DNA of 64,000 nt, from assembly GCA_903832625.1 (NCBI GenBank), contig CAILCI010000081.1, forward strand, positions 16,452-80,451, read 5' to 3'. Shown piece after piece: positions 1 to 64,000 of the stretch; position 1 is the first letter of the stretch, and the number at the start of each line of letters is the position of its first letter. The translations under genes and the position numbers were made by a program. The stretch comes from an uncultured Burkholderiales bacterium. GTDB taxonomy: Bacteria > Pseudomonadota > Gammaproteobacteria > Burkholderiales > Burkholderiaceae_C. Under the pieces are notes generated by a model, which worked only from the letters and a program-made list of their open reading frames with translations, ran no database searches and was not told the origin of the DNA.

Positions 1-378
1 GGGTGCTCTGCGACGCATCACAGCGCGAATACGTGCCAGCAACTCTTGGGTAGAGAACGGCTTGGTGATGTAATCGTCCGCGCCGGCATCCAAACCGGCC
101 ACTTTATCGGGCTCATCGCCACGCGCGGTGAGCATCAAAATGGGCGTGGTTTTGGTACGCGGATCAGCACGCCAGCGGCGCGCCAATGCCAAGCCACTCA
201 AGCCCGGCAGCATCCAGTCAAGCAATATGACATCAGGCAAGACTTGGTCAATTTCTCTTTGAGCCGCATCACCATCGGAAGCTAAAACCGCCAACATGCC
301 TTGGTGGCGAAGATTGACTGCGATCAACTCAGCAATTGCGGCTTCGTCCTCGACCACAAGAATGCGGGGCATTTTCAT
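1..378 (-). CDS. phoB: Phosphate regulon response regulator PhoB (5' part; runs off the window start)
   Basis: Not in the ORF track; translated by hand from ATG at 378: MKMPRILVVEDEAAIAELIAVNLRH...VILLDWMLPG...LMLTARG...GADDYITKPFS, an OmpR-family receiver directly after phoU. Confidence 0.93.
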   Translation of the reverse strand, partial: MKMPRILVVEDEAAIAELIAVNLRHQGMLAVLASDGDAAQREIDQVLPDVILLDWMLPGLSGLALARRWRADPRTKTTPILMLTARGDEPDKVAGLDAGADDYITKPFSTQELLARIRAVMRRRAP

Positions 379-391
379 CGGTACAAAACCC

Positions 392-1093
392 TTAGCTCAA
401 CGATGATTCAACATCAGCCAATGGCGTGTGGCGCACGTCCTCACCTTTGACCACGTAGATGATGAATTCAGCAATGTTTTTGGCGTGATCGCCGATGCGC
501 TCAATCGCTTTGGCAACAAACAGCAAATCAAGGCTGGCTGAGATGGTGCGCGGATCTTCCATCATGTAAGTGATGAGTTTGCGCACAAAGCCATCAAACT
601 CTTGGTCAATCTGATCGTCTTCTCGCAAAATGCTGACTGCAGTTGGCACATCCAAACGGGCAAATGCGTCCAAAGCCTTACGCAACAAACCCGAGGCCAA
701 ATCAGCACTCACGCGCAAATCTGAGGACGGTAAAGAACGCGGTGAACCCGCGTCAATGATGGAGTTGACCATGCGTGCAATTTTGGCGGCTTCATCACCC
801 ACGCGCTCCAAATTGGCAGTGGTTTTGGACATGGCCATGAGAAGACGCAAATCGCGCGCCGTGGGTTGGCGACGGCCAATGATCGAAGAAACGTCACGGT
901 CAATTTCCACCTCAAATGCATTGACGCGATTTTCAACTTGCAAAACCGTTTGTGCAGCTTCGGCATTGAAATGGGACAGGGCATACACCGCTTGTCGAAT
1001 TTGGGACTCCACCAAGCCCCCCATTTCCATGACGCGCGAGGACAGGTTGTTCAAGTCGGCGTCAAATTGTGAAGATAAATGTTTATCAGGCAT
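392..1093 (-). CDS. phoU: Phosphate signalling protein PhoU
   Basis: LERVGDEA and IERIGDHAKNIAE repeats; follows pstB. Confidence 0.96.
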   Translation of the reverse strand: MPDKHLSSQFDADLNNLSSRVMEMGGLVESQIRQAVYALSHFNAEAAQTVLQVENRVNAFEVEIDRDVSSIIGRRQPTARDLRLLMAMSKTTANLERVGDEAAKIARMVNSIIDAGSPRSLPSSDLRVSADLASGLLRKALDAFARLDVPTAVSILREDDQIDQEFDGFVRKLITYMMEDPRTISASLDLLFVAKAIERIGDHAKNIAEFIIYVVKGEDVRHTPLADVESSLS

Positions 1094-1113
1094 GGTTCGT
1101 CTCTTGATGTGAA

Positions 1114-1887
1114 TTAACCGAATCGACCGGTGATGTAGTCTTCTGTCTCTTGGCGCTTAGGTTTGAAGAAGATCTGTTCGGTTTGACCAAACTCCACCAA
1201 ATCACCCAAGTACATGTAAGCCGTGTTGTCGCTGCATCGCGCAGCTTGCTGCATGTTGTGCGTGACGATGACCACGGTGTAATCTTGTTTGAGCTCGATG
1301 ATCAACTCTTCCACCTTGGCGGTCGAGATGGGATCCAGCGCCGAGCATGGCTCGTCGAGCAACAACACCTCCGGTTTGATGGCAATGCCACGCGCAATGC
1401 ACAGACGTTGCTGCTGACCACCGGACAAACCCGAGCCGCTTTGGTTGAGTTTGTCTTTGACTTCGGTCCACAAAGCCGCCTTGCGCAACGCCCATTCCAC
1501 GCGCTCGTCCATGTCGCTGGCGTTGAGGTTTTCAAACAGCTTCACGCCAAAGGCAATGTTGTCGTAAATTGACATGGGAAACGGCGTGGGTTTTTGGAAA
1601 ACCATGCCCACCTTAGCGCGAATCAAGGCCACGTCTTGTTTGGAGGTGAGCAAGTTTTCACCATCTAATTCGATAGCGCCTTCGGCGCGTTGCTCGGGAT
1701 AGAGTTCGAACATACGGTTGAAGGTGCGCAACAAAGTCGACTTGCCGCAGCCTGAGGGGCCAATGAAGGCAGTCACTTGTTTTTCTGGAATTTCAAGATT
1801 GATGTTCTTGAGTGCGTGAAATTTGCCGTAGTAAAAATTCAAGTCTTTGACTTTGATTTTGGCTTGTGTCGCAACTGCGGTGTCCAT
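1114..1887 (-). CDS. pstB: Phosphate ABC transporter ATPase PstB
   Basis: Walker [31 protein letters not shown], final DYITGRFG. Confidence 0.97.
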
Positions 1888-1903
1888 GATATGCCTTCAA
1901 AAA

Positions 1904-2752
1904 TTAGTCTTTTTGACGCGTCAAATAACGCGCAAGGATGTTGAGTCCGAGAACTGCAACGGTGATTAAAAACACCCCCGCCCATGCGAGTTCTTGCCAG
2001 TTTTGGTAAGGACTCATGGCGAATTTAAAGATCGTCACCGGCAGGCTGGCCATCGGATCAGACATATTGGTCGTCCAGAATTGGTTGCTCAGGGCGGTGA
2101 ACAACAACGGCGCTGTCTCGCCCGAAATACGTGCTACGGCCAGCAACACCCCAGTGACCACGCCTGCGCGCGCAGCTCGCAAGGTAATGCTGATGATGAC
2201 TTTCCACTTGGGGGCACCCAAGGCATAAGCTGCCTCACGCAGCCCAGCAGGCACAAGCTGGAGCATGTTCTCAGTGGTACGAATCACCACTGGGATCACA
2301 ATCAAAGCCAAAGCCACAACACCTGCCCAAGCCGAGAAGGACTTGAACCGAGCCACCACCAAGGTGTAGACAAACAAGCCAATCACAATCGAGGGCGCAG
2401 ACAACAAAATGTCGTTCACAAAGCGTGTGATGCTCGCCAACAAGCTTTTAGGCGAGTACTCCGCCAAATAAATGCCTGCCATGATGCCAATCGGTGTACC
2501 GACAAAAGTAGCCAAGCCCACCATCAACACCGAACCCAAAATCGCATTGGCCAAACCACCTTCGTCATTGGGTGCGGGAGTCGATTGCGTTAAAGCGACC
2601 CAAGTCAAGCCCGAAATGCCCAAGTGCAAGGTTTCAAACAAAATCCAGACCAGCCAGACCAAACCAAACACCATCGCCGCCATCGACATAATCAACGCAA
2701 ATTGGTTGACGCGACGACGTGACTCAAACTTTGCTAAACGTGTGTCTTTCAT
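1904..2752 (-). CDS. pstA: Phosphate ABC permease PstA
   Basis: Hydrophobic helices, [13 protein letters not shown] loop, [10 protein letters not shown]. Confidence 0.96.
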
Positions 2753-3789
2753 GATTTTGTTCCTTCACTGCGTTTCATGCGAGCGAGCAAAAGTTTGGAG
2801 AAACTCAGCACCACAAAGGTGATGAAGAACAAAATCAAACCCAGATAAATCAACGAAGCTTGGTGCAAGCCTTCGCCCGCTTCTGCAAATTCATTGGCCA
2901 AGGCAGACGTGATGCTGTTGGCCGCTTCAAACACACTCAAGGAGTTGAGTTGGTTCATGTTGCCAATCACAAAAGTAACGGCCATGGTCTCGCCCAAAGC
3001 GCGACCCAATCCCAACATAATGCCGCCCACCACACCCGCTTTGGTGTAGGGCAAAACGACTTTAGAAACCACTTCCCAAGTCGTCGAGCCCAAGCCATAA
3101 GCGGACTCTTTGAGCAACGGCGGCGTGACCTCAAACACATCCCTCATCACAGATGCGATAAAGGGGATGATCATGATCGCCAAAATAATGCCTGCTGACA
3201 AAATACCAATGCCCACTGGTGGACCGGACACCATCGCCCCCAAATAAGGCACGCCAGTCAACAGTTTTTGCAAAGGCATTTGCACATAAGTCGACAAAAT
3301 AGGGCCAAACACCAGCAAGCCCCACATGCCGTAAACAATAGAGGGAATGGCCGCCAACAACTCAATGGCAGTGCCCAATGGACGCTTGAGCCAAGCTGGC
3401 GACAACTCCGTCAAAAACACTGCAATGCCAAAACTCACGGGCACTGCAATCAACAAAGCGATGAACGAGGTGGTCAAGGTGCCGTAAATCATCACCAAGC
3501 CACCGTAGTCGTTCTTGACCGGGTCCCACACGGTGCGGGTCAAAAAGCCCAAACCGTATTCATGTATGGCAGGCCAAGCGCCATACACCAAGGACAGCAA
3601 AATTCCAAACAACAACGCAAGCGTCAAACACGCCGCAGCCAATGCTGCCCATCCAAACAGGCGGTCAATGAACGCGCCTAACTTCATATTGACGGGAGCG
3701 GGAGGCTGTGACATGGTTTGGTTCAAACGTGTGAGGTTAGATTCATCCAACAAAGAGCTAGCATGGCTCGACAAACTGTGGCTTGACAT
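2749..3789 (-). CDS. pstC: Phosphate ABC permease PstC (exact start uncertain)
   Basis: [29 protein letters not shown]; 4-bp overlap with pstA. Confidence 0.95.
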
Positions 3790-3823
3790 GGTCTAGCACT
3801 TCATCTGGTTGAATGTTGAAAAA

Positions 3824-4867
3824 TCAGAAGGCGATCGATTTACCAGCGCCGTCTTTGATCTGACCCCAAGACTTGCGGATCACATCTTTGACTTTGTCGG
3901 GCATGGGCACGTAGTCGAGATCATCGGCGATCTTGTCGCCGTTCTTGTAAGCCCAATCAAAGAACTTGAGTGCAGCAGCGCCGTTTTCAGGCTTGTCTTG
4001 CACTTTGTGCATCAAGATGAAGGTTGCACCAGTGATAGGCCAAGAATCTTTACCCGCTTGATTGGTCAAGACTTGGTAGAAGCTTTTTGTCCAGTCAGCG
4101 CCAGCAGCGGCGGCTTTGAAGGCTGTATCGTCAGGCGACACAAATGTGCCAGCAGAGTTTTTCAACTGCGCATAGACCATTTTGTTTTGCTTGACGTAGG
4201 CGTATTCGACATAGCCAATTGAATTGGGCAAACGGGTCACGAAAGCGGCCACGCCTTCGTTGCCTTTACCACCAGCGCCTGTGGGCCAGTTCACTGCTGT
4301 GCCGTCACCGACTTTTTCTTTCCATTCAGCGTTGACTTTGCTCAGATAGTTGGTGAACAAAAAGGTGGTACCAGAACCGTCCGAACGGCGAACCACAGAA
4401 ATGGCGTCGTCTGGAAATTTGATGCTGGGGTTCAAGGCCTTGACCGCTGGGTCAGTCCATTTGGTGATTTTGCCCAAATAGATGTCGGCAATGATTTCAC
4501 CCGTCAATTTGAGCTGACCGGGAGCCACGCCAGCGATGTTCACCACAGGCACCACACCACCGATGACGGTGGGGAATTGCATTTGGTTTTTCTGAGCCAA
4601 CTCTTCGTCTTTGAGGGGCATGTCCGAAGCACCGAAGTCCACGGTTTTGGCATCAATTTGCTTGATACCAGCACCAGAACCCACCGATTGGTAGTTCACT
4701 TTATGGCCGGTGGCTTTGTTGTAGTCTGCAGCCCATTTGCTGTAGATGGGAGCTGGGAAACTGGCGCCGGCCCCAGTAATGTCTTGTGCAGACACGCTGT
4801 GAGCGGCCAACAAGCCAAGTGTCAAGGCGCTGACGCTCAACAAAGAGTGGATCGATACTTTTTTCAT
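3824..4867 (-). CDS. pstS: Phosphate-binding protein PstS
   Basis: Signal peptide, GAGASFPAPIY, YQSVGSGAG, RRSDGSGTT. Confidence 0.97.
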   Translation of the reverse strand: MKKVSIHSLLSVSALTLGLLAAHSVSAQDITGAGASFPAPIYSKWAADYNKATGHKVNYQSVGSGAGIKQIDAKTVDFGASDMPLKDEELAQKNQMQFPTVIGGVVPVVNIAGVAPGQLKLTGEIIADIYLGKITKWTDPAVKALNPSIKFPDDAISVVRRSDGSGTTFLFTNYLSKVNAEWKEKVGDGTAVNWPTGAGGKGNEGVAAFVTRLPNSIGYVEYAYVKQNKMVYAQLKNSAGTFVSPDDTAFKAAAAGADWTKSFYQVLTNQAGKDSWPITGATFILMHKVQDKPENGAAALKFFDWAYKNGDKIADDLDYVPMPDKVKDVIRKSWGQIKDGAGKSIAF

Positions 4868-4896
4868 GCAATATCCTTTAGGAAACAGGAATGCTC

Positions 4897-4930
4897 ACTG
4901 TATTAAAGGTATGTGACAAGATCGTGACAC
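4897..4930 (-). promoter_or_regulatory. Pho box and -10 of the pstS promoter
   Basis: Minus strand GTGTCAC-GATC-TTGTCAC: TGTCAC units 11 bp apart (4913-4918, 4924-4929), with TACAGT (4897-4902) 10 bp downstream; this is the classical PhoB promoter geometry. Confidence 0.8.
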
Positions 4931-4954
4931 TCGATCTTTTTTGGATATTAAATC

Positions 4955-6286
4955 CTAAAGTTTGAGTGTTGCAGCAATTTTTTCAGCAGATTGTTGTGCG
5001 ACTTCGAGCAATTGCGCCTCCACCATCACCCGAACCAAGGGCTCTGTGCCGCTGGCCCGAATCAACACCCTGCCCGTAGCCCCCAATGCGGCCTCAACGT
5101 CTTGAATCGCTTTTTTGAGCGCTGGATTGGCCTGCCAGTCCACCCCAGGCTGCAAGCGCACATTGATGAGCACTTGCGGGAACAACACCACCTCGCGCAA
5201 GAGTTCGGCCATGGTTTTGCCACTGCGCACGCAGGCTTGCAGCACTTGCAAAGCGCTGATGAGACCGTCGCCCGTGGTGTGCTTGTCCAACGCCAGCAAA
5301 TGGCCGGAGCCCTCGCCGCCCAAAATCCAGCTGTGCTGTTCCAGCAGTTCGAGCACATAACGGTCGCCCACTTTGGCACGGACGAATTGAACACCACGTT
5401 TTTCCAACGCGACTTGCACCGCCATATTGGTCATCAAAGTACCAACCACACCCGGTACAACTTCGTCGTTGCCCAAGCGCTCGTCGGCCATGAGGTAGAG
5501 CAACTCGTCGCCATTGAACAAACGGCCTTGCGCATCGACCATTTGGAGACGATCAGCGTCGCCGTCCAAGGCCACGCCAAAGTCGGCTTGGTGCTCTTTG
5601 ACGGCTTGCACCAAGGCCTCAGGATGGGTCGCCCCCACTTTGTGGTTGATGTTGAGACCGTCGGGTGAGCAGCCAATCGCCACCACTTCCGCGCCCAGCT
5701 CGTGAAAGACTTTGGGCGCAATGTGATAGGCCGCGCCATGCGCAGCGTCCACCACAATTTTGACGCCCTTCAAGGTCAAGTCATTGGAGAAAGTGCTTTT
5801 GCAAAACTCGATGTAGCGGCCTGCGGCATCGTCCAAACGGCGGGTTTTGCCGAGACTGGCTGAATCGACCCACACGGGTGCGTCGTCCAAAGCGGCTTCA
5901 ACGGCTTGCTCCCACACATCGCTGAGCTTGGTGCCTTGGGCACTGAAAAACTTGATGCCATTGTCGGCAAACGGGTTGTGGCTGGCACTGATGACCACGC
6001 CTAAACTGGCGCGCTGCGCCCGCGTCAAATACGCCACGCCCGGCGTGGGCAAAGGCCCGAGCAAAACCACATGCACGCCCGCCGAGTTAAAACCCGACTC
6101 CAAGGCCGACTCCAACATATAGCCCGAAATGCGTGTGTCTTTGCCAATCAACACCGTGGGATGGGCGTCCGTTTGCTTCAAAACCCGGCCAACTGCGTGC
6201 GCCAAGCGCAACACAAAGTCAGGCGTGATGGGGGCTTGTCCCACGGTGCCACGAATGCCGTCTGTGCCGAAATATTTGCGTGTCAT
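4955..6286 (-). CDS. glmM: Phosphoglucosamine mutase
   Basis: [30 protein letters not shown]. Confidence 0.97.
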
Positions 6287-6404
6287 GTTGTTTTGTTTTT
6301 CAAATGCAAAGATTGATTGTCACCAATTTTTAAAGAGCCCCTCAACAGGCTTTGCACGGAAAGCTGAGCTGAGTTTTGCGTGGGTTGTCGAGTTCCGTTT
6401 TCAT

Positions 6405-7235
6405 TTATTTTTGACCGTGCATGGCCCGCCAAACTTGCAGCGCTTGCGCCGTCTCTTTGACATCATGCACCCGCACCACGCGAGCGCCCCGCTCCAGCGC
6501 CAGCAAGGCCGCGGCCACACTCGGAATCAGGCGCTCATGGACTGCCAAGCCAGTGACTGCACCCAAGGAGGACTTGCGCGACCAGCCAGCCAATAAGGTA
6601 AAGCCAAGATCGACGATGTCTTGTTGATGCGCCAGTAACTCAAAGTTTTGTGCCACAGTTTTGCCAAAGCCGTAGCCTGGATCAATGCAAATACGTTCGC
6701 TGCGCACACCTGATTCTTGAAGCCGAGCCGTTTCTTGCAACAAAAAAGTTTGAATTTGCTCAAGCACATCGCCCTGCATGGGCGTGATCTGCATGGTGCT
6801 TGGCTCGCCGTGCATGTGCATCAGGCACAGGCCGCAGTTGGGATGCGCAGCGACAGCTTGCAAAGCCCCCGCTTGGCGAAAGCCCCAAATGTCGTTGATG
6901 ATGTCTGCGCCTGCATCCAGCGCCGCTTGCATGACTTGGGGCTTGTAGGTGTCAACCGAAATCGCCACGCCCAAACTCACCGCGCCTTGGATCACGGGCA
7001 GCAAGCGCGCCAATTCGGCCTCCAAGGGCAAGGGCGTGGCGCCGGGTCGGGTCGATTCTGCGCCCAAGTCCAAAATGCTTGCGCCTTCTTTGACCAACTG
7101 CTCGCAATGCGCCAATGCTTTAGCGGTGGTGTCATGCTGACCACCATCCGAGAAAGAGTCTGGCGTGACATTGACAATGCCCATGATTTGGGGACGTTCT
7201 AAGTCAATTTGAAAACGTGTGGTTTGCCAAAACAT
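6405..7235 (-). CDS. folP: Dihydropteroate synthase
   Basis: IVNVTPDSFSDGG, GAESTRPG, DPGYGFGK, SRKS, RVHDV. Confidence 0.96.
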   Translation of the reverse strand: MFWQTTRFQIDLERPQIMGIVNVTPDSFSDGGQHDTTAKALAHCEQLVKEGASILDLGAESTRPGATPLPLEAELARLLPVIQGAVSLGVAISVDTYKPQVMQAALDAGADIINDIWGFRQAGALQAVAAHPNCGLCLMHMHGEPSTMQITPMQGDVLEQIQTFLLQETARLQESGVRSERICIDPGYGFGKTVAQNFELLAHQQDIVDLGFTLLAGWSRKSSLGAVTGLAVHERLIPSVAAALLALERGARVVRVHDVKETAQALQVWRAMHGQK

Positions 7236-7252
7236 AAAAGACCATCTTGGAT

Positions 7253-7279
7253 AAAAAAACGGGGCTAAGGCCCCGTTTT
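7253..7279 (-). terminator. Intrinsic terminator after ftsH
   Basis: CGGGGC-TAAG-GCCCCG stem with a 7-nt T tract on the minus strand. Confidence 0.8.
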
Positions 7280-7358
7280 AAAACATATTGATTGGATTGA
7301 GCCAACTGCTTAAAAGCTGTTCATCGGTCAGCAGGCATCCGCTCAAGGCGTTCAAGCC

Positions 7359-9275
7359 TCATGCCGCTGAGGGCGATGGGTCGGCTTGAACCGCAGGTGG
7401 CGTGCCACCGCTGTCGCCGCCCGAGGGTGGAATGCGTGGTGTCCAGTCTTTGGGTGGACGGGGTGCGCGACCCGCCATGATGTCGTCGAGTTGCTCGGTG
7501 TCAATGGTTTCCCATTCGAGCAGCGCTTTGGCCATGGCGTGCATTTTGTCGGCATTTTGCTCAATCAGACGACGCGCCAAGTTGTATTGCCCATCGATGA
7601 TGCTGCGCACTTCCATGTCCACCTTTTGCATGGTGGCCTCAGACATATTCGTGGTTTTGGTGACGGAGCGACCCAAGAAGACTTCGCCTTCGTTTTCGGC
7701 GTACACCATAGGACCCAAGGCCTCGGTCATGCCGTAACGCATCACCATGTCGCGGGCGATGGAGGTGGCGCGTTCAAAGTCGTTGCTCGCACCCGTGGTC
7801 ATTTGGTTCATGAACACTTCTTCGGCAATACGGCCACCAAACAACATGCTGATTTGGTTGAGCATGTATTCGCGGTCGTAGCTGTAGCGGTCTTTTTCAG
7901 GCAGGCTCATGGTCACGCCCAGAGCGCGACCACGCGGAATGATGGTGACTTTATGCACTGGATCGCACTTGGGCAGGAGCTTGCCAATGAGCGCGTGACC
8001 CGACTCGTGATAGGCCGTGTTGCGGCGCTCTTCTTCGGGCATGACCATGCTCTTGCGCTCGGGGCCCATCAAGATTTTGTCTTTGGCTTTTTCAAAGTCC
8101 ACCATCTCAACCACACGCGCATTGCGGCGTGCAGCCATCAAGGCGGCTTCGTTGCACAGGTTGGCCAAATCGGCACCACTCATGCCGGGTGTGCCACGGG
8201 CGATGACGCCGGGGTTGACGTCTTGCCCCACAGGCACTTTGCGCATGTGGACATTCAAAATTTGCTCGCGGCCACGGATGTCGGGCAGCGTGACATAGAC
8301 CTGACGGTCGAAGCGGCCAGGGCGCAACAAGGCGGCATCCAAAATGTCAGGACGGTTGGTGGCAGCGACCACGATCACGCCCAAATTGGTTTCAAAGCCG
8401 TCCATCTCGACCAGCATTTGGTTCAAGGTTTGTTCGCGCTCGTCGTTGCCGCCGCCCAAGCCTGCGCCACGTTGGCGACCCACGGCGTCAATCTCGTCGA
8501 TGAAGATGATGCAAGGCGCATTCTTTTTGGCGTTCTCAAACATGTCGCGTACGCGGGCTGCGCCCACGCCGACAAACATTTCCACAAAGTCTGAACCCGA
8601 GATGCTGAAAAAAGGCACCTTGGCTTCGCCTGCAATGCTTTTGGCGAGCAAGGTTTTACCTGTGCCGGGAGGCCCCACCAACAGCAAACCTCGCGGAATA
8701 CGACCGCCGAGTTTTTGGAATTTTTGTGGATCTTTGAGGAAGTCCACCACCTCTTTGACTTCTTCTTTGGCTTCGTCGCAACCGGCCACATCCGCGAAGG
8801 TCACGGTGTTGTTGTTGTCGTCCAGCATGCGTGCTTTGCTTTTGCCAAAGCTGAATGCACCGCCTTTGCCGCCGCCTTGCATTTGACGCATGAAATATAC
8901 CCACACACCGATGAGCAACAGCATGGGACCCCAGCTGACCAACAAGGTCATGAGCAAGGAGCCTTCTTCACGGGGTTTGACATCGAACTTCACACCATTG
9001 GCAATCAAGTCGCCCACCAAGCCGCGATCCAAATAAGTGGCGGTGGTGCGAATTTTGCGCTCATCGTTGGTAACGGCAACAATTTCAGTGCCGCCCTGAC
9101 CTTCTTGAATGGTGGCGGTCTTGATGCGCTTGCCTTTGACCTCATCCAAAAAGTCTGAATAGCCCATGTAGCCAGAGCTGGCGCTGGGACGGGTGTCGAA
9201 CTGTTTGAAAACCGTGAACAACACGAGTGCGATCACCAGCCAAACGGCAACTTTTGAGAACCATTGATTGTTCAA
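7359..9275 (-). CDS. ftsH: ATP-dependent zinc metalloprotease FtsH (TTG start)
   Basis: Two TM helices, [19 protein letters not shown] zinc motif. Confidence 0.98.
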
Positions 9276-9312
9276 TGTGGGCTCCAGGAGAAAAAAGAGT
9301 AGGAGATATCGT

Positions 9313-9340
9313 AGATGGGCTTGATTTTAGGCGTTTCAAG
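9313..9340 (-). promoter_or_regulatory. Sigma-32-type promoter of ftsH
   Basis: CTTGAAA-N14-CCCATCT resembles the RpoH consensus; ftsH is a known heat-shock gene. Confidence 0.65.
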
Positions 9341-9394
9341 CCCTAAAAACCGTGATTTCTTGGAATCAACACACGAAACAGCGGGACTTTGTGC

Positions 9395-10054
9395 TCACAG
9401 CGCCTTCAAGCCAATACCCACCAAAAAGGTTTCACTTGACTTGTCACGACTGGCTTTGGGCTTGATGGGTTTAACCACTTTGAATACTTCTTTGAACAAG
9501 AGCACCAATTGGCTGTACCCACTACCGTGAAACAATTTGACCACCAAAGCACCGTCGGGTTTGAGATGGTTTTGGGCGAAATCAACGGCAAGCTCCACCA
9601 AATGCGCGATTCTGGCTGCGTCTGCTGATTCGATGCCCGACAAATTGGGCGCCATGTCAGACACCACCACGTCAACCGCACGGCCTGCCACTGCGTCGTT
9701 CAACTGTGCCAACACAGCGTCTTCACGGAAATCTCCGAGAATGAAGTTGACGCCTTCGACGGGCTCCATCGGCAAAATATCGAGCGCGATGATGGTGCCG
9801 TTGAGCTCACCCACCGCTGCGCCTGTGGGCGACATACGACGGCGCACGTATTGGCTCCACGCGCCGGGCGTGGAGCCGAGATCGACCACCACATCGCCGG
9901 GATGAATCAGGTCGAGTTGCTCGTCAATTTCTTTGAGTTTGTAAGCTGCGCGGGCGCGGTAGCCCTCTTTTTTTGCCAGCTTGACGTAGGTGTCGTTCAC
10001 ATGGTCGTTTAACCATGATTTATTGACTTTTTTACTTTGAGTTTTAACTTTCAA
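9395..10054 (-). CDS. rlmE: 23S rRNA Um2552 methyltransferase RlmE
   Basis: [32 protein letters not shown]. Confidence 0.95.
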
Positions 10055-10088
10055 TCTGTGTCCTCACACGAGAGGGGATAATACCCCC

Positions 10089-10562
10089 ATGTCCGCAATA
10101 CAACTTACCCCCGCGCAACGCAAGGCTCACCGCTCCGAAGCGCATCATTTGAATCCGGTCGTCATGATCGGCAACGATGGCCTCACGCCCGGCGTGATCA
10201 AAGAAACTGAGTTCGCACTCAACGCCCACGGCTTGATCAAAATTCGCGTCTTGGGCGACGACCGCACAGCCCGCGAAGCCATGTTCCAAGCCTTGGCCGA
10301 TCAACTCAACGCTGCGCCCATTCAACACATTGGCAAGCTGCTGGTGCTGTGGCGTCCAATTCCTGAAAAAGAAAAAATCGTGGACGAAGACCGTATGCCC
10401 GGTCCACGCGATGTCAAAGTGCTCAAATACAGCTCTCGTGGCGGCCAGCGCCCCGAAGTCAAAACACTGCGCGTCTTGGGCAACCAACGACTCACCTCAG
10501 GCGGTCAAGTCAAACGTGCCAAACCTAAAAAAGTGTCGGTCAAAAAACGCCGACTGGGTTGA
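10089..10562 (+). CDS. yhbY: YhbY/CRM-domain RNA-binding protein with basic C-terminal extension
   Basis: AHHLNPVVMIG, HGLIKIRV, QHIGKLLVLWR; divergent from rlmE as is conserved. Confidence 0.9.
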   Translation: MSAIQLTPAQRKAHRSEAHHLNPVVMIGNDGLTPGVIKETEFALNAHGLIKIRVLGDDRTAREAMFQALADQLNAAPIQHIGKLLVLWRPIPEKEKIVDEDRMPGPRDVKVLKYSSRGGQRPEVKTLRVLGNQRLTSGGQVKRAKPKKVSVKKRRLG

Positions 10563-10583
10563 TCGACAACCCTCAACTTCAGC

Positions 10584-11036
10584 CTAAGCGGCTGAGGTTG
10601 GCGCTTGCTCTGTTTGACTTTGCTCCGCAGCGAGCAGGGTTGGTGAATGCACAGACAATTGCCACAGCATCTTGCCCGCACAAGCCCACTGAACGACGTA
10701 AAACACCGATCCCAAGTTGTGCCACATGGCCATGTTGTCACGCGCCAAGATGTGGGGTTTGACCGCCACTTCTAACAGCAAAGCCACAAGCATGCCTGCA
10801 ATTGTCCAAAGTGAGGGGCTGCGCAGCGCGTCTTGGTGTTGACGCCTTGCGGCCAACAACATCAGCAATCCGCACACCAAGGCCACCCAAGTTTGTGCAG
10901 TGAACAAATGCGCCGCCATTTGCCCAGCCACGGCGGGGGTGTCTAAGTGCAAGAACATCAACGGGACGACCCAAAAGCCCACCGCAGACGCACTGCCCCA
11001 CCACAGGGCTGCAGCAAAAACTTGCAGTCGAAACAT
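10584..11036 (-). CDS. DUF4149-like membrane protein
   Basis: Four hydrophobic helices, WHNLGS near the C-terminus; usual neighbour downstream of greA. Confidence 0.7.
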   Translation of the reverse strand: MFRLQVFAAALWWGSASAVGFWVVPLMFLHLDTPAVAGQMAAHLFTAQTWVALVCGLLMLLAARRQHQDALRSPSLWTIAGMLVALLLEVAVKPHILARDNMAMWHNLGSVFYVVQWACAGKMLWQLSVHSPTLLAAEQSQTEQAPTSAA

Positions 11037-11042
11037 ACCCGC

Positions 11043-11519
11043 TTATTGGTAGGTGACAGCCACGATTTCGTAGCGCTTGACGCCACCGGGCGCTTGCACT
11101 TCGGCCACATCACCCTCTTCTTTGCCAATCAAGGCGCGGGCAATCGGGCTGCTGATGTTGATGAGTCCTAGTTTCAAATCGGCTTCGTCCTCACCCACGA
11201 TTTGATAGGTGACGGCGTCTCCCGAGGCCTCGTCTTCGAGTTCGACGGTTGCGCCAAACACGACGCGACCGCCGGCGTCCACTGCTGCTGGATCAATCAC
11301 TTGCGCGGCGGAGAGTTTGCCTTCGATTTCTTGAATTCGACCTTCGATGAAACCTTGACGGTCTTTGGCTGCGTCGTACTCGGCGTTTTCGCTCAAATCA
11401 CCTTGCGCACGGGCTTCAGAGATGGCATTGATGACCGAGGGACGGTCCACGGTTTTGAGGCGATGCAACTCAGCTTTGAGCTTTTCTGCACCGCGTTTGG
11501 TGATGGGTATCGTGGCCAT
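11043..11519 (-). CDS. greA: Transcription elongation factor GreA
   Basis: [18 protein letters not shown]. Confidence 0.96.
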
Positions 11520-11538
11520 AGTTGTCTGTCTTTCTAAT

Positions 11539-14783
<3,245 letters not shown>

Positions 14784-14784
<1 letters not shown>

Positions 14785-15947
14785 TAGTTTTTCTCCATCA
14801 ATTTGATGAAGCGGTCAAAGAGGTATGCAATATCGTGCGGGCCAGGCGATGCTTCGGGGTGGCCTTGGAAACAAAACGCGGGCTTGTCGGTGCGTGCCAA
14901 GCCTTGCAAGGTGCCGTCAAACAGCGACACATGGGTGGCGCGCAAATGGGCTGGCAAGGTGTTTTCGTCCACCGCAAAACCGTGGTTTTGGCTGGTGATG
15001 GAGACGCGGCCTGTGTCCAAGTCTTTCACGGGGTGGTTGGCACCGTGGTGACCGAACTTCATCTTGAAGGTTTTGGCGCCACTGGCCAAAGCCATGATTT
15101 GATGACCCAAGCAAATACCGAACGTCGGAATACCGCTGTCAATCAAGGCACGGGCGGCTTCGATGGCGTAGTCGCAAGGCTCGGGGTCGCCCGGGCCATT
15201 GGACAAAAAGATGCCATTGGGTTGCAGCTTGAGCACCTCTGCGGCAGGCGTTTTGGCAGGCACAACCGTGACTTTGCAACCGCGTTCAGCCAACATGCGC
15301 AGGATGTTTTTCTTCACGCCAAAGTCGTAAGCCACCACATGGAAGCGCGGCGCTTTGAGCGTGCCGTAGCCGGAGCCCAACACCCATTCGGTTTGCGTCC
15401 ACTCGTAGCCTTGGGTCACGCTGACTTTTTGCGCCAAATCCAAGCCTGCCATCGATGGCGCGGCTTTGGCCGCTGCAATGGCTTGGTCAATCAGGGCTTG
15501 GGTGACTTCTTCGCCCGCCTTCAAGCCGACGATGGCACCGTTTTGCGCGCCTTTGCTGCGCAGCACACGGGTGAGCTGGCGGGTGTCGATATTGGCAATG
15601 GCGACCGTGTGACTGTCGCGCAAATAGGCGTCCAGCGATTGGTTTGAGCGAAAGTTGCTCGCCAACAAAGGCAGGTCTTTGATGATGAGGCCTGCGGCAT
15701 GGACTTGATTGGCTTCGATGTCCTCTGGGTTGACGCCATAGTTGCCGATGTGCGGATACGTCAAGGTGACGATCTGCTGGCAGTAACTGGGGTCGGTGAG
15801 GATTTCTTGATACCCGACGATGGAGGTGTTGAACACCACCTCGCCGACGGTGGAGCCAGCGGCTCCAATCGAATTGCCAACAAAGACCGTGCCGTCTGCA
15901 AGCGCCAAGATGGCGGGCGGGAATTTTCCCTGAAGAGACAAAAGCAC
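14784..15947 (-). CDS. carA: Carbamoyl-phosphate synthase small subunit (GTG start at 15947)
   Basis: [24 protein letters not shown]; GGAG upstream of the GTG; TAATG overlap with carB. Confidence 0.96.
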
Positions 15948-16076
15948 TGGGTTCTCCGGAATAGTTCGGGTACGCCTCAGGCTCACCAGAGAAGTGACTC
16001 TCTTTTGGGCTGCTTGTTCGAGGAATTTGCCTAGGGGTTTAGCTGTGGCGTACGGGTTGAAGGGTGAAAGCCTCTC

Positions 16077-16082
16077 ATTATA
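16077..16082 (-). promoter_or_regulatory. -10 hexamer of the carA promoter
   Basis: Perfect TATAAT about 130 nt upstream of the start; no good -35 seen. Confidence 0.55.
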
Positions 16083-16117
16083 TCCGAGGCTCGTGGTTTA
16101 CCCCGAATCTGTCAGCC

Positions 16118-16885
16118 TCAAGTACAAGAACTGGCGTAGAGACAAATCGCTGCTGCCGCTGCCACGTTGAGCGACTCTTCGCCACCGGGCTGGGCGATGC
16201 GCACTGTCAGCGCGGCGCGTTGCGCCAACTCCGGCGAAACGCCCTGCCCTTCATGGCCGAGCAACCAAGCGCAAGGCTTGGGCAAGCTGCGGGTTTGCTG
16301 CAACTCATGCAAAAACGGCCCTTGATGCACATCGGTGGCCAACCAAGGCACGTGCAGTGCATCCAAAGCGTCTGGCGTGACGCCATCGACCAAATGCAAG
16401 CCAAAATGCGCGCCCATGCCCGCACGCAGCACCTTGGGCGACCACACAGCCGCCGAGCCTTTGAGCGCAACAACTTGGGTAAAACCAAAGGCCGAAGCAC
16501 TGCGCAAAATGGAGCCCACATTGCCCGCATCTTGCACGCGGTCTAACACCACAGTCGCGGCATTGGGCAGGATGTGTTGTGCCTCGGGCAAATGCATGAC
16601 AAAGCCCATGCGAGCCGGCGACTCCAAGCCGCTGATGTCTTGAAACAGCGCATCGGGCAGCACCACAATGCGTGGCGCAGCCTGTGTCCATTCGTCAGGA
16701 GCGCTGGGCAACAATGACTCGGCAAACACCGCCAGCTCTGGCTTGACGCCTCGCGCCAAAGCAGCGCGGCACAAATGGTCGCCCTCCAGCCACACCCGTT
16801 TGCTTTTGCGATAGGCCGTGCTGTCTTGCGCCAAACGGCGCAGTTCTTTGACCAAAGGGTTGTCGCGAGAGGTGATGAGGTTCAT
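16118..16885 (-). CDS. TrmH/SpoU-family RNA methyltransferase
   Basis: [29 protein letters not shown]; ATGA overlap with rnhB. Confidence 0.9.
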
Positions 16886-17499
16886 TTCAGCACCTCGGCC
16901 ACGGGCGCAAATGTTTTGCGATGCCAAGGCGTCGCGCCATGTTCGCGCAGGGCTTGCAAATGTATTTCTGTCCCATAGCCCTTGTGTTTGTCAAAACCGT
17001 AGAGCGGGTATTGCTGGTGCAAGTCGTGGCACATCCGGTCGCGGTAGACCTTGGCCAAAATTGAGGCGGCAGAAATGGCTTGCACCTTGCTGTCGCCTTT
17101 GACGATTGCTTCGGCCAGCACATCGAGCACGGGCAAGCGGTTGCCATCGACCAAGACTTTGTTGGGCTTCAAGCGCAAGCCCATGACAGCGCGGCGCATG
17201 GCGAGCAGAGTGGCTTGCAAAATATTGAGTTGGTCAATTTCTTCTACGCTCGCTTCGGCAATGCAGCAGCACAGGGCTTTGGCGCGGATTTCGTCAAACA
17301 AACGTTCGCGTTTGATGGCGCTGAGTTTTTTGGAATCCGCCAAACCTTTGATCGGATTCAAATCGTCCAAGATCACGGCTGCGGCCACCACAGGCCCGGC
17401 CAATGGCCCGCGCCCTGCTTCGTCCACGCCAGCAATCAAACCCGGCGTGTCCCATGGCAGCGGCGACTGTTCAGCTTTCAAGAACTTCTTGGATCGCAT
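16882..17499 (-). CDS. rnhB: Ribonuclease HII
   Basis: [26 protein letters not shown]. Confidence 0.96.
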
Positions 17500-18610
17500 G
17501 GCTGGCCAGTGCAGCGGTGTCGCGCCGCAGGGTTTCATGGAGTTGAGCAAAACCAGCTTGGAGTTTTTCCACCCGTTTGGGTTGATCCAACCATTGCAGC
17601 ACTTCGTGTGCCATGGCTTGCGGCGTGGCGGCGTCTTGCAGCAATTCGGGCACCACAAAATCTTGCGCCAAGATGTTGGGCAAGCCCACCCAAGGCTGCA
17701 ACTTCTTGCGCCGTGTGATGTGCCAACTCAGGGCATTCATGTTGTAGGCAATGACCATTGGGCGTTTGAACAAAGCGGCCTCCAGCGTGGCCGTGCCACT
17801 GGCAATCAAGGTCACGTCGCAAGCGGCCAAGGCCGTGTGCGATTGGCCTGGCACGATGTGCAAATGAGGCACGCGCTCAACTTGTGCAATGGCCTCGATC
17901 TGCGCCTTGAGCGAAGGCATGGCGGGCAAAACAAAGTGCAGCTCGGGTCGTTTGCGCTGCATCACTTGGGCAGCTTGCAAAAAGCGTTGCGTCAAGTATT
18001 TGATTTCTGAGGCTCGGCTGCCCGGCAACAACGCCACCACAGGCGCGTCTTGCGGCAGACCCAAGCTTTGGCGGGCAGCGGCCTGATGGACCTCTTGCGG
18101 AATCATTTGCGCCAAGGGATGACCCACGTAGGTCGCCGCAATGCCGTGTTGTTTGAGCAAATCGACCTCAAACGGAAAAATGCACAGCACATGGTCCACG
18201 CTTTGGCGGATTTTTTCCACACGTTCGGCGCGCCAAGCCCAAATGGATGGGCAGACGAAATGCACCGTGCGAATGCCGTGGGTTTTGAGGTCGCGCTCTA
18301 AATCCAAATTGAAATCAGGCGCGTCCACGCCAATGAAGGCGCTGGGCGGATGGGCCAACAAACGCTCGCGCAACTGGCGGCGAATGCCCACAATTTTTCG
18401 GTAGTGACGCAGCACTTCGACATAGCCGCGCACCGCCAATGCGTCGCTCGGCCACAGGGCTTGAAAACCTTGTTGCGTCATGCGCGCGCCACCAATGCCG
18501 CTGGCTTGTAAATCAGGCCAGGTTTGTTTCATGCCTTGCAGCAACAAGCTCGCCAGCAAATCGCCCGACGCCTCGCCAGCCACCAGCGAAAAATGGGGTG
18601 CGCCGTTCAT
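17471..18610 (-). CDS. lpxB: Lipid-A-disaccharide synthase
   Basis: [30 protein letters not shown]. Confidence 0.96.
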
Positions 18611-18616
18611 GACCAA

Positions 18617-19411
18617 TCAACGAACAATGCCGCGCTGGGGCGAGGTGTGCTGCAAAAAGTCCAGCATCATCGCCACGTCGGGCGCGGACTCGGGCTTGTC
18701 TTGCACCAAAGCGGCAATGCGAGACTTGGATTGCTCCAGCGTCAAATCGTCGCGGTAGAGCGCTTTGTACATGGCTTTGACGGCGCTGATGCGTTCCGGC
18801 GAAAAACCACGGCGTCGCAAGCCTTCAAAGTTCATAGACCGTGCTTCTGCCGGTTGGCCTTGGCACATCACAAACGGCGGCAAGTCAGCAAACAACAGTG
18901 AGTGCATGGCCGTGAAGCAATGTGCGCCCAAGCGCACAAACTGATGCACCACGGTGAAGCCACCCAAAATCGCCCAATCACCCACATGCACATGGCCAGC
19001 AAGCTGCGAACTGTTGGCAAAAATTGTGTGATTGCCCACTTGGCAGTCGTGGGCCAAATGCACATAGGCCATGATCCAGTTGTCGTCTCCCAATCGGGTC
19101 ACGCCCACGTCGCCGGGAGAGCCAATGTTGAAGGTGCAAAATTCTCGGATGGTATTGCGCGAGCCAATGACCAATTCGCAGGGCTCGCCTGCGTATTTTT
19201 TGTCTTGTGGAATCGCACCCAACGAGTTGAACTGAAAGATATGGTTGTCACGCCCAATCGTGGTGTGGCCTTCGATCACGCAATGCGCACCAATGGTCGT
19301 ACCAGCATCGATACGAACATGGGGGCCAATGATGGTGTAAGGTCCGACCTGCACCGAGCTGTCGAGCTCGGCTTGGGGGTCAACCAAGGCGGTGGGGTGA
19401 ATCAGACTCAT
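18617..19411 (-). CDS. lpxA: UDP-N-acetylglucosamine acyltransferase
   Basis: IHPTA start, hexapeptide repeats, PQDKKY, HLAHDC. Confidence 0.96.
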
Positions 19412-19430
19412 GCGACTGCCACTCAACACA

Positions 19431-19874
19431 TCAGGCAATGGAGCGCATGGTGCACATCAATTCGGCTTCCACCGCAATTTCAGTGCCGACCTTGGCGCGG
19501 GCCTTGAATTTGAAAATGCCCGCTTTCATGCGATCGAGCTCGACTTCTAAAATCAACTGATCGCCTGGTTCGACGGGGCGTTTGAAGCGAGCGCCATCGA
19601 TGCCTGCAAAGTAATACACCGTTTTGTCGTCGGGTGCCGCGCCCAACATATCAAAGGCCAACAAGGCCGCTGCTTGCGCCAAAGCTTCAAGCATCAACAC
19701 GCCAGGCATCACGGGGCGATGTGGGAAATGACCAGTGAAAAAAGGCTCGTTGATGGTGATATTCTTCAGCGCCTTGATGCTCTTGCCTTTGTCAATTTCC
19801 AGCACCCGATCCACCAACAAAAACGGGTAGCGGTGCGGCAATTGCTTGAGAACTTGATGAATGTCCATGCTCAT
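19431..19874 (-). CDS. fabZ: 3-hydroxyacyl-ACP dehydratase
   Basis: [28 protein letters not shown]. Confidence 0.97.
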
Positions 19875-20857
19875 TTTTCGTGTCTTTCTAATTCTGATTC
19901 AATGTGTTTGATGCGCTCGCGCAAACGATGCAACTGGCGCAAGGTAGCGGCATTTTTTTCCCAAGAAGCATTGTCGTCGATAGGAAATACGCCGCTGTAC
20001 TGACCGGGTTGGCGAATCGAGCGCATCACCACAGACGCTGCCGAAATATGCACACCATCGGCCAACTCCAAATGCCCCAGCACCACCGCGCCCCCGCCCA
20101 CCGTGCAATGTGCGCCAATGCGAGCACTGCCCGCCACACCCGCGCAACCCGCCAATGCCGTGTGTGCGCCAATGTGTACGTTGTGCCCAATTTGCACCAA
20201 GTTGTCCAACTTGACACCATCTTCGAGAACGGTATCACTCAATGCACCTCGGTCAATGCAGCTGTTGGCGCCGATTTCTACATCGTTGCCAATGCGCACA
20301 GCACCGAGTTGCTCAATTTTTTCCCAGCGCCCTTGATTTTGCGCGAAACCAAAACCGTCTGCGCCAATCACCACACCTGCGTGAATGATGCAACGCTCGC
20401 CAATCTGGCAATCTTCACCCAAAGTGACGCTGGCTTTGAGCCACGAATGAGCGCCAAGCACAGCGCCTCGCTCCACCACACACAAAGGACCAATGCGCGC
20501 TGTGTCATGGACTTTTGCCTGGGGATGAATGACAGCGCTGGCGTGAATCAAGGGCTGATGGTCGTCTTGGCGTAGGTGCGCTCGCCAAAGCTGTGTGAGC
20601 CGGGCGAAATAAAAGTACGGGTCTTCGGTGACGATGCAAGCACCGCGCGCTTTGGCCGCATCGGCCATCGCAGGCGAAACAATCACACAAGCCGCCAAAC
20701 TAGCGCTAAGTTGGGCTTGGTATTTGGGATGACTCAAGAAACTCAGCGCATCGGCTTGCGCTGACTCCAGCGAAGCAATGCGTTGAATCAAAAGCTCGGG
20801 GGCACCGTGTAAGGTGCCCCCGAGCTTTTCAACAATTTGGCCGAGTGTGAGGGCCAC
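19871..20857 (-). CDS. lpxD: UDP-3-O-acylglucosamine N-acyltransferase
   Basis: [26 protein letters not shown]. Confidence 0.96.
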
Positions 20858-20863
20858 GGTTTT

Positions 20864-21370
20864 TTACTTAGCTGCGTTCATCACCTTGAGCACTTTGTCG
20901 GTGATGTCGTGCTTGGGGTTGAAATAAACGGCTTCTTGCAAGATCAAATCGTATTTTTCGTTTTCTGCAATCTGTTTGATCACGCGGTTGAGCACGGCCA
21001 ACACAGCTTGCAATTCTTCGCTCTTGCGGGCATTGAGTTCATCTTGCAAATCACGACGTTTGCGTTGAAACTCGCGGTCTTGTTCGCCCAATTGTTTTTG
21101 TCGCGCAATGCGTTGCGACTCTGCCAAAGTGGGTGCGTCCACATCGAATTTGTCAATGGCGGCTTTCAAGGTCTTGCCAGCATCGTCCAAATCTTTTTGA
21201 CGCTTGGAGAAATCTTGTTCCAACTTAGATTGCGCTTGCTTGGCCGCATTGGACTCTTTGAACACGCGGTCGGTGTTGATCACGCCAACTCGGAAATCCT
21301 CTGCTTGTGCGCCAAAAGCAGCACATGCCAAAACAAATACCAAGCCGAATGATTTAAGCATTTTTTTCAT
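20864..21370 (-). CDS. skp: Periplasmic chaperone Skp/OmpH
   Basis: Signal peptide, coiled coil, YDLIL...DITDKVL; lies between bamA and lpxD. Confidence 0.9.
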   Translation of the reverse strand: MKKMLKSFGLVFVLACAAFGAQAEDFRVGVINTDRVFKESNAAKQAQSKLEQDFSKRQKDLDDAGKTLKAAIDKFDVDAPTLAESQRIARQKQLGEQDREFQRKRRDLQDELNARKSEELQAVLAVLNRVIKQIAENEKYDLILQEAVYFNPKHDITDKVLKVMNAAK

Positions 21371-23685
21371 CAAAAGGTCGTCCCGATTTGAAATTGAATA
21401 TGCTGAATTGTATCCCCTTCAAACGAGCGGATGGGCTTGGCCCAAGCCAATCGCAAGGGTCCCAAAGGCGTGACCCAGCTGATACCAAGGCCCACAGATG
21501 AGCGCAATTGGCTCAACTGAACGGGTTGATCTGGCGCGTAAACGTTACCAATGTCATAGAAACCGTACAAACGCAGGCTGCGGTCGTTACCGGCACCCGG
21601 AAAAGGCATTTGCAATTCGTTGTTGATCGTGATTTTGCGGCTGCCGCCAATCACATACGACGAGTTAGGCACTAGAGAATTTGGACCATTGAATTTTCGC
21701 TCGCCCAAGCTGCCCGGAGAAAACCCTCGCACCGAACCCAGACCGCCAGATGTGTAATATTTAAACAAGGGAAACTCTTGGCCGTTTAAGCCATATCCCA
21801 AACCCAAGTCCGAATTAAAGGCATAGGTGTATTGCTTGCTCAAAGGAACATATTGTTGGTACTGCCCACCTAGTTTGACATAACGCAATTCGCCTGAGAC
21901 GCTGGTCTCAGAATTCAATCGGAAATACCTTCCTGATGTTGGATTGAGGTAATTGTCGCGGCTATCTCGCGCCCATCCTGCGGTCAACGGATAAGCTCTG
22001 GTAACGCTGCCAAATGTGGAAATATATTGGTTATAGACATCTGGCAAATACAGGCCTTGAATGATTTGAGTATTCTCAAAACCCGCTCCCACAAACACGC
22101 GGTCTAACTCAGTCACAGGCACGCCAAAGGTAACTGAACCGCCCGTGGTGATCAATTGATAGTCGCCCTGCACCAGTGTTGAATAAGGTCGGCTGACGCG
22201 GTGGTAGTAACTCAGCGTTCTGGAAACCCCGTCTTCGGTGAAATAAGGATCTGTTTCACTGATGATATAGGTGCGGTTGAGTGAACTGGTATTGACTTGC
22301 AAGCCAATATTTTGACCAGAACCAAAAATATTATCTTGCTGAATACCGAACATGAATGACAAGTGATCCAAGCTCGAATAACCAGCGCCAATATTCAGCA
22401 TGCCAGTGGGTTTTTCAACCACATTGACATTCAGATCGACTTGATCTTGCGTGCCCGCCACTTCTTGGGTATCAAGTTCCACATCTTTGAAGTAGCCCAA
22501 GCGTTGAATACGGTCTTTGGATAATTTGATTTTTTGGCCGTCATACCAAGCGGCTTCGGTTTGACGCAATTCACGGCGAACAATTTCGTCGCGTGTGCGG
22601 GTATTGCCCACAATGTTGATGCGACGCACATAAGCGCGGCGGGCGGGATCGGCCACCAGCACCAATTTGACACGGTTGTTTTCGCGGTCAATTTCGGGGC
22701 GCGATTCGGTATGTGCAAATGCAAACCCGAAATCAGCAAAAAAATCATTGAATGCTTTGGTGGTTTTGACCACATCATCCACGTTATAAGGTTTACCCAC
22801 TTTGATGTTGACCAATGATTTGAATTCATTGTCTTTGTTCAGGTAATAACCTTCCAGCGCCACTTCAGAGACCACAAAAACATTGCCCTCCGAAATATTG
22901 ATGGTGATGGAGATATCTTGCTTGTTGGGCGAAATAGCGACCTGTGTGGAGTCAACGCGGAATTCTAAAAAGCCGCGCGATTGATACCAAGCGCGCAAGG
23001 TTTCTAAGTCAGCATTGAGTTTGGTGCGTGAATAACGGTCAGACTTGGTGTACCAACTGAGCCAATTGCCCACGTTTTGATCCAATTGTTCCAACAAAAC
23101 TTTTTCGCTGAACGCGTTGGCACCCACGATACGCATTTCTTTGATCTTGGCCAAATCGCCCTCGACCACAGTGAACGACAAGTTCACACGGTTGCGCTCG
23201 ATGGGCGTGATGGTGGTGATGATTTCAGCGCCATACAAGCTTCGGTTGACATATTGACGCTTGAGTTCTTGTTCTGCGCGATCAGCCAAAGCTTTGTCAA
23301 ACGGGCGCCCTTCTGACAAGCCAATGTCTTTCAAGGCCTTGCCCAATACATCTTTGTCAAACTCTTTTGCACCAATAAAGTCCACTTTGGCAATGGTGGG
23401 GCGCTCTTCAACGATCAAAACAATCACGTCCCCGCTGACTTCAATGCGCACATCTTTGAATAGTCCCAAGGCAAACAAACTGCGAATGGCGGCAGCGCCC
23501 TTTTCCTCGTTGTACGGGTCACCCACACGAAAAGGCACCGAGGCAAATACCGTTCCGGGTTCGACCCGTTGTAAGCCTTCAACCCGAATATCTTTGATCG
23601 CAATGGACTCGGCAGCCCATCCGCTAAAACTCAGCAGCGCGACAAGAAAAAACGTGACAAAGCGTCGCAAAAAATGAGCCTGCAT
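21370..23685 (-). CDS. bamA: Outer-membrane assembly factor BamA (start may be 23700 or 23706)
   Basis: Signal peptide, POTRA repeats, VRGF motif in the barrel, C-terminal FQIGTTF. Confidence 0.96.
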   Translation of the reverse strand: MQAHFLRRFVTFFLVALLSFSGWAAESIAIKDIRVEGLQRVEPGTVFASVPFRVGDPYNEEKGAAAIRSLFALGLFKDVRIEVSGDVIVLIVEERPTIAKVDFIGAKEFDKDVLGKALKDIGLSEGRPFDKALADRAEQELKRQYVNRSLYGAEIITTITPIERNRVNLSFTVVEGDLAKIKEMRIVGANAFSEKVLLEQLDQNVGNWLSWYTKSDRYSRTKLNADLETLRAWYQSRGFLEFRVDSTQVAISPNKQDISITINISEGNVFVVSEVALEGYYLNKDNEFKSLVNIKVGKPYNVDDVVKTTKAFNDFFADFGFAFAHTESRPEIDRENNRVKLVLVADPARRAYVRRINIVGNTRTRDEIVRRELRQTEAAWYDGQKIKLSKDRIQRLGYFKDVELDTQEVAGTQDQVDLNVNVVEKPTGMLNIGAGYSSLDHLSFMFGIQQDNIFGSGQNIGLQVNTSSLNRTYIISETDPYFTEDGVSRTLSYYHRVSRPYSTLVQGDYQLITTGGSVTFGVPVTELDRVFVGAGFENTQIIQGLYLPDVYNQYISTFGSVTRAYPLTAGWARDSRDNYLNPTSGRYFRLNSETSVSGELRYVKLGGQYQQYVPLSKQYTYAFNSDLGLGYGLNGQEFPLFKYYTSGGLGSVRGFSPGSLGERKFNGPNSLVPNSSYVIGGSRKITINNELQMPFPGAGNDRSLRLYGFYDIGNVYAPDQPVQLSQLRSSVGLGISWVTPLGPLRLAWAKPIRSFEGDTIQHIQFQIGTTF

Positions 23686-23732
23686 AGAAGTTATAACCAT
23701 GTTCATGTGTGTTGCAAATAGGGGCTGATTGT

Positions 23733-25100
23733 TTAAAACAGCTTCAACCAACCCATTCTTTCCAGGTCGTTGAAAAACGTAAAAATCATGAGTGCAACAA
23801 TCAGGCATAAGCCGATTCGTTGCATGACGCCGAGTGTATGCGGCGATAAAGCCCGCCCTCGGACGGCCTCCAAAAGATAATACATCAGGTGCCCACCGTC
23901 GAGCATGGGCAGTGGCAGCATATTTAAAACAAATAGGCTCACACTGATGATCGACAAATAAGACAAATAGGCAGCCACTCCAATTTCAGCGGCTTGCCCC
24001 GCAAATTCCGCCACGCCCAAAGGCCCTGTCAGGCTTTTGGCAGAAGCCTCGCCCAAAACCATTTGCCAGATCCCGTGCAGGGTGATGGACACGATATCAA
24101 GAGCATGGTTGACGCCTTTGATCAAGCCCTCTGTTACGCCGTATTGCACCCACACTTGTTCAGGCAGGGAACCAATTTGCACTCCCACGCGTCCTATGTA
24201 TCCCGCATCTGTAGCCAATCGTGTGGGCGTCACGACCAAGGTCATCTGGCCGTGTTGAGGCCGATCGATTCGCCATTCTTGGGGCGCGGGGTCCCCTGAA
24301 GCTGCGCTTTGACGGATGAATTGGCGCAACATCATTGCGTCATGAAAAGCCAGCCCGTCAATGCTCAACACCGTATCGCCCGGCAGCAAGCCCGCTGCGT
24401 GAGCCGCTGTCGCATCTTGAACCTGCCCCAACACAGGCGCGCTCAAGGCCGCGCCTATGCCCAAAGCCTCAAGTCCTTGGTTATTTTTGGGATCGAAGGC
24501 AGGAATGACCAGCCCGTGTGTGCGACCCGTTTGCGCCGACAGAATCTGTAGCGTCACATCTTGGTTGGCAAAGTCTTGTCCTAGGGCCCACCAGCGCAAA
24601 TCATCCATGGAGGCGATGCTTTGAACCTCGTTTTGCGAGGTGCCTGCCGCTAACACCACATCGCCACTTTTGAGTCCTGCCATTTGTGCGGGCGAACCCA
24701 TTTGTGGCATGGCTAACACCGCTTTGGTTTCGAACTGCCCCATCCAAAAAACCGTGACGCTGAGAGCGATGGCTAGCACCAAATTGGCCAATGGCCCAGC
24801 CAAGACGATGCAAGTGCGAACCCACAGCGGCTTGGCATTGAGCGCCATGTGGCGTTGCTCAGGCGCAAGCGCCGGATCATGGCTATCCAACATACGCACA
24901 TATCCGCCTAACGGAATCGCGCCCACGATGAACTCAACCTCTTGCCCGTGCTGAAGGCTGCGCCATTTCAGCAACGACGGACCAAACCCGATTGAAAACT
25001 GCGTCACCCGCACACCCAAACCCACTGCCACGCGGTAGTGCCCCCATTCGTGCACGGTGATCAAAATCGCCAATGCCAAAACAAATGCAAGCACCGTCAT
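23733..25100 (-). CDS. rseP: RIP metalloprotease RseP
   Basis: HEWGH, two PDZ regions, NMLPLPMLDGG. Confidence 0.95.
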   Translation of the reverse strand: MTVLAFVLALAILITVHEWGHYRVAVGLGVRVTQFSIGFGPSLLKWRSLQHGQEVEFIVGAIPLGGYVRMLDSHDPALAPEQRHMALNAKPLWVRTCIVLAGPLANLVLAIALSVTVFWMGQFETKAVLAMPQMGSPAQMAGLKSGDVVLAAGTSQNEVQSIASMDDLRWWALGQDFANQDVTLQILSAQTGRTHGLVIPAFDPKNNQGLEALGIGAALSAPVLGQVQDATAAHAAGLLPGDTVLSIDGLAFHDAMMLRQFIRQSAASGDPAPQEWRIDRPQHGQMTLVVTPTRLATDAGYIGRVGVQIGSLPEQVWVQYGVTEGLIKGVNHALDIVSITLHGIWQMVLGEASAKSLTGPLGVAEFAGQAAEIGVAAYLSYLSIISVSLFVLNMLPLPMLDGGHLMYYLLEAVRGRALSPHTLGVMQRIGLCLIVALMIFTFFNDLERMGWLKLF

Positions 25101-26296
25101 GCGCGCAGCTTTCGTATTTGCTCTTGGGCAGTAGCGCGGGCTTGCGCATCCAAGGCCAACAAGTCTTGCAAATTTGTGGGTCTGCTGGGCACACCGCGCT
25201 CCAAGCTTGCCAAGTTGACAGCATGGATTTGGTCAAAGCGAATGCGCTGCTCTAAGAATGCCGCAACCGCTTCTTCGTTGGCCGCATTCAGGACTGCGGT
25301 GGAACCCGCAGGCGCGCGCAATGCCTGCCATGCCAAGTGGATGCCCGCAAAGCGCTTTGAGTGATCGCCATCGTCCAAGGCTTCAAACGTCATGGCGGGT
25401 AGTTTTTTGAAATCCAATGCGCTCGCCCCAGAGTGCACACGCTCAGGCCAGCTCAAACCATAGGCAATGGGCACGCGCATATCGGGTGTGCCCAACTGAG
25501 CCACCACCGAGGTATCGCGGTATTGCACCATCGAGTGAATAATGCTTTGAGGATGAATCACCACCTCCAATCGATCGGGCGGCAGACCAAACAAATAGCG
25601 CGCCTCGATGACCTCCAAGGCCTTGTTCATCATGGTGGCAGAGTCGACAGATATTTTGCGACCCATCACCCAATTGGGATGCGCGCAGGCTTGATCGGGC
25701 GTGACGTCTTTGAGCGAGTCAACCGCACGGGTTCTGAATGGCCCACCCGAGGCGGTGAGGATGATTTTCTCGACCCGCGCGTCCCAAGTGCTTGGGTCTT
25801 GGGGCAATGATTGAAAAATAGCCGAATGCTCGCTGTCAATCGGCAGCAGAGTTGCCCCCCCGAACTGAACCGCTGACATGAACACATCTGCGCCCACGAC
25901 CAAGGCTTCTTTATTGGCCAGCAACAAGCGTTTGCCCGCGCGAGCAGCAGCCATACAAGGCGACAAACCAGCGGCACCCACAATAGCCGCCATGACCACA
26001 TTCACCTCAGGATGAGCGGCAATGTCATCCAGCGCTTGGGCGCCACACAGCACATCGGTTTTCAAACCTTCAGCCGTGATTTTTTCTTGCAAACTGGCAG
26101 CTGCTTGAGGCTGAACCATCACCGCAAAGCGAGGTTTGTATTGCGCACATTGGCGCAACATCAAATCCACTTGGCTCGCGCCTGAGAGCGCGAACACCCG
26201 AAAGCGATCGGGATGGCGCGACAACACATCCAGAGTGTTCACACCAATCGAGCCCGTTGAGCCAAGCACCGTGATGAGTTGAGGCGTTTGTGTCAT
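25097..26296 (-). CDS. dxr: 1-deoxy-D-xylulose-5-phosphate reductoisomerase
   Basis: GSTGSIG, LANKE, PIDSEH, HPNWVMGRKIS. Confidence 0.97.
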   Translation of the reverse strand: MTQTPQLITVLGSTGSIGVNTLDVLSRHPDRFRVFALSGASQVDLMLRQCAQYKPRFAVMVQPQAAASLQEKITAEGLKTDVLCGAQALDDIAAHPEVNVVMAAIVGAAGLSPCMAAARAGKRLLLANKEALVVGADVFMSAVQFGGATLLPIDSEHSAIFQSLPQDPSTWDARVEKIILTASGGPFRTRAVDSLKDVTPDQACAHPNWVMGRKISVDSATMMNKALEVIEARYLFGLPPDRLEVVIHPQSIIHSMVQYRDTSVVAQLGTPDMRVPIAYGLSWPERVHSGASALDFKKLPAMTFEALDDGDHSKRFAGIHLAWQALRAPAGSTAVLNAANEEAVAAFLEQRIRFDQIHAVNLASLERGVPSRPTNLQDLLALDAQARATAQEQIRKLRA

Positions 26297-26308
26297 GTGT
26301 TTCTAAGA

Positions 26309-27145
26309 TCAAACGGCCTGAACCAACATCAAGGCCAAGGGCAGCGTAGGCAACAAAGCGTCCACCCGATCGAGCACTCCGCCGTGACCGGGCAAGAGTT
26401 GACTGCTGTCTTTCATGCCCGCGCTACGTTTGACCAGCGATTCCACCAAGTCACCCACCACGCTCATGCTCACTAAAAACAAGGCGCCAACCACAAACAA
26501 ACCCCATCCGCGAGCACTCAAACGCGCGAACAGGCTCAGGCTACCCAAATCAAATTGCTGCTCGACGTAAAGCCACACAAAAGCCAATAAAACGACACCG
26601 GCCATGCCGCCCCAAACGCCTTCCCAACTTTTGCCAGGGCTAATGTGAATTGCCAATTTACGTCGCCCAAAGGCACGGCCACAAAAGTAGGCCGCCACAT
26701 CGGCCATCCAAACCAGCAGCAAAATCGAGAGTAAAAAGTTGGCTCCCATCACCTTGGCTTGGTACATAGCCAACCACGTCAAGGACAAGGCGGCAACGCC
26801 TACGACCAATCGCAAGGCACGAGAAATATGCACCCAAGCTTCAACTCCGCCACGCATGAGCTGCGCTCCCACCAGCACCCAAGCAGCACCAGCCACACAC
26901 CAGAGAATTTCGTTGGCTTGATAAGCCAGCCTGTTGGCCCAAAAGACCAGGCACAGCAACAGGCACGCAGCGCCCGTGCGCAAAGCACCACGCATGCCCA
27001 AACCATTGAGTCGCCCCCATTCCCACGCACCCGCAGCAATCAACACCAATGTGAGACCAGCCAATGGCTCAGCGGTTGAGGCAAACAATGCTGGCAACAG
27101 CAGCGCAACCAAAACCAAGGCCGTGATGATGCGTTGTTTGAGCAT
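26309..27145 (-). CDS. cdsA: Phosphatidate cytidylyltransferase
   Basis: MLKQRIIT, SPGKSWEG, KDSSQLLPGHGGVLDRVD. Confidence 0.95.
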   Translation of the reverse strand: MLKQRIITALVLVALLLPALFASTAEPLAGLTLVLIAAGAWEWGRLNGLGMRGALRTGAACLLLCLVFWANRLAYQANEILWCVAGAAWVLVGAQLMRGGVEAWVHISRALRLVVGVAALSLTWLAMYQAKVMGANFLLSILLLVWMADVAAYFCGRAFGRRKLAIHISPGKSWEGVWGGMAGVVLLAFVWLYVEQQFDLGSLSLFARLSARGWGLFVVGALFLVSMSVVGDLVESLVKRSAGMKDSSQLLPGHGGVLDRVDALLPTLPLALMLVQAV

Positions 27146-27154
27146 GACTTGGGC

Positions 27155-27715
27155 TTATACAGCCATGATTTCTTGCTCTTTGCCAGCGACCACTTTGTCG
27201 ATATCGGCAATGTGCTTGTCGGTTGATTTTTGGATGTCGGCTTCAGCGCGTTTTTGATCGTCTTCTGAAGCGAGTTTGTCTTTGACCAATTTCTTGATGG
27301 CCTCGTTGCCATCGCGACGCAAGTTGCGCACCGCCACTTTGGCGTTTTCGCCTTCAGAGCGCACCACTTTGGTCAGCTCTTTGCGACGCTCCTCTGACAT
27401 TGGCGGCATAGGCACGCGAATAAGCTCGCCCATCGACGAGGGGTTGAGCCCCAAATCGCTGTCGCGAATGGCTTTTTCAATTTTGGGCGCCATTTGTTTT
27501 TCCCAAGGCTGAACGCTGATGGTGCGCGCGTCAAGCAAGGACACGTTGGCCACTTGGCTCAAAGGCACCATAGAGCCGTAATAGTCGACCTGCACGCTGT
27601 CGAGCAAGGCAGGACTGGCGCGACCGGTGCGAATTTTGGTCAAGCTGTTGCTCAAGGCAGCAACAGATTGCCCCATTTTGGTTTCTGTGTTTTTTTTGAT
27701 GTCAGCAATAGTCAT
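27155..27715 (-). CDS. frr: Ribosome recycling factor
   Basis: [22 protein letters not shown]. Confidence 0.97.
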
Positions 27716-27729
27716 GTTTTTCTCCTCAA

Positions 27730-28452
27730 TCAGACGTGCACCAAAGTGCCTTCGTCTTCGCCCATCACCACGCGCTTTAGGGCGCCGTTTTTAAAGATCG
27801 AAAAAACTTTGACTGGCAGTTTTTGATCGCGACAGAGGGCAAAAGCGGTGGCATCCATGATGCCCAAGTTTTTGCTGATCGCCTCATCAAAGCTCAGCGT
27901 TGCATAGCGTGTGGCACTGGGGTTGACTTTGGGGTCGGCCGTGTAAACGCCATCGACCTTGGTCGCTTTGAGCACCATTTCTGCACCAATTTCTGCTCCA
28001 CGCAAGGCTGCAGCCGTGTCGGTAGTGAAAAACGGGTTACCCGTGCCAGCCGCAAACACCACAACTTTACCCTCTTCAAGGTATTGCAAGGCCTTAGGGC
28101 GCACATAAGGCTCGACCACTTGATCAATCGCAATGGCGGACATGACGCGTGCAGTAACACCCGCTTTTTGCAGGGTGTCGGCCAAAGCCAATGAGTTCAT
28201 CACGGTGGCAAGCATGCCCATGTAATCGGCGGTGGCACGATCCATACCGACCGAGCCGCCCGCAACGCCGCGAAAAATATTTCCGCCACCAATGACCACC
28301 GCCACTTCAACGCCGAGGTTGATGACCTCAGCCACTTCACCCACGATGCGAACAATCGTGGCACGGTTGATACCAAAAGCGTCATCTCCCATCAAGGCCT
28401 CGCCGGACAGCTTGAGCAAAATACGTTTGTGTGCTGGCTGTTTGTGTGTCAT
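27730..28452 (-). CDS. pyrH: Uridylate kinase
   Basis: [27 protein letters not shown]. Confidence 0.97.
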
Positions 28453-28504
28453 GGGCGGGGCTCCTTGTGCGTGGTGTGATGAAAAATGGTGTGATGTAGA
28501 TATT

Positions 28505-28527
28505 AAAAAGGGAGCCAAAGCTCCCTT
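28505..28527 (-). terminator. Intrinsic terminator after tsf
   Basis: GGGAGC-CAAA-GCTCCC stem with a T5 tail on the minus strand. Confidence 0.7.
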
Positions 28528-28537
28528 AGATCGTCAA

Positions 28538-29431
28538 TCAGGCAGCCTGTTTGGCAGCAGCAACTTGAGCCGCCACTTCAGCAGCAAAGTCATCGACTTT
28601 TTTCTCGATGCCCTCGCCCACCACATACAAGGTGAATGATTTGACGTTGGTATTGGCAGCCTTGAGCATTTGCTCCACGGTTTGCTTGTCGTTTTTGACG
28701 AAGGTTTGGTTGAACAAAGACACCTCTTTGAGGTATTTTTGTACTGCACCGTCGATCATTTTGGCAGCAATATCTGCCGGCTTGCCCGACTCAGCCGCTT
28801 TAGCGGTAGCCACTGAACGCTCTCTTTCGATCAATTCAGCAGGCACATCAGCGCTGGTCAAAGACACGGGCTTCATGGCCGCGACGTGCATGGCAACGTC
28901 TTTGGCCGCCACGTCTGAGCCTTCAAACTCGACCACCACGCCAATGCGTGTGCCGTGCAAGTAAGCGGCCAAGCTGCTCGCGCCTTCAAAGCGCTTGAAG
29001 CGGCGAAAGCTCATGTTCTCGCCAATCTTGCCAATCAAGCCTTTGCGCACATCTTCCAAAGTGGGGCCAAAGCTGTCTTGGCTGTGGGGCAATGCACCCA
29101 AAGCTTCGATAGTTGCGGGATTGTGTTTTGCCACCAACTCGGCTGCGGCTTGCGCCATGGCCAAGAAGCTGTCGTTTTTGGTGACGAAGTCGGTTTCGCA
29201 GTTGACTTCGAGCAACGCACCTGTGTTGCCGCTGATGAAACTGGTGACCACGCCTTCGGCGGTCACACGGCTAGAGGCTTTGCCGGCTTTGCTGCCGAGC
29301 TTGACGCGCAACAACTCTTCCGCTTTGACCATGTCGCCTTCGGCTTCGGTCAAGGCTTTTTTACATTCCATCATGGGGGCGTCGGTCTTGGCGCGCAGTT
29401 CTGCGACCATGCTTGCGGTAATAGCTGCCAT
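28538..29431 (-). CDS. tsf: Elongation factor Ts
   Basis: [18 protein letters not shown]. Confidence 0.97.
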
Positions 29432-29482
29432 TTATTTCTCCGTAGTCAATTCAAAAATCAGTTGTGAGGGGCAAACAAGCCC

Positions 29483-29507
29483 AAAAAAGGGGCTGCATGA
29501 GCCCCTT
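29483..29507 (-). terminator. Terminator/attenuator between rpsB and tsf
   Basis: GGGGCT-GCATG-AGCCCC stem with a T6 tail on the minus strand. Confidence 0.7.
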
Positions 29508-29526
29508 CTTCGCGTGAGCCAAGGGC

Positions 29527-30264
29527 TTAAGCAGAAACTTCGACGAACTCGTCGGCTTCGGCAACAGCTTTGACCACATCGTTCACAGCGTTGGCACGGC
29601 CTTCGAGGATCGCGTCAGCGATGCCACGGGCATACAAAGTCACGGCTTTGGAAGAGTCGTCGTTACCGGGAATAACGTAGTCCACGCCTTCAGGCGAGTG
29701 GTTGGAATCGACCACGCCGATCAAAGGAATACCCAATTTTTTGGCTTCCAAGATGGCAATTTTGTGGTAACCGACGTCGATCACGAAAATTGCGTCAGGC
29801 AAAGTGGCCATGTCTTGGATGCCGCCAATGTCTTTTTCGAGTTTTTCGATTTCGCGTTTGAACATGAGTTGTTCTTTTTTGGACAAAGCGTCCAAGCCAG
29901 CTTCTTGCTGGGCTTTCATTTCTTTCAGACGTTTGATCGAAGTTTTGACCGTTTTGAAGTTGGTGAGCATGCCACCCAACCAACGTTGGTCAACGAAAGG
30001 CACGCCAGCGCGCTGGGCTTCAGCAGCCACGATTTCGCGCGATTGACGTTTTGTACCGACCATCAACACCGTGCCACGGTTGGCAGAAATTTGTTTGACA
30101 AACTTGGTGGCCTCTTGGAACATCGGCAGCGATTTTTCCAAGTTGATGATGTGAATTTTGTTGCGATGACCGAAGATGAACGGTGCCATCTTGGGATTCC
30201 AGAAGCGGGTTTGGTGACCAAAGTGAACGCCGGCTTCCAGCATTTCGCGCATTGTGACTGACAT
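29527..30264 (-). CDS. rpsB: 30S ribosomal protein S2
   Basis: [30 protein letters not shown]. Confidence 0.98.
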
Positions 30265-30425
30265 ATAAATAACTCCAAAGGTTGTGTCTAAAATTAAGCC
30301 CGTCATCGCCGCGAGTAGTTTTTACTTTTGGCAACACCTTGTGTGGGCTAATTTGCGGATGATGTCTCTACCAACGAGCAAGCAATTGTTGTATTGCATT
30401 GCTCAGGAAAAACCCAATGATTCTA
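30265..30425 (-). promoter_or_regulatory. rpsB promoter (-10 TAGAAT at 30420-30425) and ~150-nt structured 5' leader (t44/S2 autoregulatory leader equivalent)
   Basis: Long leader with pairings such as GAGCAA/TTGCTC and GCCC/GGGC; S2 leaders are established at this position in Proteobacteria. Confidence 0.6.
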
Positions 30426-30472
30426 GCACGAAACACAAATCACCCAGCTTCTAAGAAGCACTGCAACTGCCT

Positions 30473-31720
30473 ATGAAAGTCGCAATCATTGGCGCGGGCG
30501 TTGCAGGCATGACGACCGCTTACGAGTTGGCCTCTCAAAATCACGAGGTCAGTGTGTTTGATCGGCGTGGCTCCAGCGCGGAAGAAGGCAGTTTTGCTAA
30601 CTCTGGCATCTTGTCGCATTACGAAAATGCGCCGTGGGCCAGAGCCGGGATGGGATGGGATATTTTTTCTGGTGCATTCAAGTCGTACACCGCCACGCGT
30701 CTGCAAAAATGGCGCTGGCATGACCTGAAATGGCTGCGCAAATGTGCCGCCAACAACAACTCAGACAGCTTTGGCGAGCACTTCAGGCAACTCATCAAAC
30801 TTTCCCAATACAGCCAGGCTTGCCTGCAACAACTGCGCCAAAACCTGCACCTTGAATACGATCAAAGCAACGGCCACTTGGTGTTGCTGCGTGATGAAGA
30901 AGACGAATTCTCCAGCGAACCGGTCTTGGAAGTGCTGCGCGAAGTGGGCTCGAACTTCAAAATTCTCAGCGAACAAGAAGCCCGCCTGATTGAGCCGGCG
31001 CTCAACCCAGAAACACCGATTCATCAAGCTATCTATTTTCCTGAAGATGAGGCGGGCAACTGCCGCCAATTCACGCTGTTACTCAAGGGCGTGTGCGAAG
31101 GTTTGGGGGTGAATTTTCACTTCAACTCGACCGTGCAAGCGCTTCAGGCGGGGAAAAAACCGCAGGTCATCTTGCGCGATCAATCTCTGAGCTTTGACGC
31201 CGTTGTGGTGTGCGCAGGACTCTCCAGCGCCGCACTGCTCAAACCTTTGGGCATCAAATTGCCACAAACCACTTGGCAGGCTTATTCCATCAGTGCATCG
31301 GTGCGCGAACCCATGGACGCCCCTAAAAGCAGCGTCATGGACGAGCGCTACAAAGTATCCATTTCACGTTTGGGTCAACGCGTTCGCATCAGCGGCGCAC
31401 GTGAAATTGGCGACAACACCAAGCACCAAGAGGTGAGTTTGTCCATGCTCTATAAAGTTTTGGACGATTGGTTTCCTGGCGCGGCGCGCATACAAGACAG
31501 CATCCAAGTGTGGAAAGGTGCCTATCCCGTCTTGAGCGACAGCAAGCCTGTTTTGGGCACTGCGCGCGTGCCAGGCGTGTGGCTCAACATGGCTCACGGT
31601 TTGAATGCTTGGACGCAAGCTTGCGGCAGCGCACGCATTGTGTCGCGACAAATTTCAGACCGACAAAACGAAATCGATGTGACAGGCCTTGGGCTTGATC
31701 GATACTACAAAAATTCATGA
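30473..31720 (+). CDS. FAD-dependent oxidoreductase, D-amino-acid dehydrogenase (DadA)-like
   Basis: GAGVAG Rossmann motif, GSFANSG, NMAHG; substrate unknown. Confidence 0.8.
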   Translation: MKVAIIGAGVAGMTTAYELASQNHEVSVFDRRGSSAEEGSFANSGILSHYENAPWARAGMGWDIFSGAFKSYTATRLQKWRWHDLKWLRKCAANNNSDSFGEHFRQLIKLSQYSQACLQQLRQNLHLEYDQSNGHLVLLRDEEDEFSSEPVLEVLREVGSNFKILSEQEARLIEPALNPETPIHQAIYFPEDEAGNCRQFTLLLKGVCEGLGVNFHFNSTVQALQAGKKPQVILRDQSLSFDAVVVCAGLSSAALLKPLGIKLPQTTWQAYSISASVREPMDAPKSSVMDERYKVSISRLGQRVRISGAREIGDNTKHQEVSLSMLYKVLDDWFPGAARIQDSIQVWKGAYPVLSDSKPVLGTARVPGVWLNMAHGLNAWTQACGSARIVSRQISDRQNEIDVTGLGLDRYYKNS

Positions 31721-33240
31721 ACCCACCTTTCTCGCGCACCCTGGCTGTGCAGGCTCAACACAACTGGCCGTTGCACAACACAGCCAGCACGCGCAAGATT
31801 GAACACGAGCTCCAAGCCCAATTACCCCACCACACGCTGATGCAACGTGCCGGTTTGGCAAGCGCTCAATTGGCCTTGGCAGTTGCACCCCATGCGCAAA
31901 CCATTTGGATCGCCTGTGGGCCTGGCAACAACGGCGGTGATGGCCTAGAAGCAGCGCTGCAACTCAAACAAATGGGCAAAAACGTTGCAGTCACTTATTT
32001 GGGCGATCCCGCCAACGCGCCCGCAGATGCAAAAGTCGCTTACCAGCGTGCCGTGGCTGCAGGTATTCGTTTTGAGTCATCGCCTCCCGTGCAGTTTGAT
32101 CTGGCCATTGACGCTTTGCTTGGCATTGCCTGCCACAGTCCGCCAACGGGGCAAATGGCGCATTGCTTAGACCTAATCAACCAATTCAGTGGGCCGGTGG
32201 TGTGCCTTGATTTACCCAGTGGCCTTTTGGCAGACACGGGGCAATGGTTGTACAAACCCAGTCATACCCTAGCCCAAGAGCGCCATACGCTGAGTTTTTT
32301 AACCCTCAAGCCAGGCTTGTTCACCGCCGATGGTAGAGACGCGGCGGGTCGGGTTTGGTTCAACACCCTGGTGGCCGAGCGCACCACAAACGAGCCCGAA
32401 CAAGCTGTGCTGCAGGGCGCAACCAAGCTCTCCTCGCACCACCTGCAACACAACACGCACAAGGGCAACTTTGGCGATGTTCACCTGATTGGCGGCGCAA
32501 ACGGCATGGTGGGCGCGGCGGTCTTGGCCGCAAATGCGGCTTTGCAATCCGGTGCGGGGCGCGTGTATGTGGGGCTTTTGGATGAGCAAGCCCAGACCAA
32601 TATCAGTGCCTCGCACCCGTGCTTGATGGTGCGTGCGTGGCGCGACCTTCCACGTCACGCCGATGCCGTGGTCTGCGGTTGTGGTGGCGGCAGCCAAATT
32701 GCACAAGCTTTGGGCGTTTTGCTCGGTCAATCACAGCGTTTGGTACTCGATGCCGATGCACTCAATGCCTTGTCAGCTGATGCGCAACTGCAAACCCTGC
32801 TCGCGCATCGTGTGGGCAAGCAATACGCGACAGTGCTGACGCCGCATCCGCTCGAAGCAGCGCGTTTATTGGGCTGCAGCACGGCAGAGATTCAAAGCAA
32901 TCGGCTGTTCCATGCACAAAGTTTGGCCGACAAAATGCAATGCGTCGTTGTGCTGAAAGGCTCGGGCAGCGTGGTGGCTGCGCCGAATGCAATACCTGTG
33001 ATCAACCCTACGGGCAACGCTTTGTTGTCCACCGCAGGGACTGGCGACGTGCTTGCGGGCTTGATAGGCGCTCGCCTAGCCCAAGGCCAGGAAGCCATGC
33101 AAGCCGCATGCAGCGCCGTGTTTGACCACGGACTCAGGGCTGACCAATGGCTCGCCCAACGCTTGAACGATCCTCAAGGCAGCGGGTTCGGCGGATTTGA
33201 CGCCGCACAACTGGCGGCGTCATTGCGCTTCATCGCTTAA
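31717..33240 (+). CDS. nnr: Bifunctional NAD(P)HX epimerase/dehydratase (YjeF/Nnr)
   Basis: CGPGNNGGDG, DLPSG, KGNFG, LDADAL, TPHPLEA, GTGDVLAG. Confidence 0.92.
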   Translation: MNPPFSRTLAVQAQHNWPLHNTASTRKIEHELQAQLPHHTLMQRAGLASAQLALAVAPHAQTIWIACGPGNNGGDGLEAALQLKQMGKNVAVTYLGDPANAPADAKVAYQRAVAAGIRFESSPPVQFDLAIDALLGIACHSPPTGQMAHCLDLINQFSGPVVCLDLPSGLLADTGQWLYKPSHTLAQERHTLSFLTLKPGLFTADGRDAAGRVWFNTLVAERTTNEPEQAVLQGATKLSSHHLQHNTHKGNFGDVHLIGGANGMVGAAVLAANAALQSGAGRVYVGLLDEQAQTNISASHPCLMVRAWRDLPRHADAVVCGCGGGSQIAQALGVLLGQSQRLVLDADALNALSADAQLQTLLAHRVGKQYATVLTPHPLEAARLLGCSTAEIQSNRLFHAQSLADKMQCVVVLKGSGSVVAAPNAIPVINPTGNALLSTAGTGDVLAGLIGARLAQGQEAMQAACSAVFDHGLRADQWLAQRLNDPQGSGFGGFDAAQLAASLRFIA

Positions 33241-35492
33241 CGTGTGCGTCGGCTTTTGCTGGCACTGCTTTTTTTCGCTTTGCCCTTGATGGCCTTGGCG
33301 CTGGGCTTGGCAGATTTTTTAACCGCAGGGGTATGGCTTGCTGCTCTGAAACTGGACTTGGCAGGCTTGTCAAAGTCACGCTCAGATTTACCGGCCTTGT
33401 TGGGCTTGGCAGGTCGCGCAAACTCGCCCTCGCCTTCATTGACCAAACGGAAATCAATCTTGCGGCCATCCAAATCGACGCGGCTCACCTGCACCCGCAC
33501 CCTTGAGCCAATCGCATAGCGAATGCCTGTGCGCTCACCGCGCAACTCTTGGCGGGTTTCGTCAAAGCGGAAGTACTCGCCGCCCAGCTCGGTGATGTGC
33601 ACCAAGCCTTCGACATACATCGCGTCCAAGGTGACGAACAAACCAAAACCAGTGGCTGCAGTGACCACGCCACCAAACTCCTCGCCCAAATGTTCGCGCA
33701 TGTATTTGCACTTGAGCCATGCTTCTACGTCGCGGCTGGCTTCGTCAGCGCGGCGTTCGTTGGCGCTGCAATGCAAGCCTGCGGCCTCCCAGGCTTGTTG
33801 GTCGGGATTTTGGCGCTGGGTTTGCGGTGGCGCTTCATCGCCCTCGTGTTTTTTGCGCGAAGCCAAACGACGCGCCAGTTTGGCATGGGCTTCGCCCGGC
33901 GTTGGCAAAGCAGGCAGCGTGTAGCGCTGCTTGTTCAAAATCGCTTTGATGACGCGGTGCACCAACAAGTCGGGGTAGCGACGAATCGGGCTGGTGAAAT
34001 GCGTGTAAGCCTCAAATGCCAAGCCAAAGTGGCCGCTGTTGATGGGCGTGTAAATGGCTTGCTGCATGGAGCGCAACAACATGGCGTGAATTTGTTGCGC
34101 ATCAGGCCGCTCTTTGGTGGCCTCGGCAATGGCTTGGAATTCGGCCGGCTTGGGGTCGTCGCTGATGGTCAAGCCCACGCCAGTGGTCTTGAGGTAGGCA
34201 CGCAGAATTTCTTTTTTCTCAGGCGTTGGGCCTTCGTGCACACGAAACAAGCCGGAGTTTTTGCTCTGCAAAATAAAGTCGGCGCTGCACACGTTGGCCG
34301 CGAGCATGGCTTCTTCAATCAAGCGGTGGGCATCGTTGCGCACACGCGGCACAATTTTTTCGATGCGACCGTTGTCGTCGCAGACGATTTGGGTTTCGGT
34401 GGTTTCAAAATCCACCGCGCCGCGCACATGCCGGGCTTTGAGCAAAGCGCCGTAGACATCGTGCAGGTTGATCAAATCGTTGATACGCTCTTTGCGCTTG
34501 GCCGCTTCGGGGCCTCGGGTGTTGCCCAAAATCGCGGCCACTTCGGTATAAGTGAAACGCGCATGGCTGAACATCACCGCCGGATAAAACTGATACGCTG
34601 AAATCTCGCCCGTGCTGGTGATGAGCATGTCGCAGACCATGCACAAACGCTCCACATCGGGATTGAGTGAACACAAACCGTTGGAGAGTTTCTCCGGCAA
34701 CATAGGAATGACGCGACGCGGGAAATACACGCTGGTGGCGCGGTCGTAGGCGTCAATGTCAATCGCATTGCCGGTCTCCACATAGTGGCTCACATCAGCA
34801 ATCGCCACCAACAAGCGCCAGCCTTTGGCGCGTCCCACTTTGGCGGGCTCGCAGTAAACGGCGTCGTCAAAATCACGGGCGTCTTCGCCGTCAATCGTGA
34901 CCAAGGGAACATCGGTCAAGTCGATGCGGCCTTTTTTGTCGGAGGCGCGCACTTTGTCGGGCAGGCCTCGCGCCAATGCCAAACACGCATCCGAGAACTC
35001 ATGCGGCACGCCGTATTTGCGCACAGCAATTTCGATTTCCATGCCTGGATCATCGACTTCGCCCAAGACTTCTTTCACGCGCCCCACGGGCTGACCGTAC
35101 AGACTGGGCGGCTCGGTCAACTCGACCACCACCACTTGCCCAGCCGTGGCGCGCGCTGTGGCGCTTTTGGGAATCAGCACATCTTGACCGTAGCGCTTGT
35201 CCTCAGGTGCGACCAACCAGACGCCGCTTTCTTGCAGCAAGCGACCAATGATGGGTTGCTTGGAGCGCTCCAAAATTTCAACCACACGGCCTTCTGAACG
35301 ACCGCGTTTGTCTTGACGCACGATGCGCGCCTTGACGCGATCGCGGTGCAAAACCGCACGCATTTCGTTGGGCGGCAAATACACATCGGCAGCGCCATCG
35401 TCGCGTTGAACAAAACCGTGTCCGTCTCTGTGACCGGAGACGGTACCTTCAAATTCTTCCAGTAACCCACTGGTGGGATTCGATTGTTTGAT
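33237..35492 (-). CDS. rnr: Ribonuclease R (start proposed at ATC 35492)
   Basis: GHRDGHGF cold-shock domain, TIDGEDARDFDDA, HFTSPIRRYPD, S1 domain, basic tail; the ORF-track start lies inside the tRNA. Confidence 0.95.
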   Translation of the reverse strand: MKQSNPTSGLLEEFEGTVSGHRDGHGFVQRDDGAADVYLPPNEMRAVLHRDRVKARIVRQDKRGRSEGRVVEILERSKQPIIGRLLQESGVWLVAPEDKRYGQDVLIPKSATARATAGQVVVVELTEPPSLYGQPVGRVKEVLGEVDDPGMEIEIAVRKYGVPHEFSDACLALARGLPDKVRASDKKGRIDLTDVPLVTIDGEDARDFDDAVYCEPAKVGRAKGWRLLVAIADVSHYVETGNAIDIDAYDRATSVYFPRRVIPMLPEKLSNGLCSLNPDVERLCMVCDMLITSTGEISAYQFYPAVMFSHARFTYTEVAAILGNTRGPEAAKRKERINDLINLHDVYGALLKARHVRGAVDFETTETQIVCDDNGRIEKIVPRVRNDAHRLIEEAMLAANVCSADFILQSKNSGLFRVHEGPTPEKKEILRAYLKTTGVGLTISDDPKPAEFQAIAEATKERPDAQQIHAMLLRSMQQAIYTPINSGHFGLAFEAYTHFTSPIRRYPDLLVHRVIKAILNKQRYTLPALPTPGEAHAKLARRLASRKKHEGDEAPPQTQRQNPDQQAWEAAGLHCSANERRADEASRDVEAWLKCKYMREHLGEEFGGVVTAATGFGLFVTLDAMYVEGLVHITELGGEYFRFDETRQELRGERTGIRYAIGSRVRVQVSRVDLDGRKIDFRLVNEGEGEFARPAKPNKAGKSERDFDKPAKSSFRAASHTPAVKKSAKPSAKAIKGKAKKSSASKSRRTR

Positions 35493-35497
35493 ACAAT
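35489..35497 (+). promoter_or_regulatory. Extended -10 promoter of tRNA-Leu
   Basis: TG-A-TACAAT ending 18 nt upstream of the mature tRNA 5' end. Confidence 0.6.
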
Positions 35498-35515
35498 GCC
35501 TTTCTTTCCTGAAAT

Positions 35516-35600
<85 letters not shown>

Positions 35601-35615
35601 GTTGATAAATATGAT

Positions 35616-35637
35616 AGCCACCTCACGGTGGCTTTTT
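35616..35637 (+). terminator. Terminator after tRNA-Leu
   Basis: AGCCACC-TCAC-GGTGGCT followed by TTTT. Confidence 0.75.
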
Positions 35638-35672
35638 GTTTGCTTGTTGCTTTTATGATCGTTTTGCCGAGT

Positions 35673-37052
35673 TTATATCGGCATTGCGACAAGATCGTGT
35701 CCTTGCGCGGCCACGATACGGGCTTTGGTGAACTCACCCACGCGCAAGACCTTGCTGATTTTTTCGGGTGGCAACAAATGCACCACGCCATCAATCTCGG
35801 GAGCGTCCGCATAACTGCGACCCACACCGCCTTTGCGACCATTGCCGGGCGCTGAATCAATCAACACTTGCATGGTTGCGCCCACGCGGCGTTGCAGCTT
35901 GGCGATGGACACCTCTTCGGCCACTGCCATGAAACGCGCTTGGCGTTCTTCACGCACCGCTTGCGGCAACATGCCGGGCAAGTCGTTGGCTTGCGCGCCA
36001 TTGACGGGGCTGTATGCAAAACAACCCGCGCGGTCAATCTCGGCTTCGCGCACAAAGTTGAGCAAGTGTTCAAACTCTGCCTCGGTTTCGCCGGGAAAGC
36101 CTGCAATAAAGGTGCTGCGAATCACCAAGTCAGGACACAGCTCGCGCCAGCGGGCAATGCGTTCCAAGTTTTTCTCACCACTGGCGGGTCGCTTCATGCG
36201 TTTGAGCACATCGGGATGGCTGTGTTGAAACGGCACATCCAAATACGGCAACACACGGCCTTGGTTCATCAAGGGCAAGATGTCATCCACACTGGGATAC
36301 GGATACACATAATGCAAACGCACCCATGCGCCGTAGTGATCGGCCAATTGGCCCAAGGCTTGGGTCAATTCAAAGGTGCGCGTTTTAATGGGCTGGCCAT
36401 CCCAAAAACCTGTGACGTATTTCACATCGACACCATAGGCTGAGGTGTCTTGGCTAATGACCAACAACTCTTTGACGCCGCCTTCAAACAAAGCGCGCGC
36501 TTCTTTGAGCACATCGCCAATTGGGCGGCTGACCAAATCACCGCGCATGGACGGGATGATGCAAAAGGTACAACGGTGGTTACAGCCTTCGCTGATTTTC
36601 AAGTAAGCGTAATGCTTGGGTGTGAGCTTGATGCCCGCTTCGCCAAAAGCGCCCGGCACCAAATCTAAAAATGGGTCATGCGGTTTGGGCAAGTGCTTGT
36701 GCACTGCGTCCATCACCTCTTGCGTGGCGTGTGGACCCGTGACGGCCAGCACGCTGGGGTGCATTTGCTGCACCAAGTTTTCGCCACCCACGCCTGAACG
36801 TGCGCCCAAGCAACCGGTGACGATCACGCGACCGTTTTCAGCCAGCGCTTCGCCAATGGTGTCCAAGCTTTCTTTGACCGCATCGTCAATGAAGCCGCAG
36901 GTGTTGACGATGACGAGGTCGGCGCCATCGAAGGTTTTAGAGGTTTGATAACCCTCGGCGCTCAATTGCGTGAGGATCAGTTCAGAGTCGGTCAAGGCTT
37001 TGGGGCAGCCCAAGCTCACGAAGCCGACTTTGGGAGTTTTGATTTCAGACAT
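35673..37052 (-). CDS. rimO: Ribosomal protein S12 methylthiotransferase
   Basis: [22 protein letters not shown] radical-SAM motif, TRAM domain with APEIDG. Confidence 0.96.
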
Positions 37053-37453
37053 CAGCGTTTGAGCCCCATCAGGTTGATCATGTGTTCGGTGTTGTTTTTG
37101 GCCAGCTTTTGCATGTCAGCAAAAGTTTGTAGATTTTTTTCAAGGTATGAGCCCATCATGCCCTGCATGGTGTGACCATAAAAACGAATCATGTTGGAGA
37201 GCATGCTTTCGTTGAAGAGTGGCGTGCCATTGGACTCTTGTTCCAAAATAATTTGCAACAAAATGCTGCGCGTTAAGTCTTCACCCGTTTTGGCGTCGCG
37301 CACCGCAAACGACTGCGCTTGCATGACCAAGTCCTTGATGTCGCTCAAGGCAACATAGCTAGAAGTGGCCGTGTCGTAAAGCCTGCGGTTGGGGTATTTT
37401 TTGATGATGCGAACACCACTGGGTGGTGTTGCTGAAGAATCTTGGCTGCTCAT
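37052..37453 (-). CDS. phaR: PHA synthesis repressor PhaR (short form)
   Basis: [30 protein letters not shown]; adjacent to rimO. Confidence 0.92.
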
Positions 37454-37477
37454 AGGTCAGCTCCCGTTTAAACAATT

Positions 37478-37554
37478 TGGTAGGCGCGATTGGACTCGAA
37501 CCAACGACCCCCACCATGTCAAGGTGGTGCTCTAACCAGCTGAGCTACGCGCCT
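37478..37554 (-). tRNA. tRNA-Val(GAC)
   Basis: AGGCGCG/CGCGCCT acceptor stem, CCACC-TT GAC AT-GGTGG anticodon arm, TTCGAGT, CCA; 77 nt. Confidence 0.97.
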
Positions 37555-37572
37555 AAATTGTTCGAAGCTGAA

Positions 37573-37581
37573 AGTATAGCA
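37573..37581 (-). promoter_or_regulatory. Extended -10 promoter of tRNA-Val (-phaR-rimO)
   Basis: TG-C-TATACT on the minus strand. Confidence 0.6.
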
Positions 37582-37587
37582 GAGTTT

Positions 37588-39789
37588 TTAGCGTCGCTTG
37601 GCTGATCGCACGCCCGAAACCTCTTTGACCGAGGACAAGACTTTTTGCAAACGCCGCGAATCGGACAACTCGACAGTAAAAATCATCCACGCCAAGTCTT
37701 TCACCGATTGGGTTTGCACGCCAATGACATTCATTTTTTCTTTCGAAAAAACCTCAGAAATATCGCGCAGCAAACCCTGCCGGTCCAAGGCTTCTATCGC
37801 AATATCCACCGGATACAACTGTGCATCCGCCAATTTTGGTAATCCCCAAGCAACTTCAATCACACGATCTGCGCTGCGCAAAGACATTTGCTTGAAGTTG
37901 CGGCAATCGCTTCGATGAATGCTCACGCCCTTGCCCCGCGTGACAAAGCCGCTGATGGCGTCCGGCGGCGCGGGCTTACAGCACTTGGCCAGTTGCGTGA
38001 GCATGGAGTCGATACCCACCACCAGCACGCCGCCCTTGGCAGGCTTGTCTGTGCCACGTGCTTTTTTGAGCACATAGTCGTCGGGCTTCAAAGCTGGGGC
38101 AGGCGGATTGAGCAAAACCTCGATGTTGCGCAAAGAAAACTCATCTTTGCCCACTACCTCAAACAAAGCCTCCGCCGACTTGAAACCTAACTGCGTGGCC
38201 AAGTCCTCAAGCTTGAGCGATGTTTTGCCTTCGCGTTGCAACAATTTTTCAACTGCCTCGCGGCCACGGGCGGCAGTTTCATGCATGGCCTGCGCGTTGA
38301 ACCATGCCCGTACTTTGCTCTTGGCGCGTGCGCTGACCAAAAAGCCCAACTCAGCATTGAGCCAATCACGCGAAGGCCCGCCCTCCTTGACGGTGGTAAC
38401 CTCCACGGTTTGGCCGTTTTTCAAAGGCGTGTTGAGTGGCACCAACGCATCATCTACACGAGCGCCTCGACAACGGTGGCCTAAATTGGTGTGCACAGCG
38501 TAAGCAAAATCAACCGGCGTAGCACCTTGGGGCAACTCCACCACTGCAGCGTCAGGCGTCAGCACATAAATACGATCAGACAAAGCATCAGTCGTCGTCA
38601 AGGGCTGGTCATGCTCGCTGTTGCCGTGTGTGAGCTCGCGCTCCCAAGCCAGCAACTGCCGCAGCACTGCAATTTTGCTGTCGTAAGCACTGCTGGCCGA
38701 CACGCCTGCATAACCTCGTGTGCCCGCCTCTTTGTAAGCCCAGTGCGCTGCCACGCCTTGCTCGGCGTGGTCGTGCATGGCTTGGGTGCGGATTTGAATT
38801 TCAATCGCACGGCCTTGCGCATCGCGCACCACGGTATGCAAAGACTGATAGCCATTCGATTTGGGGCGCGCAATGTAGTCGTCAAACTCTTCACTCACGG
38901 GCGTGAATTGGGTGTGCACCCAACTCAGCGCGGCATAACACTCCGGCACCGAAGCTACCACGACGCGCAGCGCACGCACATCAAAAATGCGGTCGAAGCT
39001 CAAGGACTTACCACGCATTTTTTTCACAATGCTGTAGATGTGTTTGGGGCGACCTTGCACTTGCGCTTTGATACTTTGTGCTTTCAAGCCAGCTTCGATT
39101 TGCTCACGCAAAACATTCACATAATTCTCGCGCTCGGTACGTTTTTCGTCCAACAAGAGAGCTACTTCACGGTAAGTGTGTGGCTCTAAAAAACGAAACG
39201 CGAGATCTTCCATCTCCCATTTGATTTGCCAAATTCCCAAGCGATTTGCCAAGGGAGCAAACACCTGCAGCGACTCTTGCGCCAACTGCTGGGGCACAGA
39301 TTGTTTGCTGGCTGCAAAGTAGCGCAGCGTTTGCAAGCGCGACGCCAAGCGTAGCAACACAACCCGCAAATCGCGCGAAAAGGCCAACAGCATCTTGCGG
39401 ACGTTCTCAACTTGAAGGCTCGCGAGCTCATTGCTTGCTGCTAATCGGGCTTGGCGTTGCACATGCACCAATCGGGTAGTCTCCAGCGCCAGTTCTGCGT
39501 ACGTGATGCCAAAGGCTTTGGTGATGACCTCTTGGGGCTTGTTCAAATACTCGCAGGCATAGACCAAATAACACGCTGCCTGCATGGCCTCAGAGCCGCC
39601 AATCAGCGCCAGTATCTGAGCTGATGCGTCTGCATGAGCCCACGCATCTTCACCCGTGTCAAGCCATTGGCCTGTGAGCAAAGGCTGCGCAAAAGCGCGC
39701 GCACGCTGCAAAGCTTGGGGCTGATCCGGTAAATCCTGCAAAGTCGCCTCCAATACAGAAGGCGAATCGTGAGTTGTTCTTTTATTCAT
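37588..39789 (-). CDS. relA: (p)ppGpp synthetase RelA
   Basis: Degenerate HD domain, GRPKHIYSI, YQSLHT, EIQIRT, TGS (TPVDFAY) and ACT domains. Confidence 0.93.
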   Translation of the reverse strand: MNKRTTHDSPSVLEATLQDLPDQPQALQRARAFAQPLLTGQWLDTGEDAWAHADASAQILALIGGSEAMQAACYLVYACEYLNKPQEVITKAFGITYAELALETTRLVHVQRQARLAASNELASLQVENVRKMLLAFSRDLRVVLLRLASRLQTLRYFAASKQSVPQQLAQESLQVFAPLANRLGIWQIKWEMEDLAFRFLEPHTYREVALLLDEKRTERENYVNVLREQIEAGLKAQSIKAQVQGRPKHIYSIVKKMRGKSLSFDRIFDVRALRVVVASVPECYAALSWVHTQFTPVSEEFDDYIARPKSNGYQSLHTVVRDAQGRAIEIQIRTQAMHDHAEQGVAAHWAYKEAGTRGYAGVSASSAYDSKIAVLRQLLAWERELTHGNSEHDQPLTTTDALSDRIYVLTPDAAVVELPQGATPVDFAYAVHTNLGHRCRGARVDDALVPLNTPLKNGQTVEVTTVKEGGPSRDWLNAELGFLVSARAKSKVRAWFNAQAMHETAARGREAVEKLLQREGKTSLKLEDLATQLGFKSAEALFEVVGKDEFSLRNIEVLLNPPAPALKPDDYVLKKARGTDKPAKGGVLVVGIDSMLTQLAKCCKPAPPDAISGFVTRGKGVSIHRSDCRNFKQMSLRSADRVIEVAWGLPKLADAQLYPVDIAIEALDRQGLLRDISEVFSKEKMNVIGVQTQSVKDLAWMIFTVELSDSRRLQKVLSSVKEVSGVRSAKRR

Positions 39790-39872
39790 GTGAGTCGCAA
39801 TCGTGCACCATGTCACGCGTCAAAGCGTCCGATAATGTTTTTATCTTTTTCACCAATGTAAGGGATTTTTTC

Positions 39873-40655
39873 ATGACCACTCACACACTCAAGGGTAAAA
39901 CAGCGTTAGTCACAGGCTCTACCAGCGGAATTGGCCTAGGAATTGCCAAATCTTTGGCTCAACAAGGCGCCAACATCGTGCTCAATGGTTTTGGCGATCA
40001 CGCGGGTCCGCAGGCCGAAGTGGCCGCTTTGGGTGTGCAAACCGCCTATCACGGCGCGGACATGAGCAAAGCCTCCGAGATTGAAGCCATGATGAAGTTT
40101 GCGGCAGAGAAATTTGGTGGCGTCGATATTTTGGTTAACAACGCGGGCATTCAACATGTGGCCAATGTGGAAGATTTCCCCATTGAGCGCTGGGACGCGA
40201 TCATCGCCATCAACTTGAGCAGTGCATTTCACACCTCACGCTTGGCACTGCCCTACATGAAACAACAAAACTGGGGACGCATCATCAATGTGGCCTCGGT
40301 GCACGGCTTGGTGGGCTCGGCGCAAAAATCGGCTTACGTCGCGGCCAAGCATGGCATTGTGGGCTTGACCAAAGTTACAGCCCTGGAGACCGCCAGCACT
40401 GGCGTAACTTGCAATGCAATCTGCCCAGGTTGGGTGCTCACACCCTTGGTGCAAAAACAAGTAGACGCCAAAGCCCTAACCTTGAAAATTTCCAATGAAG
40501 AAGCAACAAAAATGCTGCTCGGTGAAAAAGAACCCTCCATGCAATTCACCACCCCCGAAGAGCTGGGCGAATTGGCTGTGTTTTTCTGCTCAAAAGCAGC
40601 ACAAAACGTGCGCGGCGTTGCTTGGAATATGGACGGCGGTTGGACGGCGAAATAA
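39873..40655 (+). CDS. bdhA: 3-hydroxybutyrate dehydrogenase
   Basis: GSTSGIG, NNAGIQH, ASVHGLV, YVAAKHG, MDGGWTA. Confidence 0.9.
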   Translation: MTTHTLKGKTALVTGSTSGIGLGIAKSLAQQGANIVLNGFGDHAGPQAEVAALGVQTAYHGADMSKASEIEAMMKFAAEKFGGVDILVNNAGIQHVANVEDFPIERWDAIIAINLSSAFHTSRLALPYMKQQNWGRIINVASVHGLVGSAQKSAYVAAKHGIVGLTKVTALETASTGVTCNAICPGWVLTPLVQKQVDAKALTLKISNEEATKMLLGEKEPSMQFTTPEELGELAVFFCSKAAQNVRGVAWNMDGGWTAK

Positions 40656-40778
40656 CAAAACTTGTAAGTGCAGTGAGACTTCCGAAGTTAAATAAATTTT
40701 TAAACCAATTTACCTATATTTAAACAAATTGTTACTTATAATTAAAACGCGGAGCTAAATCTCACTTAACTTATAGGT

Positions 40779-41192
40779 ATGACACAAAGTTACACCAAAG
40801 AGACAGGAAAGTTTGCGGACCGCTTCCGTGCAGCCCTCAAGGATGCAGGAGTGCGGATCTCCGCAACTGTTGTCGCAAACGAGTTCAACCTCCGTTACTG
40901 GGGCGAGGGAATCTCTTCTCACGCTGCCCGCAACTGGTTGATGGGTGTTTCAATCCCTAAGCAAGACAAACTTCTTGTTTTGTCTAAATGGTTGAAAGTA
41001 TCACCGGAGGGTCTGCTGTTTGGCACCCCACCGCCGCGTCCCGCGGATGAAGCACTTCGCGATGAGCATATCAACTTGGTTGATCAACAACTCATCTCCA
41101 AGTATTTCGCACTGCATCCCGATCATCGTCGCGTCGTTCGCGAAGTGGTTGATGGTCTGGCAGCCTTGGGGCCGAAAAAATCAGAAAATTAA
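40779..41192 (+). CDS. Putative XRE/Cro-like HTH transcriptional regulator
   Basis: FNLRYWG...AARNWLMG...[24 protein letters not shown] resembles a Cro/C1-type HTH. Confidence 0.7.
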
Positions 41193-41663
41193 AGCAATCG
41201 CGTTGGCTTCAATGGCTTCCCCCAATCCAACGGGGCCCATTTTTTCAGCGGTTTTTGCTTTGACATTCACTTGGCTCATCGCCACATCTAGTGCGTTGGC
41301 AATCCGCTCGCGCATCGTCTCAATGTAAGTTGCAAGCTTTGGCGCTTGCGCAATCACTGTACTGTCGATATTTCCTATTTCATAGCCGGCTTGCCGCACA
41401 CGAGCAGCGGTTTCTCTCAGTAAATCCCATGAATTCGCACCTTTGAAACGCACATCGGTGTCGGGGAAATGCCGTCCAATGTCGCCCAAAGCCGCCGCGC
41501 CGAGCAGTGCATCGGTGATGGCGTGCAACAGTGCATCGGCGTCTGAATGCCCGAGCAAACCGTGGGTGTGCGGGATGTGAACGCCCCCCAAAATGAGCGG
41601 CCGGCCTTCGACCAAGGCATGGACATCCCAGCCCTCTCCGATGCGAAATGTGGGTGCTGTCAT
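41181..41663 (-). CDS. ispF: MECDP synthase
   Basis: [27 protein letters not shown]. Confidence 0.97.
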
Positions 41664-41664
41664 G

Positions 41665-42417
41665 TCATTCCTTGTGTGATGGCATTGCTTTGTTGTGTCG
41701 CGTGCTCAATACCGCTTCGGCCAACTCAAAATCTTGCGGATAAGTGACCTTGAAGTTTTGTGCGCTGGATTCAACCAGCTTGGGCTGTGAACCCAACAAC
41801 TCCATGGCACTGGCTTCGTCGGTGATGCTGTGCGCCTGCGGCGAATCATGGGCTTGTTGCAAGGCATGCATCAAGTCGCCCAGTCTGAACATTTGCGGCG
41901 TGTGCGCCAGCCATTTGTGGTTGCGCTCCAGCGTTTGCGCCACGCGGCCATTGTGTTCAGACTTCAAGGTGTCGGCCAAGGGCAGCGCCAGCAAGCCGCC
42001 AACCGTATCGTTTTGGCAGGCGGTGATGAGCGATTGAATCAACTCAGGTGTTATCAAGCAACGCGCTGCATCGTGGACCAACACCCAATCGCTGGTGCGC
42101 GCGCCCAACTCAGCCAAGCTGTGCAATCCGGCTAAGACGCTGTGCGCACGTGTTGCGCCGCCCACGTTGCACACTTGAAAACGCAATTGGGGATGGGTGC
42201 GCAGCACATCGGCCATGAGTGTGTCTTGCGGTGCGACCACCACCACGCCTTGGGTAAGACTAGGCACTGCCTCAAAAGCACGCAAGGTGTGAATCACCAT
42301 TGGCACGCCCAACAAGCGCTGGTATTGCTTGGGCTGCTCGGTTTGGGCGCGGCTGCCGGCGCCGGCACACGGGATGAGCGCATACAGCCGAGCTTCGCTG
42401 GAATGGGGTGAATTCAT
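41665..42417 (-). CDS. ispD: MEP cytidylyltransferase
   Basis: [29 protein letters not shown]. Confidence 0.95.
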
Positions 42418-42462
42418 ACGTTCGCAGATAAGGGCAATGTCCTGCATTTTAGAATCGACCCA

Positions 42463-45400
42463 ATGCACCTGCCCCTTTTGAGTTCTGGCAAACGTTTTGC
42501 CATGCCCCGCCCTGTCGCCTCGGCGGATGCTTTGTTGCTTGCGCAATTGGCTGTGCGCGAGAAATCCAAACACCAGCGCATCGCCATCGTCACGGCCGAT
42601 GCCATGGATGCGCAGCGTCTGCAAGACGAGATGGCTTTCTTTGCGCCCGATGTGCGTTGCGTCTTGTTTCCCGATTGGGAAACCCTGCCCTACGACAGCT
42701 TTTCACCGCACCAAGACTTGATCAGCGAGCGTTTGGCCACACTGTGGCGCATCTCGCAGGGCGAGGCCGATGTGGTGCTGATTCCCGCCTCGACCGCCTT
42801 GTATCGCTTGGGGCCACCGGCGTTTTTGGCGGGCTACACCTTTCACTTCAAGGTCAAGCAACAACTGGATGAGGCCAAGCTCAAGTCGCAACTCACGCTG
42901 GCGGGCTACACCCATGTCACACAAGTGGTCAGCCCCGGTGAATACGCGGTGCGTGGTGGCTTGATTGATTTGTTTCCGATGGGCTCCTTGGTGCCGTACC
43001 GGGTGGATTTGTTTGACAACGAAATCGACTCCATCCGCACCTTTGACCCCGACACGCAACGCAGCCTGTATCCGGTGCCCGAAGTGCGTTTGTTGCCGGG
43101 GCGTGAGTTTCCGATGGACGACAAAGCACGCGCGCTGTTTCGCAACCGCTGGCGCGAAATGCTCGAAGGCGATCCGACCAAAAGTCGCATTTACAAAGAC
43201 ATAGGCAACGGCGTAGCGACCGCCGGCATTGAGTATTACTTGCCCTTGTTTTTTGAAGAAACCGCCACGGTGTTTGATTACCTCGGCGCGTCGGCCACCG
43301 TGGTGCTGCATGGCGATTTAGAGCCCGTGTTTCAACGCTTTTGGCAAGACACCAAAGACCGCTTTCGATTGGTGCAAGGCGACCCAGAACGCCCCGCGCT
43401 GCCACCTGAACATTTGTTCTTGAATGCCGAACAGTTTTACAGCGCCGCCAATGCCCATGCGCAATTGAGTTTGCGCGCGCAAGTCAGCGATGTGGACGAC
43501 AACGCCTTCGCCCAAATTCTGCCCAACCTCACTGCGGTGCGCGGTGCTGCCGACCCGCTGCAACGCTTGCAAGCCTATGCGCTGCAAACGCCACAACGCT
43601 TGTTGATCTTGGCCGAGAGCGATGGTCGCCGCGAGAGCTTGTTGGATTTTTTGCGTTCCTCGCAAGTCAACCCGCCGGCCTTTGATTCTCTGGAAGAATT
43701 CTTAGCCAGCGACGAAAAAATAGGCATTGCCACGGCCGCCTTGCAAGTGGGCTTTAGCTGGCGCGAAGCGGGCATTGACCTGATCACCGAGACCGAGTTG
43801 TTTGCCGCAGGTGTGACCACGCGCCGTCGTAAAAAACAAGAACAGGTGAGCGATGTCGAAGCGCTTATCAAAGACTTGGCCGAACTCAATTTGGGCGATC
43901 CAGTGGTGCATAACGCGCATGGCATTGGGCGCTACAGAGGTTTGGTGAACATGGATTTGGGCGAAAAAAATGCCGACGGCACGCCCGCGCTGCAAGAGTT
44001 TCTTCACCTCGAATATGCCGACCAAGCAGTGCTGTATGTCCCTGTGAGCCAACTGCATTTGATTGGTCGCTACACCGGCGTGAGTGCCGACGAAGCACCT
44101 CTGCACAAACTCGGCTCTGCACAATGGGACAAGGCCAAACGCCGCGCAGCCGAACAAGTGCGCGATGCAGCCGCAGAGTTGCTCAATATTTATGCGCGTC
44201 GTGCGGCGCGTCAAGGCCATCCTTTCCGATACTCGCCGCAAGACTACGAAACCTTTGCCAACGATTTTGGGTTTGAAGAAACAGCCGATCAACGCGCCGC
44301 CATTCACGCCGTGATGCAAGACATGATCAGCCCGCGCCCAATGGACCGTTTGGTGTGCGGCGATGTGGGTTTTGGCAAAACCGAAGTGGCTTTGCGGGCG
44401 GCTTTTGTGGCGGTGACAGGCGGCAAACAAGTGGCGTTTTTGGCGCCTACCACTTTGCTGGCCGAGCAACATTTCCAAACCCTGACCGACCGCTTTAGCA
44501 AATGGCCGGTGAAGATTGCCGAGATGAGCCGCTTTCGCTCCACCAAAGAAATCAACGCAGCGGCCAAAGGCTTGGCTGAAGGGCAAGTGGACATTGTGGT
44601 GGGCACGCACAAGTTGCTGAGTGAGACCATCAAGTTCAAAGACTTGGGGCTGCTCATCATTGACGAGGAACACCGCTTTGGTGTGCGCCACAAAGAAGCC
44701 ATGAAGGCCATGCGCGCCGAAGTCGATGTACTCACACTCACCGCCACGCCGATTCCGCGCACGCTGGGCATGGCGCTCGAAGGCCTGCGGGATTTGAGCG
44801 TGATTGCCACTGCGCCACAGCGTCGCTTGGCCATCAAAACCTTTGTGCGCAGTGAAAGCAATGGCGTGATTCGCGAGGCCGTGCTGCGCGAACTCAAACG
44901 CGGCGGCCAATGCTACTTTTTGCACAACGAAGTGGACACGATTGAAAACCGCCGCGCCCGCTTGGAAGAGTTGTTGCCCGAAGCCCGCATTGCCATTGCC
45001 CACGGGCAAATGCCTGAGCGTGAATTAGAGCGCGTGATGCGTGACTTTGTGGCGCAGCGCTTCAATGTGTTGCTGTGCTCGACCATCATCGAAACAGGCA
45101 TTGACGTGCCCAGCGCCAACACCATCATCATGAGCCGCGCCGACAAGTTTGGTTTGGCGCAATTGCACCAACTGCGCGGTCGCGTGGGACGCAGCCATCA
45201 CCAAGCCTATGCGTATTTGATGGTGCCCGACCTGGAAGGTCTGACCAAACAAGCCGCGCAACGCTTGGACGCGATTCAGCAAATGGAAGAGTTGGGCTCG
45301 GGTTTTTACCTCGCCATGCACGACTTGGAAATTCGCGGTGCGGGCGAAGTGCTGGGCGAACACCAAAGCGGCAACATGCTGGAAGTGGGTTTTCAGCTCT

Positions 45401-45945
45401 ACAACGAAATGTTGAGCGAAGCGGTGCGCGCTCTGAAAAACGGCGAAGAACCCGATTTACTCAGCCCCTTAAGCGCGACCACGGAAATCAATTTGCACGC
45501 ACCTGCGCTGCTGCCCGACGACTATTGCGGCGACGTGCATTTGCGTTTGTCGCTCTACAAAAAACTCGCCACCGCCAAAACCTCCGACCAAATCGATGCG
45601 CTGCTGGAAGAAATTGTGGACCGCTTTGGCAAGCTGCCCACGCAGGCGCAAACCTTGATGGATGTTCATCGCCTGCGCGTCTTGGCGCGGTCTTACGGCG
45701 TGAGCAAAGTCGATGCCGCGCCCGGTGTGACACACATCAGCTTCAAACCCAATCCGCCGTTTGATGCGCTGCGCATCATTGAGCTGGTGCAAAAAAACAA
45801 ACACATCAAACTCGCGGGCAACGACCGCTTGCGCATTGAGCGTGAATTGCCTGAACCGCATGCGCGGTCGCAGATGGTGCGCGATGTCTTGCGCTCACTC
45901 GGCACACCTGTGGTGCCTGCCAGCAAAGCGATAATTGAACAATGA
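42463..45945 (+). CDS. mfd: Transcription-repair coupling factor
   Basis: UvrB-like N-terminus, GDVGFGKT, DEEH, QLRGRVGRS, HDLEIRG. Confidence 0.97.
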   Translation: MHLPLLSSGKRFAMPRPVASADALLLAQLAVREKSKHQRIAIVTADAMDAQRLQDEMAFFAPDVRCVLFPDWETLPYDSFSPHQDLISERLATLWRISQGEADVVLIPASTALYRLGPPAFLAGYTFHFKVKQQLDEAKLKSQLTLAGYTHVTQVVSPGEYAVRGGLIDLFPMGSLVPYRVDLFDNEIDSIRTFDPDTQRSLYPVPEVRLLPGREFPMDDKARALFRNRWREMLEGDPTKSRIYKDIGNGVATAGIEYYLPLFFEETATVFDYLGASATVVLHGDLEPVFQRFWQDTKDRFRLVQGDPERPALPPEHLFLNAEQFYSAANAHAQLSLRAQVSDVDDNAFAQILPNLTAVRGAADPLQRLQAYALQTPQRLLILAESDGRRESLLDFLRSSQVNPPAFDSLEEFLASDEKIGIATAALQVGFSWREAGIDLITETELFAAGVTTRRRKKQEQVSDVEALIKDLAELNLGDPVVHNAHGIGRYRGLVNMDLGEKNADGTPALQEFLHLEYADQAVLYVPVSQLHLIGRYTGVSADEAPLHKLGSAQWDKAKRRAAEQVRDAAAELLNIYARRAARQGHPFRYSPQDYETFANDFGFEETADQRAAIHAVMQDMISPRPMDRLVCGDVGFGKTEVALRAAFVAVTGGKQVAFLAPTTLLAEQHFQTLTDRFSKWPVKIAEMSRFRSTKEINAAAKGLAEGQVDIVVGTHKLLSETIKFKDLGLLIIDEEHRFGVRHKEAMKAMRAEVDVLTLTATPIPRTLGMALEGLRDLSVIATAPQRRLAIKTFVRSESNGVIREAVLRELKRGGQCYFLHNEVDTIENRRARLEELLPEARIAIAHGQMPERELERVMRDFVAQRFNVLLCSTIIETGIDVPSANTIIMSRADKFGLAQLHQLRGRVGRSHHQAYAYLMVPDLEGLTKQAAQRLDAIQQMEELGSGFYLAMHDLEIRGAGEVLGEHQSGNMLEVGFQLYNEMLSEAVRALKNGEEPDLLSPLSATTEINLHAPALLPDDYCGDVHLRLSLYKKLATAKTSDQIDALLEEIVDRFGKLPTQAQTLMDVHRLRVLARSYGVSKVDAAPGVTHISFKPNPPFDALRIIELVQKNKHIKLAGNDRLRIERELPEPHARSQMVRDVLRSLGTPVVPASKAIIEQ

Positions 45946-46661
45946 CGTCCTCTCAAGAATTTGCCCCCGGCCTCGTGCTCCAAAACCTCACCCCGCCTCT
46001 GCGTTTGTCGGACTTCAAACTGATCGCGTTTGACATGGATTCGACGCTCATCAACATTGAGTGCATTGACGAAATTGCCGATGCAGCGGGTCGCAAGGCG
46101 GAAGTGGCGGCCATCACCGAGGCGGCGATGCGTGGCGAAATCACCGATTTCAAAGACAGCTTGCGCCGCCGCGTCGCCTTGCTCAAGGGAGTTCCGGCCA
46201 CCGCTTTGCAAGAGGTGTTTGAGCAGCGTCTGCGCTTGAATCCAGGCGCAGAGCGCTTGGTGCAAACCTGCAAAGCGCATAGCCTCAAAGTGTTGTTGGT
46301 GAGCGGCGGCTTCACGTTTTTTGCGGATCGCGTGTGCGCCTTATTGGGCATCGATTTTTCGCGCAGCAATGTGCTCGACATAGCAGACGGCCACCTGACC
46401 GGGCGTGTGCTCGACCAGCCTTGGGGCGATATTTGCGATGGCGCAGAAAAACGCAAGATGTTGCTGGCCACTTGCGAACAACTCGGCATCAGCCCGCAAG
46501 CTGCCATTGCCATGGGCGACGGCGCCAACGACTTACCCATGATGGGCGCAGCGGGTTTGTCCGTGGCCTACCACGCCAAGCCCAAGGTACGCGAGCAGGC
46601 GATGGTGGCGATCAACGAAGGCGGTTTAGACCGTTTGCTGGAACTTGTTTTGCCGAGCTGA
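45942..46661 (+). CDS. serB: Phosphoserine phosphatase
   Basis: FDMDSTLI, VSGGF, GDGANDL HAD motifs. Confidence 0.92.
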   Translation: MTSSQEFAPGLVLQNLTPPLRLSDFKLIAFDMDSTLINIECIDEIADAAGRKAEVAAITEAAMRGEITDFKDSLRRRVALLKGVPATALQEVFEQRLRLNPGAERLVQTCKAHSLKVLLVSGGFTFFADRVCALLGIDFSRSNVLDIADGHLTGRVLDQPWGDICDGAEKRKMLLATCEQLGISPQAAIAMGDGANDLPMMGAAGLSVAYHAKPKVREQAMVAINEGGLDRLLELVLPS

Positions 46662-46679
46662 CCCCCATCGGCAGGGTCA

Positions 46680-47279
46680 TCAAACCAACCTCAAGGTCTT
46701 GGCTTTGTAAACCGCTTGCGTTCTGTTGGACACATTCAAGGTTCTAAAAATCGCGCTGACATGAATTTTCACCGTCTGCTCGCTGATACCCAGCTGATTG
46801 GCGATCAGCTTATTAGAGGTACCCACTGACATGCAATTCAACACATCTTGTTGGCGCTTGGTCATATTCACCGCATGGTCTGGATTGACCCGGTAATCTC
46901 GAATATGAAGCAACTCACATAATTTAGAGTAAATGAAATCACTGGTGTTATTTTTAGAAATAAAAATATCTGCGCCCGCATTGATGCAATTAAATTCCCA
47001 AATATCTTCGTCCAAACCAGAAATGACCACCAAATGGCTGACTTGATTCAAACTTTTCAAGGTTTTGATATTGTCAATAGGATCTGAATCAGGCAGCTTC
47101 AAATCCAACACTACCAGCCAATTGTTATTTCCCTTGCTGATAACAGACTGCGCATCGGCCAAACAAGATACACCCACCAAAGATATACCTCTGGGGCTGA
47201 AATCGGCGGTTAATTTTTCAGTCAGGGCGTCTCTGTATACCGGATGATCGTCAACGATCAAAATTGAGGTCGTACTCAT
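46680..47279 (-). CDS. NarL/FixJ (LuxR-HTH) response regulator, orphan, low GC
   Basis: IVDDHP, VLDLKLP, ISG, SK receiver motifs; MTKRQ...SNKLIANQLGISEQTVKIHVS HTH. Confidence 0.88.
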   Translation of the reverse strand: MSTTSILIVDDHPVYRDALTEKLTADFSPRGISLVGVSCLADAQSVISKGNNNWLVVLDLKLPDSDPIDNIKTLKSLNQVSHLVVISGLDEDIWEFNCINAGADIFISKNNTSDFIYSKLCELLHIRDYRVNPDHAVNMTKRQQDVLNCMSVGTSNKLIANQLGISEQTVKIHVSAIFRTLNVSNRTQAVYKAKTLRLV

Positions 47280-47408
47280 GTCTAGGGGCAGAAAAATTAA
47301 TCGCAAACTTTACTATAGAAACGATCAATTACCTCAAAATAACCACCTAAAACAGCATGAGTTATTACTCGCTCAATTGAAATAAATCAATAATAAAAAG
47401 ACACTCTT

Positions 47409-48434
47409 TCACGCGCCTTCAGGTTTAATTTGCGCCCGCGCAATCACCTGCTTCCAGCGCGTTTGCTCGGTTTTAATAAACGCCTCAAACTCCGCCGCCG
47501 TATTGCCCACCGACAAAGCGCTGTCGTTGGATAACTTGTCCTTCATGATGCTCCCGCGTGCGGCCTTGATGGCTTCGCTCTCCAGACGCGCCAAATTGGC
47601 TTTTGGCCATTTGCTGGGTGCCAGCAGGCCGTACCACTGCGTCATTTCAAAACCTTTGTAGCCTTGCTCGGCGACGGTGGGCACATCAGGCAATTGCGGC
47701 AAGCGCGAGGTCGAACCCGTGGCAATACAGCGCAGCTTGCCGGCTTTGATGAACTGAATCAGTGCAGGCGCACCCACGGCACTGGCCTGCAAGCGCCCGC
47801 CCATGAGGTCGGTGAGCATAGGCCCCGTGCCTTTGTACGGCACATGCACGACAAAGGTTTCGGTCACCATCTTCAAATACTCAAACGCCAAATGCCCTGC
47901 GCTGCCGTTGCCCGCTGTGCCGTAGTTCATTTGGCCGGGATTCTTTTTGGCGTAGGCCACAAATTCGGTCAGGTTTTTCACTGGCAAATCGGGATGCACC
48001 ACATACAGGCTCGGCACTTTCGAGAGCAAGGTGATGGGCACAAAATCGCGCTGCACGTCATAAGGCAGCTTAGGAAAAATATAGGGGTTGACCGCCAAAG
48101 TGCCAATGTGTCCCAAGATAAAGGTGTGCTCGTCGGTGCTGCCCGCCACTTCTTGCATGGCGATGTTGCCCGCCGCACCGGGCTTGTTGTCCACAAACAC
48201 GTTTTGCCCCAAGCCTTTGCTCATTTCAGCAGCCACGGCACGCGCCACAATTTCTGAGCTGCCCCCGGGCGCAAATGGCACCACCAAACGCATGGGCTTG
48301 TTGGGCCAAGCGTTGTCCGCCCATGCTTGGGTGTGCAGACCGAAAGCACCTGCGCCCAAGCTTGTACCCAACAGCGACAAGCATTGGCGACGGTTCAGAT
48401 GGGTTGGGGTTGGGGTTGGGGTTGAATTTGACAT
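47409..48434 (-). CDS. Bug/TctC tripartite tricarboxylate transporter substrate-binding protein with Tat-like signal
   Basis: RRQCL leader, WPNKPMRLVVPFAPGG, DNKPGAAG, YKG, PDVPT; AAGGAG RBS. Confidence 0.92.
   Translation of the reverse strand: MSNSTPTPTPTHLNRRQCLSLLGTSLGAGAFGLHTQAWADNAWPNKPMRLVVPFAPGGSSEIVARAVAAEMSKGLGQNVFVDNKPGAAGNIAMQEVAGSTDEHTFILGHIGTLAVNPYIFPKLPYDVQRDFVPITLLSKVPSLYVVHPDLPVKNLTEFVAYAKKNPGQMNYGTAGNGSAGHLAFEYLKMVTETFVVHVPYKGTGPMLTDLMGGRLQASAVGAPALIQFIKAGKLRCIATGSTSRLPQLPDVPTVAEQGYKGFEMTQWYGLLAPSKWPKANLARLESEAIKAARGSIMKDKLSNDSALSVGNTAAEFEAFIKTEQTRWKQVIARAQIKPEGA
48401..48424 (+). repeat. Hexamer tandem repeat (GGGTTG)x4 encoding TPTPTPT
   Basis: Four perfect copies read directly. 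Confidence 0.9.
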
Positions 48435-48477
48435 GTCGTCTCCTTGAATTTTTTGTTGCTCAAACATCACGCGACTT

Positions 48478-50379
48478 TTAGCGCAGCGCTTGGTAAATGG
48501 TTTGTGCCAACTCGGGCGAAATGCCTTCGACGCTGCACAGGTCTTGCACACTGGCGTCGGCCACGCCACGGGCGCCGCCAAATCGTTGGAGCAGCTTGGC
48601 GCGCTTTTTGGGGCCAATGCCTGCAATGTCTTCGAGCTTGCTGCCGCCCACGCGCACTTTGGCGCGCGCGGCTCTCATGCCGGTGATGGCAAAGCGGTGC
48701 GCCTCGTCGCGGATTTGCGCGACCAACATCAGCGCCGCAGAATCGCGCCCCAAATAGACTTTTTCTCGGCCATCGGCAAACACCAATTCTTCTAAGCCGA
48801 CTTTGCGGCCTTCGCCTTTTTCCACGCCCACGATGCGCGACAAATCGAGCCCCAAACTCTCAAACACCTCACGCGCCATGCTCACCTGGCCTTTGCCGCC
48901 GTCAATCAACACCAAGTCGGGCAGCTTGCCCTCGCCCGCTTGCACGGCTTCGGCCAGCTTGCTGTAGCGGCGCGTGAGCACTTGGCGCATGGCGGCGTAA
49001 TCATCGCCGGGGGTGATGCCTTCGATGTTGTAGCGTCGGTATTCGCTGCTTTGCATTTTGTGGTGGTGGTAGACCACGCACGACGCTTGGGTGGATTCGC
49101 CCGAGGTGTGCGAAATATCAAAACACTCCACCCGCAGTTGCTCCATGTCGTCCACCACCAAGTCCAGCGCTTCGACCAAAGAGCGGGTGCGGGCTTGCTG
49201 CGAGCCTTCTTCAGCCAACAAGCGGGCGAGTTGAATATCCGCGTTTTGCTGCGCCATGTCCAACCACGCGCGGCGTTGCTCACGCGGTTGGTGAATGGCG
49301 TTGATGCGCACGCCCGTTTGGTCGATCAGCGCTTGAATCAAATCTTTGTCCACCGCATGGCTGGTGATGAGCGTGGGCGGCACAGGCACGTCCAAATAAT
49401 GTTGACTCAAAAAGGCTTCCAGCACATCTTTGGGATCGTCTTGGTCCACATGCACCGGAAAATAAGGCCGATCGCCCAAGTGCCGCCCGCCGCGCACCAT
49501 CGCCAAGTTGACGCAGGCTTTGCCGCCTTGTACTTTGACGGCCAAGATGTCCACGTCTTGGTCGCCCACCGTGTCCACCGCTTGCTGATGCAGCACTTTG
49601 GACAAGGCGCTGATTTGGTTGCGCAACTCCGCCGCTTGTTCAAACTCCAGCCGCTCGGCATGCGCCATCATGCGCTGCTCGATGCCGGACATCACCTCTT
49701 GGGTTTCACCGCGCAGCAAGCGCATGGCGCTGTCTACATCGTTTTGATAATCGGCAGGCGAAATATGGCCCACGCACGGCCCCGAACAACGCTTGATTTG
49801 AAACAACAAACACGGGCGCGTGCGGTTGTTGAACACCGTGTCTTCGCAGGTGCGCAGGCGAAACACTTTTTGCAACAACTGAATGGCTTCGCGCACCGCC
49901 CACACGCTGGGATAGGGGCCAAAATAATCATGACGCTTGTCCACCGCGCCTCGGTAATAGACCACACGCGGGACTTGCGGCGCAGACGGATGCCCCGAGC
50001 TTTGCGCCGCTTTACGTCCATCGGCGCGGGTGATTTTGAGATAGGGGTAACTCTTGTCGTCCCGAAACAAGATATTGTATTTGGGCTTGAGGGTTTTGAT
50101 GAGGTTGTTCTCAAGCAGCAAGGCCTCCGCCTCGGAGCGCACCACGGTGGTCTCCAAACGCACAATCTTGCTCACCATGTGGCCGATGCGCGTGCCGCCG
50201 TGTTCTTTTTGGAAATAACTCGTCACCCGTTTTTTCAGGCTGATGGCTTTGCCCACGTAGAGCAATTGCTCTTGCGCATCAAAGTAGCGATACACCCCCG
50301 GCAGCGCGGGCAAGCTGGCCACTTGTTGCAACAACTCAGGCGGGTGACGGGGTGAGGTGACTTCGGTTTCTTCGGACAT
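48478..50379 (-). CDS. uvrC: Excinuclease ABC subunit C
   Basis: GVY...[36 protein letters not shown], HhH tail. Confidence 0.97.
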
Positions 50380-50405
50380 GTGCGTATTGTGGACAATCTG
50401 AGGCT

Positions 50406-51512
50406 GTGACTTCTGCTCCAAAACCAACAATCCAAGCCCACCCACCGCTTTTGTGGGATATTTTTTGCCGCGTCATCGACAACCACGGCGATTTAGGCGT
50501 GTGCTGGCGTTTGAGCGCCGACCTCGCGCAACGCGGCCACCAAGTGCGCCTGTGGGTCGATGACGCTTCGGCTTTGCGCTGGATGGCACCTTTGGGTGTG
50601 CAAGGCGTGCACGTGTTTGACTGGAACGACTGCTTGGCACTGGACACCGTGGGCGACGTGGTGGTGGAAGGTTTTGGCTGTGAACTGCCGCAAACGGTAC
50701 AAGCCCGCATCGCACAGCGCCCGCGCGCCGTGTGGCTCAATTTGGAATATTTGAGCGCCGAAGAATTTGTAGAACGCAGCCACGGCCTGCCCTCGCCCGT
50801 CATGCGTGGCGCGGCGCAAGGGCTGACCAAACATTTTTTCTACCCCGGTTTCACCCCAAAAACAGGCGGTTTGCTGCGCGAAGCAGATGTATTGACCCGC
50901 CAACACGCCTTTGACCCCAACGCATGGAGGCGCAGCCAAGGCCTGCCTGACGACAAGAACGCGCTGTGGGTGTCTTTGTTTTGCTATGAACCTGCGGGTT
51001 TGTTGGCTTTGCTTCAAAGTCTGGCGACCGCTTCGCGCCCCGTGCGTGTGTTGGCCACCGCAGGTCGCGCGCAGCAGGCATTGGCACACGCTGTGCAACA
51101 ACTGGGCTGGCAGGATGCGCTGCCCGACCAGCTGCACATTCACCCACTCCCGTATTTGAGTCAAACCGACTACGACCATCTGCTGTGGTCGTGCCAGCTC
51201 AACTGTGTGCGCGGCGAAGACTCGCTGGTGCGTGCCCTGTGGGCAGGCCAAGCCTTGGTTTGGCACATCTACCCGCAAGAAGACAAGGCCCACCACGCCA
51301 AACTCGACGCATTTTTAGATTGGCTCCAAGCCCCCACCAGTTTGCGAGATTTTCACCATGCGTGGAATGGCATGAGCACGCCCAAGGCCTTGGCGGTGGA
51401 TCTAAAAACTTGGCAAGCTTGCATCCAGGCAGCGCGGGAGCGCTTGTTGGTGCAACAGAGTTTGGTGGAGCAGTTGCTGGGGTTTGTGTCTGGGCAACAC
51501 AACTCAAACTGA
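50406..51512 (+). CDS. earP: EF-P arginine rhamnosyltransferase (GTG start)
   Basis: [38 protein letters not shown]; directly upstream of efp. Confidence 0.93.
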
Positions 51513-51608
51513 TGCTTTAAGACTCATTTTGGTGCCTCAACGCGAAACAGCTAGAATGTTGGGTTTGGCGAATCGCCTCCTCATTCCTTATTTCAGACAA
51601 AAAGCACC

Positions 51609-52163
51609 ATGAAAACCGCACAAGAAATCCGCGTTGGCAACGTCATCATGCACGGCAAAGACCCCATGGTGGTCTTGCGTACCGAATACCAACGGGGTGG
51701 CCGCGGCTCATCCACGGTTCGCATGAAGCTCAAAAGCTTGATCGCCAACTTCGGCACCGAAGTGGTGTTTCGCGCTGACGACAAAATGGACCAAGTCATC
51801 TTGGACAAAAAAGAGTGCACCTACTCTTACTTTGCCGATCCCATGTATGTCTGCATGGACACCGAATTCAACCAATACGAAGTCGAAGCCAGCAACATGG
51901 GCGACGCACTGAACTACCTCGAAGACGGCATGCAACTCGAAGTCGTGTTCTACGACGAAAAAGCCATCTCAGTTGAATTGCCCACCACCGTGGTGCGCGA
52001 AATCACTTGGACAGAACCCGCCGTCAAAGGCGACACCTCTGGCAAAGTCATGAAGCCCGCCAAAATCGCCACCGGCTTTGAAGTGGCCGTGCCTTTGTTT
52101 GTGGCACAAGGCGACAAAATCGAAGTGGACACACGCACGGGCGAATACCGCAAGCGCGTTTAA
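51609..52163 (+). CDS. efp: Elongation factor P, Arg32 type
   Basis: RGGR32G loop, [16 protein letters not shown]. Confidence 0.97.
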
Positions 52164-52181
52164 GACCCCCTTTGCTTCATC

Positions 52182-52207
52182 AAAAGGCTCCTTTGGGAGC
52201 CTTTTTT
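52182..52207 (+). terminator. Terminator after efp
   Basis: AAAAGGCTCC-TTTG-GGAGCCTTTTTT. Confidence 0.8.
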
Positions 52208-52234
52208 ACGCTGGTGAACGACTAAGATCAGCCC

Positions 52235-53098
52235 ATGGACGCAATGCTCAACCCTCACGACAGACGCTTGGCCGATGCTTGGGAAACCCTCAAGTCTCAG
52301 TTTGACAACGGCGACAAGCTCAGCCCCGAATCCAACCGCTTGGCTTTTGCCGACCCCGAGTTTTTGCTGCGGCGCGAAACCCGTGGCGTTCGCATGCAGC
52401 TGGAAATGCTCAAGCCCGATTTGGCCCAGCATGAACACGGCATTGAAAACACCGTGGTAGTGTTTGGCAGCGCACGTTTTCGCAGCGAAGCCGATGCCCA
52501 CCAAGCCTTGGTTCGCGCCCAAGACAGCGGCGACGAAACCGAGTTAGACCACGCCCAGCGTTTGGTACGCAACGCCCGCTACTACGAACAAGCGCGCGCT
52601 TTTGGTCGCCTCGTGACCGAATACAGCGCATTGCAAAGCGCGCCGCACAAGCTCTTTATTTGCACCGGCGGCGGCCCGGGCATCATGGAAGCCGCCAATC
52701 GCGGTGCCTCTGAGGCCGGCGGCTTGAGCGTGGGGCTCAACATTGCGCTACCGCATGAACAATCGCCCAACCCCTACATCACCCCAGACCTCAGCTTCAA
52801 GTTTCATTATTTTGCGCTGCGCAAAATGCACTTCATGATGCGGGCAATGGCGCTGGTGGCTTTTCCCGGCGGCTTTGGCACATTGGATGAATTGTTCGAA
52901 ACCCTCACCTTGGTGCAATGCAAAAAAGCCAAGCCTGTGCCAATCGTTTTGTATGGCACAGATTATTGGAAACGTTTGCTCAACTTCGAGACCTTGGTGG
53001 AAGAAGGCGTGATCGACTCAAAAGACTTGGCGCTTTTCAACTATGTCGACACGGTAGAAGACGCTTGGAACGTCATCCGTGAGTTTTATCAACTCTGA
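52235..53098 (+). CDS. LOG-family (TIGR00730-like) nucleotide phosphoribohydrolase
   Basis: VFGSAR, TGGGPGIMEAAN, FPGGFGTLDELFE. Confidence 0.88.
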   Translation: MDAMLNPHDRRLADAWETLKSQFDNGDKLSPESNRLAFADPEFLLRRETRGVRMQLEMLKPDLAQHEHGIENTVVVFGSARFRSEADAHQALVRAQDSGDETELDHAQRLVRNARYYEQARAFGRLVTEYSALQSAPHKLFICTGGGPGIMEAANRGASEAGGLSVGLNIALPHEQSPNPYITPDLSFKFHYFALRKMHFMMRAMALVAFPGGFGTLDELFETLTLVQCKKAKPVPIVLYGTDYWKRLLNFETLVEEGVIDSKDLALFNYVDTVEDAWNVIREFYQL

Positions 53099-54224
53099 GT
53101 TGAAACGCAGTGCGTGAGCCCACGCCCACAATGGCTGAGACGCACCAAAACACGCTGCCCACACCAATCACAGCGCCCAAGGCACCAAACACCATGGGCA
53201 TGACCACGCTGGACGCATTGATGCCCATCAAGCGCAGGCCAATCGCCTCGCCATGACGCGCCTCGGGCGTGATTTGGTGCAAGGTACTCATGACCATCGG
53301 CTGCACCGAGCCCAGCGACAAGCCCAACAAAACCGAACACACGGCCATCGCCCACGCCTCTTGGGTGAAGGGGTAAATGCCCAGCAGCAATGAGGTGAGC
53401 AACATCGCTCCCGTAATGACTTGCCACTCTTGCAAGCGCCCGACCAACAGGGGCAAGATCAAACGAATCACCGTCGCGGCCACCGCGAAGCCGCCCAAGA
53501 TGGCGCCAATCACCGAGGCGCTCAGGCCGCGTTCATGGCCCAAAATTGGCACGACAAAGGTGTGCACATCCCAACAAGCCGACAAAAACCAATTCACCAC
53601 CAACAAGCGCCTGAACATGGGGTCTTGCAGCAAATCCCAAGCGCTGTTTTTTTCATGGCCTTGGGCTTGCACCACCGGCGGCAGTTCACGGGTTTTATGA
53701 ACCCAGCCCCAAGTGAGCAAAGGCAGCAAGGCCAAGGCCGCAAACGCCCATTGAAAACCCGCGCCGTCAATGATGAAGCCCGCCATCAAAGGCCCAATGA
53801 AGTTAGAAAACGCCGGCCCCACAGCCAACCAACTGAAGGCTTGTTTGAGTTGCGTGGCGTCGTGCACAGCGCGCCCGACATGGCGCTGCAAGGCGATGAT
53901 GGCGCCGCCCGTTGCACCGCCCGTGAACAAAGCCGACACGCACAGCACTGGAAACACCGGCCAAATGGCCGCCATGCCTGCGCCCAAGGTGGCAGCCAGC
54001 ACGCTCCACATCATCGGGCGCTTTAAGCCGTGTTTGTCGGCATAACGGCCTGCGGGCAAGGCCAAAAAAACTTGCGTCAGCGCAAACAAGGCCAACAAAA
54101 AACCCACCGCTGCACTGCTCTCGCCGGCTCTGAGCGCCATCAAGGGCGTGGCCATGCGCATGCCCGTCATGCAGGCATGCAAACAGACTTGTCCGGCGAT
54201 GAGTTTGAAGAGTTCGCGTTTCAA
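53073..54224 (-). CDS. MFS transporter (TTG start overlapping the rmuC stop)
   Basis: About 12 hydrophobic segments, GRYADKHG motif A. Confidence 0.88.
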   Translation of the reverse strand: MKRELFKLIAGQVCLHACMTGMRMATPLMALRAGESSAAVGFLLALFALTQVFLALPAGRYADKHGLKRPMMWSVLAATLGAGMAAIWPVFPVLCVSALFTGGATGGAIIALQRHVGRAVHDATQLKQAFSWLAVGPAFSNFIGPLMAGFIIDGAGFQWAFAALALLPLLTWGWVHKTRELPPVVQAQGHEKNSAWDLLQDPMFRRLLVVNWFLSACWDVHTFVVPILGHERGLSASVIGAILGGFAVAATVIRLILPLLVGRLQEWQVITGAMLLTSLLLGIYPFTQEAWAMAVCSVLLGLSLGSVQPMVMSTLHQITPEARHGEAIGLRLMGINASSVVMPMVFGALGAVIGVGSVFWCVSAIVGVGSRTAFQLRVDKTHG

Positions 54225-55519
54225 GAGGCGGCGTCCGTGTCGTCCAAGGCCTCGTTCACGCCGGGCAACAGGGCTTGCGCTTCGCCTTCGGGCAAGGCTT
54301 CGACGTTTTTCAAAGCGCGGCGCATTTGGCGACTGCGGGTGTCGGCTTTGTCCAAGGTGTCGGCGGCTTTTTGCACTTGTTCGCGCACTTTTTCCACCCA
54401 ATCGCCGTAGCGTTCAAACTCGGTTTTGACCGCGCCCAAAACTTTCCACACTTCGGAGGCTTGTTGCTCCAGCGCCAAGGTGCGAAAACCCATGTGCAAG
54501 CTGTTGAGCATGGCCAAGAGCGTGGTGGGCCCCGCCAGTGAGACGCGGTAGTCGCGCTGCAAACTGTCCATCAAGCCGGGGCGACGCAGCACTTCGGCAT
54601 AGAGGCCTTCGGTGGGCAAAAACAAGATCGCAAAGTCGGTGGTGTACGGTGGCGCGAGGTAGCTCTCGGCAATGCTTTTGGCTTCGGTACGAATGCGCAC
54701 CTCCAGCGCTTTGGCGGCCACTTCTGCGCCCAACGCATCGGCGCGGTCTTGGGCGTCGAGCAAGCGCTCATAGTCTTCACGCGGAAACTTGGCGTCGATA
54801 GGCAACCACACGGGTTCGCCGTCAGCACCGCCGCGCCCGGGAAAGCGAATCGCAAAATCCACCCGCTGGTTGCTGCGCGGTTTGGTTTCGACTTGCTTGC
54901 CATATTGCTCGATGGTCAGCACTTGCTCCAACAAAGCTTCCAGCTGCACCTCGCCAAACATGCCCCGGGTTTTGACATTGGTGAGCACGCGCTGCAAGCT
55001 GCCCACGCCGTCGGCGAGTTTTTGCATTTGCCCCAAACCGTTGTGCACTTGCTCCAAACGCTCGGCCACTTGTTTGAAGCTCTCCGACAAGCGTTTTTCC
55101 AAGGTGGTTTGGAGTTTTTCGTCCACCGTGCGGCGCATTTCGTCGAGCTTGTCGGCATTGCTTTTTTGCAGTTGCTGCAACTGCTGGTTCAAGGTGTCGG
55201 TGAGCGACTTTTGCATCAGGCTCAACTGTTGCAATTGGTTTTGCTGTTGTTGTGCCGAATTGGTGAGCAAGGCTTGTTGTTGTTGCGCCAAAGTTTGTGC
55301 CAATTCTTGGCGTCCACCGCGTGAGGATTCGGCAATTTCAAACCGCAATTCGCGCTCGATGCGGTCGAGCTTGGCTTGCAACGCCACGGCTTGTTCTTGA
55401 TGCGCCGATGGGTCTGCCTGGTTGGCACGCAAAACGCGCCACAACAGCAAGGCCAACAAAGCCGTGTTGAGGCATAAGAAGATCCAAATCAACCCATTGC
55501 TTGCTGCGTTGTCCATCAT
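54221..55519 (-). CDS. rmuC: DNA recombination protein RmuC
   Basis: N-terminal TM helix, coiled coil, RGMFGE, PIDAKFP, FLPTEGLY, AGPTT. Confidence 0.93.
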   Translation of the reverse strand: MMDNAASNGLIWIFLCLNTALLALLLWRVLRANQADPSAHQEQAVALQAKLDRIERELRFEIAESSRGGRQELAQTLAQQQQALLTNSAQQQQNQLQQLSLMQKSLTDTLNQQLQQLQKSNADKLDEMRRTVDEKLQTTLEKRLSESFKQVAERLEQVHNGLGQMQKLADGVGSLQRVLTNVKTRGMFGEVQLEALLEQVLTIEQYGKQVETKPRSNQRVDFAIRFPGRGGADGEPVWLPIDAKFPREDYERLLDAQDRADALGAEVAAKALEVRIRTEAKSIAESYLAPPYTTDFAILFLPTEGLYAEVLRRPGLMDSLQRDYRVSLAGPTTLLAMLNSLHMGFRTLALEQQASEVWKVLGAVKTEFERYGDWVEKVREQVQKAADTLDKADTRSRQMRRALKNVEALPEGEAQALLPGVNEALDDTDAAS

Positions 55520-56490
55520 GCGCCCAGCGTGTTCAAAGGCGTGATGGCGCGGCCTTGTGTGAAAAAGCTGATCAGGTTGTCAGCCGCCAAATTCGCCATG
55601 GCCATGCGTGTAGCAATGGACGCGCTGGCGATGTGCGGCGTCAAGACCACATTGGGCACGGTCAGCAAATCGGGATGCACCTTGGGCTCGCCTTCAAACA
55701 CATCCAAGCCGGCTGCGGCAATGGTGCGATTGCGCAAGGCTTGCGCCAAGGCAGCGTCGTCCACAATGCCGCCGCGTGCAATGTTGACCAAGGTGGCCGT
55801 CGGCTTCATTTGCGCCAACTCCGCGGCGCCCATCGCGTGGTGCGACTCGGCGCTGTAGGGCAGCACCAACACCACATGGTCGGCGCTGCGCAAAAGTTCT
55901 TCTTTGCTCACATAGCGGGCTTTGCATTCGGCTTCTTGCGCTGCGCTCAAGCGCGAGCGGTTGTGATAAATCACCTTCATGCCAAAGCCGTGCGCGCCGC
56001 GTTTGGCAATGCCTTGTCCAATGCGCCCCATGCCCAGAATGCCCAACGTGGAGCCATGCACTTCTGCGCCCGCAAACATGTCGTAGCGCCATTGCTTCCA
56101 TTCGCCTCGGCGCAAAAAATGTTCGCTCTCGGTCAAGCGGCGTGCGGTGGCCATGAGCAAGGCAAAGCCAAAGTCTGCCGTGGTTTCGGTCAACACGTCG
56201 GGCGTGTTGCTGGCTTGTACGCCGTGTGCGGTCATGGCGGGCACATCAAAGTTGTTGAATCCCACGGCCATGTTGGCCACGGCTTTGAGCTGAGGACACA
56301 CGGCCAGCACATCCTTGTTGATCGGGTCTGCGCCCGTGGTCAAGGCGCCTGCGTGTTGGGAGAGTTGGGCTTTCCATTCGTCCAGCGTCCAAGCGTGATC
56401 GGCTTGGTTGTCGGTGACGTTGAAATGTTCGCGCAGACGCGCCAGCACTTCTTCAAAAATAGGCCGCGCCACAAGGAGGTTGGGTTTCAT
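55516..56490 (-). CDS. D-2-hydroxyacid dehydrogenase (glyoxylate/hydroxypyruvate reductase-like)
   Basis: NTPDVLTETTAD, GMGRIG, NIARG, LDVFEGEP, PHIAS. Confidence 0.9.
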   Translation of the reverse strand: MKPNLLVARPIFEEVLARLREHFNVTDNQADHAWTLDEWKAQLSQHAGALTTGADPINKDVLAVCPQLKAVANMAVGFNNFDVPAMTAHGVQASNTPDVLTETTADFGFALLMATARRLTESEHFLRRGEWKQWRYDMFAGAEVHGSTLGILGMGRIGQGIAKRGAHGFGMKVIYHNRSRLSAAQEAECKARYVSKEELLRSADHVVLVLPYSAESHHAMGAAELAQMKPTATLVNIARGGIVDDAALAQALRNRTIAAAGLDVFEGEPKVHPDLLTVPNVVLTPHIASASIATRMAMANLAADNLISFFTQGRAITPLNTLGA

Positions 56491-56497
56491 AGATTTT

Positions 56498-57682
56498 TTA
56501 TGCAGGTTGCTCAATGCCGAAGACTTGGCGCAAATACGCCAAATAACGCTGGTCTTCGCACATGTTTTTAGAAGGCGTGTCCGACAACTTGGCCACCGGC
56601 TGGCCGTTGCACTGCACCATTTTGATGACGATTTGCAGCGGTTCATAGCCCAAGTCGTTGGTCAAGTTGGTGCCAATGCCAAAAGCCAGTTTGCATCGGC
56701 CACGGAACTGTTGGTAGAGCGCAATCGTGCGCTCGACGGTCAAGCCATCGCTGAAGATCAGGGTTTTGGTGAGTGGATCGACGCGGTTTTCGCGGTAGTG
56801 CGCAATCATGCGCTCGCCCCATGTGAAGGGGTCGCCGCTGTCGTGGCGGGCGCCGTCAAACAGCTTGCAAAAATACATGTCGAAGTCGCGCAAGAAAGGC
56901 TCAATGCCGTAGACGTCGCTCAGGGCAATGCCCAAGTCGCCTCGGTATTCACGCGCCCAAGTTTCAAAGCCAAACACTTGACTGTCGCGCAAACGCGGGC
57001 CCAAGGCCTGGCAGGCCTGCAAGTATTCGTGCGCCATGGTGCCCAAGGGCGTAAGGCCAAGCTTCATGGCAAACAATGCGTTGCTGGTGCCAGCAAACTG
57101 ACCGTCCGCACCGGTGCCGAGCTTGGCGCCCAAAACGCGCAAAATTTCTTCATGCCACGCTTTGGAAAAACGCCTGCGCGTGCCGTAGTCGGCAATTTTC
57201 AAATCGCTCAAACGCTCGGCATGCAAGGCCTGCACTTTTTGGTCGAGTCGCTTTCGCCCTTCAACAAAATCAGGCACTTGTTGGGTGTTGCGGAAATAGA
57301 CTTCGTTGACGATGGCCAGCACCGGAATTTCAAACAAAATCGTGTGCAACCAAGGCCCTTGAATGCTGATGTCAATCTCGCCATTGGGCATGGCGCTGAC
57401 TTGGATGTATTTTTCATTGAGCTTGAACAAGCCCAAAAAATCCACAAAGTCGCTCTTGATGAAACGCAAGCTGCGCAACCAAGCCAGCTCCGACTCCTGA
57501 AAATGCAAGCTGCACAGCGAGCGAATTTCGTCGCGAATTTCTTGCACATAAGGCGCCAGCTCAATGCCCGGATTGCGGCACTTGAATTTGTAAGCCACCT
57601 GAGCGCTAGGAAACTGATGCAGCACCGCCTGCATCATGGTGAACTTGTACAGGTCTGTGTCGAGCAGGCTGGTGATGATCAT
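56498..57682 (-). CDS. pncB: Nicotinate phosphoribosyltransferase
   Basis: LDTDLYK, DYGTRRR, GTMAHE, RHDSGDP, KLSD. Confidence 0.96.
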
Positions 57683-57686
57683 GCGC

Positions 57687-58394
57687 TCATTCCACCCAAT
57701 GTGTGAATTCGCTGACCGGCACACGCGGCGTGGCAAAGCTGTTGACCTTGTCGCTCATGTCGGCATAGCCCAGCGACAAACCGCACACCAAGCGCTCGTT
57801 CTCGCCCGCGCCCACATGCGGCAGGATGATGCTGTGAAAATTGTTCCAAGCCGCTTGCGGGCACGTGTGCAAGCCACGCGCGCGCGCCGCCAACATGATG
57901 TTTTGCACAAACATGCCGTAGTCAAACAAAGAGCCGCGTCCCATGACGGGGTCGATGGTGAACATCATGCCCACGGGCGCATCGAAGAACTTGAAATTGC
58001 GTTGCTGCTGTTGGTGCATTTTGTCTTTGTCGGCCTTGCCAATGCCCAACAAACCATACAAGCCCCAGCCGTTTTCGCGACGACGGTCGATGTAGGGGCT
58101 GACCCATTGTTCGGGGTAGTAATCGTATTGCTCTTGGTATTGCTTGGCGACTTCGGGATTGGCGCGAATGGCTTCGTGGGCGGCGCACACTTTTTCGACC
58201 AACGCATCGCGGCTCGCGCCCTGCAAGACATAGACCTTCCAAGGCTGAGTATTGGTGCCTGACGGTGCGCGGCTCGCGACTTGCAAAATCTCGGTGATCA
58301 ACTCACGCGACACCGCTTGCTGGGTGAAGGCGCGTGCCGACATGCGCGAGGTGATGGCGTGATCGACAGCAGTGACTTCTGCGGAATGACTCAT
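57687..58394 (-). CDS. Nitroreductase-family protein
   Basis: [31 protein letters not shown]. Confidence 0.88.
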
Positions 58395-58837
58395 AACAAT
58401 TGCTCCAAAACGGTTTTTAAGTTGGTCGGTAAGGCCTGTACTGGACGACGGTGTTGCTTGTCCACATACACATGCACAAAGTGCCCGCGAGCCGCGCACA
58501 AGTCTTGGTCTTGCGCGAACAAGCCCACTTCATAGCGCACGCTGGAGCTGCCCAGCTTGGCCACACGAATGCCCGCTTCAATGACTTGGGGAAACGCCAG
58601 CGGCGCAAAGTAATTGCATTGTGTTTCAATCACCAGGCCAATCGTGTCGCCGTGGTGAATGTCCAGCGCGCCTTGCTCAATCAGATGCGCGTTGACGGCT
58701 GTGTCAAACCAGCTGTAGTAGACGACGTTGTTGACATGGCCATACACATCGTTGTCCATCCATCGGGTGTCAATGCGACGAAACACCTTGAATGCGCTGC
58801 GCGGCTCGGCTTGGGGGCGGGTGGCGTTTGAACTCAT
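58391..58837 (-). CDS. Acyl-CoA thioesterase (4HBT/hot-dog family)
   Basis: RWMDNDVYGHVNNVVY, HVYVD. Confidence 0.88.
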   Translation of the reverse strand: MSSNATRPQAEPRSAFKVFRRIDTRWMDNDVYGHVNNVVYYSWFDTAVNAHLIEQGALDIHHGDTIGLVIETQCNYFAPLAFPQVIEAGIRVAKLGSSSVRYEVGLFAQDQDLCAARGHFVHVYVDKQHRRPVQALPTNLKTVLEQLL

Positions 58838-59769
58838 AAACTCTGATTTTGCCAGCGTTGCCAATACGCATACGCAACCCGGTAAGTATTGACCTGCACC
58901 TGCACCGTGTCCTCCAGGCTCTCGCCATAGCCGCCTGCCATCGAAAAGGCGAGTGGAATGCGGCGTTGGTAGGCCCAATCGAAGACGCGGCGGTCGCGCG
59001 CTTCTAGGCCGTCGAAGCTCAGGCTCAAACGGCCCAGTCGGTCGCCTTCGTGCGGGTCTGCGCCGGCCAAGAACATCACCAAGCCGGGCTCAAAGCGGGT
59101 GTGCAACTCGTCCAAGGCCTGCTCCAAGGCCTGCAAATAAGCGTCGTCGGTGCAGCCATCGGGCAGCTCGACGTCTAAATCGCTGCGCTCTTTGGCGAAG
59201 GGAAAATTGCGTGCGCCGTGCAGCGAGAGGGTGAAGACCGAATCGTCGCGCTCAAAAATCTTGGCGGTTCCGTTGCCTTGGTGCACATCCAAATCGATGA
59301 TGGCGACTTTCAAAGGCTTTTTGTGCTGCCGAAACCACTCGGCCTGCATCAAGCGCGCCGCCACTGCCGCGTCGTTGAAGACACAAAAGCCACTGCCCTT
59401 GTCGGCATAGGCGTGATGCGTGCCGCCCGCCAAATTGGCCGCCAAGCCTTGGCCTTCAAACAAGGCCGCTCGGGCAGCCAGCACACTCGCCCCAACCGAG
59501 CGGCGCGAACGCTGCACCATCTCGGGCGACCACGGAAAACCAATCTCTTTTTGCTGCGCTGCGCTCAAGCCGCCCTGCGCCACCGACTGGATGTAGCTCG
59601 GCGTGTGCACCAACGCCAGCTCGCCGTCGCTGGCGGGCTGCGCCACATGCAGTTGAATGTGCGGCATCTCCTGCAGCAATCGGTCGCGCAGCCTACGGTA
59701 TTTGGGCATGGGAAAGCGGTGTCCCGCAGGCAGAGGCAAGACAAACTGGTCGGAATAAAAAGCGCGCAT
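58834..59769 (-). CDS. Zn-dependent histone-deacetylase-family protein
   Basis: HRFPMPKY, GGTHHA, GFCVFND, DLDVHQGNG, GADP, GGY. Confidence 0.92.
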   Translation of the reverse strand: MRAFYSDQFVLPLPAGHRFPMPKYRRLRDRLLQEMPHIQLHVAQPASDGELALVHTPSYIQSVAQGGLSAAQQKEIGFPWSPEMVQRSRRSVGASVLAARAALFEGQGLAANLAGGTHHAYADKGSGFCVFNDAAVAARLMQAEWFRQHKKPLKVAIIDLDVHQGNGTAKIFERDDSVFTLSLHGARNFPFAKERSDLDVELPDGCTDDAYLQALEQALDELHTRFEPGLVMFLAGADPHEGDRLGRLSLSFDGLEARDRRVFDWAYQRRIPLAFSMAGGYGESLEDTVQVQVNTYRVAYAYWQRWQNQSL

Positions 59770-59822
59770 CGTCCGATTTTAGAAAGCCACCTCTAAACAT
59801 GCGTTTTGGAAGGTCTAGCCCC

Positions 59823-59850
59823 TTGCAAAGATTCGGGATAACCCTAAACT
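59823..59850 (+). promoter_or_regulatory. Sigma-70-type phasin promoter
   Basis: TTGCAA-N16-TAAACT. Confidence 0.55.
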
Positions 59851-59858
59851 CCATCCCA

Positions 59859-59875
59859 ATGCTGCACCGCAACAT
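59859..59875 (+). promoter_or_regulatory. Putative PhaR operator
   Basis: ATGCTGCACCGCAACAT, an imperfect TGC-rich palindrome just past the predicted TSS of phasin; PhaR is known to bind TGC-rich sites upstream of phaP. Confidence 0.65.
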
Positions 59876-59922
59876 TTTTTGCAAGTTGTTTTCTTTTCAT
59901 TTCACTCTCTAGGAGAAATCTC

Positions 59923-60465
59923 ATGTTGACCGTTGAACAAGTCGTCGCCTCTAACAAAGCCAATCTGGACAACTTTTTTGGTTTGAGCCACCAAGCCTTC
60001 GCTGGCGTGGAAAAATTGGTTGAACTCAACCTCAGCGCCGCTCGCGCTAGCTTGAACGAATCTACTGCCCACGCCAAAGCCGTGTTGGGTGTGAAAGACG
60101 CTCAAGAATTCATCGCTTTGCAAACCAGCTTTGTGCAGCCCTTGGTTGAAAAAACTGTGTCTTACAGCCGTCATGTGTATGACATCACCACTGGCACCAC
60201 TGCCGAACTGAGCAAAGCCGCCGAAGCCAAAGCTGCCGAAGTGCAAGCCGCTGTGTTGGGTTATGTTGACTCTGCTTTGAAAAACGCACCTGCTGGCTCT
60301 GAGTCTGCAGTGGCTTTCTTCAAACAAGCTGTCAGCGCTAGCAACACAGCCGTCGAATCCATCCAAAAAGCGGCCAAACAAGCTGCTGACTTGGCTGAAA
60401 GCAACCTCAACGCTGTGACAGAAACTGCTGTCAAAGCCACAAAAACTACCGCTAAAAAGCGTTAA
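59923..60465 (+). CDS. phaP: Phasin (PHA granule protein)
   Basis: MLTVEQVVA, VEKLVELNL, Ala-rich helices, EKTVSYSRHVYDI; high-expression codon style. Confidence 0.92.
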   Translation: MLTVEQVVASNKANLDNFFGLSHQAFAGVEKLVELNLSAARASLNESTAHAKAVLGVKDAQEFIALQTSFVQPLVEKTVSYSRHVYDITTGTTAELSKAAEAKAAEVQAAVLGYVDSALKNAPAGSESAVAFFKQAVSASNTAVESIQKAAKQAADLAESNLNAVTETAVKATKTTAKKR

Positions 60466-60469
60466 TTTG

Positions 60470-60555
60470 TACCAGTTGTCTCCTCGGGTCCTCTGGACAC
60501 CTCTCTAGGTGCAAGGACTCATTCAAGGGCTCATCGCAAGATGAGCCCTTTTTTT
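60470..60555 (+). ncRNA. Candidate 3'-UTR-derived sRNA with anti-SD seed
   Basis: Seed GTTGTCTCCTC, nested stems and a terminator; see findings. Confidence 0.5.
60525..60555 (+). terminator. Terminator after phaP and the candidate sRNA
   Basis: AAGGGCTCATC-GCAA-GATGAGCCCTT plus a T tract. Confidence 0.85.
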
Positions 60556-60585
60556 GCACTCAAGTTTTGCGCGACAAAACGGATG

Positions 60586-61545
60586 TCAGGGCTGCCCCGC
60601 AGCCAAGGCCGCTTTGAGCTTGGGCAAGGCCTGCAGCATGGCGGCGCGACCGGCTTCAATGGAGCGTTTGCGCGCACTGAACTCGGCGCTGCCCACCCCC
60701 ACCAAATCGGGATGCACCACCAGATCGGCCTCCTTGAGCTCAAAGGCGTTGATGCTCTTGCTCATGATGGTGAAGGTTTGCAACAAAATTTTGAACATGT
60801 CGCTGGTTTTGTTGCCCTCGGGCGTGCTGGAAATATCGACGGCCAGCACATAGTCTGCGCCCATTTGACGGGCATAGCGCACTGGCACGGGAGAGACCAA
60901 ACCACCGTCAACAAATTCACGTGTGCCAATTTTGACCGGCTCAAACACCGACGGCACGGCACTGGATGCACGCACCGCCGTGGCCACATCGCCGCGTTGG
61001 AACATCACACCTTGGCCTGTGTTGAGATCGGTGGCCACAATGCCCAACGGCATTTTGAAATCTTCAATGCGACGCCCAGCCACTTGGTTGTTGACATAAC
61101 GCGCCAGTGCGTCACCGCGCATCATGCCGCGCCCCATCAGCGGAACCGTCCAGTCGGTGAGTGCAGCTTCCTCCATAGTTTCGGCCACGGTTTGGAGTTG
61201 CGCCGCTGTTTTGCCACTGGCGTACAAAGCCGCTACAAAGCTGCCCGCCGAGGTGCCGACCACCAAATCGGGTTTGATGCCCGCTTCTTCCAACACCTGC
61301 AACACGCCGACGTGCGCAAAACCTCGTGCCGCGCCGCCGCCCAAGGCCAGACCGAGTTTGAGCGGCCGTTTGGGCGTTGGTGTCGCGGGCGTCGTGCTTT
61401 GGGGTTGCTCGGTTTGTTGCGAAGTGGTGAGTGGCACCGAAGTACAAGCGGCCAAGCTGGCCAGCAACAGCCAAGCCACGAGACGTTGTGTTGTTTTCAA
61501 CCATGCAGCGTGCTTGGGTGATGCGTTGATAAAAGCCAATGACAT
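60586..61545 (-). CDS. Patatin-like phospholipase with lipoprotein signal (start may be TTG 61500)
   Basis: LALGGGAARG, GTSAG, VDGGL; lipobox LAAC. Confidence 0.9.
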   Translation of the reverse strand: MSLAFINASPKHAAWLKTTQRLVAWLLLASLAACTSVPLTTSQQTEQPQSTTPATPTPKRPLKLGLALGGGAARGFAHVGVLQVLEEAGIKPDLVVGTSAGSFVAALYASGKTAAQLQTVAETMEEAALTDWTVPLMGRGMMRGDALARYVNNQVAGRRIEDFKMPLGIVATDLNTGQGVMFQRGDVATAVRASSAVPSVFEPVKIGTREFVDGGLVSPVPVRYARQMGADYVLAVDISSTPEGNKTSDMFKILLQTFTIMSKSINAFELKEADLVVHPDLVGVGSAEFSARKRSIEAGRAAMLQALPKLKAALAAGQP

Positions 61546-61609
61546 AAGCGCCTGAATTGCAAAAAAGTGCCTGATTTTGCTTCAAGTGCCGATGCAAAAT
61601 CGCGCATAA

Positions 61610-61631
61610 TTGACGTTTACGTAAACGTCAA
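61610..61631. promoter_or_regulatory. Perfect 22-bp palindrome, LiuR-type operator
   Basis: TTGACGTTTACGTAAACGTCAA, containing ACGT-NN-ACGT cores, upstream of the SDR. Confidence 0.7.
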
Positions 61632-61652
61632 TCAAACACATCAGGAGACCTC

Positions 61653-62411
61653 ATGCAAATCAAAGGCAAAGTTTTCATCGTCACGGGCGGCGCATCGGGC
61701 TTGGGCGAAGGCACGGCGCGGGCGCTGGCGGCGTTGGGCGGCACAGTCGTGATTGCAGACATGCAAGAAGACAAAGGCCAAGCCGTCGCACACGAGATTG
61801 GCGGCGCATTTGTCAAATGCGATGTCAGCAACGAAGAAGACGGCCAAGCCGTGGTGGCCAAAGCCGTGTCGCTGGGCAAACTCATGGGTTTGGTCAACTG
61901 CGCGGGCATTGCGCCGGCACAAAAAACCGTTGGTAAAAACGGCGCGCACAGCTTGAGCGTCTACACCAAAACCATCATGGTCAACTTGGTCGGCAGCTTC
62001 AACATGATTCGCTTGGCGGCTGACGCCATGTGCCACAACGAACCCGAATCGACCGGCGAGCGCGGCGTGATGATTTCCACCGCATCGGTCGCGGCCTACG
62101 ACGGCCAAATTGGTCAAGCCGCTTACAGCGCGTCCAAAGGCGGCGTGGTCGGCATGACGTTGCCGATTGCACGCGATTTGGCTCGCAACGGCATTCGCAA
62201 CATGACGATTGCACCCGGCATTTTTGGCACGCCCATGATGTTTGGCATGCCGCAAGAGGTGCAAGACTCGCTGGCCGCCAGCGTGCCCTTCCCTTCGCGC
62301 TTGGGCACACCGCAAGACTACGCCAAGCTGGCCGTGCATATTTTTGAAAACGACATGCTCAACGGCGAAGTGATTCGCTTAGACGGCGCCATTCGTTTGG
62401 CACCAAAATAA
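61653..62411 (+). CDS. 3-hydroxyacyl-CoA dehydrogenase type II (HSD17B10-like SDR)
   Basis: [40 protein letters not shown]. Confidence 0.9.
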
Positions 62412-62453
62412 GCCAGCGCTGCGGCCTTGAACGCCGCCAACGTGAGCTTGCCA

Positions 62454-62487
62454 GGGGGAAGCCTAAAATTAGGCTTCCCCTTTTTTT
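62454..62487 (+). terminator. Terminator between the SDR and dnaG
   Basis: GGGGAAGCCTAA-AA-TTAGGCTTCCCC followed by T7. Confidence 0.8.
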
Positions 62488-62493
62488 GTTCGC

Positions 62494-64000
62494 ATGGCCA
62501 TTCCCCAACCCTTTTTACAAGAACTCCTCGCCCGCGTTGATGTGGTCGAGGTGGTGGGTCGCTACGTGCAACTCAAAAAAGGCGGCGCCAATTACATGGG
62601 GCTGTGTCCGTTTCATGGCGAGAAATCGCCTTCGTTTTCGGTCAGCCCGAGCAAGCAGTTTTTTCATTGCTTTGGTTGTGGCAAAAACGGCAATGCCATT
62701 GGCTTTTTGATGGAGCACAGCGGCATGAACTTTGTCGAAGCCGTCAAAGACCTGGCGCAAAGCGTGGGCATGAGCGTGCCAGACGAAGACCTCTCGCCGC
62801 AAGACCGCGCCAAAGCCGCCGAACAACGCCAAAAACAAGCCACCCTCACCGATGTGCTGGAAAAAGCGGGCGAGGCTTATCGCAAACACCTCAAAGCCGC
62901 GCCCAAAGCCATCGACTACCTCAAAGGCCGCGGCCTGAGCGGCGAAGTGGCCAAAGACTTTGGCCTGGGCTACGCACCCGAAGGCTGGCGCAGCTTGGCC
63001 AGCGTGTTTCCGGATTACCAAGACCCCTTGCTGGTCGAGAGCGGCTTGGTGATCTTGAACCAAGAAGACGGCGCGGACGAAAAACGCTACGACCGCTTTC
63101 GCGACCGCATCATGTTTCCGATTCGCAATGTCAAGGGCGAGTGCATTGGCTTTGGCGGGCGCGTCTTGTTTGAGGGCACGCCCAAGTATTTGAATTCGCC
63201 CGAAACCCCTGTGTTCAGCAAAGGGCGTGAGCTGTACGGTTTGTTTGAAGCCCGCAACGCCTTGCGCGACGCGGGTTATGTGCTCGTGACCGAAGGCTAT
63301 ATGGATGTGGTGGCCTTGGCGCAACTGGGTTTTCCCAATGCAGTGGCCACTTTGGGCACGGCTTGCACCAGCGACCATGTGCAAAAACTGTTTCGCTTCA
63401 CCGACAACGTGGTGTTCAGCTTTGACGGCGACAGCGCAGGCCGTCGCGCCGCCCGCAAGGCCTTGGACGGCGCACTGCCCTACGCCAGCGATGTGCGCAG
63501 CGTCAAGTTTTTGTTTTTGCCCGCCGAACACGACCCCGACAGCTACATTCGCGAATTTGGCAAAGACGCTTTTGCCCACTGCGTGAGCGAGGCCATGCCC
63601 TTGAGCCGCTTTTTGGTCGAAGTGGCACGCGATGGCTGCGACTTGCACACCGCCGAAGGCCGCGCCCACATGGCCAGCAATGCCAAACCGCTGTGGATGG
63701 CGCTGCCCGACGGCGCCTTGAAACGCCAGCTCTTGAGCGAAATTGCCGACTTGGCCGAGTTGGGCAACCACGAGTTGCAAGACCTGTGGATACCGCCCTC
63801 GCCTGCTTCTGGCAAAGGCCAGCGCAGCGGCAGTTTTGGCGGTGCGTCAAAACGGGGCGATTACAAACCGCGCGACGCCACCAGCAGCCAACGCGCCAGA
63901 GGCACGGGATACCGCAAATTCCGCCATATTCCCGCCTCGCGTGCCGACCATGCGGTGCGCATTATTTTGGGACACATGCTGTTGTGGGAAGGTTTGTCGC
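62494..64000 (+). CDS. dnaG: DNA primase (partial; runs off the window end)
   Basis: Not in the ORF track; hand translation from ATG 62494 gives CPFHGEKSPSF...CFGC zinc finger, YDRFRDRIMFPI, KYLNSPET, EGYMDV, FDGD; the segments read, including the last 220 nt, are open. Confidence 0.96.
   Translation, partial: MAIPQPFLQELLARVDVVEVVGRYVQLKKGGANYMGLCPFHGEKSPSFSVSPSKQFFHCFGCGKNGNAIGFLMEHSGMNFVEAVKDLAQSVGMSVPDEDLSPQDRAKAAEQRQKQATLTDVLEKAGEAYRKHLKAAPKAIDYLKGRGLSGEVAKDFGLGYAPEGWRSLASVFPDYQDPLLVESGLVILNQEDGADEKRYDRFRDRIMFPIRNVKGECIGFGGRVLFEGTPKYLNSPETPVFSKGRELYGLFEARNALRDAGYVLVTEGYMDVVALAQLGFPNAVATLGTACTSDHVQKLFRFTDNVVFSFDGDSAGRRAARKALDGALPYASDVRSVKFLFLPAEHDPDSYIREFGKDAFAHCVSEAMPLSRFLVEVARDGCDLHTAEGRAHMASNAKPLWMALPDGALKRQLLSEIADLAELGNHELQDLWIPPSPASGKGQRSGSFGGASKRGDYKPRDATSSQRARGTGYRKFRHIPASRADHAVRIILGHMLLWEGLS

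Follow-up and report, generated by a model that had tools for sequence, protein, structure and literature searches.

What does a 3′ untranslated region (UTR) do with more structure than a terminator needs? The question arises directly downstream of phaP, a phasin gene in the 64-kb window, the whole stretch of DNA analysed here. An earlier note had described a CU-rich seed at this place, followed by nested stems and a strong terminator, and had proposed that they make up a small RNA (sRNA) that is released from the phaP message and silences ribosome-binding sites (RBSs) of the GGAGAC type.

All three features are present. In direct reading, the phaP frame closes with a TAA stop codon at 60463-60465, the CU-rich stretch AGTTGTCTCCTC occupies 60474-60485, and the seed itself begins 11 nt past the stop codon. 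Hairpin 1 is composite: its outer stem P1 pairs GGGTCCT (60486-60492) with AGGACTC (60514-60520) over 7 bp, one of them G·U, and encloses stem P2, in which CACCU (60498-60502) and AGGUG (60507-60511) close the loop CTCT, CUCU in the RNA. A single terminator stands at the 3′ end of phaP; in DNA letters it reads GGGCTCATC-GCAA-GATGAGCCC (60527-60548) and continues into T7 (60549-60555). The other coordinates are collected in Table 1. Compared with shuffled sequences, the 95-nt UTR folds with a z-score of −4.6 and the predicted processed form with −4.7. The RNA that would start at 60476 reads TTGTCTCCTCGGGTCCTCTGGACACCTCTCTAGGTGCAAGGACTCATTCAAGGGCTCATCGCAAGATGAGCCCTTTTTTT in its window version. 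Folded alone, it exposes the seed at a free 5′ end, followed by hairpin 1, the linker and the terminator: this is the same structure that covariation supports. A gene for a patatin-like lipase (60586-61545, minus strand) lies convergent with phaP.

Table 1 Positions of the phaP element, its putative control sites and candidate target sites in the window.
Feature	Position	Strand	Remarks
phaR, PHB accumulation regulator	37055..37453	-	Pfam PHB_acc_N 4.9e-30, PHB_acc 2.3e-17
Candidate site AGGAGACGAC at the RBS of a Bug/TctC binding-protein gene	48435..48444	-	10 bp with the seed, one G·U
Putative phaP promoter: -35 TTGCAA (59823-59828), 16-nt spacer, -10 TAAACT (59845-59850)	59823..59850	+	Near-invariant hexamers
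PhaR-operator-like palindrome ATGCTGCACCGCAACAT, TGC-N3-GCA core	59859..59875	+	Kept in 31/31 relatives; just past the putative -10
phaP, phasin, 180 aa	59923..60465	+	Pfam Phasin_2, E 8.5e-30; parental mRNA
Spacer UUUGUACCAG, 10 nt, stop codon to seed	60466..60475	+	10-11 nt in 31/31 core relatives
Seed UUGUCUCCUC, anti-Shine-Dalgarno, single-stranded	60476..60485	+	(Nearly) invariant; predicted unpaired in the processed form
Hairpin 1: outer stem P1 around P2, loop CUCU	60486..60520	+	Covariation
Linker AUUCAA	60521..60526	+	(C)UUCAA kept in relatives; compare RF02278 and S17S
Rho-independent terminator GGGCUCAUC-GCAA-GAUGAGCCC and U7	60527..60555	+	Terminator scan; common to phaP and the putative sRNA
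Candidate site AGGAGAC at the RBS of a short-chain dehydrogenase (SDR) gene	61643..61649	+	Exact 7-nt complement

We scanned relatives with one genome per species and retained 40 loci encoding kin of this phasin, nearly all from Limnohabitans or Comamonadaceae isolates and MAGs. With a covariance model, the element is located immediately downstream of phaP in about 35 of these 40 related species-level genomes. Its start lies 10-11 nt past the stop codon in 31 loci whose phasins are only 70-90% identical. The model that we built from the phaP-linked elements, R1, detects a single copy at each locus, in every case following the phasin gene, and an R1 search of the 64-kb window returned no second copy. 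Syntenic relatives keep the gene order as well: a deacetylase (reverse), phaP with the element, the patatin (reverse) and the SDR.

Across the aligned elements, no change occurs in the columns TGTCTCCT, and conservation of TTGTCTCCTCGG is 90% or more. Within the phaP coding sequence (CDS), the longest invariant run measures 8 nt; third codon positions show 66% pairwise identity, and only 18% of them are invariant. RNAalifold recovered P1 and the terminator from the alignment. With 98.4% of the cells paired in the model-based alignment, compensatory changes occur in 15 of the 20 pairs, distributed over P1 (5/7), P2 (2/4) and the terminator (8/9). None of 500 shuffles equalled this number of covarying pairs, and no slid register came near it either. 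Hairpin 1 has the loop CUCU in the window, against UCAG, ACAG, AUCG or GCAG in most relatives; this loop is neither conserved nor rich in CU. Altogether, the alignment of phaP 3′ UTRs bears out the claim of an anti-Shine-Dalgarno RNA at this place: the CU-rich element is conserved and structured, its seed is kept and its stems covary. The remark that it holds more structure than termination needs is likewise confirmed, by the z-score of the UTR fold together with these conserved, covarying stems.

The kind of RNA is recognizable from a characterised system. Bordetella pertussis S17, also CT_433, is an intergenic sRNA encoded between BP3151 and coq7; it is equipped with a sigma-A promoter of its own and with a 123-nt leader, non-coding or with a small ORF. 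RNase E cuts the short form S17S, 67 nt long, from a 190-nt precursor, and S17S is Hfq-bound and Hfq-dependent. Its sequence, taken from the plasmid table of the source paper, is TTGTCTCCTCCACCCTCCTCCTTTGGTGGATTTAGCCCGAGATCGCAAGATCTCGGGCTTTTTTT; the mapped 5′ end, at the homologous UUGUCUCC, comes right after ...CACGG. Pairing of its Site 1 with AAGGAGACACC at the RBS of BP2158 represses this gene, as proven by compensatory mutations. In an S17 deletion strain, 70 of the 92 de-repressed genes have complementary RBSs; these genes include 32 transporter genes or operons, and Bug/TTT binding-protein genes with the RBSs AGGAGACAAC and GAGGAGACAC go up. In independent RIL-seq work, the C/T-rich seed of S17 yielded 36 Hfq chimeric partners.

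The literature equates the RF02278 family of Rfam, the Betaproteobacteria toxic small RNA with a gathering threshold of 50 bits, with the Burkholderia double-hairpin RNAs ncS03, ncS05, ncS27 and ncS62 and with Bordetella S17. NcS27, which is bdhR1 in Sim et al., attenuates growth when overexpressed, and a role for it in shutting down metabolism when nutrients are lacking has been proposed; the family as a whole is linked to a slowing of metabolism under such deprivation. Like the phaP element, the Burkholderia RNAs start with UGUCUCCU and fold into two hairpins, the second being the terminator, with CU-rich unpaired regions complementary to RBSs. They differ in occurring as 3-5 dispersed copies, none reported to be phasin-linked, whereas the phaP element has a remodelled hairpin 1.

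The likeness to S17S is closest at the 5′ end. The opening 10 nt of S17S, its validated Site 1, repeat the seed exactly (10/10), which would place the same bases at the processed end predicted here, and the 10 nt that precede it resemble each other too (UGUGCACCGG versus UUUGUAACGA). Further on, both RNAs contain a CACC/GGUG hairpin, an AUUYA linker and a terminator with a GCAA loop and a U-tail; the counterpart of P2 in S17S is a CCACC/GGUGG hairpin and that of the linker is AUUUA, while AUUCAA also matches AUUc-a of the RF02278 consensus. Side-by-side folds of the window form, of two phasin-linked relatives (L012, a typical clade member, and L034, from a Burkholderiaceae MAG) and of S17S have the double-hairpin plan in common, and S17S, like the window RNA, leaves its 5′ seed free. 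The identity between S17S and the window is nevertheless confined to the 10-nt block, and no 27-nt block of 100% identity exists. The outer stem P1 is an addition specific to the phaP clade, absent from S17S, and the CU-rich loop "Site 2", the second pairing site of S17, is missing in most members of the clade.

Rfam searches reflect this distance. A scan at the gathering threshold gave no match at the element, and a search of 1 kb returned only a weak match to MmgR, with RF02278 absent. The RF02278 match for which the earlier note had suggested an Rfam scan does exist: searching 116 nt with lax filters aligned the model to 60477-60556 at 27.2 bits (E 4.4e-4), short of the gathering threshold of 50. 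In this alignment the 5′ consensus UGUCUCCU is matched at 8/8 positions, and the AUUC-A linker and the terminator are aligned. On L012 the same model reaches 20.4 bits and does not surpass the MmgR model (21 bits). Two phasin-linked elements come nearer, L034 with 45.0 bits over the full length and L037 (Rhodocyclaceae) with 30.2 bits; R1 scores 44.9 bits on L034. Belonging to remoter lineages, these two elements bridge, by their sequence, the clade form and the canonical family.

In the reciprocal direction, R1 matches all 16 of the canonical S17S-like loci from metagenomes, with E-values between 7e-9 and 0.09 that in 15 cases are no higher than 5e-4, whereas of the control phasin loci it matches 0/6; part of this reciprocal score is the 10-nt seed, since the canonical loci were chosen by a 14-mer that contains it. 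Given this selection and the sub-threshold Rfam scores, down to 20.4 bits in L012, we class the element by its sequence features as a diverged subfamily of the S17S / BdhR (NcS27) / toxic small RNA lineage and not as a threshold-passing member. An anti-Shine-Dalgarno seed could in principle also arise by convergence. The guessed kinship with the toxic small RNA family was right in substance, as attested by the identical S17S seed and the common architecture, and further by the sub-threshold Rfam matches, the reciprocal detection with R1 and the bridging L034 at 45 bits. The idea of a novel class of sRNA fell by the same result: this sort of RNA was already known, and so was the way in which it acts. 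RF02278 at its threshold misses this subfamily, and the present alignment could extend the model. A blastn comparison of the element with plasmid sequences gave chance matches only.

How such an RNA is made at this locus depends on whether phaP transcription reaches it. We compared freshwater and lake metatranscriptomes at the level of contigs, on this locus and on that of L012. For L012, the word depth of phaP attains 10^3-10^4, and a contig of uniform depth (529) leads from the CDS across the stop codon and the seed into hairpin 1. Another contig of a relative (X61 record 32) ends at the homologous terminator U-tract, and read-through is represented by low-depth contigs only. In the relatives' metatranscriptomes, contig depth is lower over the element than over the CDS. 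Contigs of this strain start at 59875-59888 and stop at 60446/60475; four runs of raw reads contained no reads on the element nor on the adjacent coding sequence. Since contigs join the CDS to the element and one of them ends at the U-tract, co-transcription of phaP and the element is supported in the relatives.

The strongest competitor, which we nonetheless regard as unlikely, is an independent sRNA gene beside phaP with a promoter of its own; the ~80-nt RNA would then be a primary transcript and phaP transcription irrelevant to it. Canonical S17 does have a sigma-A promoter. In the more distant L032, a strong promoter-like site, TAGACA-18-TATAAT (11/12), is situated past the phaP stop codon and ahead of the seed, which suggests an adjoining, self-transcribed sRNA gene as the ancestral state. 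At the stop codon of the window, TAATTT is a conceivable weak -10; the relatives have TAATTC or TAATTG instead, and a conserved -35 is not visible. A consensus scan of the window, L012 and L036, blind by its nature to weak or non-sigma-70 promoters, found no sigma-70-like promoter between phaP and the seed or in the 3′ end of phaP. Nor is synonymous-site conservation raised there: at third positions it is lowest in the last 30 phaP codons, and with neither a scan match nor such a constraint a promoter internal to the 3′ end of phaP found no support. The distance from stop codon to seed, fixed at 10-11 nt in 31 species, and the uniform-depth contig that joins CDS and element argue against separate transcription as well.

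The promoter of phaP itself carries a recognizable signature. In an alignment of 31 regions upstream of phaP, putative -35 and -10 hexamers are nearly invariant and a palindrome follows (Table 1), to which PhaR would be expected to bind by analogy with known PhaR operators. Repression by PhaR, lifted by PHB granules, is established in other bacteria. The product of the window's phaR gene is likely to be the repressor of phaP, and therefore also of the sRNA; it is from this gene and the conserved operator-like palindrome that we infer PhaR gating.

We thus return to a transcript shared with phaP, and consider it fairly probable that a diverged member of the S17S/BdhR/RF02278 family has become the 3′ UTR of phaP, and that the PhaR-dependent transcript is processed to an ~80-nt RBS-blocking sRNA. 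The observed basis of this proposal consists of sequence and structure, conservation, covariation, the kinship with S17S, the fusion to phaP and the co-transcription seen in relatives. The phaP promoter would drive expression, probably repressed by PhaR until PHB granules titrate it away. Transcription would pass the stop codon and stop at the common terminator. An RNase E-type cut 10 nt past the stop codon, predicted between G60475 and U60476 by analogy with S17S, would liberate the RNA; the S17 precursor comes from a gene of its own, whereas here the precursor would be the phaP mRNA. The product would combine the free seed, the composite hairpin, the AUUCAA linker and the terminator hairpin with its U-tail, the layout of an Hfq-dependent sRNA. 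Because the seed is identical, action as in S17S is the best inference: it would pair with RBSs of the (A)GGAGACA type and block the initiation of translation. Likely targets would be transporter solute-binding proteins and catabolic enzymes.

Silencing of GGAGAC-type RBSs is indeed experimentally known for the family, at transporter genes including those of Bug/TTT binding proteins. The two targets that had been singled out in the window fared less well. The site at the Bug gene (read 48444-48435 on its strand) directly precedes the ATG of the TctC/Bug CDS, 47412-48434 (Pfam TctC 1.2e-67). Its 10-nt match is real in the sense of 10 bp, but one of these is a G·U wobble, so that the exact complement falls short of 10 nt; the longest exact seed complement in the window has 8 nt. 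The closest Bug homologues (Limnohabitans Jir72, T6-20 and T6-5, Ramlibacter, and a homologue from a protein cluster labelled Rhodoferax) are without the site. Their genomic contexts differ and they may therefore be paralogues; even so, the Bug gene is not supported as a conserved target. The 7-nt match upstream of the SDR (CDS 61653-62411) is exact as claimed. Syntenic orthologues keep GGAG, and the AC extension is found in only 7/27 of them, which makes the SDR a weak candidate and led us to reject it as a conserved target. As neither proposed target is conserved, the class of targets is taken from the family, and the individual genes named here are candidates at most. Further seed matches of 7-8 nt lie at the starts of frr and greA.

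The seed might also act in cis, on the RBS, stability or translation of phaP itself, as does the icaR 3′ UTR, with no targets in trans. The window's phaP RBS, UAGGAGAAA, offers 6 bp with the seed; autoregulation would make sense for an extremely abundant message, and MmgR represses phasins in Sinorhizobium. The AGGAGA match, however, is owed to an insertion of 12 nt peculiar to this strain. Thirty relatives have UGGAGU as their phaP RBS, of which only GGAG, 4 nt, is complementary; self-pairing with the phaP RBS is discarded for this reason, and the cis-acting alternative appears improbable, all the more since the identical seed belongs to an sRNA that acts in trans and for which compensatory mutations have proven the pairing.

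MmgR (alpha-r8, RF00519) of Sinorhizobium meliloti deserves a comparison of its own, for it is PHB-linked, its promoter is under the PhaR homologue AniA, and it limits PHB granules via repression of phasins. As an Hfq-dependent anti-Shine-Dalgarno sRNA it is a functional analogue of the phaP element, in the sense of PhaR-controlled riboregulation around PHB. That the element is its betaproteobacterial homologue we consider very improbable in spite of this thematic link and of weak RF00519 matches to the window (19.8 bits) and to L012 (21 bits). These scores, at chance level, reach about half of the gathering threshold of 41 bits and derive from the terminator and a generic hairpin, the conserved CCUCCC region being deleted in the alignment; homology with MmgR was rejected on these grounds. 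MmgR moreover belongs to another bacterial class, is a stand-alone gene and arranges its motifs otherwise: in the phaP element, the seed stands 5′ of the hairpin and not between hairpins, and the match to S17S is far more specific. Finally, a mere terminator with fortuitous extra structure and no regulatory function is hardly credible: the terminator is strong and convergent genes do require efficient termination, yet the 10-12 nt upstream of the stems are unpaired and invariant, P1 covaries (P2 less so, in 2/4 pairs), and the whole resembles a characterised sRNA family.

The preferred reading, an S17-type sRNA carried by the phaP message, has precedents in its layout. In Enterobacteria, CpxQ (from cpxP), SroC (from gltI), NarS and UhpU are processed sRNAs derived from 3′ UTRs, released by RNase E and binding Hfq. 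Such sRNAs use the parental terminator and have no promoter of their own, so they report the activity of the parental promoter. Their sequences are unrelated to the phaP element, and they arose within the UTR; here, the upstream gene appears to have captured an sRNA family that existed before and is conserved widely. The S17/BdhR family is among the few sRNAs conserved across Betaproteobacteria and, to our knowledge, all work on it has dealt with stand-alone genes of pathogens. We found no report, in the searchable literature, of a phasin-linked sRNA in Betaproteobacteria or of sRNAs in Limnohabitans. The capture into a phasin 3′ UTR appears to be unreported, as do the remodelled hairpin and the coupling of PHB to uptake that is implied, and in them lies what is new.

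In Limnohabitans and its kin, a pan-betaproteobacterial sRNA may then have been captured by the phasin gene, so that a bifunctional phaP mRNA yields an S17-type sRNA curbing the translation of Bug/TTT, ABC and catabolic genes during PHB storage. We put this wider proposal forward tentatively, as one that we would neither press nor dismiss. If it is true, stored carbon is a direct input to the post-transcriptional control of nutrient uptake, and L032, with a promoter of its own just downstream of phaP, is an evolutionary intermediate of the capture. The fusion provides a link, concrete and open to testing, from PHB storage (the PhaR regulon) to the translation of transporters and catabolic enzymes. 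It would also exemplify an existing sRNA gene absorbed into a neighbour's 3′ UTR, its regulatory input changed and its seed unchanged. Limnohabitans and its relatives are abundant freshwater bacterioplankton, dominant in many lakes, and phaP is among the most abundant in situ transcripts of these lake bacteria.

The extent of the fusion can be delimited. Six phasin paralogues on plasmids or megaplasmids (of Ralstonia, Caballeronia, Polaromonas, Cupriavidus, Paraburkholderia and Burkholderia) are free of the element. At ~17 canonical S17S-like loci from metagenomes, the upstream sequence, which is almost nil in a few of them, showed no phasin gene. Both results rule out a general linkage with phasins, and therefore the fusion is, as far as these sequences go, specific to this clade and to a few neighbours, namely L032, L034, L036 and L037. 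One canonical S17S-like locus, L058, has a phasin gene 1.5 kb downstream.

Some phasin genes outside the immediate relatives of the window strain are also accompanied by RNAs of this kind, in several arrangements. At locus L032, where the phasin is 54% identical, the element lies 93 nt past the stop codon (L032 3575-3640). A small 5' hairpin and a promoter close to consensus (TAGACA-18-TATAAT) come before it. This arrangement may represent a step between a free-standing sRNA gene and an element housed in the 3' UTR. The double-hairpin RNA of a Rhodocyclaceae MAG (L037) carries two CU-rich sites: its 5' end has GCUCCUCCUC, and loop 1 has CCUCAUCCU. It scores 30.2 bits against RF02278, the Rfam toxic small RNA family; no match was found with the clade model built from phaP-linked elements. 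Finally, a canonical S17S-like sRNA on a metagenome contig (L058 10549-12647) is followed 1.5 kb downstream by a phasin gene on the same strand; this loose synteny may be a trace of an earlier period in which sRNA and phasin genes were neighbours.

In relatives, transcripts of phaP itself are plentiful. Across several freshwater metatranscriptomes, contig word depth over the counterpart of the window gene (59923-60465) in Limnohabitans-like bacteria (L012 3001-3543) rises to 10^3-10^4, which places it among the most abundant of the transcripts aligned.

Upstream of phaP, alignment with 31 relatives revealed a near-invariant inverted repeat, which could be either a regulator binding site or a piece of the deacetylase 5' UTR. 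The ribosome-binding site of phaP reads TAGGAGAAA in the window strain, versus TGGAGT in all relatives. The only extended complementarity between the CU-rich seed and this site exists because it was created by the strain's own 12-nt insertion. On the other side of the gene, the terminator (60527-60555) is followed by a second small hairpin. Read on the minus strand, in the direction of the convergent patatin gene, neither of the two hairpins is followed by a T-run.

Features of the window and of one related locus
Feature	Locus	Position	Strand	Context
Methylthiotransferase-like gene (radical-SAM/TRAM)	window	35676-37052		tandem partner of phaR
phaR	window	37055-37453	-	tandem with the methylthiotransferase-like gene
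tRNA gene	window	35516-35597	+	flanks phaR pair
tRNA gene	window	37481-37554	-	flanks phaR pair
ACCCCA x3-4, short tandem DNA repeat	window	48395-48431	-	Bug/TctC gene start
TTTAGA-N8-TCTAAA inverted repeat	window	59778-59797		between divergent deacetylase gene and phaP promoter
12-nt insertion CATTTCACTCTC and RBS TAGGAGAAA	window	59898-59922		phaP 5' UTR; insertion specific to window strain
GTTTTG-CGCGA-CAAAAC hairpin	window	60565-60581		between terminator and patatin stop codon
Double-hairpin RNA	L037	3570-3650		after phasin gene, Rhodocyclaceae MAG

In the candidate target Bug/TctC, the tandem repeat encodes TPTPTPT, ahead of a signal-peptide-like RR motif. This N-terminal extension is missing from homologues, which measure 327-333 aa versus 341 aa in the window. 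The phaR pair, for its part, is bracketed by two tRNA genes (35516-37554).
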